From Candidatus Latescibacterota bacterium (GTDB lineage: Bacteria > Latescibacterota > UBA2968), in contig OZ242311.1 of assembly GCA_965207885.1 (NCBI GenBank), positions 2,336,001 through 2,400,000 on the forward strand: DNA of 64,000 bases, in the 5' to 3' direction. The notes beneath the pieces were generated by a model that worked only from the letters and a program-made list of their open reading frames with translations, was not told where the DNA came from and did not search any database. This document shows positions 1-64,000 of the stretch, piece after piece. Both the position numbers and the translations under genes were made by a program. How positions within the stretch are numbered: the first letter of the stretch is position 1; each line of letters starts with the position of its first letter.

Positions 1-2403
1 ACGTTCGTTGAGCTCGAGATGAAACGCTTCGGTCAGATCCTCGGTCACGATCTCGACCGGCTCCGCACCTTCCTCGATTCGGAAGGTCCACTTGAGCTCA
101 TACTCGTCGCCGGGCTGAACCGCACATGTGGCGGGGAAGTGCAGTCCGTCAAGGTACTGCCACTCCTCGGCGTCAGACGTCCGGACCTGCCAGGCGACGG
201 CCAGTAAATTCGCCTCGAGGAGTGAGAACTCGGCCTCGCCCAACACCAGATCCTGCGTCCAGCTCTGCTCCGATCCCCGGCTGGCGCAGACCGGCCCGTC
301 GGTCCGGGCTGCAATAAGCGTCTGGAACGGAGCTAGGTCAACGTTCGCGTCGATACTCCCGGCGTCCCCTGTTTCGGGATCGAGGACTGTGTTGACGTCA
401 GCAGGCAAGGGCACGGACACGCGCTCCGTTCCCTGGTTGTAGAGGAACAGCAGCGGCTCGCCATCGAACACCCGCCGACTTGCCCGCACGGAGGACGGCA
501 TCTCGGGCAGGGCCCGGAATTCGCGTGGAATGACGGCATCGAGGGCATTCCTCAGCGGGTCCCGGGCGTCGGGTGGCAGGTCGTTGCTCACGATCCAGGT
601 CACGCGATCCCGGCCGCAGAGATGTGTGCCCGTCCCCTCCTGGAGTGCGGCGGCCGCTTCACGCCCCTCGTTGTCCGGCAGTGCCGAGAGATGATCGGTC
701 ACTCGTTTGAGGAGCGCGGGATCGCCTTCCGCCCAGCCGGGCACGCTGTTGACGAAGACCGTGCGTCCCCCGGCTTCCAGGAAACCTGCCAGCTTCTCTG
801 CGGTCTTCCGAGTCAGGCAAGTGACGTTTGGCAAGATCAGCAGTTCATACTCAGCCTCGGCGGTCAGAACGGTCCCACGGTCCACGTTCGCAGAAGCCAG
901 GACGTCCTCGAAGAGGTAGTCGTAGTCGACCCCGAGTTCCAGGAGCAGGTTTGTCACAGCAAGGAAGGCTTGCTGCATCGCCTCGAAGGCGGGCGGCCCC
1001 GGGACTCCCCGGGCCAGGTCTTCCGCACTACCCGCCCACTCACAGAACGCTGTGGTGATCGGGTGCAGGACGGCGACCTTCCCGGTGGACCGTGACAGAG
1101 CCAGTGTTTGGCAGATACGCGCGACATAGTCGCCGAACGTCCGATAGAACGGCCAGAACGGATTCTGGTGGCCGTGTGAGGGTGGATACCCGCCCGGCAG
1201 CACCTTGCGCATGCCGGCGATTGAGTAGTAGGCGCCCATGTACTGCAGGAGGTTGACACCGCCCAGGGCGAGCTTGTCGAAGATGATTTTCATCTGCTCG
1301 GGCGTGAGTTCCCAGCCGCTGCCCGTGTAGGTTTCGCAGAGCAGTCGGTCGCGTCCGAGCTGGCGGATGGCGGACCCCCCGCTCTTAGCGGAGACCATGA
1401 AGTGGTCGGCCTCGTGGTTCAGTCGAGGGAAGATGGCGTCGATCCCGGGGATGTCGAGCCAGCGGAGGCACCGGTAGAAATCTCCGAAGAAGAGAATGTT
1501 GTGGCGGAAAAGCTCCTCCCCCGAAAGGTGTCCCGTGAGCGTTAGCCCATGCTCTCGGCACCACTCCGCGCACTGCCGGTAGTAGGCGCTCTCCAGGCGG
1601 CCGGTCAGGTAGTGCCAGTAGTCGCACCTGATTCTCCGGTAATCTCCCACGTTTGCCAGCAAGCTCGGGAGGTGCGCCGCGACGTCATAGCCATGGCGCT
1701 CAAGAAACGTTTCGCGCATGCCATGAGTCCAGGGGAGAGGGCGCTCGGACTCGCCGTAGAAGCCGGCCAGGCAGTACGACACCTCATCCGTAAAGAGGCC
1801 GGCAATCGTCTTGCCCAGCTCTCCGGGGAAACGGCTACGGTAGGCTTCATGAGTGAGCTCGATGAATGCCCGTACCGTCTCCGGGTCGGAAACATCGCCG
1901 TAGCCCTCTTGCCCCCAGCAGAAGGGCGACCACTGCGCAAAAGGGCACACCCCATTCTGTGGCGTCTCGTGGAAGACGGTCGCTTTGCCCGATTCGTCCA
2001 CGCATTGCCATGCAGCGTGATCGTCCTGGGGTCCATGCTCCGATGCCTGATCGTCGCTCGTCACCACGAGCATGCGACGATCGGGGTTGTCGCGGATCAG
2101 GTACCCGCCTGCGGCGCCGCTGGGCCAGTTGTATTCGTCATAGATCCAGAAGCGCATGCCGTGCTTCCTAGCTTCATCGACAGCCCAGCCGATGGCCTCG
2201 AACATTTCCTCGGACAGGTAATCGACCGGGAAACCGTACATGGGGTGGATGTAGAAATCGAGGATGCCCGCGTCCCTGAAGTCCCGTACCTGTCGGCGCA
2301 CCTCGTCTTCCTCAAGCGGGGCGTTCCAGAACCACATGATGTGCGGACGGTAGTCGTCCCCAGGTGTGGCGAACTGCTCGATGAAGTCGTTGCTCAGGGG
2401 CAT
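1..2403 (-). CDS. Glycoside hydrolase family 106 (alpha-L-rhamnosidase-like), 3' end runs off the window
   Basis: Absent from the ORF track because no stop lies in the window. Manual translation from ATG 2403 (RBS GAGAGGTG) gives MPLSNDFIEQFATPGDDYRPHIMWFWN...IHPMYG...WIYDEYNWPSGAAGG, typical GH106 N-terminal motifs. Only the two ends were translated by hand. Confidence 0.75.
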   Translation of the reverse strand, partial: MPLSNDFIEQFATPGDDYRPHIMWFWNAPLEEDEVRRQVRDFRDAGILDFYIHPMYGFPVDYLSEEMFEAIGWAVDEARKHGMRFWIYDEYNWPSGAAGGYLIRDNPDRRMLVVTSDDQASEHGPQDDHAAWQCVDESGKATVFHETPQNGVCPFAQWSPFCWGQEGYGDVSDPETVRAFIELTHEAYRSRFPGELGKTIAGLFTDEVSYCLAGFYGESERPLPWTHGMRETFLERHGYDVAAHLPSLLANVGDYRRIRCDYWHYLTGRLESAYYRQCAEWCREHGLTLTGHLSGEELFRHNILFFGDFYRCLRWLDIPGIDAIFPRLNHEADHFMVSAKSGGSAIRQLGRDRLLCETYTGSGWELTPEQMKIIFDKLALGGVNLLQYMGAYYSIAGMRKVLPGGYPPSHGHQNPFWPFYRTFGDYVARICQTLALSRSTGKVAVLHPITTAFCEWAGSAEDLARGVPGPPAFEAMQQAFLAVTNLLLELGVDYDYLFEDVLASANVDRGTVLTAEAEYELLILPNVTCLTRKTAEKLAGFLEAGGRTVFVNSVPGWAEGDPALLKRVTDHLSALPDNEGREAAAALQEGTGTHLCGRDRVTWIVSNDLPPDARDPLRNALDAVIPREFRALPEMPSSVRASRRVFDGEPLLFLYNQGTERVSVPLPADVNTVLDPETGDAGSIDANVDLAPFQTLIAARTDGPVCASRGSEQSWTQDLVLGEAEFSLLEANLLAVAWQVRTSDAEEWQYLDGLHFPATCAVQPGDEYELKWTFRIEEGAEPVEIVTEDLTEAFHLELNER

Positions 2404-2413
2404 CTATCACCTC

Positions 2414-3811
2414 TCAGTCATTTTCGAATAATTCCGTCAGTATTGCCACCGTCGCTTCGACGATGCGCTCCAACGAGTCCGGCGCAAACTTGGCCCAGTA
2501 GGTGCAGTTGGCGTTGGTTTCGTGCCCCGGTCTTGCGCAGGCGTCGCTCGTGGGGAGGTAGCCGACGTATTGCGTGGACATATGAGCGATGAAGGTGAGC
2601 TTCGCAGGCGACCTGGTCTTAATCTCCAATTGACCTTCCACGAACGGCTCGCCCGGCAGAGAAATGATAGCCATGTCGCCGATGCGGAAGACCTGGATTT
2701 CATACATGAATTGCGGCTCGCGATTGCGGCAAAGCTCGATGCTTTTCGTTGACGCGGCATGAAACCATGTGGGATCTACTTCGCCGTTGTCTTGTAGTTT
2801 CAGCGTTGGGTATTCGGTCAGAATGCGGTTGACCTGGTCTTGCCGATCGTTGGGAATATCGCGATACGCCAGAGGGACTTTTTTGATACGCCAATCGATC
2901 GAATCAATGTCTGCAAAGCTCAGCGATTCGATGACGGCCTGTGTGGTGTCCGCCAATTCATTCCCCATGCGCATGTGGTCAGGCGTGAAGTTGGGCGTAA
3001 AGGCAGGCCATGGATTGACGTTGCCACAACATCCGTTGATGACCAGGGGCGGGCACATCAGACTGTTTTGGTCTTTGACTTTTGCGCTCCACGCGCCGGG
3101 CCAGTCGGCGCAGACGGTATTTTTTTCCCGAGCAAACACATTGACCGGATGACAGGTAAAGTGCAGCAGCATCGCGGCCGTGTCACCCTCGGCCGATTGC
3201 GCGCACCACACACCCACCTGTGGGTCGGCAGGGCCTTCCATGTAAACGATGTCCGTCGGCCCCAGGGGTTTGGCGTCGCTGGTGAAGGGCCACGGCATGC
3301 AGATATTGCCGCCGCGCATCACGCCACGTCGATTAAAGGCCAGGTCGTCGCGAACGGCATGCCCCATGGCAACCTGCACTGGCGTTAACGCATCGTTCGC
3401 TTCCTGGATCGCGCGGGTCGCGCCGGCGACTGCCTGCTTCGTATACGCGGCTTCACTACCGGTGATGTGCTCCTGATCAGGTCTCAGATCAAGCGGGAAA
3501 TCCGGGTCGAGCATGAGGGCGCCGCAACTCGGCGCCGAGTGATTCTGCAACGAATGCACCATCACGGCGTGGGGTTCAAAGCCCAGCGCGACAGCGCTTT
3601 CTCGAATGGCCCGGGTGTAGGGCAAAGTAACCGCCAACGTGTCTAATGTGATGATACACAACTTCGCGTTTTTGGCCTGGGCGACCATCACTTTGGCGTA
3701 AAGTGGATCGAGGATTTTTTGAGCAGGGCGGTGTTCTCCCATGCCGCTTCCGGCCAGATGCGTGCCCAAAGGCGGTGTGATGTCGATGGCGGCTTGGCCT
3801 ATTTGAAGCAT
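2414..3811 (-). CDS. Neutral/alkaline ceramidase N-terminal-domain family hydrolase
   Basis: DITPPLG, DPLYAK, HSLQNHSAP, FTCHP, NGCCGNVNP and PGEPF motifs; start trimmed to MLQIGQ at 3811. Confidence 0.7.
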   Translation of the reverse strand: MLQIGQAAIDITPPLGTHLAGSGMGEHRPAQKILDPLYAKVMVAQAKNAKLCIITLDTLAVTLPYTRAIRESAVALGFEPHAVMVHSLQNHSAPSCGALMLDPDFPLDLRPDQEHITGSEAAYTKQAVAGATRAIQEANDALTPVQVAMGHAVRDDLAFNRRGVMRGGNICMPWPFTSDAKPLGPTDIVYMEGPADPQVGVWCAQSAEGDTAAMLLHFTCHPVNVFAREKNTVCADWPGAWSAKVKDQNSLMCPPLVINGCCGNVNPWPAFTPNFTPDHMRMGNELADTTQAVIESLSFADIDSIDWRIKKVPLAYRDIPNDRQDQVNRILTEYPTLKLQDNGEVDPTWFHAASTKSIELCRNREPQFMYEIQVFRIGDMAIISLPGEPFVEGQLEIKTRSPAKLTFIAHMSTQYVGYLPTSDACARPGHETNANCTYWAKFAPDSLERIVEATVAILTELFEND

Positions 3812-4026
3812 AGCACAATATCCCTGAAATGACCGAGTTTTTGGCTGAATCAGTTCAATATAATCTTTGTCTATAGTGAGTAATACTGAAATCGAACTGG
3901 GTAAGGCAAGCGTTATTTGAATTATAACTTGCACCATCACCCCATCGGGGATAAATTGCGGACGAAAGTCGTTTAACCTATCCATATTGTCATAGGAATA
4001 AAAGCCGAGATCACTAATTATCTTTT

Positions 4027-4863
4027 ATGCACTGGCTCTTTTTTTCTATTATCCTCGATTTCGGTTTTGTCCAGCTATTCAAGCTCGGACAAAGACGCGG
4101 CTGTTACGCGCCAGTGGTTGTTTCTGTAAACTACCTCGTCCTGGCTCTCGCAATTGCCATTTATCTCTTTGTTATTGATGCGTGGACATTTCCCCGTCTT
4201 GCCCTTTACACGGGGTTGGGAACTGGTACGGTTTTTATCAGTTCCATGTTGCTGATGAATCACGCGCTTACCCTCGCGCCCATCGGTTCTGTTGTTACGG
4301 CTTTCAGAATGTCCATTGTCATGCCTATTGTGCTGGGTATTTACCTCTGGGGCGAATCCATGGCCTCAACGCAGTTTGTGGGGCTGCTTCTCGCGCTCAG
4401 TGCGCTGGCACTTATGACTTCTCATCCGGGCAGAACCGCGCAGATCAGAGGAATACAAGCATTTGGTTTGCTCATCGCGGTTTGTTTCTGTCAGGGCATA
4501 AGCCATACGTGCTTGCGATCTGTTCACTACAATGGTCTCGATCCCGTCTATCTGCATGTCTTGATGTTCATCGGAGCAACCGCTGGACTGATAGGTGGTG
4601 TTGTAATCATTCTCAAAAAACACCGGCCACAAGGACCTGCGATCAAACTCGGCATTTTTATTGGTCTTTACAATGTTCTGGCGCTTTGTGTCATTATGAC
4701 CGCATTAAGTAAGTTGCCGGGCACGCTTTTTTTTCCGACATTGGGATGTAGTGTTGTTGTGCTGGATAATCTCTTTGCCCATTTCTACTGGAAAGAACGC
4801 CTCGCCCGACCCGCTATTGCCGGTGTGGGGATCGCTGTTCTTGCCGTTCTTCTGGTTTTGTGA
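4027..4863 (+). CDS. DMT/EamA family transporter
   Basis: 278 aa, ~10 hydrophobic segments in two repeated halves. Confidence 0.75.
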   Translation: MHWLFFSIILDFGFVQLFKLGQRRGCYAPVVVSVNYLVLALAIAIYLFVIDAWTFPRLALYTGLGTGTVFISSMLLMNHALTLAPIGSVVTAFRMSIVMPIVLGIYLWGESMASTQFVGLLLALSALALMTSHPGRTAQIRGIQAFGLLIAVCFCQGISHTCLRSVHYNGLDPVYLHVLMFIGATAGLIGGVVIILKKHRPQGPAIKLGIFIGLYNVLALCVIMTALSKLPGTLFFPTLGCSVVVLDNLFAHFYWKERLARPAIAGVGIAVLAVLLVL

Positions 4864-4875
4864 AAGGAATTCTCC

Positions 4876-6213
4876 ATGAGCCGACCCAATATTGTTTTTG
4901 TATTCGCCGATGACTGGGGTTGGGGCGATTTGAGTTGTTATGGACATCCTCATGCTAAGACGCCAAATCTGGATCGCCTCGCCGCACAGGGGACCCTTTT
5001 CTCTCAGTTCTATGTTTGCTCCGGGGTTTGCTCCCCAAGCCGCGCCGCTGTTATGACCGGGCGTTTTCCAGCGCACTGGGGCATACACGGGCATTTTGCA
5101 CAGCACGCGCAGAATGCGGCACGGGGTATGCCCAATTTTCTCGATCCCGATGCAGTGACGGTTACTGGTCTGTTGCAACAAAGTGGGTACGCCGTGGGGC
5201 ACTTTGGCAAGTGGCATCTCGGTAGCGGCGCGGGCGCGCCTGCGCCTTATGATTACGGTATTGACGAGAGTAAAATTAATGTGGGCAATGGACCGTTGCT
5301 CAATTTTACCGATTTGGAGACTGGCGAGGGTCGCAGCCGATCTACAGAGGTGATTATTGATGAAACGATTGGTTTTATTGAGCGCAATAAAGACGAGCCT
5401 TTTTTTGTTCAGGCATGGCTCAACGATACCCACGCGATTCTCGATCCCACAGAAGAACAGATGGAGCCCTACAAGCAATTCACGGCGAATGGCCTGGAAG
5501 ATAAACACAAGGGCGCGTTGCGGATTTACTATTCGGTTGTCACCGATGTGGACCGCCACATTGGTCGCCTGATGGATAAACTCGACGAATTGAATTTGGG
5601 CGATAATACCATCGTGATTTTTTCTGCGGACAATGGTCCCGAGGATATTCACATTCGCAATGCCACGCATAGCGGTGTCGGTTCTTCCGGTCCTTTTCGC
5701 GGTCGCAAACGCAGTCTCTATGAAGGCGGTGTGCGTACGCCTTTTATTATTCGCTGGCCCAATGGTGTTTCTGCCGGGCGCATTGATAACGATACGCCGC
5801 TTTGTGCGGTTGATTTTTTGCCCACTTTTTGCAATTTGGCTGGTATTGATATCGATGGTTTGGTGCTCGACGGGGAAGATATGACCGATGCGCTGCGCGG
5901 TCGCAGTGTTATTAGGAAAAAACCGCTTATGTGGGAATGGCGTTTCAATATTGCCGGTCATTGTTTGCACAAAAGTCCCATGCTTTCCATCCGCGAAGGC
6001 GATTGGAAATTGCTTTTGAATCCCGACCGCAGCCGCGTCGAACTCTTCAATATTCCACGAGATCCGATGGAACTCAACAATCGCTCAGAATATATGCCAG
6101 AGCGCGTCGCGGAAATGGCTGATCGGGTGCTGGCATGGCAAGATACCCTGCCCGAAGGTCCGATTGATGCCAATGCGGGGTCGAATGCGTATCCCTGGCC
6201 CGGCACGTTTTAG
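4876..6213 (+). CDS. Sulfatase (Cys-type, formylglycine-dependent)
   Basis: PNIVFVFADDWG, CSPSRAAVMTG, GKWHLG, SADNG and KRSLYEGGVRTP motifs. Confidence 0.95.
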   Translation: MSRPNIVFVFADDWGWGDLSCYGHPHAKTPNLDRLAAQGTLFSQFYVCSGVCSPSRAAVMTGRFPAHWGIHGHFAQHAQNAARGMPNFLDPDAVTVTGLLQQSGYAVGHFGKWHLGSGAGAPAPYDYGIDESKINVGNGPLLNFTDLETGEGRSRSTEVIIDETIGFIERNKDEPFFVQAWLNDTHAILDPTEEQMEPYKQFTANGLEDKHKGALRIYYSVVTDVDRHIGRLMDKLDELNLGDNTIVIFSADNGPEDIHIRNATHSGVGSSGPFRGRKRSLYEGGVRTPFIIRWPNGVSAGRIDNDTPLCAVDFLPTFCNLAGIDIDGLVLDGEDMTDALRGRSVIRKKPLMWEWRFNIAGHCLHKSPMLSIREGDWKLLLNPDRSRVELFNIPRDPMELNNRSEYMPERVAEMADRVLAWQDTLPEGPIDANAGSNAYPWPGTF

Positions 6214-6216
6214 GAT

Positions 6217-6618
6217 ATGGACGCACGTAAAACTGTACACACCTATTTTGACGCGCTTACTGCGGGAGATGCCCGGCGGTTGATCGGTCTTATGTCCCGC
6301 GCGCCCTATTATGTCAAGATAGGTACAGATGAAGATGAATATATCCAGGGTGGTGAAAATATGCCCGGGTACTATCACCACCACGTGGATAGTACTGAGG
6401 ATTTTACCATTACATGCGATTATCTCGATGTTCAAGAGCGCGAGGCAGTTGCATGGTTTTACACGAGTCAGACCTGGAATCTCAAATGGCAGGGCAAGCG
6501 CGAACAATTGGCTATGCGTTTGACGGGTGTTCTCGAGAAAGAAGATGATCAGTGGAAATTTGTCCAGATCCACGCTTCACTCGGCGTACCTGAATCAGGA
6601 GATATGCACGATGGATGA
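6217..6618 (+). CDS. SnoaL/NTF2-like protein
   Basis: 133 aa with C-terminal RLTGVLEKEDDQWKFVQIHAS. Confidence 0.8.
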   Translation: MDARKTVHTYFDALTAGDARRLIGLMSRAPYYVKIGTDEDEYIQGGENMPGYYHHHVDSTEDFTITCDYLDVQEREAVAWFYTSQTWNLKWQGKREQLAMRLTGVLEKEDDQWKFVQIHASLGVPESGDMHDG

Positions 6619-7834
6619 ACTCGCAATTAACGGTGGAGAAAAGGCCAAAACCGTTCCTTACAATCAACCGAATAAATATACCGATGAAGAGCGCGAATTG
6701 TTGCTCGAGGTTCTCGATTCGGGTAAACTGATGGGGCCAGATGGGAAAGTCGCGGATTTTGAAGCTGAAATATGTCGCGCATTTGAGGTCAAACACGCGA
6801 TTATGGTGACATCTGGCACGGTTGCACTGCAAACGGCTCTTGCCGCGCTGGGTGTGTCCGAAGGCGATGAGGTTATTACTACGTCTATGACGGATTTTGG
6901 TACGACTGCGGCCATTCTCGCGCTGCACGCTATCCCGATTTTTTCTGATATCGATTTGTCAACCCGCCTGCTCGATCCTCAAAAGGTGCGCGAGAAAATT
7001 ACGGATAAGACCAGGGTTATTATTACTGTTCATATGGCCGGTATGCCCTGTGATATGGATGCGTTTCTGGAGATTAGCGAGGAAACAGGGGTCAAAATTC
7101 TCGAAGATTGCGCGCAGGCACACGGCGCAACCTATCGCGGTCATTTTGTTGGTGCGATTGGACACGCCGCAGGATTTTCCATGAATGAATCCAAGCAGAT
7201 TTCCACTGGCGATGGCGGTTTTGTCACGACCAATGACGATGAGACCGCTGAAATTGCCCGTCTTTTCCGCGATAAAACCTATTTGCGGGGTCAGAAACTC
7301 GAACGCGGTGTGCAACCCATTCCTTTTTTTGGTACTAATTTGCGCCCGACCTGCTTGCAAGCCGCTGTCGCTATTGCACAACTCCACAAGCTCGAGTACC
7401 TCGTTGCACGTCGCGACCAGATTGTTCGGCGATACTATGCCGAACTCGGCGATCTGCCCCATCTCGATTTTCCGAAAATTGCCGATAATGTCCATCCTTC
7501 GTGGTGGCCGCTTGCCATTCGCTATACGGGTAGCGCGCCAACGCGAGATGAACTCGTCGCTATTTTTCGCGCCGAGGGTGTTTCCATTAATACGAGCATG
7601 TCCGCAGTGAAAAATATTCTCCGCACGGAAGTTATCCAGAAACGCAAGTACTATCCTTTAACGGACGATATTCCGATATTCTGGCAAAATACTGTGTACA
7701 ATCCCGATGACTGTCCCAATGTCGATACCCTGCAAGCCACTTGTCTGCGCCTTCCCGTGAATGAACGCTATACGGACGAGGATATCGATCAGACGATTGC
7801 GGCGGTGAAGAAGGTTTGGACGCACTATTTTTAG
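6611..7834 (+). CDS. DegT/DnrJ/EryC1/StrS PLP-dependent aminotransferase
   Basis: LAINGG, TSGTVAL, EDCAQAHG and FSMNESKQISTGDGG (catalytic Lys); start trimmed to 6611. Confidence 0.92.
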   Translation: MDELAINGGEKAKTVPYNQPNKYTDEERELLLEVLDSGKLMGPDGKVADFEAEICRAFEVKHAIMVTSGTVALQTALAALGVSEGDEVITTSMTDFGTTAAILALHAIPIFSDIDLSTRLLDPQKVREKITDKTRVIITVHMAGMPCDMDAFLEISEETGVKILEDCAQAHGATYRGHFVGAIGHAAGFSMNESKQISTGDGGFVTTNDDETAEIARLFRDKTYLRGQKLERGVQPIPFFGTNLRPTCLQAAVAIAQLHKLEYLVARRDQIVRRYYAELGDLPHLDFPKIADNVHPSWWPLAIRYTGSAPTRDELVAIFRAEGVSINTSMSAVKNILRTEVIQKRKYYPLTDDIPIFWQNTVYNPDDCPNVDTLQATCLRLPVNERYTDEDIDQTIAAVKKVWTHYF

Positions 7835-7918
7835 ATCGTGTTGCTTGTTGTCTTGACCAATTATCCAGTACTGAGTAAATTGTCCATCGCAAATCTACAA
7901 TAACTGGTAGAGCTAATC

Positions 7919-8740
7919 ATGACCTTAGATATCGAATCTGGCATTCGCCGTCCCAAAATTGATATGCACTGCCATGTCTGGCTTATGGATGGGTGGGAGC
8001 AGTCCGCTGATCATCTCGTCGCTTCGGGCGATATGCTCGGTATTACCGAATACTGGTGTTCCTCCGTTATCCAACAGGGCATTCTGGCACCTGTTGAGGA
8101 TGTGTATCCTCACAACGATACTATTCTGAGTGCAATGGCGCGCCATCCCAAACGTATTCGCGGCTGGTGTTTTCTCATTCCCGGTCATTTTCAAGGTGCT
8201 ATAGACGAAGCCGAGCGCTGTCTCAATGCGGGCATGATTGGTATTAAGCTCTACAATCAGTACCGCATCGACGATCCGGTTTTACACCCCATTCTCGAAT
8301 TGGCGAGCGAACGCCGCGTACCCATTCTTCAGCATGCGGGATATCCCGTTCCCGAACACCGCGCAAGCCAGCCGCTCATTTCACACGGTATTCATTTTAG
8401 CGAAGCCAGTGAAAAATATCCCGATGCGATTCTCGTTCACGCCCATATCGGGGGTGGGGGCGATTGGGAACACACGGTGCGCGAAATGCGCCAGGCGTCT
8501 CCCAATGTTTATGTCGATGTGTCGGGTAGCAATCTGGACGATGGACAGGTCGAATACGCGGTTTCAGAACTCGGCGTTGAGCGCGTGCTTTTTGGCACCG
8601 ATGGCACGATGGCTGGCTCGGTGGGCAAAGTTCTCGATGCAGACCTCACAGAGGACGAACGCGAACACATTTTTTGGACCAATGCCGAACGCATTCTCGC
8701 GCAACAAGGGGCTACGCCCACAGAACCTCGTACCAATTAA
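7919..8740 (+). CDS. Amidohydrolase_2 family protein
   Basis: IDMHCH, GIKL, PILQH, HAHIGG and LFGTD motifs. Confidence 0.85.
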   Translation: MTLDIESGIRRPKIDMHCHVWLMDGWEQSADHLVASGDMLGITEYWCSSVIQQGILAPVEDVYPHNDTILSAMARHPKRIRGWCFLIPGHFQGAIDEAERCLNAGMIGIKLYNQYRIDDPVLHPILELASERRVPILQHAGYPVPEHRASQPLISHGIHFSEASEKYPDAILVHAHIGGGGDWEHTVREMRQASPNVYVDVSGSNLDDGQVEYAVSELGVERVLFGTDGTMAGSVGKVLDADLTEDEREHIFWTNAERILAQQGATPTEPRTN

Positions 8741-8757
8741 AGGAAGAAAACAACCCA

Positions 8758-9555
8758 ATGCTCATAGATGTAAATGCCTGGCTCGGTACATGGCCTTTCC
8801 GCTCTCTGCGAGACAATACGCCCGATGCGCTTATCACACGCCTCGACCGGTCGGGTATTGACAAAGCTGTTGTCTCTTATATTGAAGCCGCATTTCACAG
8901 GCATCCGCAATCGGCGAATGAGCGGCTCGCCCGCGATGTTGAACCACATGGCGATCGCCTTATTCCAGTTGGTACAATTAATCCTCTGTCGCCGCATTGG
9001 GAAGATGATTTGACGGCTTGTATTGATCTCGGTATGAAGGGAGTTCGCCTTTTTCCGCAATATCACAATTACCAGACCGATGGTGCTGAGAGCCGAAGCG
9101 TTGTTCAAGCCTGTGCTCAGTGCAGTCTTCCAGTTTTTATTCCGCATAGACTCGAAGATGTTCGGCAGCATCACTGGATGGATCCGGGCCAGAGTGTTGA
9201 TCTGGCACAACTCGCCAATTTGATTGCGTCTGTGCCCGATGCCGCGATTATTATACCGAATGCCCGTCCGCTTGCGCGGTCACCGCTCTGGGTGCGAGAG
9301 GACCTGCGCGATTTGAACTGGTACGTGGATCTTTCACTGGCCGAAATTCACTATGGTCTGCACAAAAATACCAATGCGATGAAGGATCTGGGATATTTGA
9401 TTGAGGAAGGCGGTGCGAATCATATTCTTTTTGGCACGCATTTGCCCATCTCCTATGCTGGTCCAGCACTCGTAAAACTCGCGATCCTGCCCGTCGGTGA
9501 AGAGACGCTCGAAGATATCAAATACCGCACGGCTGCTAAACTTCTGAATCTTTAG
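8758..9555 (+). CDS. Amidohydrolase_2 family protein (degenerate metal ligands)
   Basis: IDVNAWLG, GVRLFPQYH and LFGTHLP; start trimmed to 8758. Confidence 0.75.
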   Translation: MLIDVNAWLGTWPFRSLRDNTPDALITRLDRSGIDKAVVSYIEAAFHRHPQSANERLARDVEPHGDRLIPVGTINPLSPHWEDDLTACIDLGMKGVRLFPQYHNYQTDGAESRSVVQACAQCSLPVFIPHRLEDVRQHHWMDPGQSVDLAQLANLIASVPDAAIIIPNARPLARSPLWVREDLRDLNWYVDLSLAEIHYGLHKNTNAMKDLGYLIEEGGANHILFGTHLPISYAGPALVKLAILPVGEETLEDIKYRTAAKLLNL

Positions 9556-9579
9556 ATAGTACATCAAATAGTGCAAACA

Positions 9580-9616
9580 AAATGCCCCTGTTTCTGCGAA
9601 TGAAATAGGGGCGTTT
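9580..9616. terminator. Bidirectional intrinsic terminator
   Basis: AAATGCCCCTGTTTC...GAAATAGGGGCGTTT inverted repeat between convergent genes. Confidence 0.7.
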
Positions 9617-9639
9617 GTGTTGGTATTAATGGCGTTTTA

Positions 9640-11250
9640 TTACACTTCACGGCACGGCTTTCGCACGATGACGAGGTTGAGGGTGGGATCCCGAAGAGCG
9701 TCTCGGAAGACGCTACGCATATAGTCGTCGGTGTCTTGTTCCTGTACTTCGCGGACTCGCGACGCACCACAGGCAAGGGCGAGGTCGCGCATGGTGACTT
9801 GCGGTCCGGCTTCGCCATTTATTTGAACGCCTTTGTCGGGGGTGGTTTGTCCGCCAGTGGTGAGCGAGCCGCCATTGTCGAGTACCATAACAATGGGTGT
9901 CGCACCTGTGGCGCGTGCATGGACGAGGGCATTGATGCCGCCGTGATAAAAGGCGGAGTCGCCACATATCGCAATGGTGCGTTCGGCAATATCCGTTTTG
10001 CTCAGGCCACAGGCCACGCCAATGGCAGATCCCATCGAAAGTTTGGTGTCGAGCATGGGAGCGGCCATTACCACACAGCCCGGGTCGGCAGATATAAAGG
10101 GGTTTTGGCCGAGGGCATTGGCTTCTTCGCGCAGTGCAGAAAGGATTTCCGTGAAGGGGCAGCCGGCGCAGTGGTTTTTGCGGAAGGGTTTTTCGCTTTC
10201 CCAATTTTCTTCGGTGTAGCGCGTGGTTGGCGAGAAACCCGGAAGATAGTTGTCGAGTGCGTTTTGTATTTGCCAGCGGAAGAGTTCACCCACGCTGGTG
10301 AGATGTCCCGTGCGTTTGCCCAGGATTGGCGGAGTAAAACCGGCGTCGTAACCAATGGCTTTGATGGCGTCTTCAACATAGGGATCGACTTCTTCAACGA
10401 CGAGTACTTCGCTGCACTTTGCGAGAAAGTCCGCGATGAGTTTTTGTGGGAGGGGGTACAGGGCACTGAGTTTGAGGATGGAGAGGTCAGATGTGTCTGT
10501 CCCTTCGAGTGCGTCGAGGAGTTTGGTGTGTACCATGCCGCAAGCGATGATGCCTTTCTTTCCGTTGCCATCTATGCTATTGAAGGGCAGGTCGCTAAAT
10601 TGTGCGGTGGCGCGCGCGATTTTTTCGTGTAATTCTGTGTGGTTGCCCACGGTTGTGCGAAGTGCCGATATCCAGCTCATTGGCTCGCGGTCGGGTTCGC
10701 GGGTGGGGTGTTGCGCTGCGGGGCGAAAGTCGGAAAGGGCTTGCGTGCTGACGCTATAACTTCTGGTCAGTCGCAATATCACGATGGATTGCAGGCTTTC
10801 CGAGTATTCAAAAGCCCATTTTATCATGTCGCGGCCTTCCCCGGGCGTGGCGGGTTCGAGCATTGGAAGTTCGGCCAGGGGACCGAGGGTGCGTGTATCT
10901 TGCTCGTTTTGCGATCCCCACGCGCCGGGATCATCGCCCATGACAATGACGAGTCCAGCGTGTACACCGGTCATGTTGAGCACCATCAGGGTATCGAGCG
11001 CAACGTTCATGCCCACGCTTTTGAGACATACGAGCGCGCGCTTGCCGCCTTGTGATGCACCGGCTGCCATATCCAGGGCAATGCGTTCATTGATACACCA
11101 CTCGGCGTGGTGCCCGTGATCTTTGGCCATTTCGGCCATGGCGTTAAATGTGTTTGTGCCGGGTGAACCGGGATACCCGGTTACAACGCCGACACCCGCT
11201 TCTACCGCACCCCAGGCCAGGGCGCGTTCTCCGTCAATGGTTTGGGTCAT
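9640..11250 (-). CDS. iorA: Indolepyruvate:ferredoxin oxidoreductase alpha-subunit-like TPP enzyme
   Basis: GYPGSPG, NERIAL, KSVGMNVA, GDDPG..SQNEQD, CAGCP and TPP motif GDSAFYHGG..LDN; start MTQTIDG at 11250. Confidence 0.8.
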   Translation of the reverse strand: MTQTIDGERALAWGAVEAGVGVVTGYPGSPGTNTFNAMAEMAKDHGHHAEWCINERIALDMAAGASQGGKRALVCLKSVGMNVALDTLMVLNMTGVHAGLVIVMGDDPGAWGSQNEQDTRTLGPLAELPMLEPATPGEGRDMIKWAFEYSESLQSIVILRLTRSYSVSTQALSDFRPAAQHPTREPDREPMSWISALRTTVGNHTELHEKIARATAQFSDLPFNSIDGNGKKGIIACGMVHTKLLDALEGTDTSDLSILKLSALYPLPQKLIADFLAKCSEVLVVEEVDPYVEDAIKAIGYDAGFTPPILGKRTGHLTSVGELFRWQIQNALDNYLPGFSPTTRYTEENWESEKPFRKNHCAGCPFTEILSALREEANALGQNPFISADPGCVVMAAPMLDTKLSMGSAIGVACGLSKTDIAERTIAICGDSAFYHGGINALVHARATGATPIVMVLDNGGSLTTGGQTTPDKGVQINGEAGPQVTMRDLALACGASRVREVQEQDTDDYMRSVFRDALRDPTLNLVIVRKPCREV

Positions 11251-11349
11251 TTTTGTACTCCTGAGTGAAAAATCGGGTGATAGCATTGGAAATATTAAAG
11301 TGTGTGTGGGCGTATTTGTCAAGCATAGAAGGGGTTGTACGGCGATGGG

Positions 11350-12720
11350 TCAAATAAATCCGATCATCCGCCAGTATAACAGGGTCAGTGGAAGCAGCGC
11401 GATGAGCGTTACCAGAGAAATCAGCGACATCACGAGTATGAATTGACCCATTCGAGCATAGCGAAAGCTGTACGCGACAATAAATGGCGCGCCCTGATAG
11501 GGAATGAAAACCACGCCTGTGCCAATTGCCAGACTGAGGGCGATAGGCAGGGGCGACAGGCCGAGTTGAGGCCCGAGGTCAAGCAGAAAGGGGGCGAGCA
11601 CGCCGCCAACCGCGGCGGTGTCCATTAAAAAATCAAATGGTACGGCCAAATACGCTATGAGGGCGAGTTGGGCAATGGGGGTTTCGACTGTTTGGAGATG
11701 GTGTATGAATACGGACGCGAGGGCTCGGTTGAGGCCAGATTGTTCGAGGGCGTGACCAATGGCAAAAACCGCGGAGATGAATATGAGAAGGGGAAAATTG
11801 ACTTTTTTGATGGTGTCAAAGGGCAAGGGACCCCAGCCGGGCAAATAGCAGAGGAGGACGAGGCTCAGGCCGATATAGACCGGGTGAATGCCGTGTATAA
11901 TATCGGTCGTCCACAGGAGAACACCTGCGATGAGAATGCCGAGTACTTTTTTTTCGGAACCGGTCATGTGTGTGGGAACATCGGCGATAGCGGAATGGCC
12001 CGAGAAATCGGGTTCCCGCGAGGGGCGAAATAGCAAGCGGATAAGGCCGTAGAGCAGGCCAACGCGCAGGAGGCCGATGATGGGAAAGAGATAATAGGCC
12101 CATTCGCTCCAGTAGATTGTGATATCGCGCGATTCCAGAACGCCGAGAATGACCAGGTTGGGCACGCCAGCCGTCAGGATGCCCGTGCCGCTGTAATACG
12201 TGGCGCAGGTCAGCGAGAGGACGAGAGCAGCGCTGACTTTTGAGTTGGGGGCTTCGCCGAGGGTTTTGAGCAGAGAGACGACCATTGGCATCAAGATGAG
12301 GATGCGCACGACGCCAGAGGGGATCAGCAGTGCCATTGTGAGGCCCAGGATGTGCAGGCCAAAGACGAGTTGCCGATATCCACTCAGGCGACCGAGGACG
12401 CTTTGGGCCATTCGCGCCCCCAAGGGGGTTTCAGTAATGCCCAGACTCAATGCCATTCCGGCAAAGACGAGCCAGACGGCTTTGCCGGAGAAGCCCTGAA
12501 AAGTGGTTTCAAAAGAGAGGATTTCGAGAAGCGGAAAGACTGTGAGGATGAAGATGGCGGTGTAGGAAATAGGAATGGGTTCAAAGGTCCAGAAAATAAC
12601 GGTGAGCGCGGTGAAAGCGAGCGCCATGCGGGCAGATATGCCGAGGTCACTGGGGAAGATGAAAATAAATAGTGCCAGCGCAGGACCGAGGATGAGGCCA
12701 ATGGTTTGAGATCGGGTCAT
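11350..12720 (-). CDS. SLC13/DASS family anion transporter
   Basis: Polytopic membrane protein with FWTFEPIP, LIPSGVVR and LTAGVPNLV. Confidence 0.8.
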   Translation of the reverse strand: MTRSQTIGLILGPALALFIFIFPSDLGISARMALAFTALTVIFWTFEPIPISYTAIFILTVFPLLEILSFETTFQGFSGKAVWLVFAGMALSLGITETPLGARMAQSVLGRLSGYRQLVFGLHILGLTMALLIPSGVVRILILMPMVVSLLKTLGEAPNSKVSAALVLSLTCATYYSGTGILTAGVPNLVILGVLESRDITIYWSEWAYYLFPIIGLLRVGLLYGLIRLLFRPSREPDFSGHSAIADVPTHMTGSEKKVLGILIAGVLLWTTDIIHGIHPVYIGLSLVLLCYLPGWGPLPFDTIKKVNFPLLIFISAVFAIGHALEQSGLNRALASVFIHHLQTVETPIAQLALIAYLAVPFDFLMDTAAVGGVLAPFLLDLGPQLGLSPLPIALSLAIGTGVVFIPYQGAPFIVAYSFRYARMGQFILVMSLISLVTLIALLPLTLLYWRMIGFI

Positions 12721-12730
12721 AGGATTATAG

Positions 12731-12798
12731 CGGTCAGCAGTTAGCTTTCAGCCCTCTCCCGTCCACCCCAAAGGCGATCAACCTGTTTTACCGACTGC
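12731..12798. repeat. Degenerate dispersed repeat, copy 1
   Basis: TCAGCAGTTAGCTTTCAG...CCCCA..GGC.AT...TGTTT..GACTGC, similar to the copy at 14108-14206. Confidence 0.5.
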
Positions 12799-12940
12799 CT
12801 GAGGTTGGGATTGGGCGATGAAACAACTAACAACATAATAGCGCAGTGAAGGCGAGACAAATGAATTGTAGGCAGATGGATTCACTATTGATTAAGTACA
12901 GAAAATCGCGTAGTTTAGCGCGCAGAAAGGAGACAAAATT

Positions 12941-14122
12941 ATGAATTTTAGAGGCAAATTGGTTGATTCGTCGCAGGTCGTAACCGTGCAAACAGATGGC
13001 GAGCAGATCGCGGCTATTCATCGCGGGGGCGCGGGTGATGCGATTGGTGGAGATGATGTGTGGATCGCGCCAGCGATTTTTGATGTGCAGGTCAATGGCG
13101 TGGGTGGAATCAACTATAAAGCCAAAGATTTGACGGTGGAGAAAATTGTGGAGACGGCAGCGTGGATGCACAGGACGGGTACGGGTTTGTGGTGTCCCAC
13201 GGTGACGACTTCATCTGAGGAAGATGCGGTTCACGGTCTGGCGCTGTTGGCAAAGGCGTGTGAGGAATCAGAAGTCGCGCGTGCGTCTTTTGTCGGGTTT
13301 CACGTTGAGGGACCTTATATCGCGTCTGAAGATGGTCCGCGCGGAGCGCATCCCCTGGCGCATGTGCGCGATCCAGATTGGGATGAATTTCAGCGGTATC
13401 AAGAAGCGGCTGGTGGGCGCATTGCGATTTTTACGCTTGCGCCCGAGCGAGACGGCGCATTGGAATTTATTGAGAAGGTGGCTGCAACGGGTGTTATTGT
13501 TTCAATTGGTCATTCGGGCGCGAGTCCCGAGCGCATCCAGGAGGCGGTTGCCGCCGGTGCCCAAATGTCAACCCATCTGGGCAATGGCGCGCATGCCGAG
13601 TTGCCGCGTCATCCCAATTATATATGGGAACAACTCGCGGCAGATGCGTTGTGGGCAGGGATTATTCCCGATGGGTTTCACCTGCCGCCTGCGGTGTTGA
13701 AGAGTTTTTATCGCGCAAAAGGCAAAGAACGCCTGTGTCTGGTGAGCGATGTGGCATCTATCGCTGGTCTGTCGCCGGGTATTTACGGCAGCGAGAGCGG
13801 GTTGGGACAGAGCGAATTGCACGCCAATGGCAAAATTTCGCTGGCGGGAACGCCTTATCTGGCAGGGGCGGGTTTATTTCTGGATAGTGGTATTCCCAAT
13901 GCCGTGCGGTTTACAGACGCTTCGCTGTCCGATGCTATTGAAATGACGTCGATTAATCCGGCGCGTTTGTTGGGGATAGAAGACCGCGTGGGGTCTGTGG
14001 ATGTCGGTAAAGAGGCGAGTTTGTCTTTGTTCCGCTGGGAAGAGGGGCAGGAGAAGTTGGACGTTGTGGCAACGGTGGTGCGGGGGCAGGTTGTTTATGA
14101 GAAAAAAGCTATCAGCGATTAG
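12941..14122 (+). CDS. nagA: N-acetylglucosamine-6-phosphate deacetylase family
   Basis: DVQVNG, HVEGPYI, GAHP, TLAPE, THLGNG and DGFH motifs. Confidence 0.85.
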   Translation: MNFRGKLVDSSQVVTVQTDGEQIAAIHRGGAGDAIGGDDVWIAPAIFDVQVNGVGGINYKAKDLTVEKIVETAAWMHRTGTGLWCPTVTTSSEEDAVHGLALLAKACEESEVARASFVGFHVEGPYIASEDGPRGAHPLAHVRDPDWDEFQRYQEAAGGRIAIFTLAPERDGALEFIEKVAATGVIVSIGHSGASPERIQEAVAAGAQMSTHLGNGAHAELPRHPNYIWEQLAADALWAGIIPDGFHLPPAVLKSFYRAKGKERLCLVSDVASIAGLSPGIYGSESGLGQSELHANGKISLAGTPYLAGAGLFLDSGIPNAVRFTDASLSDAIEMTSINPARLLGIEDRVGSVDVGKEASLSLFRWEEGQEKLDVVATVVRGQVVYEKKAISD

Positions 14123-14206
14123 CTTTCAGTTCCCCACCTCATCCGCCCCAGGGCAATGGAGAGGCTTGTTTAGCTGACTGCTGACCGCTGACTGCTGACT
14201 GCTAAC
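14108..14206. repeat. Degenerate dispersed repeat, copy 2, ending in GCTGAC(T/C) heptamer tandem x4
   Basis: GCTGACT GCTGACC GCTGACT GCTGACT at 14173-14200; left end TCAGCGATTAGCTTTCAG. Confidence 0.6.
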
Positions 14207-14218
14207 AAGGAATGCGAT

Positions 14219-15067
14219 ATGACGAAGAAAAAGGTTGTTCTAACAGGTGCATCGGGCTATGTAGCGGGGCGGATGTTGTCGGCATTGCGCGAGAGGTACG
14301 ATCTGACATTGTTGGATGTGAAGGCGACCAACCGCGAGGGTGAAGAAGTTGAAGGCGTGCAAATTGTGGATTTGGAAAATCCGGATCGGGATGCGTATCG
14401 CGCCCATTTTCAAGGTGCCGATGCCGTGGTACACAGCGGGTTTAAGGGGACTGTGGATTGGCAGCACACGGATTATTGGAAGGAGTCCGATAATGTTCGG
14501 ATGTGCCACAATGTGTACCAGACGTGTGTCGAAGAGGGTGTGAAACGCATTGTGGTGATGAGTTCAAATCACGCATGCGATTTTTACGAGCGGTTGATCT
14601 GGGCTGACCGATTGGATTTTGCCACGACTGATATGCTGCCTCTGTCTGATAATTTTTATGGTTGGGCAAAGTCGTCGTACGAACATCTGGCCTTTGTGTT
14701 TGCAACGGGCAATGCGACCAACGGCAAGCGGCTGGAGAGTGTCCACATCCGCATTGGCGCGCCCCGAGACACCATTATGGAAGGGCAGTCGGCCGATAAT
14801 TTGAAGCAGTTGCACCGCGAATTGGGCGCGTATTTGAGTGCGCGGGATTTGTCTCAACTGGTGATTAAGAGTATTGAGACAGAGAATATTGAAGATGAAA
14901 ATGGGGTGCCGTTTCAGGTGTTTTTTGGCATTAGTGGGAATACGCACCGGTTCTGGAATATCGACAATGCAAGGCGCGTTGTGGGATATGCGCCAGAGGA
15001 TGACAGTCAGATCCGGTTTGCGGGGGAGATTGCAGAGATTATTCAAGAAGCACAGAAAAAGCAATAA
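14219..15067 (+). CDS. NAD-dependent epimerase/dehydratase (uronate dehydrogenase-like)
   Basis: TGASGYVA, SSNHA, YGWAK and RIG motifs. Confidence 0.8.
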   Translation: MTKKKVVLTGASGYVAGRMLSALRERYDLTLLDVKATNREGEEVEGVQIVDLENPDRDAYRAHFQGADAVVHSGFKGTVDWQHTDYWKESDNVRMCHNVYQTCVEEGVKRIVVMSSNHACDFYERLIWADRLDFATTDMLPLSDNFYGWAKSSYEHLAFVFATGNATNGKRLESVHIRIGAPRDTIMEGQSADNLKQLHRELGAYLSARDLSQLVIKSIETENIEDENGVPFQVFFGISGNTHRFWNIDNARRVVGYAPEDDSQIRFAGEIAEIIQEAQKKQ

Positions 15068-15079
15068 CGGGTTTTGAAT

Positions 15080-16204
15080 ATGAAAATTACGGGGTTTGAG
15101 ACGATTCCCATTCGGGGTCGGGCGATGATTTTGAAGATGTTTACGGATGAGGGATTGGTGGGGTATGGCGAGCCGATGAATTACGAGCATTGGCGGGTGG
15201 TGGCACAGGCTGTAGAGGATATGGCCGAGTACCTGGTGGGCAAAGATCCGCTGAATATCGAAGATCACTGGCAGGCGATGTATCGCTCGAGTTATAGCCG
15301 GAGTATGCCGGTATTGGTCGGTGCGCTGAGTGGGATTGAGATGGCGATGTGGGATGTGTTTGGCAAAATGGTTGGGCTACCGGTCTGGAAACTTTTGGGT
15401 GGGAAAGTTCGCGATCGCATTCGCGTGTACACAGGGACGGGCGGGACGACGCCAGAGGAATGTGCGGAGGCTGCAAGCCAGAAGGTGGCAGAGGGCTTTC
15501 GCGCTGTGAAGATGGGGGCTTCGCCGAGTCCTGTGAGATTTGTCGATACGCCAGAAAAAATAGATTTTATGGTTTCGCGCGTTGCTGCGGTGCGCGAAGC
15601 TGTGGGCTATTCGGTCGATATTGCGGTGGATTTGCACCGGCGGTTGAGTCCGACGATGGCCGCGATTCTGGTGAAGGAGTTGGAGCCGCTGCGTCCACTG
15701 TTCGCAGAAGAGCCGTGTCATCCGGAAAATAACGAGGCGTTATTGGCGCTGTCCCGGGGTACAACTGTGCCCATTGCTACGGGCGAACGGCATTTGACGC
15801 GCTGGGGATTTCGCGAACTCATCGAGCGAGAGATGTGCGCGATTTTGCAACCGGATATTCGCCATTGTGGGGGTATGTTAGAATTGAAAAAGATCGCGGG
15901 GATGGCAGAGATTCACAATATGGCGATTGCGCCTCACAATGCGGCCGGGCCTGTGGGGGTGGCAGCGTCGGTGCATGTAATGGCAACGATTCCAAATTTG
16001 TTGATTTGCGAGGGCGGTCATAACCGTGGAGAAGACTTGTTTAAGACGCCTCTAATTTTTCGAGATGGTTTTATTGAATTGCCAACTGAGCCGGGTTTGG
16101 GTGTGGATATGGACGATGATGCACTCGAGGCTTTGCGCGATGAATCTTATCGCCTGCGCGGGATGTTCTGGCATGAAGATGACGGATCTTTTGCGGATTT
16201 TTGA
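15080..16204 (+). CDS. Mandelate racemase/galactonate dehydratase-like enolase
   Basis: SGIEMAMWD, AVKM, DLH, EEP, ATGER, QPD and APHN motifs. Confidence 0.88.
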   Translation: MKITGFETIPIRGRAMILKMFTDEGLVGYGEPMNYEHWRVVAQAVEDMAEYLVGKDPLNIEDHWQAMYRSSYSRSMPVLVGALSGIEMAMWDVFGKMVGLPVWKLLGGKVRDRIRVYTGTGGTTPEECAEAASQKVAEGFRAVKMGASPSPVRFVDTPEKIDFMVSRVAAVREAVGYSVDIAVDLHRRLSPTMAAILVKELEPLRPLFAEEPCHPENNEALLALSRGTTVPIATGERHLTRWGFRELIEREMCAILQPDIRHCGGMLELKKIAGMAEIHNMAIAPHNAAGPVGVAASVHVMATIPNLLICEGGHNRGEDLFKTPLIFRDGFIELPTEPGLGVDMDDDALEALRDESYRLRGMFWHEDDGSFADF

Positions 16205-16208
16205 GAAA

Positions 16209-17405
16209 ATGCGTTTGGTGAACCTCGTGATTCTATTGCTATTTGCCAGCGGTTATGTGGAGGCGATAGAGAGAGATGTGTCGGCAGTCCGACGGGAATA
16301 CAACGATGTGTCCGCCGCCGTAGATAGTCTCGTGCGGATGATGCAGGTGGCAGATGCCGAGGTGTTGAAGAAGCTGCCCGAGGCGCGTCCCGATCGCGTG
16401 CTGCCCGAGGGAATGACGGCTGTGATGATTTTTTGGGCGGATGACGAAGCGCGGGTTTGGCTCAATGATTTTCCCGTGGGTGAGACCCGGTTGACACCCG
16501 TGGAAGTGACCGTTCCAGATTTGTATTTTCAAGGACAAAATCGCCTGCGCGTGAGGTGTTGGGATACGGATAGGGTAGAGAGTGGTTTTATGGGTGGTTT
16601 GTATTTGAAAGATGGTGTTGGAAGGTTGTACCCCATTGTGGTTTCCAATGGGACATGGGAGACTTCAGGAGGACGGGCAACGGAAATTACTTACGCCCAC
16701 CCGATGCCAGATATTCCCGGCGCGCAACCGATTTGGGGCATGCGCATGTTTGGGTTTGTAGATATGGCTATCACTTTTGACCGCGGTGCGATTGATCGCG
16801 CGCTTGCAGAAAGCGCACCCGCCATATCTAAGGCTGTGCGGCAACAGGCGATGGATTATCACACTTTTGCCCAACAACTCGCTATTTTGCAGGCTCGAAG
16901 AGAAAAGTTAAGAGCAGATTTAGCGCGTGAGGGCAACCTGAGTGTGCCACTTTACAATCGGGAACGCGCCCGTTCTCCATCGCTGACACTGGGAAAAGCC
17001 GCGCCTTTGACCGAAAAACTGTCGACACCAGTGGCAGAAAATGTTCGATCCTGGTCGGAGAAGTTGCCGGCGGTGCAGCAGCAGTTGATTTATCCAGACC
17101 GCCGCGCGTTAAAAGGAGAAGGTGCTGTAACTGCGACCACTGGTGATGTGGTTCCCACCGCGAGTGACCGCGGTAGTCGCGAGCAGGCGTATCGCCCTCC
17201 TGATGAACGCGGTGGGATAAAAAGTGAAACAAAAGATGAGGGCGTCAATGCGCAGGTGCAGCCGCAGGGGATGAGACGCGGTGGTGCGGGTGGTCAGTCG
17301 AATCAGGCCACGCGATTGGGATTGTTGTTGCCCACGCTGATAGTGGGAATTTATGTGTTGTATGTGGCCATACGCTGGCAATCGTTAATGGGAGAAAACG
17401 GCTGA
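16209..17405 (+). CDS. Hypothetical exported protein with C-terminal membrane anchor
   Basis: Signal peptide MRLVNLVILLLFASGYVEA, beta-rich domain (WADDEARVWLN), coiled segment, low-complexity linker, C-terminal TM helix. Confidence 0.7.
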   Translation: MRLVNLVILLLFASGYVEAIERDVSAVRREYNDVSAAVDSLVRMMQVADAEVLKKLPEARPDRVLPEGMTAVMIFWADDEARVWLNDFPVGETRLTPVEVTVPDLYFQGQNRLRVRCWDTDRVESGFMGGLYLKDGVGRLYPIVVSNGTWETSGGRATEITYAHPMPDIPGAQPIWGMRMFGFVDMAITFDRGAIDRALAESAPAISKAVRQQAMDYHTFAQQLAILQARREKLRADLAREGNLSVPLYNRERARSPSLTLGKAAPLTEKLSTPVAENVRSWSEKLPAVQQQLIYPDRRALKGEGAVTATTGDVVPTASDRGSREQAYRPPDERGGIKSETKDEGVNAQVQPQGMRRGGAGGQSNQATRLGLLLPTLIVGIYVLYVAIRWQSLMGENG

Positions 17406-18163
17406 TGTACGGATTACACTGGTCTGAATCGTTATCATTGGTTCTTTTTTGGGTTGTGTGTGCTATAGCAGGTGCATTGATATTGATGCAACGCTTAAGT
17501 GCTATTTGTGGTTACGAAAAACAATTTGGTCTGCCGGAGTCCAATTGGTCTGGTGCGATAATAGGTGGATTGAGCGGCGCTGGTGTGGCGAGTATTGGTA
17601 TTTATTTTTATTTTTTTGCGCCAGCAGCCGCGAGTTGGGTCGAGTGGACGGGGCGTTCGGCTTATGTGCTCGTTTTGGGCAGTTCGGCAGCGCATCTGGT
17701 CATATTTATTCATTTTTGGCGACGGTTGGGTGCAGAAGGTGCGGATACAGGTAATTTGACTGCATTGCGCCAGGAGCAGGTGGATAATTTTCGCCAGAGC
17801 CACGAGAATTATGCGGACTTAAAGGCGCGCGATGACGAGGCAGTAGATGAGTTACTCGCTGTGTTTGGCGAGCGGTTGTTGTCCGGGCAGCGGGCTTTGA
17901 GTCGCATTCCGTTTTATGGGTATTTGGGGACTGTGTGCGGTATTTTGCTGATGGCCCAAGAACTGACCCGGCTGGATGAAGCGACCGAGACGTTTAAGGT
18001 GTTGCGCGATATGGCAGGTGGATTGGTGCTGGCATTTCAGACAACGCTCGTCGCCTTGCTGGCCTATTTGCCGCTTCGAAAGGGCTATGATATGTTGCTG
18101 AACCGCATGTCTGATCTGGAACGCAAATGGTTGGATATGCGCGAAGGGGAGAAAAGAGGGTGA
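17405..18163 (+). CDS. MotA/TolQ/ExbB proton-channel family protein
   Basis: IPFYGYLGTVCGIL...GLVLAFQTTLVALL channel helices plus 3 N-terminal TMs. Confidence 0.8.
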   Translation: MYGLHWSESLSLVLFWVVCAIAGALILMQRLSAICGYEKQFGLPESNWSGAIIGGLSGAGVASIGIYFYFFAPAAASWVEWTGRSAYVLVLGSSAAHLVIFIHFWRRLGAEGADTGNLTALRQEQVDNFRQSHENYADLKARDDEAVDELLAVFGERLLSGQRALSRIPFYGYLGTVCGILLMAQELTRLDEATETFKVLRDMAGGLVLAFQTTLVALLAYLPLRKGYDMLLNRMSDLERKWLDMREGEKRG

Positions 18164-18582
18164 GACGACGTTTTTTACAGCGCGCGGTGGGCGAGGCCGA
18201 AGCGCACGACGTGAGCAAAGAGTTGTTCCTGGGCATTATGATGTTGATGCTGTGCTTGGGGATTATGATTTTGAATGTGTCACAGCCCGTGTGGCGCGTC
18301 TATCACCACGATCCAGAACCAGGGGATGTGGTGATTTTATATACTTCCAGAGGTCTGGCGTTTTCGGAAGATGGGCGGTCTGCAACACGCAGTTTGGGAC
18401 CGGGCGAGTTTCGCAAGACAGTAAATGATCTGGTTGCTGAACCCAATCGGCATTTGCATCTTTTTCTAAAGGGGGGTAGCCGAGAGCGTATGGTGAATGA
18501 CGCGGCTTATGCAGATTCTCTATTGTCTGCTGGCACAGCAGGCCAAAAGGTGCGCCCCGCCGTATATGTGCATCTGTGGTAA
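18160..18582 (+). CDS. Single-TM ExbD/TolR/MotB-like partner (hypothetical)
   Basis: GTG overlaps the upstream TGA; basic N-tail, TM KELFLGIMMLMLCLGIMIL, small soluble domain. Confidence 0.55.
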   Translation: MRRRFLQRAVGEAEAHDVSKELFLGIMMLMLCLGIMILNVSQPVWRVYHHDPEPGDVVILYTSRGLAFSEDGRSATRSLGPGEFRKTVNDLVAEPNRHLHLFLKGGSRERMVNDAAYADSLLSAGTAGQKVRPAVYVHLW

Positions 18583-18606
18583 ATCGCAAAATTTCAATAC
18601 TAAACA

Positions 18607-18638
18607 AAAACCCCGGTAGTTGTATCACCGGGGTTTTA
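18607..18638. terminator. Bidirectional intrinsic terminator
   Basis: AAAACCCCGGT...ACCGGGGTTTT between convergent genes. Confidence 0.8.
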
Positions 18639-19178
18639 ATTTTCTTTTTCGCGTTCATCTTTGTATTTCTGCATAAAATACTTAAAAGAGTTATTTTTAC
18701 TCGACGCCGTTTCTCGATCAAATAGCTTCATGATCTCTTGCATAAAATCTATTCTTGAAACGAATTTCTGTGGCATCATACGGTTAAACTGTTCTTTTGA
18801 AATACGATCTGTGTTCTTAATTGTTCGTATATCAATTTCACTACAAGAATCATCATTTAGACCTGCGAGATACCAGCTTTCTATTTCCCGACACACGACC
18901 AAAATTCGATCTTCTGATAGCTTCTTAAACTGGGATGTAATCCGCTCTTTCTTGGCTGTGATACACGGAGAATCGTCCATGTCAGCTACAAAAATGTAAT
19001 CGGCCTGCATCGCATGGATGCTATTCAGAAAACCATTTACCTTTTTTAATTTCTGCTGACTATACTTCCATATCTGAACGTGATCACAAATTTGTTCATA
19101 CAGGGGTATGATTACGCGATCAAAGAATCGCTCATCGTCGTCTCCTTCTACGAGAATAAAGAGCCTCTGATACGCCAA
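18636..19178 (-). CDS. TOPRIM-like (DUF4435/DUF4276/OLD-type) putative nuclease
   Basis: LFILVEGDDD, FVADMD and EIESWY motifs; TTG start at 19178 after GGAGG; low GC. Confidence 0.65.
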   Translation of the reverse strand: MAYQRLFILVEGDDDERFFDRVIIPLYEQICDHVQIWKYSQQKLKKVNGFLNSIHAMQADYIFVADMDDSPCITAKKERITSQFKKLSEDRILVVCREIESWYLAGLNDDSCSEIDIRTIKNTDRISKEQFNRMMPQKFVSRIDFMQEIMKLFDRETASSKNNSFKYFMQKYKDEREKEN

Positions 19179-19179
19179 T

Positions 19180-20412
19180 CTATACCTCCAACAAGTTCTG
19201 GATAAATAGATCGTCAATGCCTATATCATTTTTTAAGAAAATTTTGATTTCATCACTATCTGCTGGCTTTGTTATTCTGGAAAATCCTTCATCGTCTCTC
19301 GTTATGAGCAAGAGATTCTCCAAATCCGCGTGTTTAACCATTTCTGGATTATGAGTTGTTGCCAGTATCTGTTTACTGCTCGATGCCTCCCTGAACATGT
19401 CCATCACCCTTGAGATTAAGTAAGGATGGACATTCCTTTCAGGTTCTTCTATGATGACTGCCTGTTTCTGCTGGAAGTAGAGCGTAATGATTAAAGCTAT
19501 AATATTGACAGTGCCATCAGAAATCAAAGAGGCTGGTAGCCCTTCCTTTTTAGCATACTTTTCATGTAGCCTGAAGAATATGGATTTATCTACTACCCTT
19601 TCCACATTTATATCGTGAATGAATGGCAAGATATCCCGAAGTAAATTGAGAAATCTTCGTCTATCTTCTTCTATCCTCATGATATTGTTCAGTACTATGG
19701 TGAGATTGCTACCATCCATCTCCAATTCTGACAGACCTGTAATGGGTACAGGTCTCTTGGATAATTTGGGTTCAAAGTCATAGATACCGATATTTCTAAA
19801 TCCATTCAAAGCTGATTGTAGGAACACACCAGCAAAAGGTGACTCAATCAAGAGTGGTATTTCATTATCCAAAGGCGGTTCCTTGGTAATTAACAGATCT
19901 TCCAAGAATGGAGGTATATCCATATCGGGATTATTTAAGTCTATATTTAGTTCGCCATTAAGACTGGAATATTTGATGTTAAATTTTTTTGAATTATTGG
20001 GTTTTTTTTCTTCATAACAGCTCAATGTTATTTTGTCTTGATCAATAGTATATCCAAATTTTCGTGTATGGAATTTTAAAGAAAACTCATAGTCTATTTT
20101 ACGAATTTTGAATGAAGGAGATTCCCGACGGTGCCCAATCCAAAAACCCTTAGATTCACCCTGCATAACTACGCGAAATGAAAGGGGCTGGGACTGTGTG
20201 ATCTTTATATTTTGTAGATACTCTACTCCACCCTGAAGTGAGATGGCATTTTCCAATCCGTGATTAACAATATCTCTCAAAAATTGGAAGGCTTGAACGA
20301 GGTTAGATTTTCCCGAGGCATTCGTTCCAACCAGTAAGTTGAAGTCGTTCAAGTGAATAGATTGGTTATCGAAACTCTTAAAGTTTGATATTTCAATTTT
20401 TGTAATTTTCAT
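19180..20412 (-). CDS. AAA_21/AAA_15 ABC-type ATPase
   Basis: NFKS, Walker A GTNASGKS, signature ISDGT, Walker B IIEEPE, THNP; low GC. Confidence 0.88.
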   Translation of the reverse strand: MKITKIEISNFKSFDNQSIHLNDFNLLVGTNASGKSNLVQAFQFLRDIVNHGLENAISLQGGVEYLQNIKITQSQPLSFRVVMQGESKGFWIGHRRESPSFKIRKIDYEFSLKFHTRKFGYTIDQDKITLSCYEEKKPNNSKKFNIKYSSLNGELNIDLNNPDMDIPPFLEDLLITKEPPLDNEIPLLIESPFAGVFLQSALNGFRNIGIYDFEPKLSKRPVPITGLSELEMDGSNLTIVLNNIMRIEEDRRRFLNLLRDILPFIHDINVERVVDKSIFFRLHEKYAKKEGLPASLISDGTVNIIALIITLYFQQKQAVIIEEPERNVHPYLISRVMDMFREASSSKQILATTHNPEMVKHADLENLLLITRDDEGFSRITKPADSDEIKIFLKNDIGIDDLFIQNLLEV

Positions 20413-20505
20413 ATTGGCAGCCTTGTAAGAATAGGCTTGATCTATTTTACCACACGGCCTTGTCCCTATCTGCGAAAAAGATTTTTACAGCAATATTTCG
20501 CTTGT

Positions 20506-21276
20506 CTATTGAACACAGCTTTTGAGGGTGCGGGCGAATAAGTCGAGGACCGCACCCCAGGATTTTTCGGCGGCGTCTTCGTGGTAGTGCGTTAAACGCT
20601 GGGGAAAGAAATAGCCGTGTAGCGCGCCGTGCATAAAGTCGATGCGATGTGGGACGTCACAGCGGGTGAGTTCGGTTTTGTAGAGTTGTAAGTGTTCTTC
20701 GGTCGCTCCGGCATCCTGATCTGCCCAGCCAAAGTAGCCTTCGGCTCTGAGTTTGGGTATGGCGAGATGGGGTGAGTCCAGTGCATCGGTGACGAGTTTG
20801 CCGCCGTGAATGGAGGCAAAGGCCAAAACGTGATCGGGATACGTTGCTGCTGCAAAGAGGGCGTGGCGGCCGCCCATACAGGTGCCGATAGTGCCGACCC
20901 GTTGGGCATTGGCTTGAGATTCTTCATTGTCGAGGTGGCGAAGCAGTGCGCCCGTGTCGTCGATGACCATGGCATTGGTCGTGCTGGTGTTGAGGTTCAT
21001 CGGGTGCAGGGGATCCGTTTTTTCGAGATTGAGACCGCCGATCATGAATTTTTCGGGGTTGTAAGACGGGTTGTCCATGCGATAAAATAGGGAGGGGAGT
21101 ACGGTGTAATATCCCGCGCGAGCAAAACGACGGCACATGTTTTTCAATTCGTCGCGAATGCCAAATATGTCAAAGTAGAAGATGACAGAGGGATGCGGTC
21201 CTTCGCCTTCTGGATGAAAGACATAGGCGGGCATTATACCGTCTGAAGTCGCAACTTCAATGGTTTTTTCAATCAT
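20506..21276 (-). CDS. Dienelactone hydrolase family protein
   Basis: DIFGIR, nucleophile GTCMGG, HGY; start MIEKTIEV at 21276. Confidence 0.88.
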   Translation of the reverse strand: MIEKTIEVATSDGIMPAYVFHPEGEGPHPSVIFYFDIFGIRDELKNMCRRFARAGYYTVLPSLFYRMDNPSYNPEKFMIGGLNLEKTDPLHPMNLNTSTTNAMVIDDTGALLRHLDNEESQANAQRVGTIGTCMGGRHALFAAATYPDHVLAFASIHGGKLVTDALDSPHLAIPKLRAEGYFGWADQDAGATEEHLQLYKTELTRCDVPHRIDFMHGALHGYFFPQRLTHYHEDAAEKSWGAVLDLFARTLKSCVQ

Positions 21277-21500
21277 CGCGTTTGTCCTTTTTATCCAAAA
21301 AGCCGCACAAAAGCGGCTTTGGTGTTGTGCTGTTGTGTCTCGGACACAAATATAGCCCTGAAACGTCCGCTTGTCTATTGAAAGTCTCACATGACGTATA
21401 TTTTTGCTGAAAAATTTTTTAGGATTATATTAGGGGTTTCATAAATCAAAAATCCACTTACTTATCGCGGCCAACGCCGCTTTATTTAGGAGAGTCGTTT

Positions 21501-23483
21501 ATGTTGAGCCGTATATTTGCAATTGCACTCGTCGCCGCTGCATTGTGGCACTGTGGTGGCGAGCGCGTCACCCAATCTCAGATTACAGATACTGGCGAAC
21601 CGGTCACAAGGCCCTTGAGCAAATTGGCTGCCGCCGGGCACGCCTTTGTGGTTCTTGCCACCGTGCAGCAAGACGATGCGCCCGTAAGCGGTGTGGTGGT
21701 CGAGCTTTCGCGTTCTGTTGCCGGGCGTGTGGCCGAGTATGAATGGTCTGCGACCACCAGCGACGAGGGACAGGCGCGGATAGAAATTACCTCAGACAGC
21801 GGGTATTATCAAGCCCGCGCCCTGCAAGATGGCAGCGAGATCGGGCATTGGTCGAGCATTCCGCTGAATGCCGGCTACGAGGTCAGGCTCGACTTGCCCA
21901 TTGGCGAGAGGGCACGCATCACGTCTTCTGAGCCACTGGAAACGACCCCCGCGGATGAAGCGGCTGCGGCACGGACGAGGGCCTTTTTGGAAGCGGCTAT
22001 AGCCCGCTACCAGCGCGATGGGCGGGAAGCCACGCTCGCCTACTACGATAGCAAGGAAAGCATTGAGGGCGATCTCGTGCTGCTTGTCATGGCCCAAGGC
22101 GACCACACCATCCTGGCGTTAGCTACATGGTCCGGGGGCGTAGGGTCTAATTGGGCTACCCACCCCCGTACCTCTTTTGGACAGCACATAGCGCGAGCGA
22201 CCGAAGATGGCTATTGGTTTAAGGAGGATAGATACAATATCCTCACCGGCCGGTTAGAACTGGGATGGTATCTCGCAATTTTGCACGATGGTCTCGTCTT
22301 TACAACTGCACATGTGATTTTACCCGATGAACTCGCTACCATTGCACAGGAATACGTGCAAGAGGCAATATCTTACTACAATAGCGAAGGCAGAGACGCA
22401 ACAGTTGCGTATTACAACTCACTGCCAAGCATTGACAAACAGTTCTACCTCTTCCTGATTGACGAAAACGACCTCTACATCGCACATCCAATTTTTCCCC
22501 ACCTCAAAGGCACGGACATCAAAGACGTGGTCGGCTCCAACGGCTACGAGTTGGGCAAGGAAATCGCCAAAGCCACCGAAGAAGGCCACTGGGTGCAATA
22601 TCTCTGGCCGAATCCCGTCACATATCGGGAAGAACCGAAAGCCGCTTGGGTTATCCGCTACGACGGTCTCATCTTCGCCTCTGGATACTACAACCCGGAT
22701 GATCAGACCGAGCGGCCCGCTTGGTACTATCAAGGTCCCGAAGATTACACGGTGGCATACGTGAACAAGGCGATAGCCCGTTATCAGCGCGATGGCCGCG
22801 AATCTATGATCACCTTCTACAACAGCGTGGGCAGCTTTGAGTATCAATGGTATCTCTTTGTGATTGACGAAAATGACTTCTACATCGTCCATCCCATCTT
22901 CTCCGAGCTCATCGGCACAGATATCAAAGACGTGGTCGGCTCCAACGGCTACGAGTTGGGCAAGGAAATCGCCAAAGCCACCGAAGAAGGCCACTGGATC
23001 GATTACCCTTGGCCGCATCCGCTTACCTTGCAAGAAGCCCCCAAAGCCGCGTACGCCATTCGCTACGACGGTCTCATCTTCGTCTCCGGATATTACAAGA
23101 ATCCCGAAGATATGGAGGCTCACACAATCGCGTACGTGGAAAGGGCGATAGAATACTACAAACGAGAGGGCCGCGATGCGACTGCGACGTACTACAATAG
23201 CCGGGAGAGCATCGATGGGCAGTGGTTCCTGACCCTGGTTGATGAAAACGACCTCATGCTCACGTATCCTATCTTGCCACACCTCATAGGGTCTGACGTC
23301 AAGGCTGGGAGATCGCCAACGGGCTACGAATTTGGCAAGGAAATCGCCAAAGCCACCGAGAAAGGGCAATGGGTCAAATTTCCGTACCCTCTCCGGTACA
23401 CTGCCGAAGACGATTTCTTAAACATCTGGTTCATCCGCTATGATGGTCTCATCTTCTCCTCGGGTTACTTATCGAGTGAGTAG
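21501..23483 (+). CDS. Putative lipoprotein with an Ig-like N-domain and four tandem single-Cache-like domains
   Basis: Lipobox-like LWHC; repeats of AI..Y...GR.A....Y / YLF.ID / HP / G..LGKEIAKATEEGHW..Y.W / RYDGLIF.SGY. Confidence 0.75.
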   Translation: MLSRIFAIALVAAALWHCGGERVTQSQITDTGEPVTRPLSKLAAAGHAFVVLATVQQDDAPVSGVVVELSRSVAGRVAEYEWSATTSDEGQARIEITSDSGYYQARALQDGSEIGHWSSIPLNAGYEVRLDLPIGERARITSSEPLETTPADEAAAARTRAFLEAAIARYQRDGREATLAYYDSKESIEGDLVLLVMAQGDHTILALATWSGGVGSNWATHPRTSFGQHIARATEDGYWFKEDRYNILTGRLELGWYLAILHDGLVFTTAHVILPDELATIAQEYVQEAISYYNSEGRDATVAYYNSLPSIDKQFYLFLIDENDLYIAHPIFPHLKGTDIKDVVGSNGYELGKEIAKATEEGHWVQYLWPNPVTYREEPKAAWVIRYDGLIFASGYYNPDDQTERPAWYYQGPEDYTVAYVNKAIARYQRDGRESMITFYNSVGSFEYQWYLFVIDENDFYIVHPIFSELIGTDIKDVVGSNGYELGKEIAKATEEGHWIDYPWPHPLTLQEAPKAAYAIRYDGLIFVSGYYKNPEDMEAHTIAYVERAIEYYKREGRDATATYYNSRESIDGQWFLTLVDENDLMLTYPILPHLIGSDVKAGRSPTGYEFGKEIAKATEKGQWVKFPYPLRYTAEDDFLNIWFIRYDGLIFSSGYLSSE

Positions 23484-23501
23484 ATAAGTGCCAAATACGC
23501 C

Positions 23502-23534
23502 AAAACGCCGTGCAGAAAAATTTGCACGGCGTTT
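23502..23534. terminator. Bidirectional intrinsic terminator
   Basis: AAACGCCGTGCA...TGCACGGCGTTT between convergent genes. Confidence 0.75.
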
Positions 23535-23587
23535 GTTTTTTAGCCGCGAAAAGATGCACTCGCGGCTTTTGTTATATGGCTATTGGA

Positions 23588-24004
23588 TCAACTCGAGATG
23601 ATGCCACCGCTTGGTGGACCGCCCGTTCCTGGAATGCCTCCCTGTCCGGGCGTACCACCGGGCATTGTACCGGGGACGACGATGCGAGAAGATTCCTGGC
23701 GGCGGTATTCTTTGGCTTCTTCAACCATTTGATCAACGGCGGCTTTGATGGCCTGGGGAAATTTTTCTATTGCTTCTTGAAGCGAAGCCGCTTCAATGGG
23801 GGCAGAGATTGGCAGAGGTCCCATTTGAGATATGATCTGTGTGGAGCCGATATATTGGGTGGGGCGGCTGATGTCGTCTGTGCCATCGGCGTTGATGGGA
23901 ATCAGGCGCCGAATTGTGGCGACGCGCAAATCGGTGATGGATTCTTCCCGATAGAGGTTTTGTTGATCAACCTGAATCTGATCGAGTGGCAACTGGTCGG
24001 CCAT
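23588..24004 (-). CDS. Hypothetical cytoplasmic protein, Gly/Pro-rich tail
   Basis: RBS GGAG upstream; NLYREESITDLRVATIRRLIP; plausible composition. Confidence 0.7.
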   Translation of the reverse strand: MADQLPLDQIQVDQQNLYREESITDLRVATIRRLIPINADGTDDISRPTQYIGSTQIISQMGPLPISAPIEAASLQEAIEKFPQAIKAAVDQMVEEAKEYRRQESSRIVVPGTMPGGTPGQGGIPGTGGPPSGGIISS

Positions 24005-24097
24005 GAGAGTCTCCAAAAAAAAGGTTACAGGTACGCCCCGCGAGGGGCAAAATGAATGTTGGCGTAAATATAGGGCAAGTTGTGCAAATACGCACTT

Positions 24098-25468
24098 TTA
24101 TTTTACTCTGTTAAGCCCGTTGAGCGCGGCAACGCGATAGGCTTCGGCCATTGTGGGATAGTTGAAGGTGGTGTTGATAAAGTACATGAGTGTATTGGCT
24201 TCACCTTCTTGCGCCATAATGGCTTGCCCAATGTGGATGATTTCAGATGCCTGAGAGCCGAAACAGTGAATGCCCAAAATTTCAAGGGTTTCGCGATGAA
24301 AGATAATTTTGAGCATGCCGGTGAGCCTTCCCGTTACCTGTGCCCGCGCGATATGGCGGAAGTAGGCGTGGCCCACTTCGTAGGGAACTTTTTGAGCTGT
24401 TAGTTCTTTTTCGGTAAATCCGATAGAACTGATTTCGGGAATGGTGTAAATCCCCGTGGGGATGTCTTCTACGAGGTGTTGTTCGCATTCGCCAAAGATG
24501 AGATGGGTGGCGGCAAACCGGCCCTGATCGTAAGCCGCACTCGCCAGACTGGGAAAACCGACGACATCGCCAACGGCATAAATGTGGGGTTGGGCGAGTG
24601 TCTGGTACGCGTCGTTGATGAGAATGGAGCCGCGTTCATCTGTCTCGATTCCGATATTTTCCAATCCCATGTTGTCCGAGTTTCCCGTACGGCCTTCCGC
24701 CCAGAGGAGAATATCGCTGACAATTTGTTTGTTGGATTTCAGAAATACGCGCGCTTCTCTGTCATTGGCTTCAACGCGGTCGTATTCTTCGTTGTGGCGA
24801 ATACGCACTCCGTTTTGGCTGAGATGATAACTGAGGGCGTCGATGATTTCGTCGTCGAGATAGGAGAGCAATTGGCTGCGGCTGTTGATGAGATTGACTT
24901 TTATGCGCAGGCCGCGAAATATGGATGCGTATTCGCAGCCGATTACCCCCGCGCCATAGATGGTGATGATGCGCGGTGTTTCTGTGAGGTCCAGGATGGA
25001 GTCGCTATCGCGAATCCGCGGATGGGAAAAGTCGATGTCGGGCGGTTGATAGGGACGAGATCCCGTGGCGATGATAAATCCCTGGGCTGTGTAGCGTTCG
25101 ATTCCTCCGTTGAGCAATGCGACTTCGACGGTGTGTTCATCGACAAAAGATGCGCGCCCCAGGATAATATCGACATCATTGCGTTCGTAATAGCCCGTGC
25201 GAAGGTCAACCTGATCCTCGATGAGGTCGGCGGCCCGGTCGAGCAATTCGGGAAAACTCGTTGTGCTATGTGTATTGGTATCGATGAGTTGTTGGACATA
25301 GTGGCGCAGTGCTTTGCTCGGTATTGTGGCTCTGTGCGTACTGTTGCCGCCCACATTTTTGAAATTGTCGATGACGGCAACGCGCTTGCCTTCCTTGGTG
25401 GATTTCATCGCCGCGCCTTCTCCGCCGGGGCCAGTGCCTATCACGATGATGTCGTAGTCGCAGGTCAT
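24098..25468 (-). CDS. sthA: Soluble pyridine nucleotide transhydrogenase
   Basis: [18 protein letters not shown] lacking redox cysteines, [35 protein letters not shown]. Confidence 0.95.
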
Positions 25469-26220
25469 TTTGGATCCAGATATCCCAATTGCACGAGAAA
25501 ATCGTCCATTTGCGCGACGGTTTGTTCATAGGCTGAGCCATCGTCGCGGCCATAGTTGAAAAATCCGTGTCCTTTGCCTTCGTACGCGCAGAGTTCACAG
25601 GTATTGCCCGCTTTGTGCATGGCTTTTGTGAAGCGTTGGGCCTGTTCATAAGGGACGGTTGTGTCATCCGTGCCGTGAAAAATTATGGTGGGCGGCAGGT
25701 TGGAACAGACGTGTTGAAAAGGCGAGATTTCCCGCGGGTCTCTGGGAAAACGTTCGGCGAGGCGTTTTAGGCCAGCGACATCAACGACGGGGTTAAAGAG
25801 TACCATGGCATTGGGCCGGGAAGATATCGCCATATCCTCATCGGGCGCATCCTGGCCAGGAACAGTACCGGTACACGCGCCGACGTGACCGCCGGCTGAT
25901 CCACCACCCGAAGCGATGCGGTTGGGGTCAATGTTGAGTTTATCGGCATGTGTCCTCAGCCAGCGAACCGCTGATTTGCCGTCTTCTACACATTCATAAG
26001 GCGAGGTGTTGTGTTTGCTTTTGATGCGGTATTCAGCCGATGTAGCGAGCATTCCGCGTTTTGCGAGATACTGGCAGTGCGGAAAAAACTGTTGCGGATT
26101 GCCCCCCGTCCAGCCACCGCCAAAGAAGAATACAATAGCGGCTGTCTGTTCGTTAGTGTCGGGTTCAAAGATGTGAATGGCGAGTTCGCCCTGTGGGGTA
26201 GTTTTATATATGCGTTGCAT
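25465..26220 (-). CDS. Alpha/beta hydrolase (esterase)
   Basis: FFGGGW, GGSAGG, HGTDD and HGF motifs. Confidence 0.88.
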
Positions 26221-26234
26221 GGCTGATGTCCCTT

Positions 26235-27914
<1,680 letters not shown>

Positions 27915-27915
27915 G

Positions 27916-28623
27916 CTATTTCCCCGGGTTGTCTGATTCCCAACCGCCGAGTAATTTTTCGGCTTCTTCAAGTTGTTGCTTATCGTTAATTGGCAGCCAA
28001 AAATCAGCTTCGATCACTTTAATTTTTCGGCCAGATGCAATCAGTTTCATCCATACATCGGGCGTTTCGTATTCGCCGCGTGCGGATGGTGCGATTTCCG
28101 CGTCAAAGAAATCTCTGTCCATGACCATCGCGCCGTTCCAAACCAAATCTGAAATAAACGTTTGGGGCTTTTCGACTGACCGAAGGAGGTATCCGTTGTC
28201 ATCTGTCACCAGAACTCCAAAATGTTGAGGATGCGTCACTCGCGAGCTAATGAGAGAAAGGTCCTGCTGTTGGACGAGTTTCTGAAGGCCACGCGGTCCA
28301 AAAATATCATCGCCAACCATGCCCAGCCACCGCCCGGTGATTACAGGTGCAGCGACCCGAAATGCATGGGCGATACCCAATGGCTCTTCCTGAACGAGAA
28401 ATACAATGCGCCGCCCCCCATACATGCCATCAGAAAAGTGCTGGCGAATCGCCTCCTCGTGCGGTCCTCCTACAATGAATACGAGTTCGCGTACCTCGCA
28501 CGGCAATCGATCCAGTGCGTGCTCCACGACGGGCTTTCCCGCTATCGGCAATAAGTGCTTCGGTCCCTCATAATCCATCGCCATCCGCGTTCCCTTGCCG
28601 GCTAACAGCACAACTGCTTGCAT
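27916..28623 (-). CDS. Sugar-phosphate nucleotidyltransferase
   Basis: LLAGKGTRM, PKHLLPIAGKP, QEEPLG, VEKP and RGEYE motifs. Confidence 0.88.
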   Translation of the reverse strand: MQAVVLLAGKGTRMAMDYEGPKHLLPIAGKPVVEHALDRLPCEVRELVFIVGGPHEEAIRQHFSDGMYGGRRIVFLVQEEPLGIAHAFRVAAPVITGRWLGMVGDDIFGPRGLQKLVQQQDLSLISSRVTHPQHFGVLVTDDNGYLLRSVEKPQTFISDLVWNGAMVMDRDFFDAEIAPSARGEYETPDVWMKLIASGRKIKVIEADFWLPINDKQQLEEAEKLLGGWESDNPGK

Positions 28624-28647
28624 AAAGTCTCCTGACTACTGATGCTC

Positions 28648-29628
28648 TCAATGACTGTCCCGATAGTGTTGCTTGAGTATATCACTGCCAAAGTCATTGG
28701 TCAGGTCGCGCCAGACAGCGTGGATGTGATTGGCCTCGTCCTGGGTGCAGTCGTATTCGGCGAGGAAGGTGGATCCGAGTACGCGATAGTAGTGGCCTTC
28801 GCCGCGATTTGTGCCGCCAGCCCAGGCGAATGCGGCTGTATCGAGTGAGGTGAGGTTCGCACGCTGGGCTGCTGCTATTCTGTTGGGCAAGCGGGTGATA
28901 TATACATCGATGAGTGCAGTGACAACCTCGCGTTGTGATGCGGTCATGTCCTTGAGTTGCAGACCCTCAATTTGGACTTCTTCATTTACCTGGGGGACAT
29001 TGCGGGTGAGGATGTCGGCGGGTGCTTCGTCACTGATGATTGCCACTCTTTTTTGGTCGCTGTCCAGAGAGGCGAGTAAGTCGCGGGCGAGGTCTTCTTC
29101 TTCTTTGAGGGCGCGCAATCCCTCGTGTTCACCGTGTCGAACCTGTGCGGGATTGGAGCCGAAGAAGACGGGCGTAGGCGCGACGAGTGTGCCGTTGACA
29201 ATGGTGTAATTGACCGAGACGTGATGGCCTTCAAAACGCCAGCTCCAGGTGGTTTCACCATTGGGCGTGCCAAAGACTACGAGGTTGTAGAGATCTGGAT
29301 CGCGCGGGAATCGGCGTCTGGGACCTTCTACTTCGGCGAGTATGGGTTCCAGGTTGATGATTGTTCTGGCTTTGGTGCGCGCCTGTTCGCTCAGTCCGGT
29401 ATCGAGCAGAGCAAATGCTTTGTCTCGCTGATGCGCTTCCATGTCTTTGAGCGCGAGGCCCAATCGGTCGCGCGGGATGTAGTGCCAGTCCTGTCGTGCG
29501 TTTTCATCGCCAAAGCCCAGTTGCGCAGTCGCCGCCTGATCGGGACGTAGAGATGCTAAAAATGCCGTGGCAGCATCGGCCATGCGGTTGGCCGTGTCAA
29601 TCTGGGTATAAAGTTCTTCGAGGTTCAT
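28648..29628 (-). CDS. DUF3500 domain protein
   Basis: WHYIP, WRFEGHHVS, FFGSNP, HYYRV and NHIHAVWRD..NDFG motifs. Confidence 0.88.
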   Translation of the reverse strand: MNLEELYTQIDTANRMADAATAFLASLRPDQAATAQLGFGDENARQDWHYIPRDRLGLALKDMEAHQRDKAFALLDTGLSEQARTKARTIINLEPILAEVEGPRRRFPRDPDLYNLVVFGTPNGETTWSWRFEGHHVSVNYTIVNGTLVAPTPVFFGSNPAQVRHGEHEGLRALKEEEDLARDLLASLDSDQKRVAIISDEAPADILTRNVPQVNEEVQIEGLQLKDMTASQREVVTALIDVYITRLPNRIAAAQRANLTSLDTAAFAWAGGTNRGEGHYYRVLGSTFLAEYDCTQDEANHIHAVWRDLTNDFGSDILKQHYRDSH

Positions 29629-29668
29629 GTTCTCAACTCCTTGTGAATGTGGATGTTTCGATTGATTA

Positions 29669-30508
29669 TCACGGAGAATCTGACCGCTGTTTTCGACCCC
29701 CTAACGTGGCGCCACCATCGATGGTCAGTGCTTGTCCGGTGATATTTTTCCCTTTGTCGCTCGCCAAAAAGACGACCATGTGACCCACATCTTCGGGGGT
29801 TTGTTCGGTTCCTAAGGGCACGCTGTTGCGTATCACATCTTCAAAAATTTCTCTTGCGGTAAATCCCTTGTATGCCGGGTTGTTGTTTTTGATTTGAGAT
29901 GCGATCATTTCCCAGGCGCGCGTCCATAGGTAGCCGGGGCATATTGCGTTGACTCTAATCCCACGCCCTGCAAGTTGGCTGGCTAAAGTTCTGGTCAAAT
30001 GAATGACTCCGGCTTTGGCCGCACCGTAAGCGGGCATGGAAACGCTGGGCATTAGCGCGGCGATAGATGCGATGTTGATGATGCTGGATCCGCGGCCGAG
30101 ATGTGGAATGGCTGCTCTGGCGGAGACAAAGGCGGTCCGGAGATTGGTGTGTAGATGCGCGTCCCAATCGTCAACGGATAATTCCGTCAGTGGGATTTCC
30201 AGCGATGCTCTGGCCGCGTTTGTATCCGGTCCTCCAATGCCCGCGTTGTTGACGAGGATGTCGAGTGAGCCGAGTTCTGTAATAATTCGATCTGTTGCCG
30301 CGTGCATGGCGGTTTCATCGGATGCATCGGCTGATAGACCTATTGCAGGCGTTTTGAGCGTTTTTGCGGTTTTTTTCGCACCATCGCCATCCAGATCAGT
30401 AATGGCGATTTTAGCACCCGCATCCGATAGGTGTTGTGCGATGGCTGCTCCAATGCCCCGCGCAGCACCTGTTATGAGTGCAACTCGATTTTGTAATTCC
30501 AGACTCAC
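29669..30508 (-). CDS. Short-chain dehydrogenase/reductase
   Basis: TGAARGIG, NNAG and YGAAK; GTG start at 30508 overlaps the upstream stop. Confidence 0.92.
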   Translation of the reverse strand: MSLELQNRVALITGAARGIGAAIAQHLSDAGAKIAITDLDGDGAKKTAKTLKTPAIGLSADASDETAMHAATDRIITELGSLDILVNNAGIGGPDTNAARASLEIPLTELSVDDWDAHLHTNLRTAFVSARAAIPHLGRGSSIINIASIAALMPSVSMPAYGAAKAGVIHLTRTLASQLAGRGIRVNAICPGYLWTRAWEMIASQIKNNNPAYKGFTAREIFEDVIRNSVPLGTEQTPEDVGHMVVFLASDKGKNITGQALTIDGGATLGGRKQRSDSP

Positions 30509-31915
30509 GGTTGTTCCTTTTCTAATTCCAATCCGAGTGTTTTTCCTTTTTGCACGGCGGGAATGCCCGCGCTCATCCATACAGGTGCGGGGGCGTCTTT
30601 GAGATAGTGGTCAAAGAATTGTTGCAGACGGATGCTCCAGTCTTTGCGGTTGTGGTGTTTGCGAATGCCGTGGGCTTCTCCGTTGTAATTGACGAGCCAT
30701 GCGGGTTTGCCCAGGCGGCGCAGGGCGACAAAGAGTTCAATGCCCTGATACCAGGGTACTGCGCCGTCGTCGTCGTTGTGCAAGATGAGCAATGGCGTTT
30801 GAATTTTGTCTGCCCAGAAGATGGGGGAGTTTTCGATAAATCGCGTGGGTGCTTCCCAGAGCGAACCGCCGATGCGACTCTGGCTTTTTTCGTATTGCAT
30901 CATGCGACTCAGTCCCGAAGCCCAGCGAATGCCGCCGTATGCACTGATCATATTTGAGACGGGTGCGCCGGCTTCGGCTGCCCGAAATATATTGGTTCGG
31001 GTGATCATATAGGCGATTTGATAGCCGCCCCAACTGTGGCCCTGTACGCCAATTCGGTCGGGAGCGACAAATCCCCGATTTATGAGGTGCGTCACGCCAG
31101 AGACAACGGCGTTGACGGCACTTTCTCCGGGGAAGCCGACTTTGTAGGGGATGTCCGGAATAAAGATCAGATATCCGCGGCTGACGTAAAATGGGAAATT
31201 TATGGAGGCGCCAGAGGCTCTTGGCGATCGGTGGGCGTGTAGTTGATGGGACATTTTTTCATAGAAATAGACCAGCATGGGATATTTCTGAGCGGGGTCG
31301 AAATTTTCGGGTTTGTAGAGAATGCCCTGCAGGGGTTTGCCGTCGAGTGATACCCATTCGACGAGTTCGGCAGTGCCCCACAGGTAGTCTTTTTGTTGGG
31401 GATTGACTTCGCTTATTTTTCGCGCATTATGAAAATCGAGATCAGCGGTCCAGAGGTCGGGATATTCTTCAAAAGAGGATTGTCTGAAGAGGAGTACGTC
31501 GGTGTCTTTGGCTTTTTGGAGGTTGGAAAACCGTTTGTTGCGCGCGATGAGTTCAGCGGGTTTGTCCGTGCTTTCGATGCGATCCCGATAGTAGCCCATG
31601 GCTTTGGTTTTGAGATTGAAACCCGATAAGAGCAAATCGGCTTTGGGATCGCGTGCCCGTTCTTCGGGGTCGAGGCGTACATATCGAAAGCGCGTTTCGG
31701 TCTCGCGTCCAATCCCTTCAGTGATATTGACGGGTGCTTTGCGCCCGTTGGGATCGGTGAGCCAGATGTCGTAGCGGTCGTAAATGAGAAATTCTTTGTC
31801 GCCTTTTGTCCACCCGGCATTGCCATGTGCGCTGGGTGGATACGGCCAGTCGTGCAATTCGTTGTGAATGGGATGGGGGATATTTTTGCTGACTCTGACG
31901 CGGATCATATTTTTG
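30505..31915 (-). pseudogene. S9 prolyl oligopeptidase family, C-terminal fragment (IS-interrupted)
   Basis: GHSWGG nucleophile, DDGAV, EAHG; in frame with the 34682-36191 fragment after removing the IS and one TSD. Confidence 0.92.
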
Positions 31916-31950
31916 GGTAGTGTCTCAGTTTGAAAATTTGCGGTTTTCTG

Positions 31951-31980
31951 TTGACAGGGGTACGGTGCGTACTTTATTAT
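31951..31980 (+). promoter_or_regulatory. Putative sigma70 promoter for the 32050 ORF
   Basis: TTGACA-N18-TATTAT just inside the left TIR. Confidence 0.5.
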
Positions 31981-32049
31981 TCAACTTAACCCGCAGATTT
32001 CGTTCGTTCACAAGAGAAATACATTCAGGATTCAGGAGGGCAACCGACT

Positions 32050-32265
32050 ATGCCAAAGGGACCAAACGGAGAAAAGCGCCCTGGCGATGTCGTATCTTGT
32101 GCTGTAACAGTAGCACGTATTGCAACCGGTGAAATAGAAGATACGAAATACAAACAGCCAGGCAAACGAAAAGGAGGGGTCGCAGGTGGGCGTGCCCGTG
32201 CAAAAGCACTCTCGCCAAAGCGACGCAAAGAAATAGCGAAAAAAGCTGCCGCCGCAAGGTGGTAG
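32050..32265 (+). CDS. Small basic IS-associated protein (histone-H1-like, putative nucleic-acid binding)
   Basis: RBS AGGAGG; GG..GGRARAKALS..RRKEIAKKAAAARW; terminator follows. Confidence 0.8.
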   Translation: MPKGPNGEKRPGDVVSCAVTVARIATGEIEDTKYKQPGKRKGGVAGGRARAKALSPKRRKEIAKKAAAARW

Positions 32266-32282
32266 CTATCAGAGCAAGGAAT

Positions 32283-32313
32283 AAGCCGAGGTCTATACGA
32301 TCTCGGCTTTTTT
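32283..32313 (+). terminator. Intrinsic terminator
   Basis: AAGCCGAG..CTCGGCTT followed by a T-run. Confidence 0.8.
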
Positions 32314-32335
32314 GTTTTCAAAAACCACTCTATCC

Positions 32336-32364
32336 TTGACAATGGCTTTTTGCAGTGGTACATT
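32336..32364 (+). promoter_or_regulatory. Putative sigma70 promoter with extended -10
   Basis: TTGACA-N17-TACATT, with TG at 32356-32357. Confidence 0.65.
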
Positions 32365-32379
32365 TCTTATGCTTCAGAT

Positions 32380-32514
32380 TAGTCACACTCAGTAGAGGCC
32401 CCGCTTGGTCGGGTAGCCTGCTGAATAGAATAGCCAAATTGTGGAGCGGATTAGCTACCCGTCCCCGGTGAATAGGTAGGGCCCTCCTCGCATCTCTCTG
32501 CGTGAGTGTGACTA
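32380..32514 (+). ncRNA. Putative structured RNA or 5' leader of unknown class
   Basis: Nested stems TAGTCACACTCA/TGAGTGTGACTA, GTAGAG/CTCTGC, GGCCC/GGGCC and CGGGTAGC/GCTACCCG directly downstream of a promoter. Confidence 0.5.
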
Positions 32515-32557
32515 CTACCCGGCATCCTTGCGCAATCTTTTCCACACACATTCATAC

Positions 32558-32662
32558 ACAAAAAAGAGCCGGAAGACTCTGGCGGAGCCTCCCGGCAAAG
32601 GCAGACACGCGAACCACCCGTTGAAAGTTTATCGCTGCATCCACCTGATTCGTAAATGAGTG
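32558..32662 (-). ncRNA. Putative ~105-nt antisense sRNA
   Basis: Minus-strand TTGACA(32697-32692)-N17-TACTTT(32674-32669); terminator GCCGGGAGGCTC..GAGTCTTCCGGC followed by a T-run. Confidence 0.45.
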
Positions 32663-32744
32663 GATTTCAAAGTAAGTAAAAACCTGCTTTGTGTCAATTC
32701 TGTTACAGGTGGATGTGGCGACTCACCACACAGAGGAGGTTTAA

Positions 32745-33377
32745 ATGTATAGGTTCATTCTTGCTGTTTTGTCGGTACTTGTGTACTCTGCTGGCTCGCC
32801 AATGCTCGCTACTGAGCGGCCTTATTTACGGACTGATAGCGGCCAAGCCCGTCAGTTGCGCTATTCGGAGATCTATGCAACGGCCTGGTACGGAACAGAG
32901 GGCACCATTAACCTTCATATAATAATGTCATGGACTCCTAGCAATTCCATGACCTTCGTGAAATGGTTAGTAGTCAACGATACGGCTCGGGATCTGTATT
33001 CTGTGACCATTGGAGACAGGGAGTACGAGTGTTCTAATGGAAATGTGATAACCGTCAAGGGGAATTGGTGGACTGATCCCTTGGAGGGCAGAAGGGTAGA
33101 TGACACCGTGGTCATTGGAGGCAGGGAGTACGAATTGCCGCGGGGGTGGATGCGGCGTGTTGGTGGGACCAACCCCGACATCATACTCCACAAGAAGTCT
33201 CCGCGCGGCCAGAAGGAGTGTCCGCGCATCACAAGCATCCGCCTGAAGGGAGACCCTAAATCTCTTGTTAAATACCTCATCAACAAAGGTGACAAAGATG
33301 TGCATGGCTGGGGAGAGGGCGGGCGAGTTGAGGTTTACCGGAAGGTATCCCGTCGCTGGAAATTGGAGATTAAATAG
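32745..33377 (+). CDS. Hypothetical exported passenger protein
   Basis: RBS GAGGAGG; signal peptide; internal repeat VTIGDREYE/VVIGGREYE. Confidence 0.7.
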   Translation: MYRFILAVLSVLVYSAGSPMLATERPYLRTDSGQARQLRYSEIYATAWYGTEGTINLHIIMSWTPSNSMTFVKWLVVNDTARDLYSVTIGDREYECSNGNVITVKGNWWTDPLEGRRVDDTVVIGGREYELPRGWMRRVGGTNPDIILHKKSPRGQKECPRITSIRLKGDPKSLVKYLINKGDKDVHGWGEGGRVEVYRKVSRRWKLEIK

Positions 33378-33395
33378 GCCACATAGCTTTAGTCG

Positions 33396-33581
33396 CTATC
33401 GCGGGATCTGATAATCCTCAATGACCGTGATTTCCTCCAAGGTGACGCCTGGTGCTGGTCTGATGGTTTTTACCAATATCTGACGCTTCTTCTGCTGTTC
33501 GGCCCGATTCTGCCTTTCAGGGCAGATTCTGGTGCATAGCACATAATAGCCAAGATACGGGCATTGCTGACACTTTACCAT
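33396..33581 (-). CDS. Small Cys-rich passenger protein (CxxC...CxxxC)
   Basis: RBS AGAGGAG; 61 aa; candidate promoter at 33769-33741. Confidence 0.5.
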   Translation of the reverse strand: MVKCQQCPYLGYYVLCTRICPERQNRAEQQKKRQILVKTIRPAPGVTLEEITVIEDYQIPR

Positions 33582-33607
33582 GACAGAGGTCTCCTCTAAC
33601 TAAAGAC

Positions 33608-33692
33608 TTGACCTCAGTACACAAATTTAGTATAATCTAAGTGTCTGGTGCCAAGGCATTCTTTTGGGGCGTGCTCATAACACGCCCTTTTC
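33608..33692 (+). ncRNA. Promoter plus ~50-nt putative sRNA antisense to the 33581 ORF leader
   Basis: TTGACC-N17-TATAAT (33608-33636); hairpin GGGCGTG/CACGCCC plus TTTT (33667-33691). Confidence 0.45.
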
Positions 33693-33797
33693 CTTGCCCA
33701 CCTCATTTTCGGCAGGCTCGTTGCGCTCTGCAACTATTCAATATTAACCGTTTTTCCCCACCCTGTCAACCATTCCCACTTAGTTTGACATAAATGC

Positions 33798-33826
33798 TTG
33801 ACAAACAGCACCTTAATCGCTAAATT
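33798..33826 (+). promoter_or_regulatory. Transposase promoter, probably leaderless mRNA
   Basis: TTGACA-N17-TAAATT with only 6 nt before ATG 33833. Confidence 0.6.
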
Positions 33827-33832
33827 TAAGGT

Positions 33833-34672
33833 ATGAATAAGTTAAGCAAAAACAAGCGGATACAGATACTTGCGATGTTGTGTGAGGGCATGTCGATGCG
33901 GTCGGTAAGCCGTGTTGTCGGGTGTTCTATCAACTCCGTATTGAAGTTGTTGGTAGATGCAGGACAGGTGTGTGCGTTTTACCATGATGAGCATGTGCGC
34001 GGTATAGAAGCAGCCCATATCCAGTGTGATGAGATATGGGCTTTTTGTTATTGTAAGCAGAAAACGGTAGAAAACGGGAATGTGGATCAATACGGTGCGG
34101 GTGATGTGTGGACGTGGACGGCATTAGAGCGAGACACAAAGTTGATCATTGCCTATGAGGTCGGAGATCGGTCTGCTGTGACCGCAATGGAGTTTATATC
34201 GAATCTCCGTGCGAGATTGGTGACCCGGGTACAATTGACGACGGATGGCCTGAGGGCGTATCTCGAAGCGGTCGAGGGCGCGTTTGGTGATGATATAGAC
34301 TTTGCCCAATTGGTGAAGATTTACGATACTGAGACGAACCAGTTGAAACGTGTGGTGATTGGAAACCCTGTTGAGAGCGATATTTCAACATCCCACGTTG
34401 AGCGTCAGAATCTCAATATGCGAATGGGGATGCGCCGGTTTACGCGACTGACGAATGCGTTTTCAAAGAAGTTGGAAAACCACATTCACATGCTGAGTCT
34501 CTACTTTCTGTATTACAATTTCGTGCGGATGCATTTGACGTTGGAGACAACGCCAGCAGTCGCGGCAGGGTTGGCAGACGAAGCCTACACAATGGGCTGG
34601 ATCGTTGACCTGGTGGATGCTCACGCACCCAAACCCAATCGACCAAAAACGTACCGCAAAATTTCAAACTGA
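33833..34672 (+). CDS. IS1-family DDE transposase (single ORF)
   Basis: N-terminal HTH (EGMSMRSVSRVVGCSINSV), DEIW, TTDG, VERQN..RFTRLT.AFSKK; stop lies within the right TIR. Confidence 0.92.
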   Translation: MNKLSKNKRIQILAMLCEGMSMRSVSRVVGCSINSVLKLLVDAGQVCAFYHDEHVRGIEAAHIQCDEIWAFCYCKQKTVENGNVDQYGAGDVWTWTALERDTKLIIAYEVGDRSAVTAMEFISNLRARLVTRVQLTTDGLRAYLEAVEGAFGDDIDFAQLVKIYDTETNQLKRVVIGNPVESDISTSHVERQNLNMRMGMRRFTRLTNAFSKKLENHIHMLSLYFLYYNFVRMHLTLETTPAVAAGLADEAYTMGWIVDLVDAHAPKPNRPKTYRKISN

Positions 34673-34681
34673 GACACTACC

Positions 34682-36191
34682 TATTTTTGACATGCTGAAC
34701 ATACCAGTTTTTGTGGATGCGATCCCACCAGTAGATGTATTTGGACTCGGGTGAAAGGGTGGGACGCGTCTGCATTTTGGTGAGTACGCGCATTGCTTCA
34801 CCGGTTTTTATGTCGATCAAATAGCTGTCGTAATAAGCCGGCGAATCCCACGAAATGAGTTGTCGATAGGGGAGAATCGAATAGCCTATCGCGACATCGG
34901 CATTGCCCTCGCTTCCCAGACGAATATTGGGAATGGTTTCTGTGGCGAGTTGAACGATTTTGCCATTGTTGAGGTGAAAGACGGCGCGATATGTGCGTTC
35001 GCGTTCCTCTTTGGCATCTTTGAGTTGCATGGGTTGGAGATAGGGGTCTTTCCAGTTCCAGATATCGACTGCGACTTTTTCGTCGTCGGGCGTGTCGTCC
35101 TCTGCTTCCACTTCTGGTCTGGAGGCGGTGCCAAAAAAGAGGCGCTTGCCATTTTTGGAAAAGGAGAGGTTGGCGTGTTCGCTGACCCACCAGTTTGGGG
35201 GTATGCCCTTAGTTCCAGATCGGGCGATTTCTTTTGCCTTATTGCGCGAGCCAACGGGCCAGTAATAGAGGGCGTATTCCTGTTGCTCTGCGTTAAAGCT
35301 GTCGCGGTTGGCAATAAATGCGAGATGGAGACTGGATTCGTCGGTGGTGATTTTTTTGTAATCGCCCGCGCCCGTGAGTATGGCTGTGGTGTCGCCCGTG
35401 CTGGTGCGAATGGCGTAGATGCCATCGGCTGTGCTGTCTTTGTTGGCGGCGACAAAAATGAGATACGAACCGCTTTCTGTGAAGGCGTAGGAGATTACGT
35501 GGTTATATCGCGTTTCAGCACTGGTCTGGAGGTTGCGGAGAACGAGTGTGGTGCCTTCGGCTTTTTTGCGTTTTTTCTTTTTGGGATCTTTCGGTTCTTC
35601 TTTTTTGGCTTCTTCAGGTCCTGGCTTTTGCTCGGGCTGTTTTTCGGGTTTGGATGTTTGCTCTTCCTTTTTTTCAGGTTCGGGTGCTTTTTTCTTTTTT
35701 TTCACAGTACTGTCTTTTTTGGCGATTTCTTTTTCCAGCAAATAAGCGACCCATCCTCCGTTTTCTTTGGGTAGTTTGAAGGATTTGACGCGGGTGGCTT
35801 TAAAGATATCTCCCGTGGCGAGGGTGATGATGCCAAGTGAGTCTTTGGGCGATTCTTCGGGTTTTTTCTTGTCGCGTTTTGCCTGTTGTACCGAGTCTTT
35901 GAAGGCTTTGATGAGGGTGACGATATAACGCGAATCTCTGGTGAATCGAATGGCTTCTCCGCGCGGTATCGCATAGGAGCGGTCACCTGTGAGGCTTGCG
36001 ATGCGGAGTTCGGTGTCTTTTTCGTCCGGGCCGATAGAGAGAAAAGCCCATTGTCCGTTGTCGGAAATATTGCTGGCATGCGTGCGATTCCATATGTCGT
36101 ACACATCGTGATCCAGCGGCTTTTTCTGCTGGGCAAAGACGAGTGGAGATATACTCAAGAGTACAGATAGCAGGTATGTAGATAGACGCAT
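34682..36191 (-). pseudogene. S9 prolyl oligopeptidase family, N-terminal fragment (IS-interrupted)
   Basis: Signal peptide, QKKPLDHDVYDIW, beta-propeller-like region, Lys/Glu/Pro linker; truncated at the IS. Confidence 0.9.
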
Positions 36192-36305
36192 AGGTGATCT
36201 CTCAGAAGTAGGTCAAATTTTGGGCGGATCGTTTTGGTCAATATAAGTAGATATACAGCGGTGGGCAAAAGTAAAAGACGCACTGGTGAATCTACAAGAA
36301 GACAC

Positions 36306-36334
36306 TTGCAAAAATGTCGCTTTTAAGCTACATT
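36306..36334 (+). promoter_or_regulatory. TA promoter with overlapping operator palindrome
   Basis: TTGCAA-N17-TACATT; imperfect palindrome ATGTCGCTTTTAAGCTACAT; ATG 6 nt downstream. Confidence 0.6.
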
Positions 36335-36340
36335 CAGTAT

Positions 36341-36675
36341 ATGCAGGAAGCAATCCCCCGACAGATTGAGGAATATATCACTGCTGAAGGCCGAGTCCCC
36401 TTCAGCCAATGGCTCAAGAGTCTGAATGATCGAAAGGCTCACGAATTAGAGTTCGCTTGGACCGCCTCAGCATGGGTAACCTCGGCGATTGTCGCTCCCT
36501 GGGCGGTAGCCTCTATGAACTTCGACTCGACTATGGACCTGGTTACCGCGTCTATTTTGGTGAAGTCCGAGAACGGGTTATTCTACTTTTGGCTGGCGGT
36601 ACTAAAAAATCTCAACAAAGAGATATCGCTCAGGCCAGAAACTTTTGGGCTGACTTCAGGAGGCGAGAGTTATGA
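36341..36675 (+). pseudogene. RelE/HigB-type addiction-module toxin, frameshifted
   Basis: MQEAIP..GRVPFSQWLKSLNDRKA in one frame continues as RIRVRLDRLSMGNLGD..YELRLDYGPGYRVYF..GGTKKSQQRDI in another; shift near 36439. Confidence 0.85.
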
Positions 36676-36977
36676 GCAAGACATCAAGACCATATAAGCC
36701 GGAACTGCTTAAAGCACTTCAAGACCCTATAGAAGCCGCAGAATATTTGAACGCGGCTCTGGAAGAAGATATGAATGAGTTATTTCTGTTAGCACTCCGA
36801 AATGTTGCAGAAGCTTATGGTATGACTCGGCTCGCTGAGGATGCACAGTTGAACCGTGAATCTATGTATCGCATGTTATCAGAGAAGGGCAATCCGCAGT
36901 TTACCAGCCTGATTTCCATCCTGAGGCAACTTGGCTTGAAACTCTCTGTTCAAGCAAAGGAATCAGTCCCTGTGTAG
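36672..36977 (+). CDS. Addiction-module antidote (HTH antitoxin, HigA-like)
   Basis: AAEYLNAALE, ALRNVAEAYGM..LA...LNRESMYRMLSEKGNP; ATGA overlap with the toxin stop. Confidence 0.9.
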   Translation: MSKTSRPYKPELLKALQDPIEAAEYLNAALEEDMNELFLLALRNVAEAYGMTRLAEDAQLNRESMYRMLSEKGNPQFTSLISILRQLGLKLSVQAKESVPV

Positions 36978-37005
36978 CCCGCTTATCAATCTCCTCATAA
37001 AACAT

Positions 37006-37033
37006 AAAAGCCGACACATAAACGTCGGCTTTT
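37006..37033. terminator. Bidirectional intrinsic terminator
   Basis: AAAAGCCGAC..GTCGGCTTTT. Confidence 0.8.
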
Positions 37034-37059
37034 ACTTTTTTGGTCCTTTTGGCGGACAC

Positions 37060-37548
37060 TCAGAAATTTGATTCTACGTGATATTCGGCAGAGTATTCTT
37101 TTAAGTTCTTTTTGATTTGCTGAAATTGCGTGTATGAACATGTGCCCGCTGGAATTTCAATGGGATGTGTGGGTTGGGCTTTCGGAATGATTTCCACGCC
37201 GTTGATTTTGAGGTGCATCGTCTGGATTTCATCCCAGGATATTTTTTTAGCCTGCCCGCGTCGTTTGGCTTTAATTTCCAGGCCTTCATTGCTGAATACT
37301 ACATAAGATCGTCCATATTTTTTGCTGAGATAGAGTTCAACGAGCATCACAGTGATTAGCGCAACACCGCAGAATATCTGAATTATGCCGCCTATCCACT
37401 TTGTGGAACCATATATGTGAGAAAGTGCTTGCCAGCCCTGGTAGATACTGCTGATTGCGAACAAACAGAATGCTGATATCCACACACCCCACAGGCCCTT
37501 CATTCGGCGGGGGTCTTCTACGTCAAAGTAAATTGTAAAAGTATCCAT
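37060..37548 (-). CDS. Hypothetical membrane protein (2 TM plus PH-like soluble domain)
   Basis: RBS GGAG; two TMs followed by ISWDEI motif. Confidence 0.65.
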   Translation of the reverse strand: MDTFTIYFDVEDPRRMKGLWGVWISAFCLFAISSIYQGWQALSHIYGSTKWIGGIIQIFCGVALITVMLVELYLSKKYGRSYVVFSNEGLEIKAKRRGQAKKISWDEIQTMHLKINGVEIIPKAQPTHPIEIPAGTCSYTQFQQIKKNLKEYSAEYHVESNF

Positions 37549-37577
37549 GCATCATTCTCCAAAGTTTTGCCTGTGAC

Positions 37578-37835
37578 TTATCTCTCAGTCTCATCCTTTG
37601 AAACCTCACCCTGATCATCCTCTGAAATATGGCGGATTTCTCCAGCGCGTTGCTGTACAACTTCTTGTGCTGCGCGTTTTTTGTCCTCGTTGAGCATGAG
37701 GTCTGTTGCGCCGAGCATTGTGGTAGCCGATCCGCCTGCACCTTTGCGACTGCCTTTCACAAGCGCGTAAATTGCATAGCCGATGACGAGAATTAGAATA
37801 AGTGTAAGGATGGCGACACCTATGAGATGTTCCAT
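37578..37835 (-). CDS. Small hypothetical membrane protein
   Basis: N-terminal TM; abuts the ABC permease stop. Confidence 0.6.
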   Translation of the reverse strand: MEHLIGVAILTLILILVIGYAIYALVKGSRKGAGGSATTMLGATDLMLNEDKKRAAQEVVQQRAGEIRHISEDDQGEVSKDETER

Positions 37836-39032
37836 TTAAGTCTCCCGAAAGATCGTGCTTTCGCGTTCAAACCATCTGGCGCAGCCGTAGAGGCTGAGGG
37901 CTGCAAGGGCGATGAGTGAGGCATAGACTTCGAACAATAGGGGCAGTTTGATGGTTCCCGCGAAAATTTCTTTGGAGGCAAGCGAGACATTTAAGACCGG
38001 TATGAGCGATGTGATGGCATTGAGTTCGATGCCGGGTAAGAGGCCGATAAATACGGGAATAATAATGATGATGTTGAGGGGCGCCATAATGCTCTGCGCT
38101 TCTTTGAAAGATTTGGCAAAGATGGAGACAGACATTAAAGCGGCGGCAAAAAAGATGGTTAAGGGCAGGCACAGAGAAAGGACCAGGAGGATGGACGATA
38201 TTTCGAACATGCCCTGTAGCGCGTCGAGGATTCTTGCGACAATTTCTCGTTGTAACATAACGGCTATAAAAAAACCGATAAAACTGTTGGCGATTGACGC
38301 AAATCCCGATAGGACAATCACACCACATTTGCCCAGCAAGATCTGAATTTTGCTGACGGGAGCGACGAGCAGTGTTTCGAGGGTGGCGCGTTCTTTTTCT
38401 CCCGCACCCAGATCAAGGGCTGGATACATACAACCCATAAAACACATTAAGACAAAAATATAAGGCAAAAAACCGCCCACGCTTTTTCCGATTCTTTCCC
38501 GTTGAGAAGCAATGTCGTGGCGTCTGACCTGCACGGGATCCACAATTGTGCGGTCGAGGGCAAGCCGTTGAAATCGGTCATTGACGATCTGGTTTTCGTA
38601 GTCTCGAATTAGACTTGTCAGGCGATTGCGGGATGCGTCCATATCTCTGGAGGATTTGAAATAGAGATGGATTTGACCGCGTTGTAAGTCGGTGATTTGG
38701 GCATCGAATTGCTCGTCAACGCGAATGGCTGCATCTATGCTGTCTGATCGGATGAGCTGAGGGATTATGTCTTCTGTGATGTCTTCTCGAATCTTCAGGT
38801 CGTCGCGCTTGAGCAGGGTTTCGCGGAATGCCTCTGCATTGCCATTGGTGATCAGAGCAACTTCAAGTGTTTTGGTTCTGACTTTTTGGGCCTGACGAGT
38901 AGTAAAAACGGCTGCAATTGTGAATAACAGCGGGAATAACAGCATTGGTATGATAAACATCATCATCATCGAACGCCGGTCGCGCGTGATGTCCTTAAAT
39001 TCTTTTTTGAAGATGGTGAGGATTGTTTTCAT
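37836..39032 (-). CDS. ABC-2 permease, NatB-like
   Basis: KKEFKDITRDRR, AGEKERATLETLL and AKSFKEAQS motifs. Confidence 0.9.
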   Translation of the reverse strand: MKTILTIFKKEFKDITRDRRSMMMMFIIPMLLFPLLFTIAAVFTTRQAQKVRTKTLEVALITNGNAEAFRETLLKRDDLKIREDITEDIIPQLIRSDSIDAAIRVDEQFDAQITDLQRGQIHLYFKSSRDMDASRNRLTSLIRDYENQIVNDRFQRLALDRTIVDPVQVRRHDIASQRERIGKSVGGFLPYIFVLMCFMGCMYPALDLGAGEKERATLETLLVAPVSKIQILLGKCGVIVLSGFASIANSFIGFFIAVMLQREIVARILDALQGMFEISSILLVLSLCLPLTIFFAAALMSVSIFAKSFKEAQSIMAPLNIIIIIPVFIGLLPGIELNAITSLIPVLNVSLASKEIFAGTIKLPLLFEVYASLIALAALSLYGCARWFERESTIFRET

Positions 39033-39077
39033 GGGGACCTCTTATTGGTCGGTCAAATAAGTTTCGTGCCTAAATCC

Positions 39078-39153
39078 ACTGGACGCCTGCTTAAGGCCTG
39101 CAGGCGTGACGAACGGTAGGTGTCATTGCGGCATGGTGTTAGCCGCAATCCAG
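39078..39153. repeat. REP-like doublet (two inverted palindromic units)
   Basis: CTGGA-CGCCTGC..GCAGGCG-TGAC followed by GTCA-TTGCGGC..GCCGCAA-TCCAG. Confidence 0.6.
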
Positions 39154-39181
39154 AGGTTTTGGGTGGTTGGGCTGGGTTCGT

Positions 39182-39949
39182 CTATTCGTTTTCAACGATG
39201 CGAATAAATTCGTCTTCCAGCGTGGGGGTTTGCATCTGGTTTTGAAAGTCTTCTAAGGTGCCGTTAAACTGCAATTGGCCTTTGTGAATGATGGCGAGGT
39301 CGTCGCTGAGCAGGCTGACTTCACCCATGCGGTGCGTGGAAAAGATGACGGTTTTTCCCGCGTCCCGGCAGTCGCGGATGAGGTGTACGATATTGCGCGA
39401 GGTGACGACATCGAGACCGTCGGTGGGTTCGTCGAATACAATGACATCGGGGTCGTGTATGATCGTGCGTACAATGGAGACTTTTTGTTTCATGCCCGTG
39501 GAGAGTTTGCCAATGCGGCGGTTTGCAAAGGCTTCCATGTCGAGGAGGGCAAAGAGGTGGTCGCGCCGCGTGTTGTAATCGGCGCTGTTCATGCCGTGCA
39601 GGTCGGCAAAGTAGCGCACCATTTCATTGGGTGTCAGGCGATCGTACAAGCCCGTGTTGCCGGTGAGAAAGCCGAGGTTTTCGCGTACGGCTTGACTTTG
39701 TGTTACAGTGTCGTATTCCGCGACAGATATGCTGCCCGAAGTGGGTTTAAGCATGGTGGCAATCATGCGCAATGCGGTGGTTTTTCCCGCGCCATTGGGA
39801 CCCAATAGCGCGAAGACGCGACCCGGCTGACAGGTAAAGCTGATGTCGCACACCGCGTCAATAGTGTTGCCCTGAAAACCATCTCCCATTTCGCGCTTTT
39901 GCTGCCGCGACAATTTGAAGGTTTTGACAATATTTTTTGCGATAACCAT
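39182..39949 (-). CDS. ABC ATP-binding protein, NatA-like
   Basis: GPNGAGKT, LSTGMKQK and FDEPT motifs. Confidence 0.92.
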   Translation of the reverse strand: MVIAKNIVKTFKLSRQQKREMGDGFQGNTIDAVCDISFTCQPGRVFALLGPNGAGKTTALRMIATMLKPTSGSISVAEYDTVTQSQAVRENLGFLTGNTGLYDRLTPNEMVRYFADLHGMNSADYNTRRDHLFALLDMEAFANRRIGKLSTGMKQKVSIVRTIIHDPDVIVFDEPTDGLDVVTSRNIVHLIRDCRDAGKTVIFSTHRMGEVSLLSDDLAIIHKGQLQFNGTLEDFQNQMQTPTLEDEFIRIVENE

Positions 39950-40179
39950 AATGCACTCCGCGATTGCGGGTTGAATAGCGTATAGTCAGAAATCTCCCAT
40001 TACTTTTTTATATTAGTGATAGAGTTACCCAATTTTGTTTCAAAATGCAAGAGGACATTTTTTAGAAGGATAAAAATTTTACATATCGCTTAAGGCAGAG
40101 GGGCTGAGGGAGTATTTGACTTTGCTCTTCAGACTTTGCACCTTGCACTCGACTTTTTACGCGATTCCAAGGAAAAGAT

Positions 40180-41400
40180 ATGGACCAACGCGTTCTAAAC
40201 AGCCCTGTTGAGGTTGCAGATCGCATTGAGAGTCTGGATGTGTTGCGCGGCTTTGCCGTGCTTGGCATTCTGGTCATGAATATCCAGTCATTTGCAATGC
40301 CTGGGGCGGCGTACCTGAATCCGACGGCTTACGGCGATCTCAATGGTATCAACTTTTTTACCTGGCTGGTTAGCTACCTGCTCGTTGATCAGAAGTTTAT
40401 GTCAATCTTTTCAATGCTCTTTGGCGCTGGGATCTGCCTATTTGCCGATCGCGCCGAGGCTCGCAGTGGTCGCTCCGCTGGCTTGCACTACCGCCGCACA
40501 TTTTATCTGCTCGTCTTCGGCCTTGTGCATGCCTATTTTTTGTGGTCGGGCGATATATTGGTTGCCTACGCGCTTTGCGGCTCCGTCATCTTTCTTTTTA
40601 AAAATCGTTCGCCGCGCCTGCTGGTGGTCATCGGCCTCGTTGTTTTTGCAGTGGCGAGTGTGCTGTCCATCGGAATAGGTCTGACAACAGAGTTTATTCC
40701 CGAAAAAGATGTGGCGGATATCACCGCGACGTGGGCACCGGATGCGGTCAAAATTGATGCGGAGTTGCTCGCTTATTGCAGCGGATGGTTCACACTGCAG
40801 GCACAACGAACCAGCGATACACTGGGAATGCACACGACGGTCCTGCCAATTGAAGTGTTTTGGCAATCCGCAGGTATCATGCTGTTGGGCATGGCCCTCT
40901 ACCGCTGGCACATCCTGAGCGCGGCCCGCAATGACCAATTCTACTGCTGCCTCGCGCTCATCGGGTTCGGTGTGGGCGTGCCGATTGTTGCTGCTGGAGC
41001 CTGGTGGAATTTTGCGGCCGGATGGAACTGGGAGCGTTCGATGTTCCTTGGGTCGCAGTTCAACTACTGGGGTAGCCTCTCTATGGCATTTGGATACGTG
41101 GGCATTGTGATGTTGGCGGTTCGGCGCGAATGGTTCTCCGCGTTACAGATGCGCCTGGCAGCAGCCGGGCGAATGGCGTTTACCGATTACATCGCTCAGA
41201 CGCTGATTTGTACGACTATTTTTTATGGGCATGGATTTGGGCTTTTCGGGCGGGTTGACCGCTGGCAACAGGCCATAGTCGTCATCGCTGTATGGGGCCT
41301 CCAACTCTGGTGGTCGCCGTTGCTGATGAGACGCTTTCGATATGGTCCGTTGGAATGGAGTTGGCGGGCACTGACCTACTGGCGGATCCCAGGACAATAG
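40180..41400 (+). CDS. DUF418 (YeiB-like) membrane protein
   Basis: RIESLDVLRGFA, KFMSIFSMLFG, GDIL and GPLEW motifs. Confidence 0.92.
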   Translation: MDQRVLNSPVEVADRIESLDVLRGFAVLGILVMNIQSFAMPGAAYLNPTAYGDLNGINFFTWLVSYLLVDQKFMSIFSMLFGAGICLFADRAEARSGRSAGLHYRRTFYLLVFGLVHAYFLWSGDILVAYALCGSVIFLFKNRSPRLLVVIGLVVFAVASVLSIGIGLTTEFIPEKDVADITATWAPDAVKIDAELLAYCSGWFTLQAQRTSDTLGMHTTVLPIEVFWQSAGIMLLGMALYRWHILSAARNDQFYCCLALIGFGVGVPIVAAGAWWNFAAGWNWERSMFLGSQFNYWGSLSMAFGYVGIVMLAVRREWFSALQMRLAAAGRMAFTDYIAQTLICTTIFYGHGFGLFGRVDRWQQAIVVIAVWGLQLWWSPLLMRRFRYGPLEWSWRALTYWRIPGQ

Positions 41401-41436
41401 CGCGAATTTTGCTTCACACGATTCAAAGGAGAAGAT

Positions 41437-42678
41437 ATGGATAAACTCAAACTCGCTCTAATTGGTTGTGGCGGTATGGGGACGCGCCATTTGTATGGGT
41501 TGCGCGAACTGGCGAAGACGCCGTTTAATAATATTGAATTGTGCGCTTTGTGCGATCTCAATCGGGATAACGCAGAATTGGCCGCGCGAGAGGCCGAGCA
41601 GTTGCTCGGTTCAAGACCTCCCGTATTTACATCCATAGAAGAGATGGCGCAAGCGATTCCCGATTTGATGGCTGTCGATGTGGTCACCGATCCGTCGGTG
41701 CATCACACGGTGGTGTGTGAGGCTCTGGACCTGGGATTGCACGTGCTGGTTGAAAAACCTATGGCGATTTCTGTCAAAGCATGCCATGCTATGAATGAGG
41801 CGGCGGAGCGCAACGGGCGAAAACTGTCGGTTGCTGAAAATTATCGGCGCGATCCTTCGGCAAGGCTGACGCGCCATTTGTTGGATACCGGGCGGATCGG
41901 AACGCCTTATATGGCGACGCTCCACGCCTTGCGCGGCGGCAATGAAATTTTTATTACGCCCTGGCGGCATTTGAAAGACCGCGGGGGACCGTTGATTGAT
42001 ATGGGAGTGCATTATGCGGATCTGATTCGGTATCAACTCGGCGATGTGGTCGAGGTGTATGGCGATACGCGTCTGGTGGAGCCGGTGCGAAAAAAACAAC
42101 AGTCCATTGGCGATCGGTATGAATTTTATCAGCAGCGTTTTCGCGCGATGCCCAACGAAGTTCCCGCTACGGCAGAAGATACGGCGATGGCGATGATGAA
42201 GATGGAAAGCGGCGTGATGGTGAGTTTTATTGTGGGCATTGGGGGGCACGGCGCATGCCGCAGTCAGTTGATTTTGGGCGATAAAGGGTGTTTGCAGAGC
42301 TATGGCAGCCGCGGGAGTCAGGCGATATGGCAATCGGCAGATGGGGAGGTGAGAGATCAGAATGCGATTCTGAGTGCTGTTGACGATTTTGAATTGCATC
42401 CTCTCTTAGGTCATTTTTTTCCCACCAAAAACAGCGTGGGCGATCAGGCAGTGGATTGGAAATTGATCGCTTATGAACAATACGAACTCGCCTGTGCTGT
42501 CCTGAATGATGACCCGATTGAGGTCGATGGCCTTGAGGGAATGAAGGATGTTGCGGCAATTTATGCGATTTGCGAGTCTGCTCGCGCAGGTCGCACTGTG
42601 ACGGCCGCAGAGATCGAAAGCGGCGAGTTGTATGAATATCAAGCAGAGATCGATGCGGCGTTGAACATCAACACTTAA
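41437..42678 (+). CDS. Gfo/Idh/MocA oxidoreductase
   Basis: IGCGGMG, VEKPMA and DMGVHYAD motifs. Confidence 0.92.
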   Translation: MDKLKLALIGCGGMGTRHLYGLRELAKTPFNNIELCALCDLNRDNAELAAREAEQLLGSRPPVFTSIEEMAQAIPDLMAVDVVTDPSVHHTVVCEALDLGLHVLVEKPMAISVKACHAMNEAAERNGRKLSVAENYRRDPSARLTRHLLDTGRIGTPYMATLHALRGGNEIFITPWRHLKDRGGPLIDMGVHYADLIRYQLGDVVEVYGDTRLVEPVRKKQQSIGDRYEFYQQRFRAMPNEVPATAEDTAMAMMKMESGVMVSFIVGIGGHGACRSQLILGDKGCLQSYGSRGSQAIWQSADGEVRDQNAILSAVDDFELHPLLGHFFPTKNSVGDQAVDWKLIAYEQYELACAVLNDDPIEVDGLEGMKDVAAIYAICESARAGRTVTAAEIESGELYEYQAEIDAALNINT

Positions 42679-42679
42679 A

Positions 42680-43057
42680 ATGGAGGAAAGACAGATGGTG
42701 ATTCGCAATTGGCAAGATGCCACGCCCACAGTGGGCCATGAAACGGCGTTGATCTGGTCGATTTTCAGGCAGAAGGGGTCTGCTGGTTTGAGCGAGGAAG
42801 AAGCACCGATGTTGGCAGCATCGGGATTTACCCTGCACATGATGCAGAGCCGCAAGGCGGGCGATTACCACATGCACGATGACAAAGAACAGATTTATTA
42901 TTTTACGCGCGGCCATGGCAAGATGAAGATCGATGACGAGATTTATCCCGTGGAGCCGGGCGATGCCGTACATTTACCGCCTTATACGTATCACCAGTTG
43001 ATCAATGACAGCGACGATTGGATTGAACACATCCTGGTGACTGTGCCGGTGGGTTAA
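42680..43057 (+). CDS. Cupin domain protein
   Basis: HMHDDKEQIYY and PGDAVHLPP..YH motifs. Confidence 0.88.
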   Translation: MEERQMVIRNWQDATPTVGHETALIWSIFRQKGSAGLSEEEAPMLAASGFTLHMMQSRKAGDYHMHDDKEQIYYFTRGHGKMKIDDEIYPVEPGDAVHLPPYTYHQLINDSDDWIEHILVTVPVG

Positions 43058-44076
43058 GGGTACAGGACGTATTTTAATCCCTCCTGTCGCTCTGCGCCAT
43101 CAAATGCTTGTTCCCAATTTTCGAGTGGCAGCCTGTGGGATATGTATGCCGAGGGATCTATTGTTTTGGCGATGACCATTTCGAGGGCGCGTTGCCAGCT
43201 GGGCCAGTTCTGGGCAATAGAACTGTTTATGGAGAGCTGTTTGTAGATGATTTTGCCCCAATTCACTTCAACGGGGTGTTCGACCAGTGCCACCTGTGTG
43301 AATGTGCCGAGGGGACGCACGGCGTCGAGGCATTGATCGATGGAGGCAGCAGCACCAGCACATTCGATGACAATATCGGCACCGTCGCTGTTGAGCGAGC
43401 GGATATATTCGGATATATTTTCGCGCGTGACATCCACGGTGTGTTCTGCGCTTTTGGCCATAGCGAGGCGATGGGCGTCGCGGTCTGTTCCGCAGACAAT
43501 AACGCGCCCGCCTGCGAGTCTGGCGAGGTCGGCACACATCAGGCCAATGGGACCGGGACCAGAAACGAGTACCAGGTCGCCGGGTACGATTTTTGTGTGA
43601 AAAAGAACGGCTTTGATGCAGCAGGCGAGGGGTTCAACAAGCGCGGCGGTGTCATAGGAGACGGATTCGGGAAGCGGGAAGGCGAGGTTTTGGGGAATGA
43701 CGCAGTATTCGGCAAATCCGCCGTCGCGCATGCTGCCAACAGATTTGCGCTGGGGGCAAAAGAAAAATTCGCTTGCTCGACAATAGCGACAGTGCCCACA
43801 CGCGCCACTGGCTGTGGGAAGGACCGTGACGTGGTCGCCTGTTTTGATGCGGGTGACATTGGCGCCGACTTTGACGACTTCACCTGAAAGTTCATGGCAA
43901 AGCGTGACAGGTGGGCGAGAGCCATAACCGCCGTGGCGAATGTGGAGATCGGTGCCGCAGAGTCCGCCGCGCTGAACGGCGATTTTAATGTCGTCGGGAT
44001 GTTCGATATCCGGTTCTGGTATGTCGCATAAGGCGATGTGTCCAGGACCGGGTTTTAGTTTGCGTACAGCGCGCAT
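43054..44076 (-). CDS. Zn-dependent alcohol/polyol dehydrogenase (MDR)
   Basis: GLCGTDLH, CHE, CGHCRYC..C and GPGPIG motifs. Confidence 0.92.
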   Translation of the reverse strand: MRAVRKLKPGPGHIALCDIPEPDIEHPDDIKIAVQRGGLCGTDLHIRHGGYGSRPPVTLCHELSGEVVKVGANVTRIKTGDHVTVLPTASGACGHCRYCRASEFFFCPQRKSVGSMRDGGFAEYCVIPQNLAFPLPESVSYDTAALVEPLACCIKAVLFHTKIVPGDLVLVSGPGPIGLMCADLARLAGGRVIVCGTDRDAHRLAMAKSAEHTVDVTRENISEYIRSLNSDGADIVIECAGAAASIDQCLDAVRPLGTFTQVALVEHPVEVNWGKIIYKQLSINSSIAQNWPSWQRALEMVIAKTIDPSAYISHRLPLENWEQAFDGAERQEGLKYVLYP

Positions 44077-44202
44077 GGTATTTGGTCAGTTCAAAGGATA
44101 TGTATTTGGGGCGTTTACTTTGCTATTATGCACAATCTTTACATGGTAGGCAATCACTGTTTGTGTGGAGGAGACATCGGATGCGGTGCCAGGGCGACTT
44201 CT

Positions 44203-46134
44203 CTATACCCGATCCACCCAGATCGGAGACGACCAGCCCATCTCGCCATCGGTCTGGATTACGCGGATGTAGTAATGGGTATTCGCCTCAAGCACCGTGG
44301 TGTCCCGCCACTGCAAACGATAGATATCCTGTCTATCCCGGTGGGGAGGCGTTCCAGTCTCAACGACCTTTCCGTTCTGCACGACCTCAACGCGATCGAT
44401 CGCGTCTGTACCCCGGATGTAGGCATAGATCTCTCTCGACACCTCCTCATTGACCTGCAGAATGCTCCCCATAGGCTGATCGTTGATCGTAAAATCCAGG
44501 ATAATGCGAGCGCCCGTAGTGCCGTAACAGCGACGGCTTTTGAGCGCATCGAAGAGCGCCTCCCGTGTCAGCTCTGGCGCCCAGACCGCTGCAAGTCCTC
44601 CTGGAAAAGGCGTATGGGCCTGTCGGTCGTGCTGATAGCTCCGTCCCGGCATGCCCACATGGTTGTCGCTGCTGGCGATCATACCCAGTCGGTAACCCCG
44701 TCTCAGTGCTTCCCATGCCCCAGCCCCCGGCGTCACCCCCTTGTCCCACCGGTCCATTGAGGGATTTTCAGATTGTCCCCAGCACGAATAGATCTCCATT
44801 AAAGGTTCCAGGTCCGGATCGTGAAGTGACCAATCTGTCCACGTCTTGACGTGATGCGGGATCAACATCACATCCCTGCGTCCTCGATAGTACTCGTACA
44901 GAAAATCGGGCATATAGCTGAACGTCCCGGCATCCTGAGGCGGCTCAACCGCAACGTCCCGAAAATACACATTCCGATGGCCCACTGGAGAGCCAGCCTC
45001 ATAGGACTTGAACGTTACAAATTCTCCCGGTCGATAATACTCAATGGCCTTCTGCTGGAGAAGCTCCCAGCCCACGCCTGTAATCGCGCCCTGATCAGTA
45101 ATGGACACAAAATCGAGCAGCGATACATCCCGGGCGTACTGATACACATCGTCCGGCGTGCCGCAGGAAATGCCCTTGGACCAGCCCGGTTGGCGGGCGT
45201 CCTTTTTTTGCGAGTGCATCACGTGATATTCACTCTGGGCGTGCAGGTCCCCCCAGAAAAGCTGCAAATTGTCCTCATCCGAGTGAATGCACGGATTGGA
45301 AGTCCCCCAGATCTGTTCTCCCCCCGAATCGGTCAGCGTCACCCTCTCAAAAATGGCTCCCGAATTTTCCAGTTCCACTTTAACCGGCTGCAATCCGGAA
45401 AATCGGACATTGCCCACCCGGCGCCAGTGCTCGTCGCGCAGGATCAGGGACCTGGGCAGATCGCCGTTCGGACGGCAGTGACAGGCATCTGTCAGAGCAA
45501 TCCGCACCGGGGGTACGGGTCCCGTAATCAAAGACGGGACTACTACATTGGCCCGTGCAGGAGCGCCTGACACCACGTCCAGTTCAACCGGCGCGCCTTT
45601 GGGGCGCATCCAATTCCCATCGCCCGAGTCCACATATACCGAAATCGTCAGTTCGTCTTCCGGAAAGGTCTGAACCCTTACACCGCGTCTCACAAACCGA
45701 GGGTCACCGTAAGTCAACACTATCTGGTCTCCTCCGGCCAGAGGCCCATCCTCTACCGTCGCCGTGATCCACCATCGCCAATAAGCCTCTGCAGGGTCTT
45801 CATCGGGAATCAGCATGCGCTCCATCGTCTCGAGGTGCAGCACAGCGTCTCCCTGGGTGACTATCTCTGCTGTCGTGTTGACCGCATAAAAGGGTGCGTA
45901 CTTTCGATCTTTTCCCCGCACCAGTTCGTCCCAGTATCGGAGTTGGGGCACCACGACAGGCTCCCACCCGGTATTGGGCATCCCAACACGCAACCGCGCA
46001 CCTTCAGCCAGGCCGTCCTCGCCTGTTGTAAACGTTAACGTCAAGGTCACATATGAGCCGGTGACAAAGGGACCCTCTGGTGAAAGCGTCACCTGACCAG
46101 TTGCGTCGTCCTGAGAAAAAATCATACCCGCCAC
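44203..46134 (-). CDS. DUF3604/CehA-McbA-like PHP metallohydrolase
   Basis: WGDLHAQS, ITD, GHRNV, IPHH, SSDNH and RRCYGTTG motifs. Confidence 0.8.
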   Translation of the reverse strand: MAGMIFSQDDATGQVTLSPEGPFVTGSYVTLTLTFTTGEDGLAEGARLRVGMPNTGWEPVVVPQLRYWDELVRGKDRKYAPFYAVNTTAEIVTQGDAVLHLETMERMLIPDEDPAEAYWRWWITATVEDGPLAGGDQIVLTYGDPRFVRRGVRVQTFPEDELTISVYVDSGDGNWMRPKGAPVELDVVSGAPARANVVVPSLITGPVPPVRIALTDACHCRPNGDLPRSLILRDEHWRRVGNVRFSGLQPVKVELENSGAIFERVTLTDSGGEQIWGTSNPCIHSDEDNLQLFWGDLHAQSEYHVMHSQKKDARQPGWSKGISCGTPDDVYQYARDVSLLDFVSITDQGAITGVGWELLQQKAIEYYRPGEFVTFKSYEAGSPVGHRNVYFRDVAVEPPQDAGTFSYMPDFLYEYYRGRRDVMLIPHHVKTWTDWSLHDPDLEPLMEIYSCWGQSENPSMDRWDKGVTPGAGAWEALRRGYRLGMIASSDNHVGMPGRSYQHDRQAHTPFPGGLAAVWAPELTREALFDALKSRRCYGTTGARIILDFTINDQPMGSILQVNEEVSREIYAYIRGTDAIDRVEVVQNGKVVETGTPPHRDRQDIYRLQWRDTTVLEANTHYYIRVIQTDGEMGWSSPIWVDRV

Positions 46135-46193
46135 CTCGTTTAAGTCCGGCTATTGATCGCTCATTGATTGACGATCTCAACGGATATTACCTG

Positions 46194-47360
46194 TCACGGA
46201 TAAACCACATATTGAGATAGGGCATCTTCGTCCATCTCAATTCCCAGCCCCGACCCCTCAGGCAGGCGGAAATGGCCCTCCTCACACACGATGGGTCGTT
46301 TCAAAAACTGGTTGGAAAGACCGAGCATCAGCGGTTGATACTCCTGGAAAATCAAATTCGGAATGGCCAATGCCACATGGATTGAAGCCGCGATACTGGG
46401 CGGCAGACAGATCCCTGCATGCAGCGCAATGGGGATATTGAATGTTTCGGCCAGATCGGCAATTTTCCTGGTTTCCGTAATTCCGCAACGCCCCACATCG
46501 GGCTGTGCGATATCCAGCCCCCGCGCCTGAAACCAGTTGAGAAATTGGTACCGCGTTGTCTCGGTCTCTCCGGCCGCAACGAACATATCCAGTTCCCGGG
46601 CAATCTCCGCGTGGCCCTCGATATCTTCCGGGCTGGTCGGCGTTTCAAACCAGAACACCCCCAGGCGCTCCAGGTACCGTCCCAATTGCAGGGCCGTCGG
46701 TGTGTCATAATTCCACAGTGCATCCACCATCAGTCGGACATTTGGCCCCACAGCATCTCGAATTCCCTCGACGTGTTTTAAATCTCTTTCAATTCCGAAG
46801 CCCAAAAACATCTTGAGCGCCCGGAAACCCTCCGATATATGCCCGCGTGCCGTCTCTGCCATTTCCTCAATTGAGTTTCCCCGCACCCCCGAAACATAAA
46901 CCGGTACTCGATCCCGAAAAGCCCCGCCGAGAAGTTCTACTACCGGCGCACCCAGCTTCTGCCCCTGGATATCCCACAGGGCGGAATCTACTGCCGCAAG
47001 GCCGTGTACCATAAACCCGGAGTAGTGTCCCCGCAGGTTCATCGCGTGATACATCTCGTGTTTCAATACTCCCCACTCGGCCGGGTCTCTTCCGATCAGA
47101 ATCGGCCTTAGCACCTTGTCGATTACCATCGCCGTCACCTCCGGGCCGATTGGTGCCTGTCCCTCTCCCCACCCCACAATGCCACTGTCGGTCTCCACTT
47201 TGACCAGCGTCGTCTCGGTCTGGCGGGAATAGAGTCCGCGCCATCCCGGCTGCACATCGTAGGTCCGCTCCTTCGTCCGCTCTTCTTCCACTCCCTTTCC
47301 GCCAAAGGTATCTTCCCGGGGAATTTTAATCGCCATCGGCTTGATATCGGTAATTTTCAT
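46194..47360 (-). CDS. Mandelate racemase/muconate lactonizing enzyme family
   Basis: GWGE, DSALWD, LMVDA, FETP, AGE and QPD motifs. Confidence 0.9.
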   Translation of the reverse strand: MKITDIKPMAIKIPREDTFGGKGVEEERTKERTYDVQPGWRGLYSRQTETTLVKVETDSGIVGWGEGQAPIGPEVTAMVIDKVLRPILIGRDPAEWGVLKHEMYHAMNLRGHYSGFMVHGLAAVDSALWDIQGQKLGAPVVELLGGAFRDRVPVYVSGVRGNSIEEMAETARGHISEGFRALKMFLGFGIERDLKHVEGIRDAVGPNVRLMVDALWNYDTPTALQLGRYLERLGVFWFETPTSPEDIEGHAEIARELDMFVAAGETETTRYQFLNWFQARGLDIAQPDVGRCGITETRKIADLAETFNIPIALHAGICLPPSIAASIHVALAIPNLIFQEYQPLMLGLSNQFLKRPIVCEEGHFRLPEGSGLGIEMDEDALSQYVVYP

Positions 47361-47371
47361 CTTTTTATCCC

Positions 47372-49090
47372 TTATGGGTCCGTCTGTTCAGTCACAGTCC
47401 AAACCTGGTTGACGGGTATATTTTTCAGTACCTGTACCGTTCCGCTGGGCCACCGAATCATCAGGGTATCCACTGTTGAACGACTGCCTATCCCGAAGTG
47501 AACCCGGAGATCGTTCTGAGAGAGATAGCTTGATCCGCTCCGCACCTCCTTCACCTGCCTCAACCTCCCGGAGACCACCCTTACTTTGGCGCCGATTCCA
47601 TCCCGGTTGCTCACCGTCCCCACAGTTCGGACTGTCAGATAGTTGTTCTGATTTCCCCCGTCGTTGCGCAGCAGGTCCGCCCGCTCGTTGGAGTTGAGGA
47701 CAAACAGATCGACATCCCCGTCGTTGTCATAATCCCCAAACGCCGTTCCACGACTGGCTTTCACAAGGCGCATCCCATCTCCGGACTTCAGGGAAGTGTC
47801 GGCGAACGTCCCATCCCCGTTATTGTGAAAAAGGAGATTGCGCTGTGGATAAGAGGTTGATCCGTCCAGCTTTTCGATGTTGTCCTGCACGTGACCGTTG
47901 GCCGCGAAAAGGTCGCTGTACCCGTCGTTGTTATAGTCGAAAAAACCGACCCCCCATCCGAGGTAAGGTCGGGTGACTCTGCCCGTACCGGAGGCAAACG
48001 ACACATCGGTGAATGTCCCATCCCCGTTGTTGCGGTAGAGGGTATAAGTCTCATGCTGGAAATTGGTCACAATCAGATCCATCCACCCGTCGTTGTCGTA
48101 ATCGCCAGCATCCACGCCCATGCCTCCCTCCTCCTGGCCGTTCTCGTTGTAACCGACCCCGGAGATCAATCCCACATCGGTGAATGTCCCGTCTCCATTG
48201 TTCCGATAGAGGAAATTCCCAACCATATCGTTAGCCACATACAGATCGGGATCTCCATCGTCGTCGTAGTCTGTGACGACTACGCCCAGGCTTTTCCCTT
48301 CGGTATTGGCTACACCGGCTGCATCGGCTACATCGGTGAATGTCCCATCCCCGTTGTTTCGATAGAGTCGGTCGGGCGCACCATTGAAGTTGTGCGGATG
48401 GGGATATGTCTTCAGATCCGAGGCACCGGTGCCCTGATAATCGACGATATAGGGGATCAGATCAATTCGCGGATCGTCCAGAGAGTAATCGAGGTAGTTG
48501 GCCACGTAGAGGTCCAGATTCCCGTCGTTATCGTAGTCCAGAAACGAGCACCCCGATCCCCAGTGGCTGTCGCCCACGGCGGCGGCGTCCGTCACGTCGG
48601 TGAACGTCCCATCCCCGTTGTTTCGATAGAGGATGTTGGAACCGTAGTTGGTGACATAGAGGTCCAGGTCCCCGTCGTTGTCATAGTCGCCGGTAGCACA
48701 TCCCGTTCCGTATCCCGTGTCGCCCACGGCGGCGGCGTCCGTCACATCGGTGAATGTTCCATCTCCATTGTTCCGATAAAGCCTGTTCGTCGGCGTCTCA
48801 TTTCCTACAAACTCCGGAAGTGGGGCACCATTGACAGCATACAGGTCCAGGTCGCCATCGCCATCGCAGTCAAAAAAAGCGCAGCCTGCCCCCATCGTCT
48901 CTACAAAGTACTTTTGCCCACTCCCTCCGTGGACGTGGTAGAATTCGACCCCCGCCTGAACCGTGATATCTACAAATAGAACGCCCTGTGCATCGCCTGG
49001 ATCCCGTTTTGGACCACAGGTCAGGCCAAATAACGCGACGAGAACCATGAAACGGGTTGTCCACACTCGCGCAGAGTGAAACCAGAACAT
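47372..49090 (-). CDS. CRTAC1-family protein (FG-GAP/VCBS repeats + ASPIC/UnbV)
   Basis: Repeated DYDNDGDLDLYV and LYRNNGDGTFTDV; C-terminal SNRDGIGA..HFGIG..IRWPSG. Confidence 0.92.
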   Translation of the reverse strand: MFWFHSARVWTTRFMVLVALFGLTCGPKRDPGDAQGVLFVDITVQAGVEFYHVHGGSGQKYFVETMGAGCAFFDCDGDGDLDLYAVNGAPLPEFVGNETPTNRLYRNNGDGTFTDVTDAAAVGDTGYGTGCATGDYDNDGDLDLYVTNYGSNILYRNNGDGTFTDVTDAAAVGDSHWGSGCSFLDYDNDGNLDLYVANYLDYSLDDPRIDLIPYIVDYQGTGASDLKTYPHPHNFNGAPDRLYRNNGDGTFTDVADAAGVANTEGKSLGVVVTDYDDDGDPDLYVANDMVGNFLYRNNGDGTFTDVGLISGVGYNENGQEEGGMGVDAGDYDNDGWMDLIVTNFQHETYTLYRNNGDGTFTDVSFASGTGRVTRPYLGWGVGFFDYNNDGYSDLFAANGHVQDNIEKLDGSTSYPQRNLLFHNNGDGTFADTSLKSGDGMRLVKASRGTAFGDYDNDGDVDLFVLNSNERADLLRNDGGNQNNYLTVRTVGTVSNRDGIGAKVRVVSGRLRQVKEVRSGSSYLSQNDLRVHFGIGSRSTVDTLMIRWPSGTVQVLKNIPVNQVWTVTEQTDP

Positions 49091-49146
49091 CCTGAACGAT
49101 CCTTTCTATCCACCTTGCAGGTCCCAACACATCTGTAACGCCACCT

Positions 49147-50490
49147 TTAGGGCGCTTTGCGTGCGATCTCTTCTGCCTCTTCCAAATTTCTTTTCGTTTC
49201 GGGATCGGTCGGATCAATCGCAAGCGCCGCCTTCCAGGCCGCCACTGCTTCCAGCAATCGCCCTTGCGCTGCATAGATGACCCCGAGGTTGTTATGGGCC
49301 TTCAACAGATGGGGATCCAGGGCAATCGCCCGTTGATATTCGGCCATCGCCTTATCCAGCACACCCTGTTGCTGATGTACCGCACCCAACTCAACATGCG
49401 CTGGCGCAAACTCGGCGTCCAGCCCGATCGCCTTCTGGAACGCTGTTTTGGCCTCTCGATACATGCCTTGCTGTGCATAGACCAGGCCCAGATTGTGATG
49501 TGCATCTACCGAAACCGAGTCCAGCGCAATCGCCCGTTGAAATACCGTTTCAGCCTCTCGATACATGCCTTGCTGTGCATAGACCAGGCCCAGATTGTGA
49601 TGTGCATCTACCGAAACCGAGTCCAGCGCAATCGCCCGTTGAAACACCCTGGCAGCCCGCTCAAACCTTTCGTAGCGTGCGTGAATCACTCCCAACTCAA
49701 CGTAAACAGAAGGATCATTGGGACTTTGTCGAAGGACGGCTTCCGCCTGTTCTATCTCTTCCAGATACGCATACAGCCGTTTGAATATCTCCAACTCCCG
49801 CTCTCCCTCGTCGGTTTTTCCCTGTCTCATGTAGGCCATACCCAAACCGTAGTGGGACTTCGCGTGTTCCGGATCGATCTTCAGAGTCCGTTCGTACGCC
49901 TGAATGGCCTCCGGATACTTGCGCTGTTTTGAGTACGCGTTTCCCAACGCGTAGTGGGCATCTCGATAGTCGGGATCGCGCTGTATCGCCTTCTTGTATT
50001 TCGCTATGGCCCGGGCATACTCCTTTCCTTCCATGTAGATTTCCCCCAGATTGTAATATACCTGGGTCAGATCCGGGTTGATCGCGACCACCTTTTCATA
50101 GGCTCGAATTGCCTCCGTGTACTCGCCCTGCTGTGCAAGAACCCGGCCGAGGTTATAGTAGGCCTCCACAAAATCTGGTCGCAGAGCGATTACCTTGCGG
50201 AAGGCCTCCACCGCCTCATCGTATTTGCCATGGGATGTGTGAACAAGACCCAAACCAAAGTAGGGCATCGGAGAATCCGAGTCCAATTCGACTGCTTTTT
50301 GGAAGACCTCCATTGCCTTGTCGCGGTCACCCTGGTTTAAGTGAACCATCCCTAAATGAAACCTTATCTCCCCCCTGGACATGCCCTTCTCCTTTTCGGG
50401 ATACGGCCAGAAGTAGATGATAAGCCCGATCAACAGGAGGAGTACAGCGTATATCCAACCTCTTTTCCATTTTTTTAAGCCGGCATTCAC
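49147..50490 (-). CDS. Membrane-anchored tetratricopeptide repeat protein
   Basis: N-terminal TM and ~11 TPR units (AYYNLG, AHHNLG, AHNNLG). Confidence 0.92.
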   Translation of the reverse strand: MNAGLKKWKRGWIYAVLLLLIGLIIYFWPYPEKEKGMSRGEIRFHLGMVHLNQGDRDKAMEVFQKAVELDSDSPMPYFGLGLVHTSHGKYDEAVEAFRKVIALRPDFVEAYYNLGRVLAQQGEYTEAIRAYEKVVAINPDLTQVYYNLGEIYMEGKEYARAIAKYKKAIQRDPDYRDAHYALGNAYSKQRKYPEAIQAYERTLKIDPEHAKSHYGLGMAYMRQGKTDEGERELEIFKRLYAYLEEIEQAEAVLRQSPNDPSVYVELGVIHARYERFERAARVFQRAIALDSVSVDAHHNLGLVYAQQGMYREAETVFQRAIALDSVSVDAHHNLGLVYAQQGMYREAKTAFQKAIGLDAEFAPAHVELGAVHQQQGVLDKAMAEYQRAIALDPHLLKAHNNLGVIYAAQGRLLEAVAAWKAALAIDPTDPETKRNLEEAEEIARKAP

Positions 50491-52775
50491 AATTCCTCTC
50501 CTTCCGTCACCGTGAGGACCTGATTTACCTGGAGATTCTCAAATCGTTGAACCACACCGCTCGGCCATCGAATCTCCAGAAGGTCCACGCGCTTGTTGGA
50601 CCCCAACCCGAACTCCAGCGGAAGGCTATTCGTAGATCCGAAGCCGCATCCCCCGCTGACCTCTGCGTACAATAATAGTGACCCCGCACGCACGGTCACC
50701 GCCGCCCCGATTCCATCCCGGTTGCTCCGAGTTCCAACCGTTTTAACCACCAGCCAGGTGTTGGAATTCCCTTCGTTGCGGTATAAGCGATTCACCCATT
50801 GATCCCCTATGAACGCCCCCCCAACAGGGACGTAAATATCCAAATCACCGTCACTATCATAATCTGCAAGGGTCACACCATGCCCCTTTCCGACCTGTTC
50901 GACGACGGCGGTGGAAGCGGTCACATCTGTAAAGGTCCCATCCCCATTGTTGTGGTAAAGGGCATCGGGTTCTAACCGCCCCATCTCCGGGCCCCCGTTG
51001 GCCAGATAGAGGTCCTGATATCCATCCTGGTCAATATCGCCAAAGTTGGCCCCCATCGATCCGAAAGCTTTGTTTAGCCCCGCCTGGATGGTCACATCAG
51101 TGAAGGTGCCATCTCCATTGTTGCGGTAGAGCACAGGCGTGCTATAATAAGTGTCCGGACCTGTTTCTCCGTCAACCTGACTCTGGATATAATCGGTAAA
51201 ATCGGCCATAGATGAAAAGAAAAGGTCGAGATCCGCATCGTTGTCATAGTCCAAAAAGAATGTCACAAACCCTTTCCGCCTTGAGGCGACTCCGGCCCGC
51301 TCGCTCACATCCGTAAAGGTCCCATCCCCATTGTTGTGATAAAGGACATTGGATTCCGTATGATTGACGACATACAGATCGAGGTAACCATCTTTATCGT
51401 AATCCCCAAAGGCTGTCCCGATAGCCGATCGGGTGTCTGCAACACCTGCTTGAGCGGCAACATTGGTGAAACTGCCGTCGCCATTATTGTGATAGAGCAC
51501 GTTTGGTGACGCATCTCCGACCACACCGTTGGCGATGTAAAGGTCGAGTACCCCATCATTGTTGTAATCCCCCCAGGCAGCGGCAAAGCCCGACCCGGAA
51601 TCTCCTGCGCCAGCACTCGCCGTCACATCGTCAAAGGTGCCATCCCCATTATTCTGGTAGAGTGAATTCGGCTTCTTACCAAACCAGCCATCCCGGGTTA
51701 CGTAGAGATCCAGATCTCCGTCGTTGTCGTAGTCGGCAAACAGAGACGCGAAACCGCCCGGCATATCGGCCAATCCCGCCTGGACAGCCACATTAGTGAA
51801 GGTGCCATCTCCGTTGTTCCGATAGAGAGCCTGAGGCGCATAATGTCCCAGGGCGAAAATATCCAGGTCTCCGTCGTTGTCGTAGTCTCCCCAGGCGCTA
51901 CCCCGTCCGCCATCCACCTTCGCGACCCCCACCCGGGAAGCGATATCGGTAAACAGGGGGGGAGAAACTCCGAGATCCTCGTGGAAAAGCCTGAGTCTAT
52001 ACCTCTCCTCCAAATCCTCCGGATATCCGCCTTCCCGATCGTAGGCGAGTTTAAGGGCCCATTTGGCCTTCAGGCTGCCCGGCCTGATTTTAAGGGCTTC
52101 TTTCAAATCGGGAATGGCCTTGCGGTAATCCTGGCTTCGGAGATGGGCAATCCCGAGTTGATATTGGGCTTCAAAATGTTGGGGATAATGCGGGATAATT
52201 GATGCGAAGCGCTCTGCGGCTTCAGAAAATTGACCGAGTCTGAGTTCGACGATACCCAGCTGAAAGGAAGCGCCTACATGATCGGGATTCACTTCCAGCA
52301 CCTTCTCAAATTGCCTCTTGGCCTCCTCCAGGTTGGGAAGCATCCCTCCCGCGATCCCCAGGAGGTAGCCAACCTTCATCCGTGCATCCGCAGGGATACT
52401 GTCTGGGTCGGTCAAAAGCACCTGCTGAATCTCCTGTCGAGAGTCGAAGAACCGCCCTTCAGTCGCCAGAACCTCCGCAAGCACCAGGCGGGCTTCGACC
52501 CGGTCCGGCTCAATCTCGATCGCCTGGTGGAGCACATCGGCCGCTCGCCCCAACATCTGCTGCCTCAGATAGATCTCTGCCAGCCGCACGCGGGCATCGT
52601 AGTGGGAGGCGTCGAGTTCCAGACAGCGAAGAAATGCCTGGATCGCCTGCTTGTGCTGGCTCTGATCCACAGATTCGACGCCGCGCCGATAATGCGCCTC
52701 GACCTCCTCCTGATCCGAAGCCAGAGCCCAGACGGGAACCGCGATCAGTAACAACAAGAAAACCCGCATTTCCAT
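50487..52775 (-). CDS. TPR + FG-GAP + ASPIC/UnbV protein
   Basis: Signal peptide, N-terminal TPRs, GDYDNDG repeats, SNRDGIGA..FGLG..IRWPSG. Confidence 0.92.
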   Translation of the reverse strand: MEMRVFLLLLIAVPVWALASDQEEVEAHYRRGVESVDQSQHKQAIQAFLRCLELDASHYDARVRLAEIYLRQQMLGRAADVLHQAIEIEPDRVEARLVLAEVLATEGRFFDSRQEIQQVLLTDPDSIPADARMKVGYLLGIAGGMLPNLEEAKRQFEKVLEVNPDHVGASFQLGIVELRLGQFSEAAERFASIIPHYPQHFEAQYQLGIAHLRSQDYRKAIPDLKEALKIRPGSLKAKWALKLAYDREGGYPEDLEERYRLRLFHEDLGVSPPLFTDIASRVGVAKVDGGRGSAWGDYDNDGDLDIFALGHYAPQALYRNNGDGTFTNVAVQAGLADMPGGFASLFADYDNDGDLDLYVTRDGWFGKKPNSLYQNNGDGTFDDVTASAGAGDSGSGFAAAWGDYNNDGVLDLYIANGVVGDASPNVLYHNNGDGSFTNVAAQAGVADTRSAIGTAFGDYDKDGYLDLYVVNHTESNVLYHNNGDGTFTDVSERAGVASRRKGFVTFFLDYDNDADLDLFFSSMADFTDYIQSQVDGETGPDTYYSTPVLYRNNGDGTFTDVTIQAGLNKAFGSMGANFGDIDQDGYQDLYLANGGPEMGRLEPDALYHNNGDGTFTDVTASTAVVEQVGKGHGVTLADYDSDGDLDIYVPVGGAFIGDQWVNRLYRNEGNSNTWLVVKTVGTRSNRDGIGAAVTVRAGSLLLYAEVSGGCGFGSTNSLPLEFGLGSNKRVDLLEIRWPSGVVQRFENLQVNQVLTVTEGEEL

Positions 52776-52805
52776 CCTCCATGTCTATTCAGGTTAAAAC
52801 AGGGT

Positions 52806-53924
52806 TCAGCTATCCCATTCGTTCGAAATCAGGGCTGCTCCCGTCTCTTTGTCGAAAAAGTGTATCTCGGCCAAATCGAACGCCAGGTGAACCGTTTCGC
52901 CGACTGCCGGAATCCAATCCGTATAGATACGGGCGACAAACCGTGTATCTTCCGCCCTCAGGTAGAGATAGGTCTCGTTTCCCATCGGTTCTACCACCTC
53001 AACGCTGGCGCGGATCTCCCCTCGTTCCTGAGGCCCGTAGGGAGCAGACGCCTCGACAATATGTTCCGGTCTGATGCCCAGTACCAGATCCCGGCCGATG
53101 TAGGCTTGCAGACAACCGGTACATCGCTCTGGAATGGGGAAGCAGATGGCATCGCTGGAAAAGGCCACCCCCTTGTTTCGGGTCAGCCTGCCCTCCAGAA
53201 AATTCATTGACGGGCTGCCGATAAAACCGGCCACAAACCGGTTGACCGGATGCCGGTAGAGATCGATAGGGGAACCAATCTGCTGGATCCGTCCCTCTCG
53301 CATCGCTACAATCCGATCCCCCATCGTCATCGCCTCGACCTGATCGTGGGTGACATAGATCATCGTCGCGTCCAGATGCATATGCAGCTTGCTGATCTCT
53401 GTGCGCATCTGGACGCGCAGCCCGGCATCCAGGTTCGACAGCGGCTCGTCGAACAGAAAGACCTTCGGTTTCCGAACGATAGCCCGCCCCACCGCCACGC
53501 GCTGTCGCTGCCCACCCGACAGCGCCTTCGGCTTCCGGCCAAGCAGGTCGCCGATTCCCAGAATATCTGTCGCTTCCCTTACCCGGGCGTCGATCTCCTC
53601 CTTCCGGTATTTCCGCAGCTTCAACCCGAAGGCCATATTCTGGTAAACGGACATGTGGGGGTAGAGGGCGTAATTCTGGAAGACCATGGCAATATCCCGA
53701 TCTTTGGGCAGGAGGTTGTTTGCCAGGACCCCCCCGATATAGATCTCTCCTCTGGTCACTTCCTCCAGACCGGCGATCATCCGGAGGATTGTCGTCTTCC
53801 CGCACCCGGACGGACCCACCAGGACCACAAGCTCTCCATCTTCCACCTGGAGATCGACATCCTCCACTGCCACCACCGCTTTGTCGAATACCTTTCGCAC
53901 ACGCTTCAGAGTCACGCTCGCCAT
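52806..53924 (-). CDS. Sugar ABC transporter ATP-binding protein (MalK/UgpC-like)
   Basis: GPSGCGKT, FQNYALYPHM, LSGGQRQR and DEPLSNLD; start MASVTL at 53924. Confidence 0.95.
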   Translation of the reverse strand: MASVTLKRVRKVFDKAVVAVEDVDLQVEDGELVVLVGPSGCGKTTILRMIAGLEEVTRGEIYIGGVLANNLLPKDRDIAMVFQNYALYPHMSVYQNMAFGLKLRKYRKEEIDARVREATDILGIGDLLGRKPKALSGGQRQRVAVGRAIVRKPKVFLFDEPLSNLDAGLRVQMRTEISKLHMHLDATMIYVTHDQVEAMTMGDRIVAMREGRIQQIGSPIDLYRHPVNRFVAGFIGSPSMNFLEGRLTRNKGVAFSSDAICFPIPERCTGCLQAYIGRDLVLGIRPEHIVEASAPYGPQERGEIRASVEVVEPMGNETYLYLRAEDTRFVARIYTDWIPAVGETVHLAFDLAEIHFFDKETGAALISNEWDS

Positions 53925-53989
53925 CGCTACCTCTTCTTTTTGGTGACACGCATCTCTCTCCTGAGTTTCCGTCCGCCATCCGCTGGCTG

Positions 53990-54829
53990 TCATTCACCTT
54001 TGAGCGAACCGACCATCAGGCCGGAAACAAAATAGCGCAGACCACTGAGGTACAAAAGAAGCATCGGAAAAACGGCCACGAGCAATCCCGCCATCGTCAC
54101 TGGCACATTGACGCCGAATCGATCCCGAAAAACAGTGATCCCCACCATAAGTGTGCGCATATCGTCGGCCTGTAGGAGCACCAGGGAGATGAGCAACTCA
54201 TTCCAGACCCACAACGCGTTGACGATGGCCAAGGTGGCGATCGCCGGAAGGGACAGCGGCAGCACGATTTTGCGCAACAGCAACCCGTGCGAACACCCAT
54301 CAATCAGGGCTGCGTCGAAGATTCCCTGGGGCAGCTGGCTGAAGAAGCCAGTCAAAAAAAACGTGGTATAGGGCAACATAAACCCGCAATACACCGCAAT
54401 GGCCGCCGGATAGGTGTTCACCAGACCGACCTTCACCATAAAGACAAATAGCGGCACGATCATGGCGATGACCGGAACGGCCATCAGCGCCGAGGTCAGC
54501 CGAAAGAGTACGTGCCGGCCCGTGAAAGGGATCCGGGCGAAGGCGTAAGCTGCAAAGCACGAGATACCGAGCGTCAAACCGACCGACGTGATTGTGAGAA
54601 CAGTGCTGTTCAAAATCCACCGTGCAAACTCCGACTGGCCAAAGACAACGGCAAAATTGTTCAGCACAGGCGAAGAGGGTAATCCCACCGGATCCTGGAA
54701 AAACTCCATCTGCTCTTTAAGAGCCGAAACCAACATAAAGTAGAGGGGGACGAGGGCCACGATGCACAGCCCGAGCAGAACAAAGTGGCACACGGCCGAC
54801 CGAATAAATCTTTGGACCATCGCGAGCAT
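53990..54829 (-). CDS. Carbohydrate ABC permease (MalG-like)
   Basis: DAALIDG and WVWNE motifs; 6 TMs. Confidence 0.92.
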   Translation of the reverse strand: MLAMVQRFIRSAVCHFVLLGLCIVALVPLYFMLVSALKEQMEFFQDPVGLPSSPVLNNFAVVFGQSEFARWILNSTVLTITSVGLTLGISCFAAYAFARIPFTGRHVLFRLTSALMAVPVIAMIVPLFVFMVKVGLVNTYPAAIAVYCGFMLPYTTFFLTGFFSQLPQGIFDAALIDGCSHGLLLRKIVLPLSLPAIATLAIVNALWVWNELLISLVLLQADDMRTLMVGITVFRDRFGVNVPVTMAGLLVAVFPMLLLYLSGLRYFVSGLMVGSLKGE

Positions 54830-54832
54830 CCT

Positions 54833-55720
54833 CTACTCGAAGATTTCCACCCGGCGCAGCAGGCTGAAAAGGCCGGATAGGCCCACAGCGACGAGCAATA
54901 TCACGACAAACGAACAGGCGGAGGCAACGCCGATCTCGTCGTAGCTGAAAGCCCGCTGATAGATATAAAATTCACTCACGTAGGTGGTGAAGCCGGGCCC
55001 GCCCCGGGTCAGTACAAAGATATAATTGAATACCCAGCTAAACAGCTGAATCATCATAACGCTCGTGTAAAACAGAATCACCGTACTCAGCTGCGGAACC
55101 GTAACGTAATAAAGTGTCTGCCACCAGCCCGCCCCATCAATACGGGCACTTTCGTAGAGTTCGCCCGGAACCTGCATCAGGCGGGCCAGGAAAAGGACGA
55201 TGCCCAACCCCAATTCCCGCCAGACGATCACACCCCCTACGGTAAAAAAAGCGAGATGAGGATCTCCCAGCCAATCCTGGCGCAGTCCACCCAGTCCGGC
55301 GAAATCAAGGACCCTGTTGACCAGACCGCGGTACTGAAGGATGTAACCAAACGCGATGCCGGTAACCACAACCGGTATCATGTACGGGAGAAAGATGAAA
55401 AACCTGTACACCTGCCAGCCCCTGATCCGCTCGTACAGCAGGGACGAAAAAACCAGAGACAGAAAAACGAGAATCGGTATCAGGAAGAACAACCCAACAT
55501 TGTTCCACAACGCCTGCCAGAAAATCGGATCGCCCAGCAAGCGTTGGTAGTTGTCCAGCGCGGTCCACACACCGGTCCCTCTATGCCGCAGGCTGAATTC
55601 GATAACCTTCGCCATAGGGTATGCATACACAAAGGCGAGAATGGCAAGGGCGGGAACGAGAAAGGTGTACCCTGCGCGATTTGCCCACTGTATCATCACA
55701 CGCTGTCTCCTGACCTGCAT
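54833..55720 (-). CDS. Carbohydrate ABC permease (MalF-like)
   Basis: ELYESARIDGA and LTRGGPG motifs. Confidence 0.92.
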   Translation of the reverse strand: MQVRRQRVMIQWANRAGYTFLVPALAILAFVYAYPMAKVIEFSLRHRGTGVWTALDNYQRLLGDPIFWQALWNNVGLFFLIPILVFLSLVFSSLLYERIRGWQVYRFFIFLPYMIPVVVTGIAFGYILQYRGLVNRVLDFAGLGGLRQDWLGDPHLAFFTVGGVIVWRELGLGIVLFLARLMQVPGELYESARIDGAGWWQTLYYVTVPQLSTVILFYTSVMMIQLFSWVFNYIFVLTRGGPGFTTYVSEFYIYQRAFSYDEIGVASACSFVVILLVAVGLSGLFSLLRRVEIFE

Positions 55721-55723
55721 ACG

Positions 55724-57085
55724 CTATCTGGCCTCAGAAGCCCAAGTAGCGAGTTCTTCAACCGTATCCACATTCGAATCCCGCCACCGGTTGAGGAATT
55801 CATCCACCTGCTCCGCAGCCCGATCTGCGGACAGTGCTCCGGCGAACAGGGACTGCACCGCCGGGAAAAGATTTTCCCGATCCATCTGCGGCGGCCAGTA
55901 GTTCTGGTAATTCGTCATGCTCTCGCTTCCCATCCACGCGGCAATCGTGCGATCCTGCGGCCACACAAGTCTGCTGCGATCGAAGCGCCTGTCGGGTGGA
56001 ATCGCTCCCGACAGGGCATGCATCCGATCCAGTCGTTCCGGGGTATGAAAGTAACAGAGCAGATCGGCCGCGTCCTCCTTGTAATCCGACCACGAAGTCA
56101 CAAGCAGTTGCTGTGCCGTATTCGGCATCCTACCCGCCAGCCTGCCTTTCCCGAATCTGGGAGGCAGCATGACACCCACGTTCTCCTCTCCCAGCATCTT
56201 GCTGAAGTAGCTCACCTTGGTCTGGCCGGCAACGGCCATCGCCGCCTCTCCAGCCAGAAACAGGTTTTGAGCCTGATAGTATTCCAACGAAGAGACATCC
56301 CGGTTGAAAACGCCCTTTCGAACCATCTCCTCCACGCGGTGCAGCCAGCTTGAATACAGAGGATCGATAAACGGAACCTCGCCGGTAGCGGCCTTGAGAA
56401 TATCGATAGAATTGTCCAATTCCTGCAAAATGAAGAGGCTGCTAAAATTTCCGATACCGCTCAGACCCTTCACACCATATCCCCACGGCACAAAACCGGC
56501 AGCCCGCAGGCGATCTGCTGCCGATAGGAACGCATCCCAGGTGCGAGGTGGATGATCGGGATCCAGGCCCGCCCGGGCAAAAGCCGGCTTGCTGTAAACG
56601 AGCAGGAAGGGAAGCGCATACCAGGGGAGCCCATAGACCTTCCCCCGAAAGGCGGTCTCCCGCAGACTGTCGGGAAAAACAGGCTCCAGATCGTCCTTGC
56701 TCAGCAGGTCGCTGATCGGATGCACATACCCCCGCCAGACGAACTGCATCGTGGATACCCCACCCCACATATACTGAATATCGGGCCCCTGTCGGGCCTG
56801 TCCGGCGGAGGCGAATGACGGGTAGAGCGATTCTGTAGCCTGTAGCACGGTTGCAATCTCAACGCCCGGATGCGCCGCCTTGTATCGGTGAACGGTCTCC
56901 CGCACCCACTGCTGCAGACCCGGTGCCTCCTGTTCGCCCCACCACCAGACGGTGAGATGAACCTCTGGTGCGGCCCGGACGCTGCCGGGCGTCAGCGGGA
57001 TAACCAGAGACAGACCTGCCAGACCGGCAGTTGCTCGGCCGCTCCTTGCAAGGAACTCCCGCCGTGTCACTCCTCCATCACCCAC
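55724..57085 (-). CDS. Tat-exported sugar ABC substrate-binding protein
   Basis: TRREFL twin-arginine motif; GPDI, GKVYGLP, PRTWD; GTG start at 57085 after AAGGAG (ATG 57109 is an alternative). Confidence 0.85.
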   Translation of the reverse strand: MGDGGVTRREFLARSGRATAGLAGLSLVIPLTPGSVRAAPEVHLTVWWWGEQEAPGLQQWVRETVHRYKAAHPGVEIATVLQATESLYPSFASAGQARQGPDIQYMWGGVSTMQFVWRGYVHPISDLLSKDDLEPVFPDSLRETAFRGKVYGLPWYALPFLLVYSKPAFARAGLDPDHPPRTWDAFLSAADRLRAAGFVPWGYGVKGLSGIGNFSSLFILQELDNSIDILKAATGEVPFIDPLYSSWLHRVEEMVRKGVFNRDVSSLEYYQAQNLFLAGEAAMAVAGQTKVSYFSKMLGEENVGVMLPPRFGKGRLAGRMPNTAQQLLVTSWSDYKEDAADLLCYFHTPERLDRMHALSGAIPPDRRFDRSRLVWPQDRTIAAWMGSESMTNYQNYWPPQMDRENLFPAVQSLFAGALSADRAAEQVDEFLNRWRDSNVDTVEELATWASEAR

Positions 57086-57098
57086 TGGTTCAATCTCC

Positions 57099-58337
57099 TT
57101 ATAGCTCATCCGAGTTCTGGTGTGCAGTCGGTAGTGGTCCAAATCGCTTGACGGCGTCGCTTCTATCCACGATATCCGGCACCTGGACCGGCCTCCCCTC
57201 GTAGATCGACTGCACCGCACAGATTGCTCCAGCGCAGGATCGGGCACTCTCATAGACGTTGCACGGCGGCTGATAGTCTTCCAGGATGGCATTCACCAGA
57301 TCCAGGTCGGCCAGGTACTCCGTGCCGCCGTGGCCCACCCTCCCGGAGATTTCCTCATCCACAATCAGCGGCGGCACTTCGATCTTCACCATCCCGTGTT
57401 CCGACTGCTCCTTTGCAGCCTCGTCCTCCTGTTTGACGGACATTGTGTACATCCACCCATAAACGCCCCTGCTATAATTCGGATCTTCGTCGGCAAAGCA
57501 GCCATAGACACCCGGCCCATCGGGAGGATGGGGCAGACGGCCGGAGGTCTCCAGCGTGCCCTTCGTCCCGTACACGGCGGCATACTCTATCGTGGGCCGC
57601 TTTGGGCCCTTTGAACAGACACATCGGGCAATCGCACCGCTCGCCGTTTTGAAAAGCGCCACTTCGTGATCATACACCTGTCGATAGGGCATATTCTTTT
57701 TGTTCCCGTACCCGAACACCTCGACGAATTGCTCTCCCATCAACCAGTACGCATTATCTATGGCATACAGACCGCCGCCGGCGCTGATCGATCCCTGAGC
57801 CAGTTCTCCCAACCCCCATCGGAAGGTCGGAGAACCATCCTGCCGGATGGTAATTCCCTCAATGTCGTGGACATATTCTGTCTCTACATAGTAGATCTCT
57901 CCAAGCTTTTCTTGTTCGATCAACCGCTTCATATGCACCGTCGGTGCCATCCACCGGAGCTGATTGTCCATCTGGACCTTCAGATTGCGCCTTTCAGACA
58001 TATACACAATCTTCCAGAGCGTCTCCAGGGACTGGTTCTCCATTGGCACCTCAACCATAACGTGCTTCCAGTGGTCCAGTGCCGCCAGGGTGTGCTGCCC
58101 GTGCAGGTGGCAGGGCGTGCAGAGGGCCACCAGGTCCACATCCTTTTCGGCGAGCACATCGGCGTATCGGGTGGTCCACTTGCCAATGCCGTGTTCCTCT
58201 GCCGCGGATCTGGCCCGCTCCTCAACGACATCGCAGACCATCACCACTTCCGTCTGGTCGATGTACTCGTTGAACACCCGAACGTGCGCCCTCCCATGGC
58301 CCATCCCGACCACAGCAACCTTCAATGTCTTTGCCAT
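57099..58337 (-). CDS. Gfo/Idh/MocA oxidoreductase
   Basis: VVGMGHG, TPCHLH, VEVPM, EYVH and GHGG motifs. Confidence 0.88.
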   Translation of the reverse strand: MAKTLKVAVVGMGHGRAHVRVFNEYIDQTEVVMVCDVVEERARSAAEEHGIGKWTTRYADVLAEKDVDLVALCTPCHLHGQHTLAALDHWKHVMVEVPMENQSLETLWKIVYMSERRNLKVQMDNQLRWMAPTVHMKRLIEQEKLGEIYYVETEYVHDIEGITIRQDGSPTFRWGLGELAQGSISAGGGLYAIDNAYWLMGEQFVEVFGYGNKKNMPYRQVYDHEVALFKTASGAIARCVCSKGPKRPTIEYAAVYGTKGTLETSGRLPHPPDGPGVYGCFADEDPNYSRGVYGWMYTMSVKQEDEAAKEQSEHGMVKIEVPPLIVDEEISGRVGHGGTEYLADLDLVNAILEDYQPPCNVYESARSCAGAICAVQSIYEGRPVQVPDIVDRSDAVKRFGPLPTAHQNSDEL

Positions 58338-58390
58338 CGCCTGTTTCTCCTTCTGATCATGATCACCGCTCAAGCGCGTGCTATATGGCT

Positions 58391-60406
58391 TTAGTCTGCG
58401 TGGATATGGTGGCCGCTACCGGGGAACCAGATCGCATCCACGAGAATTGTCAGGGCGACTCCCAGCGCCCAGCCGACCAGGATGCCGATAAAAAACGGTC
58501 TGGACCGCCTGTAGAGCGCCGCGTCTCCGATCTTCATAAAGATCCATTTAAACGCCCAGGCCAGAAAGATGGAAAAGGTCATTCGGTAGCTGAAGTAGGT
58601 AGATGAAATCGCAAATCCAATCGGATGGATCGGCCAGCCCGGAAACCGGTACCGGAGGAACGTCATGACTGCCATAACCCCGGCGCCGATCCAGAAGAAC
58701 TGCAGCTTCTCCCAATCGGTCGGAAATGGCGATTGCATGTACACGACTACGTCGTTGAGGACCTTCGGCGCAGCGGAATTGATCTTCCAGGAGTTAAAGT
58801 TGTAGGCTCCGTGGGCATATCCCAGGTAAAGGGTTCCCCACACCGAGCAGAGCAGAGAAACAAATAGTGCCAGACCGGTGCAGACCAGAATTCCCTTGCG
58901 GGAACGTGCGGCCACATCCGCCACCTTCCCCACATGTGTCAGCACCGGCATGAACAGCCCCGTCCCACGGGCCACTAAAGAGTATGTGAAGGCCAGGGCA
59001 GTCAGGCTGGCCCCCGAGGTTGTCTCGGTCCCCAGTACATACAGCGTGGAATACTGCGCCGTCATGGGTGCTCGCACATAAGCCAGACCGGTCTCGACCA
59101 CGATTCTCGACACTCCAATGTATATGACGAGAGTAGAAACCGTCAACACCAGGGCCATCTTGTAGCTCATCCCTGCGCTGTGCAGCCATAAGAGAATGAA
59201 TACTATACCCAGGATAAATCCAAAAACGGCGGTCCGATAGGACATCATCTCGTCGCTGTCCTCGGTGAGTTGTGCATATCCGAAGGCACTGCGCACCATA
59301 TTCCTCAGGTGGTGCCGCGCCGTCCACAGCACCCAGAACACCATACACCAGAATGCCCCCCAGCACTGCCAGCCGGTGGCCGCACTGTAGGACGACCAGT
59401 ACGCTCCTTCCCCAGCGCTGTAGCCGATGCGGTTGAAGATGGAGGCCTCGACAATAAAGATCAGAAAGAAGAACCAGATGCTGAACAGGACCTCTAAGTT
59501 CGCAAAAAAACCGAACGCCATCGCAAAAAAGTGGATGTTCAGGTTTATACCTGGCGCCCCCGGGTAAAGAACGACGTTTCCCCCACCCAGGGGAATGGGC
59601 GGGAGGCCCGGGACGAGATAGGTCAGGATGTTCCAGCAGACGATCCCGAACGGAATCACTGCCCCGGCCCAGAACAGCTTTCCACGCATAAATTCCGGCT
59701 TGAAGCCAACTGCCCCAGATTTTGTCGCCATCTCGATTCCGACACTCACCAGGGGGTAGCCCAGCTTCTCGTGATGGATCCACTGCCTTCTCAATGCCAC
59801 CACGATGCACGCCGAAACCAGCGTTACCGCCGCGATGAAACAGACCCACCAAAATAGGGGGACCACCCACATTTCCCAGGGAATACGTTCCCCTGTTGGC
59901 AAACCCTCGAAAAACCACGTCATGGCGCCGGTGTGGTCAGATGGGGCCAGCCAGTCAGAGATGTAGTTGTGAAAATATGGCTCCCACCGGTTCTCTGGCG
60001 AGGCAAAGTAGTACGGAGAGGAAATGATCGCCAGCCAAAAGCCCGTCAGTTGCCATGTCGGCAACACGCTTCCGGCCATCACCATCGCCAGGATGATCAG
60101 CAGTTCGAAGGGCGAAAGCGGGCGCACAAAACCCAGACGACCCAGAACGACGTTCAAAATAACCAGGACCAGGAAGCACAGAAAGGCAATCAAAGGAAAA
60201 TGACTCAGGTTGAGATACGAGGAGCGAATCACGTACTCATCATAGGTCAGAAACAGACTGGCGAAGGCCGCGAAGAGAACGCCCAGAATCACCGATCTGG
60301 TTGTAATTCCCTCCTTCTTCGTGGGTGAGGACAGGTGTGCCTCATCTACGGCAGTCGATTCAATCGTCGCCCTGGGGGGAATAAAAACTGGTTCTCGGCT
60401 ATCCAT
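58391..60406 (-). CDS. DUF6785/DUF6784-type polytopic membrane protein (putative transporter)
   Basis: ~18 TMs; RRQWIHHEKLGYP, RIVVETG, WPIHPIG and RPFFIG motifs. Confidence 0.75.
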   Translation of the reverse strand: MDSREPVFIPPRATIESTAVDEAHLSSPTKKEGITTRSVILGVLFAAFASLFLTYDEYVIRSSYLNLSHFPLIAFLCFLVLVILNVVLGRLGFVRPLSPFELLIILAMVMAGSVLPTWQLTGFWLAIISSPYYFASPENRWEPYFHNYISDWLAPSDHTGAMTWFFEGLPTGERIPWEMWVVPLFWWVCFIAAVTLVSACIVVALRRQWIHHEKLGYPLVSVGIEMATKSGAVGFKPEFMRGKLFWAGAVIPFGIVCWNILTYLVPGLPPIPLGGGNVVLYPGAPGINLNIHFFAMAFGFFANLEVLFSIWFFFLIFIVEASIFNRIGYSAGEGAYWSSYSAATGWQCWGAFWCMVFWVLWTARHHLRNMVRSAFGYAQLTEDSDEMMSYRTAVFGFILGIVFILLWLHSAGMSYKMALVLTVSTLVIYIGVSRIVVETGLAYVRAPMTAQYSTLYVLGTETTSGASLTALAFTYSLVARGTGLFMPVLTHVGKVADVAARSRKGILVCTGLALFVSLLCSVWGTLYLGYAHGAYNFNSWKINSAAPKVLNDVVVYMQSPFPTDWEKLQFFWIGAGVMAVMTFLRYRFPGWPIHPIGFAISSTYFSYRMTFSIFLAWAFKWIFMKIGDAALYRRSRPFFIGILVGWALGVALTILVDAIWFPGSGHHIHAD

Positions 60407-60455
60407 AACCTATCTGCCCTAATGTCCATTTTTTTTTATCGTGGGCGGTAATAAC

Positions 60456-61115
60456 TCAAACGATAAACTTCAACTCGCTCTCTTTTCCAGCATCCACCTT
60501 AGCAGAGTGTTCCTCAAAATTCAACATATCGAGCAGGCTTACCCCTTCTTCCATCTTTGTGAGCAACAGCCCTTCCTTTTTCTGGATATCCTCGGCAATC
60601 GGAATAGCCTCCGACAATTCAGCGGTGGTTGCCACAACAACACCATCGTCGTCGCCAAAAAGAATATCACCCGGATGCACGATCACGCCTCCACACGAGA
60701 TTGGAATTTGTGTCTCGAATATCTTAGAAGTGGTACCGGCAACGGGATAGATTGAACGGGCATAATACGGAATAGGTAAGGTGCGTATCTTTGCCGTATC
60801 CCGGCAGGGACCGTCGATGACGACGCCAGCCAGTTGCTTGCGCAGGGCCTCAGTTGGAAACAATTCGCCCGTCAGTGCCCTGCGACTGCCCTGGGAATCG
60901 ATGACAAGAACCTCATCCTGCTCGGCGTCACTCAGCGCTTTGATGACCGTAAGAAAGTCTTCGTGGCAGGTCACGGTGTGTGCACGCCCGATGAGCTTGA
61001 GGCCAGTGTTGATTGGACGAATGGCAGGATCGACAGCCCTGAGATCCTTGTTGGCATCACATATGCACGCGGTATCGAGAAGGGACAGACGCCGCTTGAT
61101 CTCTTCAAAATCCAT
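60456..61115 (-). CDS. RraA/HMG aldolase family protein
   Basis: TACICDA, GRAHTV, GEL, DGPCRD and PGDILFGDDDGVV motifs. Confidence 0.9.
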   Translation of the reverse strand: MDFEEIKRRLSLLDTACICDANKDLRAVDPAIRPINTGLKLIGRAHTVTCHEDFLTVIKALSDAEQDEVLVIDSQGSRRALTGELFPTEALRKQLAGVVIDGPCRDTAKIRTLPIPYYARSIYPVAGTTSKIFETQIPISCGGVIVHPGDILFGDDDGVVVATTAELSEAIPIAEDIQKKEGLLLTKMEEGVSLLDMLNFEEHSAKVDAGKESELKFIV

Positions 61116-61144
61116 CAAATTGACCTCCTATTTTATTTTTTTCT

Positions 61145-62041
61145 TTAATTGTCTTCCCATAGATCAAGACCTAATAGTGTTCGTCCCAGGGGAGACAATT
61201 TTGCTGTCAGGCCAAGTTCGTGTTCCTTTTCTTTCCGGAGTTCCCAGCGCTTACCGGTTACTTCGATAACCAGACCCGCCAGGCGATCTCGCCAGGCCTC
61301 AATCCGATGGTCCCGCGCTTCTTCATCTTCTTCTTGAGCGGGATACATAGTGATGTATTGCGCTACTCTCGGAAGATCGGCCGTATTTGGACTGCTTCCA
61401 TGAGGCAACGCACTGTGCCAGATAATGAGATCTCCCGCCCTGCCTGGAATTGACCGCACGCCCAGGCTTTCGATATCCTGCTGCCGGGGGTCGGCATCCG
61501 GCGGCAGGTCCTTCAGCCACGCCTTGATCTTTCGGTGAAAGCCGGGCACACAGGAGAACGCCCCCTGGTTGGGGGCAGTATCCGTTAGATAGAGCACACC
61601 CTGTACCCAAAATTCGATCGGCAAATCCAACGATGTATCCCAATGGAATTTGCCGGAGTATTTCCAGTCGTCCCGTTCCGGTGGATTCATACTGGCTCTA
61701 TCGATGCTAACCCACAGCTTCTTCGTCCCAAAAATCTCGGCGAACGCCCGATAGACGCGGGGATACTGGCGGTTGTTCCAGAGGGTCTGATCCTGGTACA
61801 TTTCGACCATAATACTCGCACGGGGAGGATTCGGGTACCAGCTTTCTGGATGATCGGGACTCATCCTCAGAAAATCCCAGACTTTTTGTTCGGCTGCTTT
61901 GACCTGATCTGGGGGAACGGCATTGGGAATAACAACATAACCGTTCTCTTCCCAAAAGGTTCGGTCTCCTGTGCTTAAGACGGACATTCCCTCAATCTCC
62001 TTCGCTTTGGCGGCCGACGACTCTTCCGCCACAACCATCAA
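61145..62041 (-). CDS. Phytanoyl-CoA dioxygenase (PhyH) family Fe(II)/2OG enzyme
   Basis: ENGYVVI, HWD, VPGFH and GDLIIWHSALPHGS..N motifs. Confidence 0.9.
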   Translation of the reverse strand: MMVVAEESSAAKAKEIEGMSVLSTGDRTFWEENGYVVIPNAVPPDQVKAAEQKVWDFLRMSPDHPESWYPNPPRASIMVEMYQDQTLWNNRQYPRVYRAFAEIFGTKKLWVSIDRASMNPPERDDWKYSGKFHWDTSLDLPIEFWVQGVLYLTDTAPNQGAFSCVPGFHRKIKAWLKDLPPDADPRQQDIESLGVRSIPGRAGDLIIWHSALPHGSSPNTADLPRVAQYITMYPAQEEDEEARDHRIEAWRDRLAGLVIEVTGKRWELRKEKEHELGLTAKLSPLGRTLLGLDLWEDN

Positions 62042-63411
62042 GCATCTGCAAATTCATACAGAAGCGCAACCGCCGACTTTTCGCATGCCCGCAGGCCCTC
62101 CACTTCGAAATACTCGTTAGGGGCGTGCAATAACCAGCCGTGACCGAGTCCCGACATCACAAAGGGCAGGTTCAACGGGGGCTCGCTGAACAACACCTGC
62201 GGAGCCGTTCCAGGTAATATAGGCACAACTCCAGGCTCGGCGTCTAATCTTCTGAGGGCTCTGACAGCGGCTTGCGCGATATGCTCTTTCGGCGATGTCC
62301 TGGCCGGATCGTATCCGGTCACAAATCTCAGTTCGATGTCGCCATACCCATGCCGGTCCAGGTGGGCGCGTACCTTGTCCAAAATCTCCTGGACAGTCAT
62401 ATCCGGCACCAGCCGGATGTCTATCTTGCACATCGCCGAAGCAGGCACAATCGCCTTGGGGCCGGGCCCAGTGTAGCCGGACAGAAAGCCGTCGATATTC
62501 AGGCCAGGCGCAAAAATCGCTTCTCTGACAAGATCCAGGCCATCAAGCCCTTCACGGAATTCCGTAATACCGTACATCTCCTTGAAGGCGCGGGGCCCCC
62601 AGATATCGATCAGATCGGTGAGCATGCGCTCATCACCCTCAGTGGGAGGCCGTACATTCTCATAAAAACCATCAATCACAATTCGATCGTCGGCCCCGCG
62701 CATAGAATTAAGTGCCCAGATGAGCCGCCACACCGGGCTATTGACCACAGGCCCGACCATGGAATGCGCATCAGTCGGCAGTGTTTTGACCGCCAGTTCA
62801 AAGTAGGCAATGCCTTTGAAACCCAGACTTACCTGCGGATGGCCTTTAACGGTCTCCAATGGGAGATGGTAGTACATCGCATCGGCCGTCTTCAACTCAT
62901 CTGTGTACTGCTCAATAAACTGAGGCAGGTGCCGACTGCCCAATTCCTCCTCACCGTCTATGAGAAAAATGAGGTTGACGGGCACATCACCCGTAACAGC
63001 CTGAATGGAATGGACGGCGTGAATAAAAGCCATCAGCGGTCCCTTGGTGTTTATAGCACCTCGGGCAATGATACGGCCATCCACAATCCTGGCCTCAAAG
63101 GGCGGCGAATCCCAGGCCTCCAGCGGATCTACCGGTTGGACGTCATACATGCCATAGACCAGAAGGGTGCGATCGCTGTTGCTGGACATCAAATGGCCGT
63201 ACACGACGGGATGACCGCCTTTCAGAGGGACCAGCCTCGCGTCTGCACCCAGGTCTCGCAGCATCTCTGCGGTCATTTCGGCACACTTCTGTATCCCCAA
63301 ATTCTCCGTTGAGATGCTGGGTTGGCGAAGATAGCGTTGCGTAGCTGCCAGATGATCGTCGAAATGTTGATCAACATATTCGAAAATCTGTTGAAGTATA
63401 TCCTCTGCCAT
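62038..63411 (-). CDS. M20/M25/M40 metallopeptidase/deacylase
   Basis: YGMYDVQP, ARGAINTKG, GEEELGS and HAPNE; start MAEDIL at 63411. Confidence 0.9.
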   Translation of the reverse strand: MAEDILQQIFEYVDQHFDDHLAATQRYLRQPSISTENLGIQKCAEMTAEMLRDLGADARLVPLKGGHPVVYGHLMSSNSDRTLLVYGMYDVQPVDPLEAWDSPPFEARIVDGRIIARGAINTKGPLMAFIHAVHSIQAVTGDVPVNLIFLIDGEEELGSRHLPQFIEQYTDELKTADAMYYHLPLETVKGHPQVSLGFKGIAYFELAVKTLPTDAHSMVGPVVNSPVWRLIWALNSMRGADDRIVIDGFYENVRPPTEGDERMLTDLIDIWGPRAFKEMYGITEFREGLDGLDLVREAIFAPGLNIDGFLSGYTGPGPKAIVPASAMCKIDIRLVPDMTVQEILDKVRAHLDRHGYGDIELRFVTGYDPARTSPKEHIAQAAVRALRRLDAEPGVVPILPGTAPQVLFSEPPLNLPFVMSGLGHGWLLHAPNEYFEVEGLRACEKSAVALLYEFADA

Positions 63412-63428
63412 TTTTAACGCCCTCTTGA

Positions 63429-64000
63429 TCAAACCTGCGGATACATCTTGTCCTCTAACGCATGCTCTGTCGGCAAGTAATCGCATGTCCCTCGGCCGCC
63501 ATCCACCAGGATAACCTCGCCGGTGATAAAGCGCGCAGATGGGGACGCCAAAAATACAACGATTCCGGCGACATCCTCCGGCTCTCCGATGTGCCCGAGG
63601 GCAACGCGCTCGGCCTGTGCCTTTTCAGCGCCGGGCGTGAGCGCATCGCCCCAAATGTCGGTCCGAATCGCACCGGGTGCCACGGCGTTGACTGTAATCC
63701 CATACTGCCCCAGATCCCGGGCACAACACCGGGTAAAGGCCTCCATCGCACCCTTGGAGGCGCTGTAGGCGGCTCTCGCAATCCAGCCCAGGCGGGCGTT
63801 GAGCGAACTGATATTGATGATCCGTCCACCGTCCCCAACATCGACCATAACCCGAGCCGCGATTTGCGTGCAGAGAAAGCACCCCCGGGCATTCACCGCA
63901 AAAATCCGCTCCCAATCGGCATCGGTTGTATCGAGAACGGATACGGCGACATCTATACCGGCGTTGTTGACCAGAATATCGATACCGCCAAAACGTTGAA
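63429..64000 (-). CDS. SDR oxidoreductase, 5' end outside the window
   Basis: GIDILVNNAG near the window end; YSASK, VNAVAPG and VDGG motifs. Confidence 0.88.
   Translation of the reverse strand, partial: QRFGGIDILVNNAGIDVAVSVLDTTDADWERIFAVNARGCFLCTQIAARVMVDVGDGGRIINISSLNARLGWIARAAYSASKGAMEAFTRCCARDLGQYGITVNAVAPGAIRTDIWGDALTPGAEKAQAERVALGHIGEPEDVAGIVVFLASPSARFITGEVILVDGGRGTCDYLPTEHALEDKMYPQV

Follow-up and report, generated by a model that had tools for sequence, protein, structure and literature searches.

A recently inserted IS1-family element

The window is a stretch of 64,000 nucleotides from the genome of a sponge-associated Latescibacterota bacterium. At positions 31916-34681 it holds an element of 2766 bp that carries, from left to right, a gene for a small basic protein, a structured RNA, genes for a 210-aa protein and a Cys-rich protein of 61 aa, and a transposase gene. 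The element is bounded by terminal inverted repeats (TIRs) of 29 nt at 31916-31944 (plus strand) and 34653-34681 (minus strand), and an inverted-repeat search found the two arms to be 97% complementary with one mismatch, as had been predicted. The left TIR begins with GGTAGTG, and its first ~20 nt are kept in relatives; the right TIR contains the stop codon of the transposase gene. The predicted 8-bp target-site duplication, TATTTTTG, was seen on both flanks (31908-31915 and 34682-34689) by direct reading and by comparison of copies.

The insertion splits a minus-strand gene for an S9 (prolyl oligopeptidase family) peptidase at 30505-36191 (Peptidase_S9, E 2.4e-27), leaving the N-terminal part at 34677-36191 and the C-terminal part at 30505-31908. 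In run X9, which is another sponge metagenome, the peptidase gene is uninterrupted. Contigs of this run join 31907 to 34682, and the empty site thus skips 2774 bases, the 2766 of the element plus the 8 of the duplication. Four copies of the element were found in the genome, with 100% identity across 2766 bp and with all ORFs intact in each. The 8-bp duplications differ among three of the four copies and are absent in the remaining one. A variant of the whole element at ~94% identity, with the same cargo in the same order, was found in run X7, a metagenome of another study. Mobility of the element is well supported, and its insertion into the peptidase gene is recent.

The transposase is encoded by a single ORF of 279 aa (33833-34672, plus strand). 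It matches the Pfam domain DDE_Tnp_IS1 (PF03400) with an E-value of 4.6e-9 and 37.2 bits, above the cut-off of 24.1, which confirms the single-ORF DDE transposase of the original prediction. The best match in NCBIfam was transpos_IS1 at 74.6 bits, below the cut-off of 100. The N-terminus has a helix-turn-helix at residues ~3-36, and no zinc finger or N-terminal Cys pairs were found in the 279 aa. By comparison with the IS1 motif, D66, D138, and E190 are the probable catalytic residues, and the C-terminal motif around E190 resembles that of IS1 InsB.

The IS1-type DDE domain, the GGTAGTG ends, and the 8-bp target duplication are all like those of the IS1 family. Ends of this family follow GGnnnTG, which the GGTAGTG start fits. 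Its TIRs are ~20-30 bp, compared to 29 nt here, and its duplications are 8-9 bp, compared to 8 bp in three of the four copies. In contrast to classical IS1, there is no insA/insB' -1 frameshift arrangement but the single 279-aa ORF instead, and the transposase has no zinc finger. The element also differs in having a separate small basic gene at its left end, 1.5 kb of cargo between this gene and the transposase, and a transposase promoter that is internal and outside the left end. Since both the frameshifted two-ORF layout and the zinc finger are missing, the element is an atypical member of the IS1 family. A single ORF without the InsA zinc finger is permitted in single-ORF IS1 subgroups. The closest known elements are single-ORF IS1-family members that carry passenger genes, and ISfinder lists an ISMhu11 subgroup of 0.9-4.6 kb.

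A shared frame with variable cargo

A search for relatives of the transposase found 123, of which the best 80, at 45-67% identity and from many phyla, were kept. The element is part of a large group of IS1-family elements spread across phyla. Among these best 80 of 123 loci, 50 have the 20-nt end motif at both ends, giving element lengths of 1899-5856 bp with a median of 3022. In 39 of these 50 a basic ORF is located between left end and transposase, and the spacing from basic ORF to transposase in related elements is 214-2429 bp (median 1337). The order of the frame is left end, basic gene, variable cargo, internal promoter, transposase, and right end; some members of the group have a second cargo slot 3' of the transposase.

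The basic protein in the window is 71 aa long (32050-32265, plus strand), and its ORF was found in 61 of the best 80 of 123 relatives, in keeping with the earlier remark that this type of ORF is common beside such transposases. There are 3314 homologues. The protein has no match in Pfam, NCBIfam, or the PDB, where a sequence search gave chance-level matches only. Its structure model has three helices with a pLDDT of 77.8, for which Foldseek returned 0 matches and VIA-align a best Z of 3.1. In a protein atlas it matched only clusters named 'RNA-binding protein family', which are without Pfam families. A sigma70-like promoter 5' of the ORF (TTGACA-18-TATTAT, 11/12; 31951-31980, plus strand) is a consensus match only. 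A terminator-like hairpin with a T run 3' of it (32283-32317, plus strand) came from the consensus scan and is not conserved, being found in 5 of 47 relatives. Of the three ORFs originally predicted to be passengers, all are present, but the basic ORF is a fixed accessory gene of the group and not a passenger.

The promoter of the transposase (TTGACA-17-TAAATT; 33798-33826, plus strand) was found by the consensus scan and by conservation in relatives. Its -10 box ends 6 nt before the ATG, so a leaderless mRNA is predicted, starting from this internal promoter at or next to the ATG. TTGAY is present at -50 to -28 in 57 of 74 relatives' transposase genes, and a -10-like hexamer begins at -16 to -9 in 43 of the 74. 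A perfect inverted repeat at the promoter was seen in 30 of 74 relatives, compared to 9.95 in shuffles. A palindrome at about 33790-33812 spans the -35 box. A second, internal left end 5' of this promoter was also considered as a candidate and rejected, since only 6 of 47 elements, with either orientation allowed, did better than 95% of shuffles. Of the non-coding features, only the transposase promoter is fixed throughout the group. The original prediction asked whether both the basic ORF and the RNA motifs are fixed among homologues; this holds for the basic ORF, whereas the RNA was found in only 2 of the 80. A lack of conserved non-coding motifs in homologues would have counted against that prediction, and the RNA and the terminator are indeed not conserved, whereas the transposase promoter is.

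The passengers, as predicted, vary among homologues. The 210-aa and 61-aa ORFs were found in 0 of the best 80 of 123 relatives, and the other cargo is different. In a set of 127 cargo ORFs from relatives, the matches were to HTH_3 (14), Peptidase_M78 (10), P63C (5), HigB-like (3), Fic (2), SocA_Panacea (2), and Abi_2, GmrSD, NYN, and PemK (1 each). The relatives' cargo includes HigB, PemK/MazF, Fic, Abi_2, and XRE-ImmA/IrrE genes. The domain, ends, duplication, and variable cargo in relatives bear out the identification of a cargo-carrying IS1-family element.

The structured RNA and the passenger genes

The structured RNA lies at 32381-32523 on the plus strand. In an alignment of 29 copies, 94.5% of cells are paired and both sides have changed in 22 of 39 pairs. 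None of 500 shuffles scored as high, and slid controls were 36-49% paired. The RNA is therefore real and conserved as a structure, and this part of the original prediction stands. Helix P1, a covarying 5' extension, pairs about 32381-32397 with 32498-32513, and helix H1, the outer helix, pairs 32408-32416 with 32515-32523 as a pseudoknot (both plus strand). A sigma70-like promoter (TTGACA-17-TG-TACATT, 10/12; 32336-32364, plus strand) would place the start of the RNA near 32371, and a -10-like TATATT is found at the equivalent position in related copies. The copy in the window is without the 3' hairpin of the family, being cut within it.

Nine copies of the RNA were found in the genome, and matches were found in 32 of 61 related genomes. 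It is inside four IS1-family elements (the window's own and those at loci L021, L066, and L201), and its presence in only 2 of the best 80 of 123 related IS1-type elements marks it as a passenger and not a conserved part of the group. It is also on 12 plasmid records, and on two plasmids it lies 65-80 nt upstream of a small gene. The RNA usually precedes variable genes, and same-strand ORFs 3' of its copies often begin like signal peptides or lipoproteins. Most likely, the RNA would provide the gene behind it with a promoter as well as a folded 5' leader, a role assigned because of its position only. For the window copy this reading is weakened by the 220 nt and the minus-strand terminator-like hairpin that separate it from the 210-aa ORF. 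The missing 3' hairpin, together with the lack of a match to the Rfam family discussed below, means that the window RNA may be a decayed copy. A c4-like self-targeting test of loops against the downstream gene, with 22 units drawn from 50 non-redundant ones, ranked the own target best in 1 of 22; the window copy had a z of +0.83, and base composition confounds the result.

The 210-aa protein (32745-33377, plus strand) has a signal-peptide-like hydrophobic N-terminus and belongs to a rare orphan family. Its gene contains a 26-nt internal repeat (33003-33028 and 33108-33133, plus strand), and its leader contains a 16-nt inverted repeat with 88% complementary arms that are 58 nt apart (32632-32721, plus strand). 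No Pfam, NCBIfam, or PHROG match was found for the protein, and searches of genome and metagenome contigs with single-sequence patterns found no related loci. Its AlphaFold model has a pLDDT of 36.2 and is thus too poor for a structure search. The 61-aa protein (33396-33581, minus strand) has a CxxC...C...C pattern (C4, C7, C16, and C20). Three database proteins, including the window's own, and a copy at locus L011 make up its family, across which the four Cys are kept. By sequence, both proteins are rare orphans.

It is doubtful that the cargo is a patchwork of trapped DNA, functionless as a unit, which spread via the transposase and the ends only. The cut 3' hairpin of the RNA and the orphan minus-strand terminator after it would fit such an origin, as would the very different cargo in related elements, the poor model of the 210-aa protein, and the absence of its gene from the 167 other genomes searched in the phylum. 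However, the ORFs are intact in the four copies and the order of the cargo is maintained in the ~94% variant. Nine sequences of the 210-aa family, at 63-89% identity, share 42 invariant columns, and the Cys-rich family retains its four Cys.

The original prediction also described a dense RNA-regulatory layer, in which two antisense-controlled cassettes and the structured RNA define the element as an integrated RNA-regulated cargo. Its six promoters and several hairpins were recovered in number, with seven sigma70-like sites (five with 10-11 of 12 matches) and six terminator-like sites, but shuffles gave 3.8 ± 2.1 and 2.4 ± 1.6, respectively. These counts suggest a mild excess of consensus matches and are not evidence of use. 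At 33608-33695 on the plus strand, a predicted promoter (TTGACC-17-TATAAT, 11/12) and a terminator-like hairpin (33666-33688) would give a transcript of ~50 nt that is antisense to the Cys-rich gene's leader. That leader, predicted at ~150 nt, would start from a minus-strand promoter (TTGACA-17-TAATAT, 10/12; 33741-33769) directed toward the Cys-rich ORF. The layout is comparable in the diverged L011 copy, which has a minus-strand promoter of 11/12, a leader of ~135 nt, and a plus-strand hairpin within this leader, and the structured RNA itself is real. On the other hand, the first supposed antisense pair has a minus-strand terminator-like hairpin (32568-32596, 12 pairs then a T run), but the scan found no minus-strand promoter upstream of it. 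The non-coding parts are unshared, given the counts for the RNA and the terminator above, and region 33380-33830 had no DNA match beyond 21-28 bases in 60 related genomes. The search for RNA runs carrying the element matched its sequence in none. The antisense cassettes remain consensus matches with no conservation among related elements. Neither they nor the dense regulatory layer is supported; an integrated RNA-regulated cargo is quite improbable.

Another possible explanation is that the 61-aa gene, the long leader in front of it, and the short transcript that converges on it form a type I toxin-antitoxin-like addiction module that stabilizes the element. The promoter and hairpin layout is alike in the two diverged copies of the gene, both of which are beside an IS1/IS1595-kind transposase gene, and the toxin-antitoxin and defense-type genes listed above are among the relatives' cargo. 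However, the 61-aa protein lacks hydrophobic character, and none of Pfam, NCBIfam, and PHROG places it in a family. Its known members are limited to the three database proteins and the L011 copy, and the antisense RNA predicted here misses the ribosome-binding site. We regard such a module as unlikely.

The reading that we favor, with a probability of about 85%, is that of a recent IS1-family cargo element with a fixed frame and three passengers, each with a predicted promoter. The transposase would move the whole unit; the basic protein may help to control its expression, as may the palindrome over the -35 box. First among the passengers is a structured RNA akin to sRNA-Xcc1. In other settings such RNAs form the putative self-promoted leader of variable genes, and this copy has lost the 3' hairpin. 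The second is the 210-aa orphan, presumably secreted, 3' of the RNA, and the third the convergent Cys-rich gene with its predicted long leader. With four copies that are identical, the empty site in another metagenome, and the ~94% variant, the element provides a clean, recently active example of gene carriage by the IS1 family. The whole group has a cargo slot, which in relatives largely holds toxin-antitoxin and defense-type genes.

Relation to sRNA-Xcc1, Brt RNAs, and integron cassettes

Rfam gave no RNA match with E ≤ 1 over 31500-35100 and none at gathering scores in 12 loci. The family sRNA-Xcc1 (RF02221) did not match the window copy even at E ≤ 10 and was found solely by a permissive search of relatives, in which it was the only family to match at the motif (five of six loci). 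These sub-threshold matches (23-52.6 bits) coincide with sites from our own RNA model. The best relative scored 52.6 bits, compared to a gathering score of 53, and Latescibacterota copies scored 23-28 bits, including two of the nine copies in this genome (28.3 and 23.1). In a full-length alignment, which spans model positions 1-87, the outer helix and the AAUACAA and GAAUA loops match. The RNA is a distant relative of the catalogued sRNA-Xcc1. Since the element is also of a known kind, the original proposal of an undescribed system is not upheld.

sRNA-Xcc1 is an 88-nt RNA of Xanthomonas campestris that has been reported on integron cassettes, in a phage, and in a genomic island. It lies upstream of symE in Xanthomonas cassettes and of an ORF6N gene in APSE phages. 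The RNA described here shares its long-range helix (GnCnGG.../...CCnGnC), the inner hairpin flanked by the AAUACAA and GAAUA loops, and the second stem. Both are borne on mobile elements, in several copies per genome and upstream of a gene. Tandem units of the RNA and a small ORF are about 360-490 bp apart, compared to about 385 nt between the five Xylella copies of sRNA-Xcc1 (PMC12189769). In contrast to sRNA-Xcc1, the RNA is ~143 nt long, every match is below the gathering score, and the covarying extension P1 converts the outer helix to a pseudoknot; neither feature is in the Rfam model. Relatives of sRNA-Xcc1 now extend to Latescibacterota, Acetobacteraceae, and Sphingomonadales, among other groups. 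Term searches of two Breaker-lab surveys gave no passage on this motif, which their supplements may list. The RNA is a concrete experimental target for its role before horizontally moved genes.

In layout alone, the RNA is also like the Brt RNAs of Bartonella henselae. These are reported to be structured, self-promoted RNAs of ~200 nt in many copies, each lying immediately 5' of a small gene, and both cis and trans action were proposed for them (Tu et al. 2016; PMC5387305). The genes downstream of Brt are reported to encode HTH regulators in all cases, whereas diverse genes follow the RNA here.

A broader and still tentative idea, which we hold to be unlikely, is that the self-promoted sRNA-Xcc1-like RNA is a portable two-state leader, in which the pseudoknot helix competes with the 3' hairpin. 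In the form of cassette-like units, it would move across phyla along with variable genes, mostly for secreted proteins, and IS1-family cargo elements would be one vehicle beside integron cassettes, plasmids, and phages, taking such units into a dedicated cargo slot. 

Like integron gene cassettes, on which sRNA-Xcc1 is known, the cargo consists of small, variable orphan genes that move as units. In contrast to those cassettes, the element would owe its mobility to a transposase of the DDE type, and it has inverted ends and a duplicated target site.

Delimitation and mobility of the element

The element was found to be a genuine, sharply delimited and recently active member of the IS1 family that carries passengers. 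Its inverted arms, 29 nt each and 97% complementary, lie at 31916-31944 and 34653-34681, and TATTTTTG borders it at both left and right. The insertion interrupts a minus-strand gene, parts of which lie at 34677-36191 and 30505-31908, with a Peptidase_S9 domain as its C-terminal half (Pfam, E 2.4e-27). Inside are a basic ORF of 71 aa (32050-32265, plus strand), a 210-aa ORF with a hydrophobic N-terminus (32745-33377, plus), a 61-aa ORF with four Cys (33396-33581, minus) and a 279-aa transposase (33833-34672, plus). The transposase was above the cut-off for Pfam DDE_Tnp_IS1 (37.2 vs 24.1 bits); its top NCBIfam model, transpos_IS1, scored 74.6 bits, below the cut-off of 100. Its N-terminus is a helix-turn-helix without a zinc finger. 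The terminal inverted repeats, target duplication, DDE transposase and three other ORFs of the original prediction were all seen in the sequence.

The window's genome, a single contig of 6.23 Mb, has four copies, each 100% identical across the full 2766 bases. Three are bordered by 8-bp duplications of differing sequence (CACGGATC, TATTTTTG, TGGCTTCC). The target duplication is absent at the fourth (L004, G000:C1:304525-307290), where the left flank is TTCTCCCC and the right flank GGATTTCC; this copy may be the product of inter-copy recombination or of an adjacent deletion. Contigs from the sponge metagenome run X9 connect 31907 to 34682, omitting 2774 bases (2766 + 8), and this junction is the empty site of the element. 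A 2785-bp contig of sponge run X7, which belongs to another study, spans 31916-34681 completely, with 46 + 40 + 72 letters differing and 109 letters in place of 33382-33490; it is a variant of about 94% identity with unchanged cargo order. The ends, duplications, four copies and empty site mark it as a live mobile element. Related-genome records and the runs in which the element occurs point to a sponge-associated Latescibacterota as its host.

Frame and cargo of the element group

Searching one genome per species yielded 123 transposase relatives, of which the best 80 (45-67% identity) were analysed. They span Alphaproteobacteria, Nitrospirota, NC10, Acidobacteriota, Chloroflexota, Planctomycetota and others. 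In relatives, conservation of the ends extends over the first ~20 nt, and both ends could be located, with up to 4 mismatches allowed, in 50 of the 80 loci, giving elements of 1899-5856 bp (median 3022). The basic ORF was present at 61 of the 80. Of the 50 elements delimited in this way, 39 have the ORF placed between left end and transposase and oriented like the latter, and the gap to the transposase is 214-2429 bp (median 1337); more than 150 bp also lie 3' of the transposase in 27/50. Neither the 210-aa nor the 61-aa ORF occurs in any of these best 80 relatives. Pfam matches among 127 cargo ORFs from relatives were to HTH_3 (14), Peptidase_M78/IrrE (10), P63C (5), HigB-like (3), Fic and SocA_Panacea (2 each), and Abi_2, GmrSD, NYN and PemK (1 each). 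Judged from these sequences, the conserved ends, the placement of the basic ORF and the differing cargo indicate that the group has a fixed frame with a cargo slot, which often contains toxin-antitoxin or defence-type genes; this is one point of wider interest. The basic ORF is a component of this frame. It had correctly been described as common beside such transposases, and its label as a passenger has to be dropped.

The basic protein has 3314 homologues at E <= 1e-3, a few of them named 'RNA-binding protein' or 'histone H1' at source, and no match in Pfam, NCBIfam or PDB sequences. Its predicted structure (106-sequence input) has three helices at pLDDT 77.8, and fold searches with this model gave no match.

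When 74 relatives were aligned on the transposase start codon, a -35 box TTGAY was found within -50 to -28 in 57 and a -10-like hexamer beginning at -16 to -9 in 43. A perfect inverted repeat of at least 6 nt surrounds the -35 box in 30 of the 74, compared to a mean of 9.95 in shuffles. The window has the same promoter at 33798-33826 (plus), with the ATG at 33833. From the position of the -10 hexamer, the transcript would start at or adjacent to the ATG and the transposase mRNA would be leaderless. An element protein might bind the palindrome at the -35 box. This predicted promoter is the sole non-coding feature fixed across the group; the predicted terminator behind the basic ORF is not conserved (5 of 47 relatives).

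Passenger genes and the antisense model

Eight homologues of the 210-aa protein were found (61-89% identity), with 42 invariant columns in the alignment of nine, and it was found in no genome besides the window's among 168 searched in the phylum. Its structure model was of unusable quality. At the protein level, a 26-nt direct repeat within the gene (33003-33028 and 33108-33133) is matched by 9 inserted residues (TVVIGGREYEL region), seen among the nine aligned sequences only in this protein and its closest homologue.

The Cys-rich protein has two database homologues and a copy at L011 in the same genome, and the four Cys are kept in all. L011 is a second composite region (G000:C1:664500-671500, about 1849-5471). 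It consists of a frameshifted IS5-family transposase (1849-2719, minus), an sRNA-Xcc1-like RNA (~2768-2930, plus), a 92-aa ORF (Cys-pair/Gly-rich), a 226-aa ORF, the Cys-rich homologue (59 aa; 4184-4363, minus) and an IS1595-family transposase (4530-5471, minus). Two other genomes have a homologue of the 226-aa protein 3' of the RNA.

The cargo had been proposed to form two antisense-controlled cassettes. For the first predicted pair, the promoter scan found no minus-strand promoter. The second, in which a predicted plus promoter (33608-33636) and hairpin (33666-33688) face the leader from a predicted minus promoter (33769-33741), is plausible on paper, and the L011 copy has a comparable predicted layout. 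Neither pair is conserved in related elements. Since the first pair is without a minus promoter and the layout is not conserved, we rate antisense control of the cargo as a low-confidence model. A rival reading, likewise of low confidence, is that the Cys-rich gene is part of a type I toxin-antitoxin-like system.

The structured RNA and its relation to sRNA-Xcc1

The structured RNA predicted in the cargo (32381-32523, plus) is real. Folding of 32370-32530 gave z -2.9. Over 29 Latescibacterota copies, a 39-pair structure has 94.5% of cells paired and double-sided changes in 22 pairs; none of 500 shuffles equalled this, and slid controls were 36-49% paired. It is built of a long P1, inner helices and, across P1, a helix that pairs 32408-32416 with 32515-32523. 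In most members there is also a 3' hairpin, some of whose bases belong to the 3' strand of the crossing helix as well; this overlap suggests folding into two alternative forms. Of the hairpin, the window copy retains only the 5' half.

Diverged copies occur elsewhere in the window's genome, and matches were found in 32 of 61 related genomes. A 20-position pattern matched at least 114 stretches in Latescibacterota, Acetobacteraceae, Sphingomonadales, Caulobacterales, Kaistia, Planctomycetota and others. Our covariance model gave 98 matches across 100 pattern loci, nine copies in the window's genome and 1-8 in five other genomes. Only two of the best 80 of 123 transposase relatives (L066 and L021) carry the RNA, within the element ends in both; L201 has it within a similar element, 3' of the transposase. 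The expectation that basic ORF and RNA motifs are fixed while passengers vary therefore held for the ORF and the passengers and failed for the RNA. Its position and strand differ among the four carrier elements, the one in the window included, showing that it is a passenger captured repeatedly. The ORFs downstream are diverse, many with starts resembling signal peptides or lipoproteins. The RNA is on 12 plasmid records of Komagataeibacter and Gluconacetobacter, and on two annotated plasmids a small gene begins 65-80 nt after it.

Several arrangements recur. In six loci (L127, L138, L221, L170, L207, L218), two same-strand copies spaced 360-490 bp flank a small ORF, and at L161 and L132 such copies are 2.1-3.8 kb apart. 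A divergent IS5-family transposase gene lies ~64-150 bp upstream of the RNA at five proteobacterial loci (L145, L149, L157, L179, L196) and L011; the RNA promoter region may be a preferred site of insertion. Identical RNA-plus-ORF sequences across species and genera of Acetobacteraceae (Acetobacter, Acidomonas, Brytella; L177, L198, L202, L204 and L148, L151, L168, L191, L222) suggest that the unit has recently moved by horizontal transfer. In genus g7 of a related family (L094-L117), the RNA is single-copy at one syntenic place 3' of an HlyD-like gene, with a -10-like TATATT right upstream and a T run ~60 nt past the 3' hairpin, and looks like a stand-alone RNA gene.

At the RNA, Rfam gave nothing with E <= 1 in a search over 31500-35100 and nothing at gathering scores in 12 loci. 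A permissive search placed RF02221 (sRNA-Xcc1) at the motif in 5 of 6 loci with 27.6-35.8 bits (gathering score 53). The alignment spans the whole model, and the conserved loops and outer helix match. In five genomes, 19 of 21 RF02221 matches coincide with sites of our covariance model, and the top score was 52.6 bits in an Allosphingosinicella genome. Two of the nine copies in the window's genome scored (28.3 and 23.1 bits); the window copy had no match at E <= 10. Given the full-model alignment, coinciding sites and sub-threshold scores, we read the RNA as a distant homologue of sRNA-Xcc1, not a formal member. The candidate "undescribed system" of the original prediction resolves into an IS1-family element with passengers and a divergent relative of a catalogued RNA; the extended sRNA-Xcc1-like form of the latter is the other point of wider interest.

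Published accounts describe sRNA-Xcc1 as an RNA of 88 nt in Xanthomonas campestris (PMC2996969). In the most widespread of the Xanthomonas integron cassettes it sits upstream of symE and faces away from the promoter of the cassette (bioRxiv 10.1101/2025.06.18.660453), and Xylella has seven copies, five of them in an island at ~385-nt spacing (PMC12189769). The accounts also place one upstream of an ORF6N gene in APSE phages. The tandem RNA-plus-small-ORF units found here resemble the clustered Xylella copies in spacing, and together with plasmid carriage and diverse downstream ORFs they fit sRNA-Xcc1 as published.

Follow-up and report, generated by a model that had tools for sequence, protein, structure and literature searches.

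Results

The Insertion Sequence and Its Genes

The DNA analysed here, called the window throughout, is a stretch of 64,000 nucleotides from Candidatus Latescibacterota bacterium (contig OZ242311.1, positions 2,336,001 to 2,400,000 of the forward strand). A gene for an S9 peptidase is interrupted in it by an insertion sequence (IS) of 2766 bp, spanning 31916–34681. The IS is flanked by an 8-bp target-site duplication, TATTTTTG, with the same eight bases at both ends (31908–31915 on the left, 34682–34689 on the right), and the 29 nt of its left terminal inverted repeat (31916–31944, plus strand) are 97% complementary to the right one (34653–34681, minus strand). An earlier note on this DNA, made from the letters alone, had placed a structured RNA inside an IS; the RNA indeed lies within the stretch that these terminal repeats and the target duplication bracket. 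The IS is present in four identical copies in its own genome, where no transposase copies beyond these four were found.

The order within the IS, read from the left, is a 71-aa ORF with a terminator, a promoter with the RNA, a minus-strand hairpin, a 210-aa ORF and the transposase. The basic 71-aa ORF (32050–32265, plus strand) has no Pfam or NCBIfam match and is ended by a terminator-like hairpin with a T-run (32283–32309, plus strand), just 5′ of the promoter of the RNA. A minus-strand terminator-like hairpin (32568–32596) separates the RNA from the 210-aa ORF (32745–33377, plus strand), the cargo gene of the IS, which is preceded by GAGGAGG at 32733–39 and, just 5′ of this ribosome site, by a 16-nt inverted repeat (32632–47 and 32706–21, together 32632–32721, plus strand). 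The product of the 210-aa ORF has a hydrophobic N-terminus; it has no Pfam or NCBIfam match and no homologue in any other locus compared. The transposase (279 aa, 33833–34672, plus strand) belongs to the IS1 family (Pfam PF03400, 37.2 bits), with a score of 74.6 bits against NCBIfam transpos_IS1 that lies below the cut-off of 100.

Loci with relatives of the transposase were compared for what they carry. Homologues of the 71-aa protein occurred only in transposase loci, namely in 6 of the 27 loci with transposase relatives, four of which have no RNA copy, and in none of the RNA-only loci compared. The 71-aa ORF is therefore a gene of the IS and not a partner of the RNA, the role that the earlier note had considered for it. 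The cargo of the IS relatives varies; locus L214, for instance, carries a RelE-like and HTH pair. RNA copies that are divergent from the transposase and precede a membrane or lipoprotein ORF occur in 6 of the 27 loci, and in locus L216 this arrangement lies within the terminal repeats. The module of promoter, RNA and gene is thus a recurrent passenger of this IS group.

Promoter and Fold of the RNA in the Window

A sigma-70-type promoter can be read at 32336–32364 on the plus strand (TTGACA at 32336–32341, a 17-nt spacer and TACATT at 32359–32364), as the earlier note had proposed. Its −10 box is preceded by TGG, which makes it an extended −10, and a consensus scan finds the same promoter with 10 of 12 matches and the TG. 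Downstream of it stands an outer helix, P1, whose 5′ strand a (32380–32391) and 3′ strand a′ (32503–32514) are 100% complementary over 12 bp and 111 nt apart; a′ is specific to the locus, a kind of barcode. Contiguous with a′ lies segment b′ (CTACCCGGC, 32515–32523), which by sequence and pair counts pairs with segment b (GTCGGGTAG, 32408–32416), the 5′ strand of a pseudoknot or closing helix. Between b and a′ lies the conserved core (32417–32480), defined by pair counts and invariant columns. It consists of helix P3 (CCTGC 32417–21 with GTAGG 32476–80), an internal loop (TGAATAGAATA 32422–32 opposite GAATAG 32470–75) and helix P4 (GCC 32433–35 with GGT 32467–69), which holds a variable insert. 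All these elements are on the plus strand.

A 156-nt stretch with the RNA has a folding energy of −61.8 kcal/mol, compared to −49.0 ± 4.0 kcal/mol for 200 shuffles (z −3.17), and none of the shuffles folded as well, a result that speaks for the structured RNA of the earlier note. For the opposite strand the z-score is almost the same (−3.11), and energy alone therefore does not tell the strand. Further pairings within P1 had been listed in the same note and can be found in the sequence: GTAGAG (32392–32397) with CTCTGC (32496–32501), including one G-U pair; GGCCC (32397–32401) with GGGCC (32479–32483); an 8-bp stem of CGGGTAGC (32410–32417) and GCTACCCG (32454–32461); and CCGCTT (32401–32406) with GAGCGG (32444–32449). 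Among 103 relatives, none of the four (GTAGAG/CTCTGC taken as aligned) was conserved better than in shuffles; for the 8-bp stem, only 10 of 100 rows contain an exact complement of 7 nt.

Structure Conserved Across Relatives

When 30 sequences were aligned, the −10 box upstream proved to be conserved, the outer stem covaried and long blocks were invariant. Pairs were then counted in an alignment of 103 sequences from many phyla (A4), which was fitted to the model and thus favours P1, P3 and P4; on this basis, changes on both sides were seen at 11 of 11 pairs of P1 (with 95.1% of cells paired), at 5 of 5 pairs of P3 and at 3 of 4 pairs of P4. The observed values of the pair-count measures were reached by 0 of 500 shuffles, and pairing fell to 30–44% when partners were slid as a control. 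The perfect 12-bp outer stem of the earlier note is hence not only present but conserved, and covariation among homologues extends to the core. Between P3 and P4 the internal loop, GAAUA.AA.A opposite GAAUAG, is conserved as well.

The b:b′ helix (GUCGGGU with (G/A)CCCG(G/A)C) was paired in 99.9% of cells of the 103 sequences, and nearly all of its changes kept the pairing (U-A in place of U-G in 16 and 15 sequences). It includes CTACCCG at 32515–32521, in which the earlier note had seen a competing partner for CGGGTAG; that pairing is b:b′ itself. While a′ and b′ are contiguous, their partners a (32380–91) and b (32408–16) are separate. Because b:b′ crosses P1, the two helices would form a pseudoknot or alternative states, in line with the alternative or pseudoknot pairings suggested before. 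RNAalifold had instead paired CGGG with an internal CCCG. This pairing was rejected and replaced by b:b′, as 10–21 sequences were unpaired at four of its six pairs, and 4 and 2 sequences at the others.

Distribution of the RNA

By BLAST, two further copies of about 76% identity were found in unrelated contexts of the own genome, and copies were present in 27 of the 41 genomes searched, the own genome included. The divergent copies (72–79% identity) lie outside any IS and in other contexts. A covariance model of 151 positions, R1, was built from the alignment of 30 sequences; the window copy scores 125.6 bits with it and keeps all invariant blocks. With R1, the own genome contains nine copies, four in the identical IS copies and five outside the IS. 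Copies were detected in 36 of 53 genomes of the order and, in a sample of the phylum, in 62 of 151 genomes and 11 of 46 genera, with up to 14 copies per genome.

A degenerate 23-nt core motif occurred at no fewer than 119 places, that is at least 119, in a collection of species-representative genomes, and R1 confirmed 78 of the 80 loci retrieved from among these matches. The matches fall into Alpha- and Gammaproteobacteria (including isolates of Acetobacter, Komagataeibacter and Ruegeria), Gemmatimonadota, Binatia and Acidobacteriota, and likewise into Nitrospirales, Rhodothermales, Opitutales, Limisphaerales and Latescibacterota. Among matches on viral contigs, four of five were confirmed by R1. 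The RNA is thus not a feature of the IS, and its family is very widespread and horizontally mobile.

Downstream Genes and a Candidate Second Partner of the 3′ Strand

In most copies, sigma-70-type promoters stand directly 5′ of P1. Of 104 loci with sufficient flanking sequence, 71 have a Shine-Dalgarno (SD) sequence with a start codon on the same strand no more than 200 nt downstream, compared to 38 of 111 on the divergent side, which served as control; the distance from leader to start has a median of 41 nt (IQR 35–65), and 33 of the 104 loci have no called start within 200 nt. The products differ from the control as well: a signal-peptide-like or membrane N-terminus was seen in 42 of the 71 (control 3 of 38), and 18 of the 71 have a lipobox. 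A Pfam scan covered 47 of the 62 non-redundant downstream ORFs. It identified LRR, WD40, ankyrin, dockerin-Ig and NHL repeat proteins, and also CAAX protease, MunI, T5orf172, DUF1232, GT2/GT25 and CsgG-like families; 29 of the 47 had no Pfam family, and no metabolic theme was found among the genes scanned.

The 3′ strand of the RNA may have a second partner. In 79 of 119 sequences (0.44 of shuffles), segment b′ can fold into a local 3′ hairpin as its 5′ arm, and behind this hairpin many relatives have a repeat of the locus’s own a sequence, here called a″. Pairing of a′ with the downstream region of its own locus reached −12.3 kcal/mol, compared to −10.5 kcal/mol with those of other loci (Wilcoxon p = 1e-7); it was better by more than 3 kcal in 36 of 118 loci, and only these are clearly own-specific. 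Where a start was called, a″ and the SD are spaced by a median of −1 nt, a″ thus ending 1 nt inside the SD-like motif; the spacing falls between −10 and +3 in 10 of 21 loci and varies widely overall (IQR −28 to +17). Terminator-like sites within 150 nt downstream were rare in a strict scan (2 of 49 and 2 of 83), and therefore a switch between terminator and antiterminator is not general here.

The earlier note had offered, among its readings, a switchable leader for the gene at 32745. At the level of the family this is the best reading. For the copy in the window, control of that gene is less clear than in most relatives, since 222 nt and the minus-strand terminator lie between the RNA and the 210-aa gene. 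The b″ hairpin is absent from this copy (2 of 7 b′ bases paired, −2.7 kcal). A weak a″-like match was seen by eye around 32547–54.

Relation to sRNA-Xcc1

While the earlier note did not recognise the class and considered the RNA novel, sub-threshold matches to sRNA-Xcc1 (Rfam RF02221, gathering cut-off 53 bits) sit exactly on it. An Rfam E-value scan of 31000–36000 gave no match on the RNA. In a cmscan of a narrower region, RF02221 aligned end to end with 32408–32531 at 21.6 bits (E = 0.15). The best relative, L152, reached 36.4 bits (E = 3e-4), and 13 sub-threshold matches were obtained in 20 loci; in the own genome the best score was 28.3 bits, and no copy there passes the cut-off. Nothing pointed to a ribozyme, another class that had been named.

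For comparison, a true member of RF02221 (69.1 bits) was located by a family search in the RefSeq record of E. coli O157:H7 EDL933; the coordinates given for it in PMC5331693 do not agree with that record. A phage antirepressor gene follows it at a distance of 40 nt. The RNA has a promoter of its own and a 3′ hairpin that overlaps its tail, and it has GGUCGGGU, AAUACAACA, GGGGAAUA and CACCCGACC in common with the leader family. R1 found only its core, at 8 bits (E = 0.15).

The likeness of the two RNAs concerns several parts. The 9-bp closing helix of sRNA-Xcc1, GgCcGGggG/CccCCgGcC, corresponds in the cmscan alignment to b:b′ (GTCGGGTAG/CTACCCGGC in the window), and the loop of its hairpin 1, AAUACAAuA / GAAua round a short CCC/GGG stem, to P3, the internal loop and P4. 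Both RNAs are multi-copy and borne by mobile elements, with an own promoter and, in E. coli O157, an ORF about 40 nt downstream. In contrast, sRNA-Xcc1 has a length of 87–89 nt, and the RNA described here about 150 nt, its promoter placing the start 5′ of P1. The leader family has an additional 5′ strand, a, which forms P1 and turns the closing stem into a putative pseudoknot, as well as a long variable insert in P4, and it occurs in many non-proteobacterial phyla. The second hairpin of sRNA-Xcc1 aligned poorly, with mismatch marks in cmscan; the 3′ half of this region forms P1 here. With 21.6 bits in the window against a cut-off of 53, sequence and model comparison mark the leader family as a distant, extended relative of sRNA-Xcc1 rather than a member by the Rfam threshold. 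New here is this extended variant of the sRNA-Xcc1 type, carried in the window as cargo of an IS.

sRNA-Xcc1 itself is an 88-nt RNA of Xanthomonas campestris that is also reported from integron cassettes, islands of Xylella, APSE and prophages of E. coli. Northern blotting and mapping of its ends in Xanthomonas showed a discrete species of about 88 nt (PMC2996969), and papers citing Chen et al. (2011) give a title that calls it a trans-acting sRNA. In the most widespread integron cassette of Xanthomonas it is reported upstream of symE, facing away from the cassette promoter (bioRxiv 10.1101/2025.06.18.660453). Xylella is described as having seven copies, five of which form a tandem array at intervals of about 385 nt (PMC12189769). 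In APSE phages a copy precedes an ORF6N gene (bioRxiv 10.1101/2020.03.17.996009), and an abundant copy with low ribosome cover is reported in EHEC, i.e., E. coli O157 (PMC5331693). In the literature consulted, no description of the extended leader family was found.

Comparison With Other Known Systems

In layout, the c4 antisense system of phages P1 and P7 resembles the leader family: one transcript holds a promoter, a structured RNA with complementary sites on either side of it, the downstream ones by the ribosome site, and an ORF. The phage P1 record lists a1 and b1 at 48255–76, C4 at 48343–48419, a2 and b2 at 48423–59 and the start of icd at 48470, followed by ant, together with the remark ‘repression of icd ant translation’. 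The true E. coli copy of sRNA-Xcc1 likewise precedes an antirepressor gene. The c4 RNA is processed by RNase P, and Citron and Schuster (1990) are said to give details of its a′/b′ pairing. The order of sites in the leader family, a, b, a′b′, b″a″ and SD, differs from that of c4, and so does the fold; the upstream sites here belong to the conserved fold itself. There is no sequence or model similarity either. The models of clan CL00128, C4 (RF01695) and c4-a1b1 (RF03163), score 68.8 and 51 bits on phage P1 itself but gave no match on the window at E up to 10, nor on 20 relatives at E up to 5. The c4 layout is seen in the family, whereas the copy in the window lacks the downstream sites or has them in weak form.

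A second system, compared by its description only, is Brt1-9 of Bartonella, described as highly expressed structured RNAs of 194–203 nt in many copies, each immediately preceding a gene (Tu et al., 2016, PMC5387305). Its authors are reported to propose action both in cis, riboswitch-like, and in trans (PMC5387305). The genes downstream of Brt1-9 differ from those found here in being HTH regulators, and the family is described as one of a single genus.

Several housekeeping RNAs were considered for the identity of the RNA. SRP RNA was rejected, as it sits elsewhere in the genome (74.2 bits), and Y RNA was rejected as well, a TROVE domain not being found. 6S RNA was also rejected, no RF00013 match being obtained in the genome; the model responded in only 5 of 14 control genomes, and the missing match is therefore weak evidence.

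Proposed Mechanism and Alternatives

On balance, we favour the reading that the region encodes a bistable, cis-acting 5′ leader RNA of about 150 nt with its own sigma-70 promoter, belonging to a widespread family. The predicted transcript would start at this promoter and fold via P1 (a:a′), the rod of P3, internal loop and P4, and b:b′. In a first state the leader would be closed on itself, with a:a′ and b:b′ formed; in a second, a′b′ would be bound to the downstream repeat b″a″, immediately ahead of the ribosome-binding site of the following gene, which usually encodes an exported protein. As a′b′ can, in most relatives, pair either upstream or with b″a″, the two states would be mutually exclusive, and the choice between them presumably sets translation of the downstream gene. 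Promoter, RNA and the gene for the exported-looking 210-aa protein would make up the whole module, carried in the window as cargo of an IS1-family element. Within this scheme the window copy has no b″ hairpin, a weak a″ and its gene 222 nt away.

A wider proposal goes beyond the bistable leader and is speculative, and we consider it rather doubtful as a whole: the conserved, pseudoknotted core might act as a sensor of some ligand or factor, the private a/a′/a″ might make each copy control its own gene for an exported or host-interaction protein, and IS1-family elements, phages and integron cassettes might spread modules of promoter, leader and gene across phyla.

One alternative reading is that of a ligand-sensing riboswitch, in which the core binds a small molecule or ion, stabilises a:a′ and b:b′ and frees b″a″, with a change in expression as a result. 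A conserved aptamer-like core in a 5′ UTR, joined to a platform of alternative pairing of the 3′ strand, is indeed what was found here, and invariant unpaired bases between P3 and P4 stand beside freely covarying stems. Up to 14 copies per genome and a downstream gene set dominated by exported and surface proteins fit this reading too; the gene sets of second-messenger riboswitches are likewise rich in exported or surface proteins. The same gene set, however, has no common theme of metabolism or transport, suggests no ligand candidate and includes a restriction enzyme, a T5orf172 protein and glycosyltransferases. Together with the strong link to mobile elements, and with the locus-specific a/a′/a″, which resemble addressing and not a generic expression platform, this makes a riboswitch unlikely in our view. 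We give a similarly low probability to a stand-alone gene for a trans-acting sRNA that pairs with distant mRNAs, the neighbouring ORF being incidental at least for the copy in the IS. That copy, 222 nt from its ORF with a minus-strand terminator between and without b″, would suit such a gene, as would the 33 of 104 loci that have no called start nearby, the discrete RNA of about 88 nt described in Xanthomonas (PMC2996969) and the abundance and low ribosome cover reported for the copy of E. coli O157 (PMC5331693). If a leader is cut out of its transcript, as happens with c4, the result would likewise be a discrete small RNA. The starts on the same strand in 71 of 104 loci (median 41 nt), compared to 38 of 111 in the control, the rarity of terminator-like sites downstream (2 of 49 and 2 of 83) and the match of the variable a′ to its own downstream region argue for action in cis.

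An element acting at the level of DNA, be it a MITE, a terminal repeat of an IS or an attC-like recombination site, is disfavoured and appears very improbable, even though the sequence is palindromic and multi-copy, folds equally well on both strands and is associated with an IS family. The idea of attC arose because sRNA-Xcc1 is associated with integrons, and cassettes in Xanthomonas are described as carrying it (bioRxiv 10.1101/2025.06.18.660453). A MITE or IS end was rejected: of the nine copies in the own genome, five are not in the IS, the contexts of relatives are unrelated, and the IS has its own 29-bp terminal repeats of different sequence. The copies of 72–79% identity outside any IS speak against a DNA element in general. 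So do the many G-U pairs in the helices (G-U in 26 and 27 sequences at two pairs, U-G in 82 and 86), which would turn into C-A mismatches if the opposite strand were the one to fold, the invariant bases in loops, and a promoter that stands at a fixed distance and on one side only.

If the bistable leader holds true, one RNA design would govern hundreds of accessory genes in at least 10 bacterial phyla, many of them encoding exported, lipoprotein or eukaryotic-like repeat proteins, and Rfam would cover only the small proteobacterial tip of the family, sRNA-Xcc1. As these leaders score below the Rfam cut-off, the gap in genome annotation would be systematic. The same reading would join sRNA-Xcc1, the self-pairing leader logic of the c4 type and IS cargo, and it supplies a concrete set of helices that can be mutated (a, a′, a″, b, b′ and b″).

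Five sequencing runs were also inspected. The sole RNA run among them (X1) contained 0.04 of words, matched only 32734–32776 (43 nt) and was uninformative on transcription. Runs X2, X3 and X5 behaved like DNA of one sample, with a depth over the IS of about 4.4x that of its flanks.

Insertion site and cargo of the IS

In the window, insertion of the IS1-family element (IS) interrupted a minus-strand gene for an S9 (prolyl-oligopeptidase-type) peptidase, the two parts of which were located at 30505-31908 and 34677-36191. The Pfam Peptidase_S9 match corresponded to the C-terminal part of this gene, and the insertion site was marked by an 8-bp duplication, TATTTTTG.

Inspection of related elements suggested that the content of the IS can vary. 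An IS relative at L214, a locus from another genome (L214:2444-3643), encoded a homologue of the basic 71-aa protein followed by a 126-aa and a 188-aa ORF, which occupied the place of the RNA-led gene; the middle part of the elements of this group therefore seems to be exchangeable as cargo. Judged by eye, the two ORFs look like a putative RelE/HigB-type toxin and an HTH partner. At L100, from a MAG of another phylum (Candidatus Binatia), a pair of terminal repeats of this IS type was spaced only 161 bp apart (L100:169-329), like a MITE derivative. A further copy of the RNA was present about 55 bases downstream of this repeat pair, and its promoter-like hexamer began about 10 bases past the IS-type repeat.

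The ORF list of the window also contained a 127-aa plus-strand ORF at 36314-36697, the putative product of which resembles, by eye, addiction-module killer (HigB-like) proteins.

The outer helix of the RNA and the sRNA-Xcc1 copy of E. coli

The 3' strand of P1, the outer helix of the RNA (32503-32514 in the window), frequently read GGTTGACA in the window and in relatives of the RNA, a sequence that contains the sigma-70 -35 consensus TTGACA, perhaps by coincidence; the partner strands had TGTCAACC. No -10 box matching this TTGACA was found by eye. GTTGACA was kept at the equivalent position in the E. coli sRNA-Xcc1 member. E. coli O157:H7 EDL933 (L248) carried a bona fide sRNA-Xcc1 copy (L248:1501-1589, minus strand, 69.1 bits). 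The gene 40 nt downstream of this copy encoded a prophage antirepressor (Ant), and in phage P1 a gene of this kind is under the control of c4 RNA.

The 210-aa gene and its upstream region

A strong terminator-like hairpin (12 pairs and a T-run) on the minus strand at 32568-32596 separated the RNA from the 210-aa gene. No minus-strand gene was evident upstream of this hairpin. The hairpin may be left over from the surroundings of the module before its capture. Further downstream, a 16-nt inverted repeat (32632-32647 / 32706-32721, 88% complementary, 58 nt apart) ended 12 nt upstream of GAGGAGG, the ribosome site for the 210-aa ORF, and could form a separate leader hairpin.

The 210-aa protein had no family in Pfam or NCBIfam. 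Its ORF contained a 26-nt direct repeat with a spacing of 105 nt (33003-33028 / 33108-33133), and the peptides encoded by the two copies, VTIGDREYE and VVIGGREYE, suggest an internal repeat domain.
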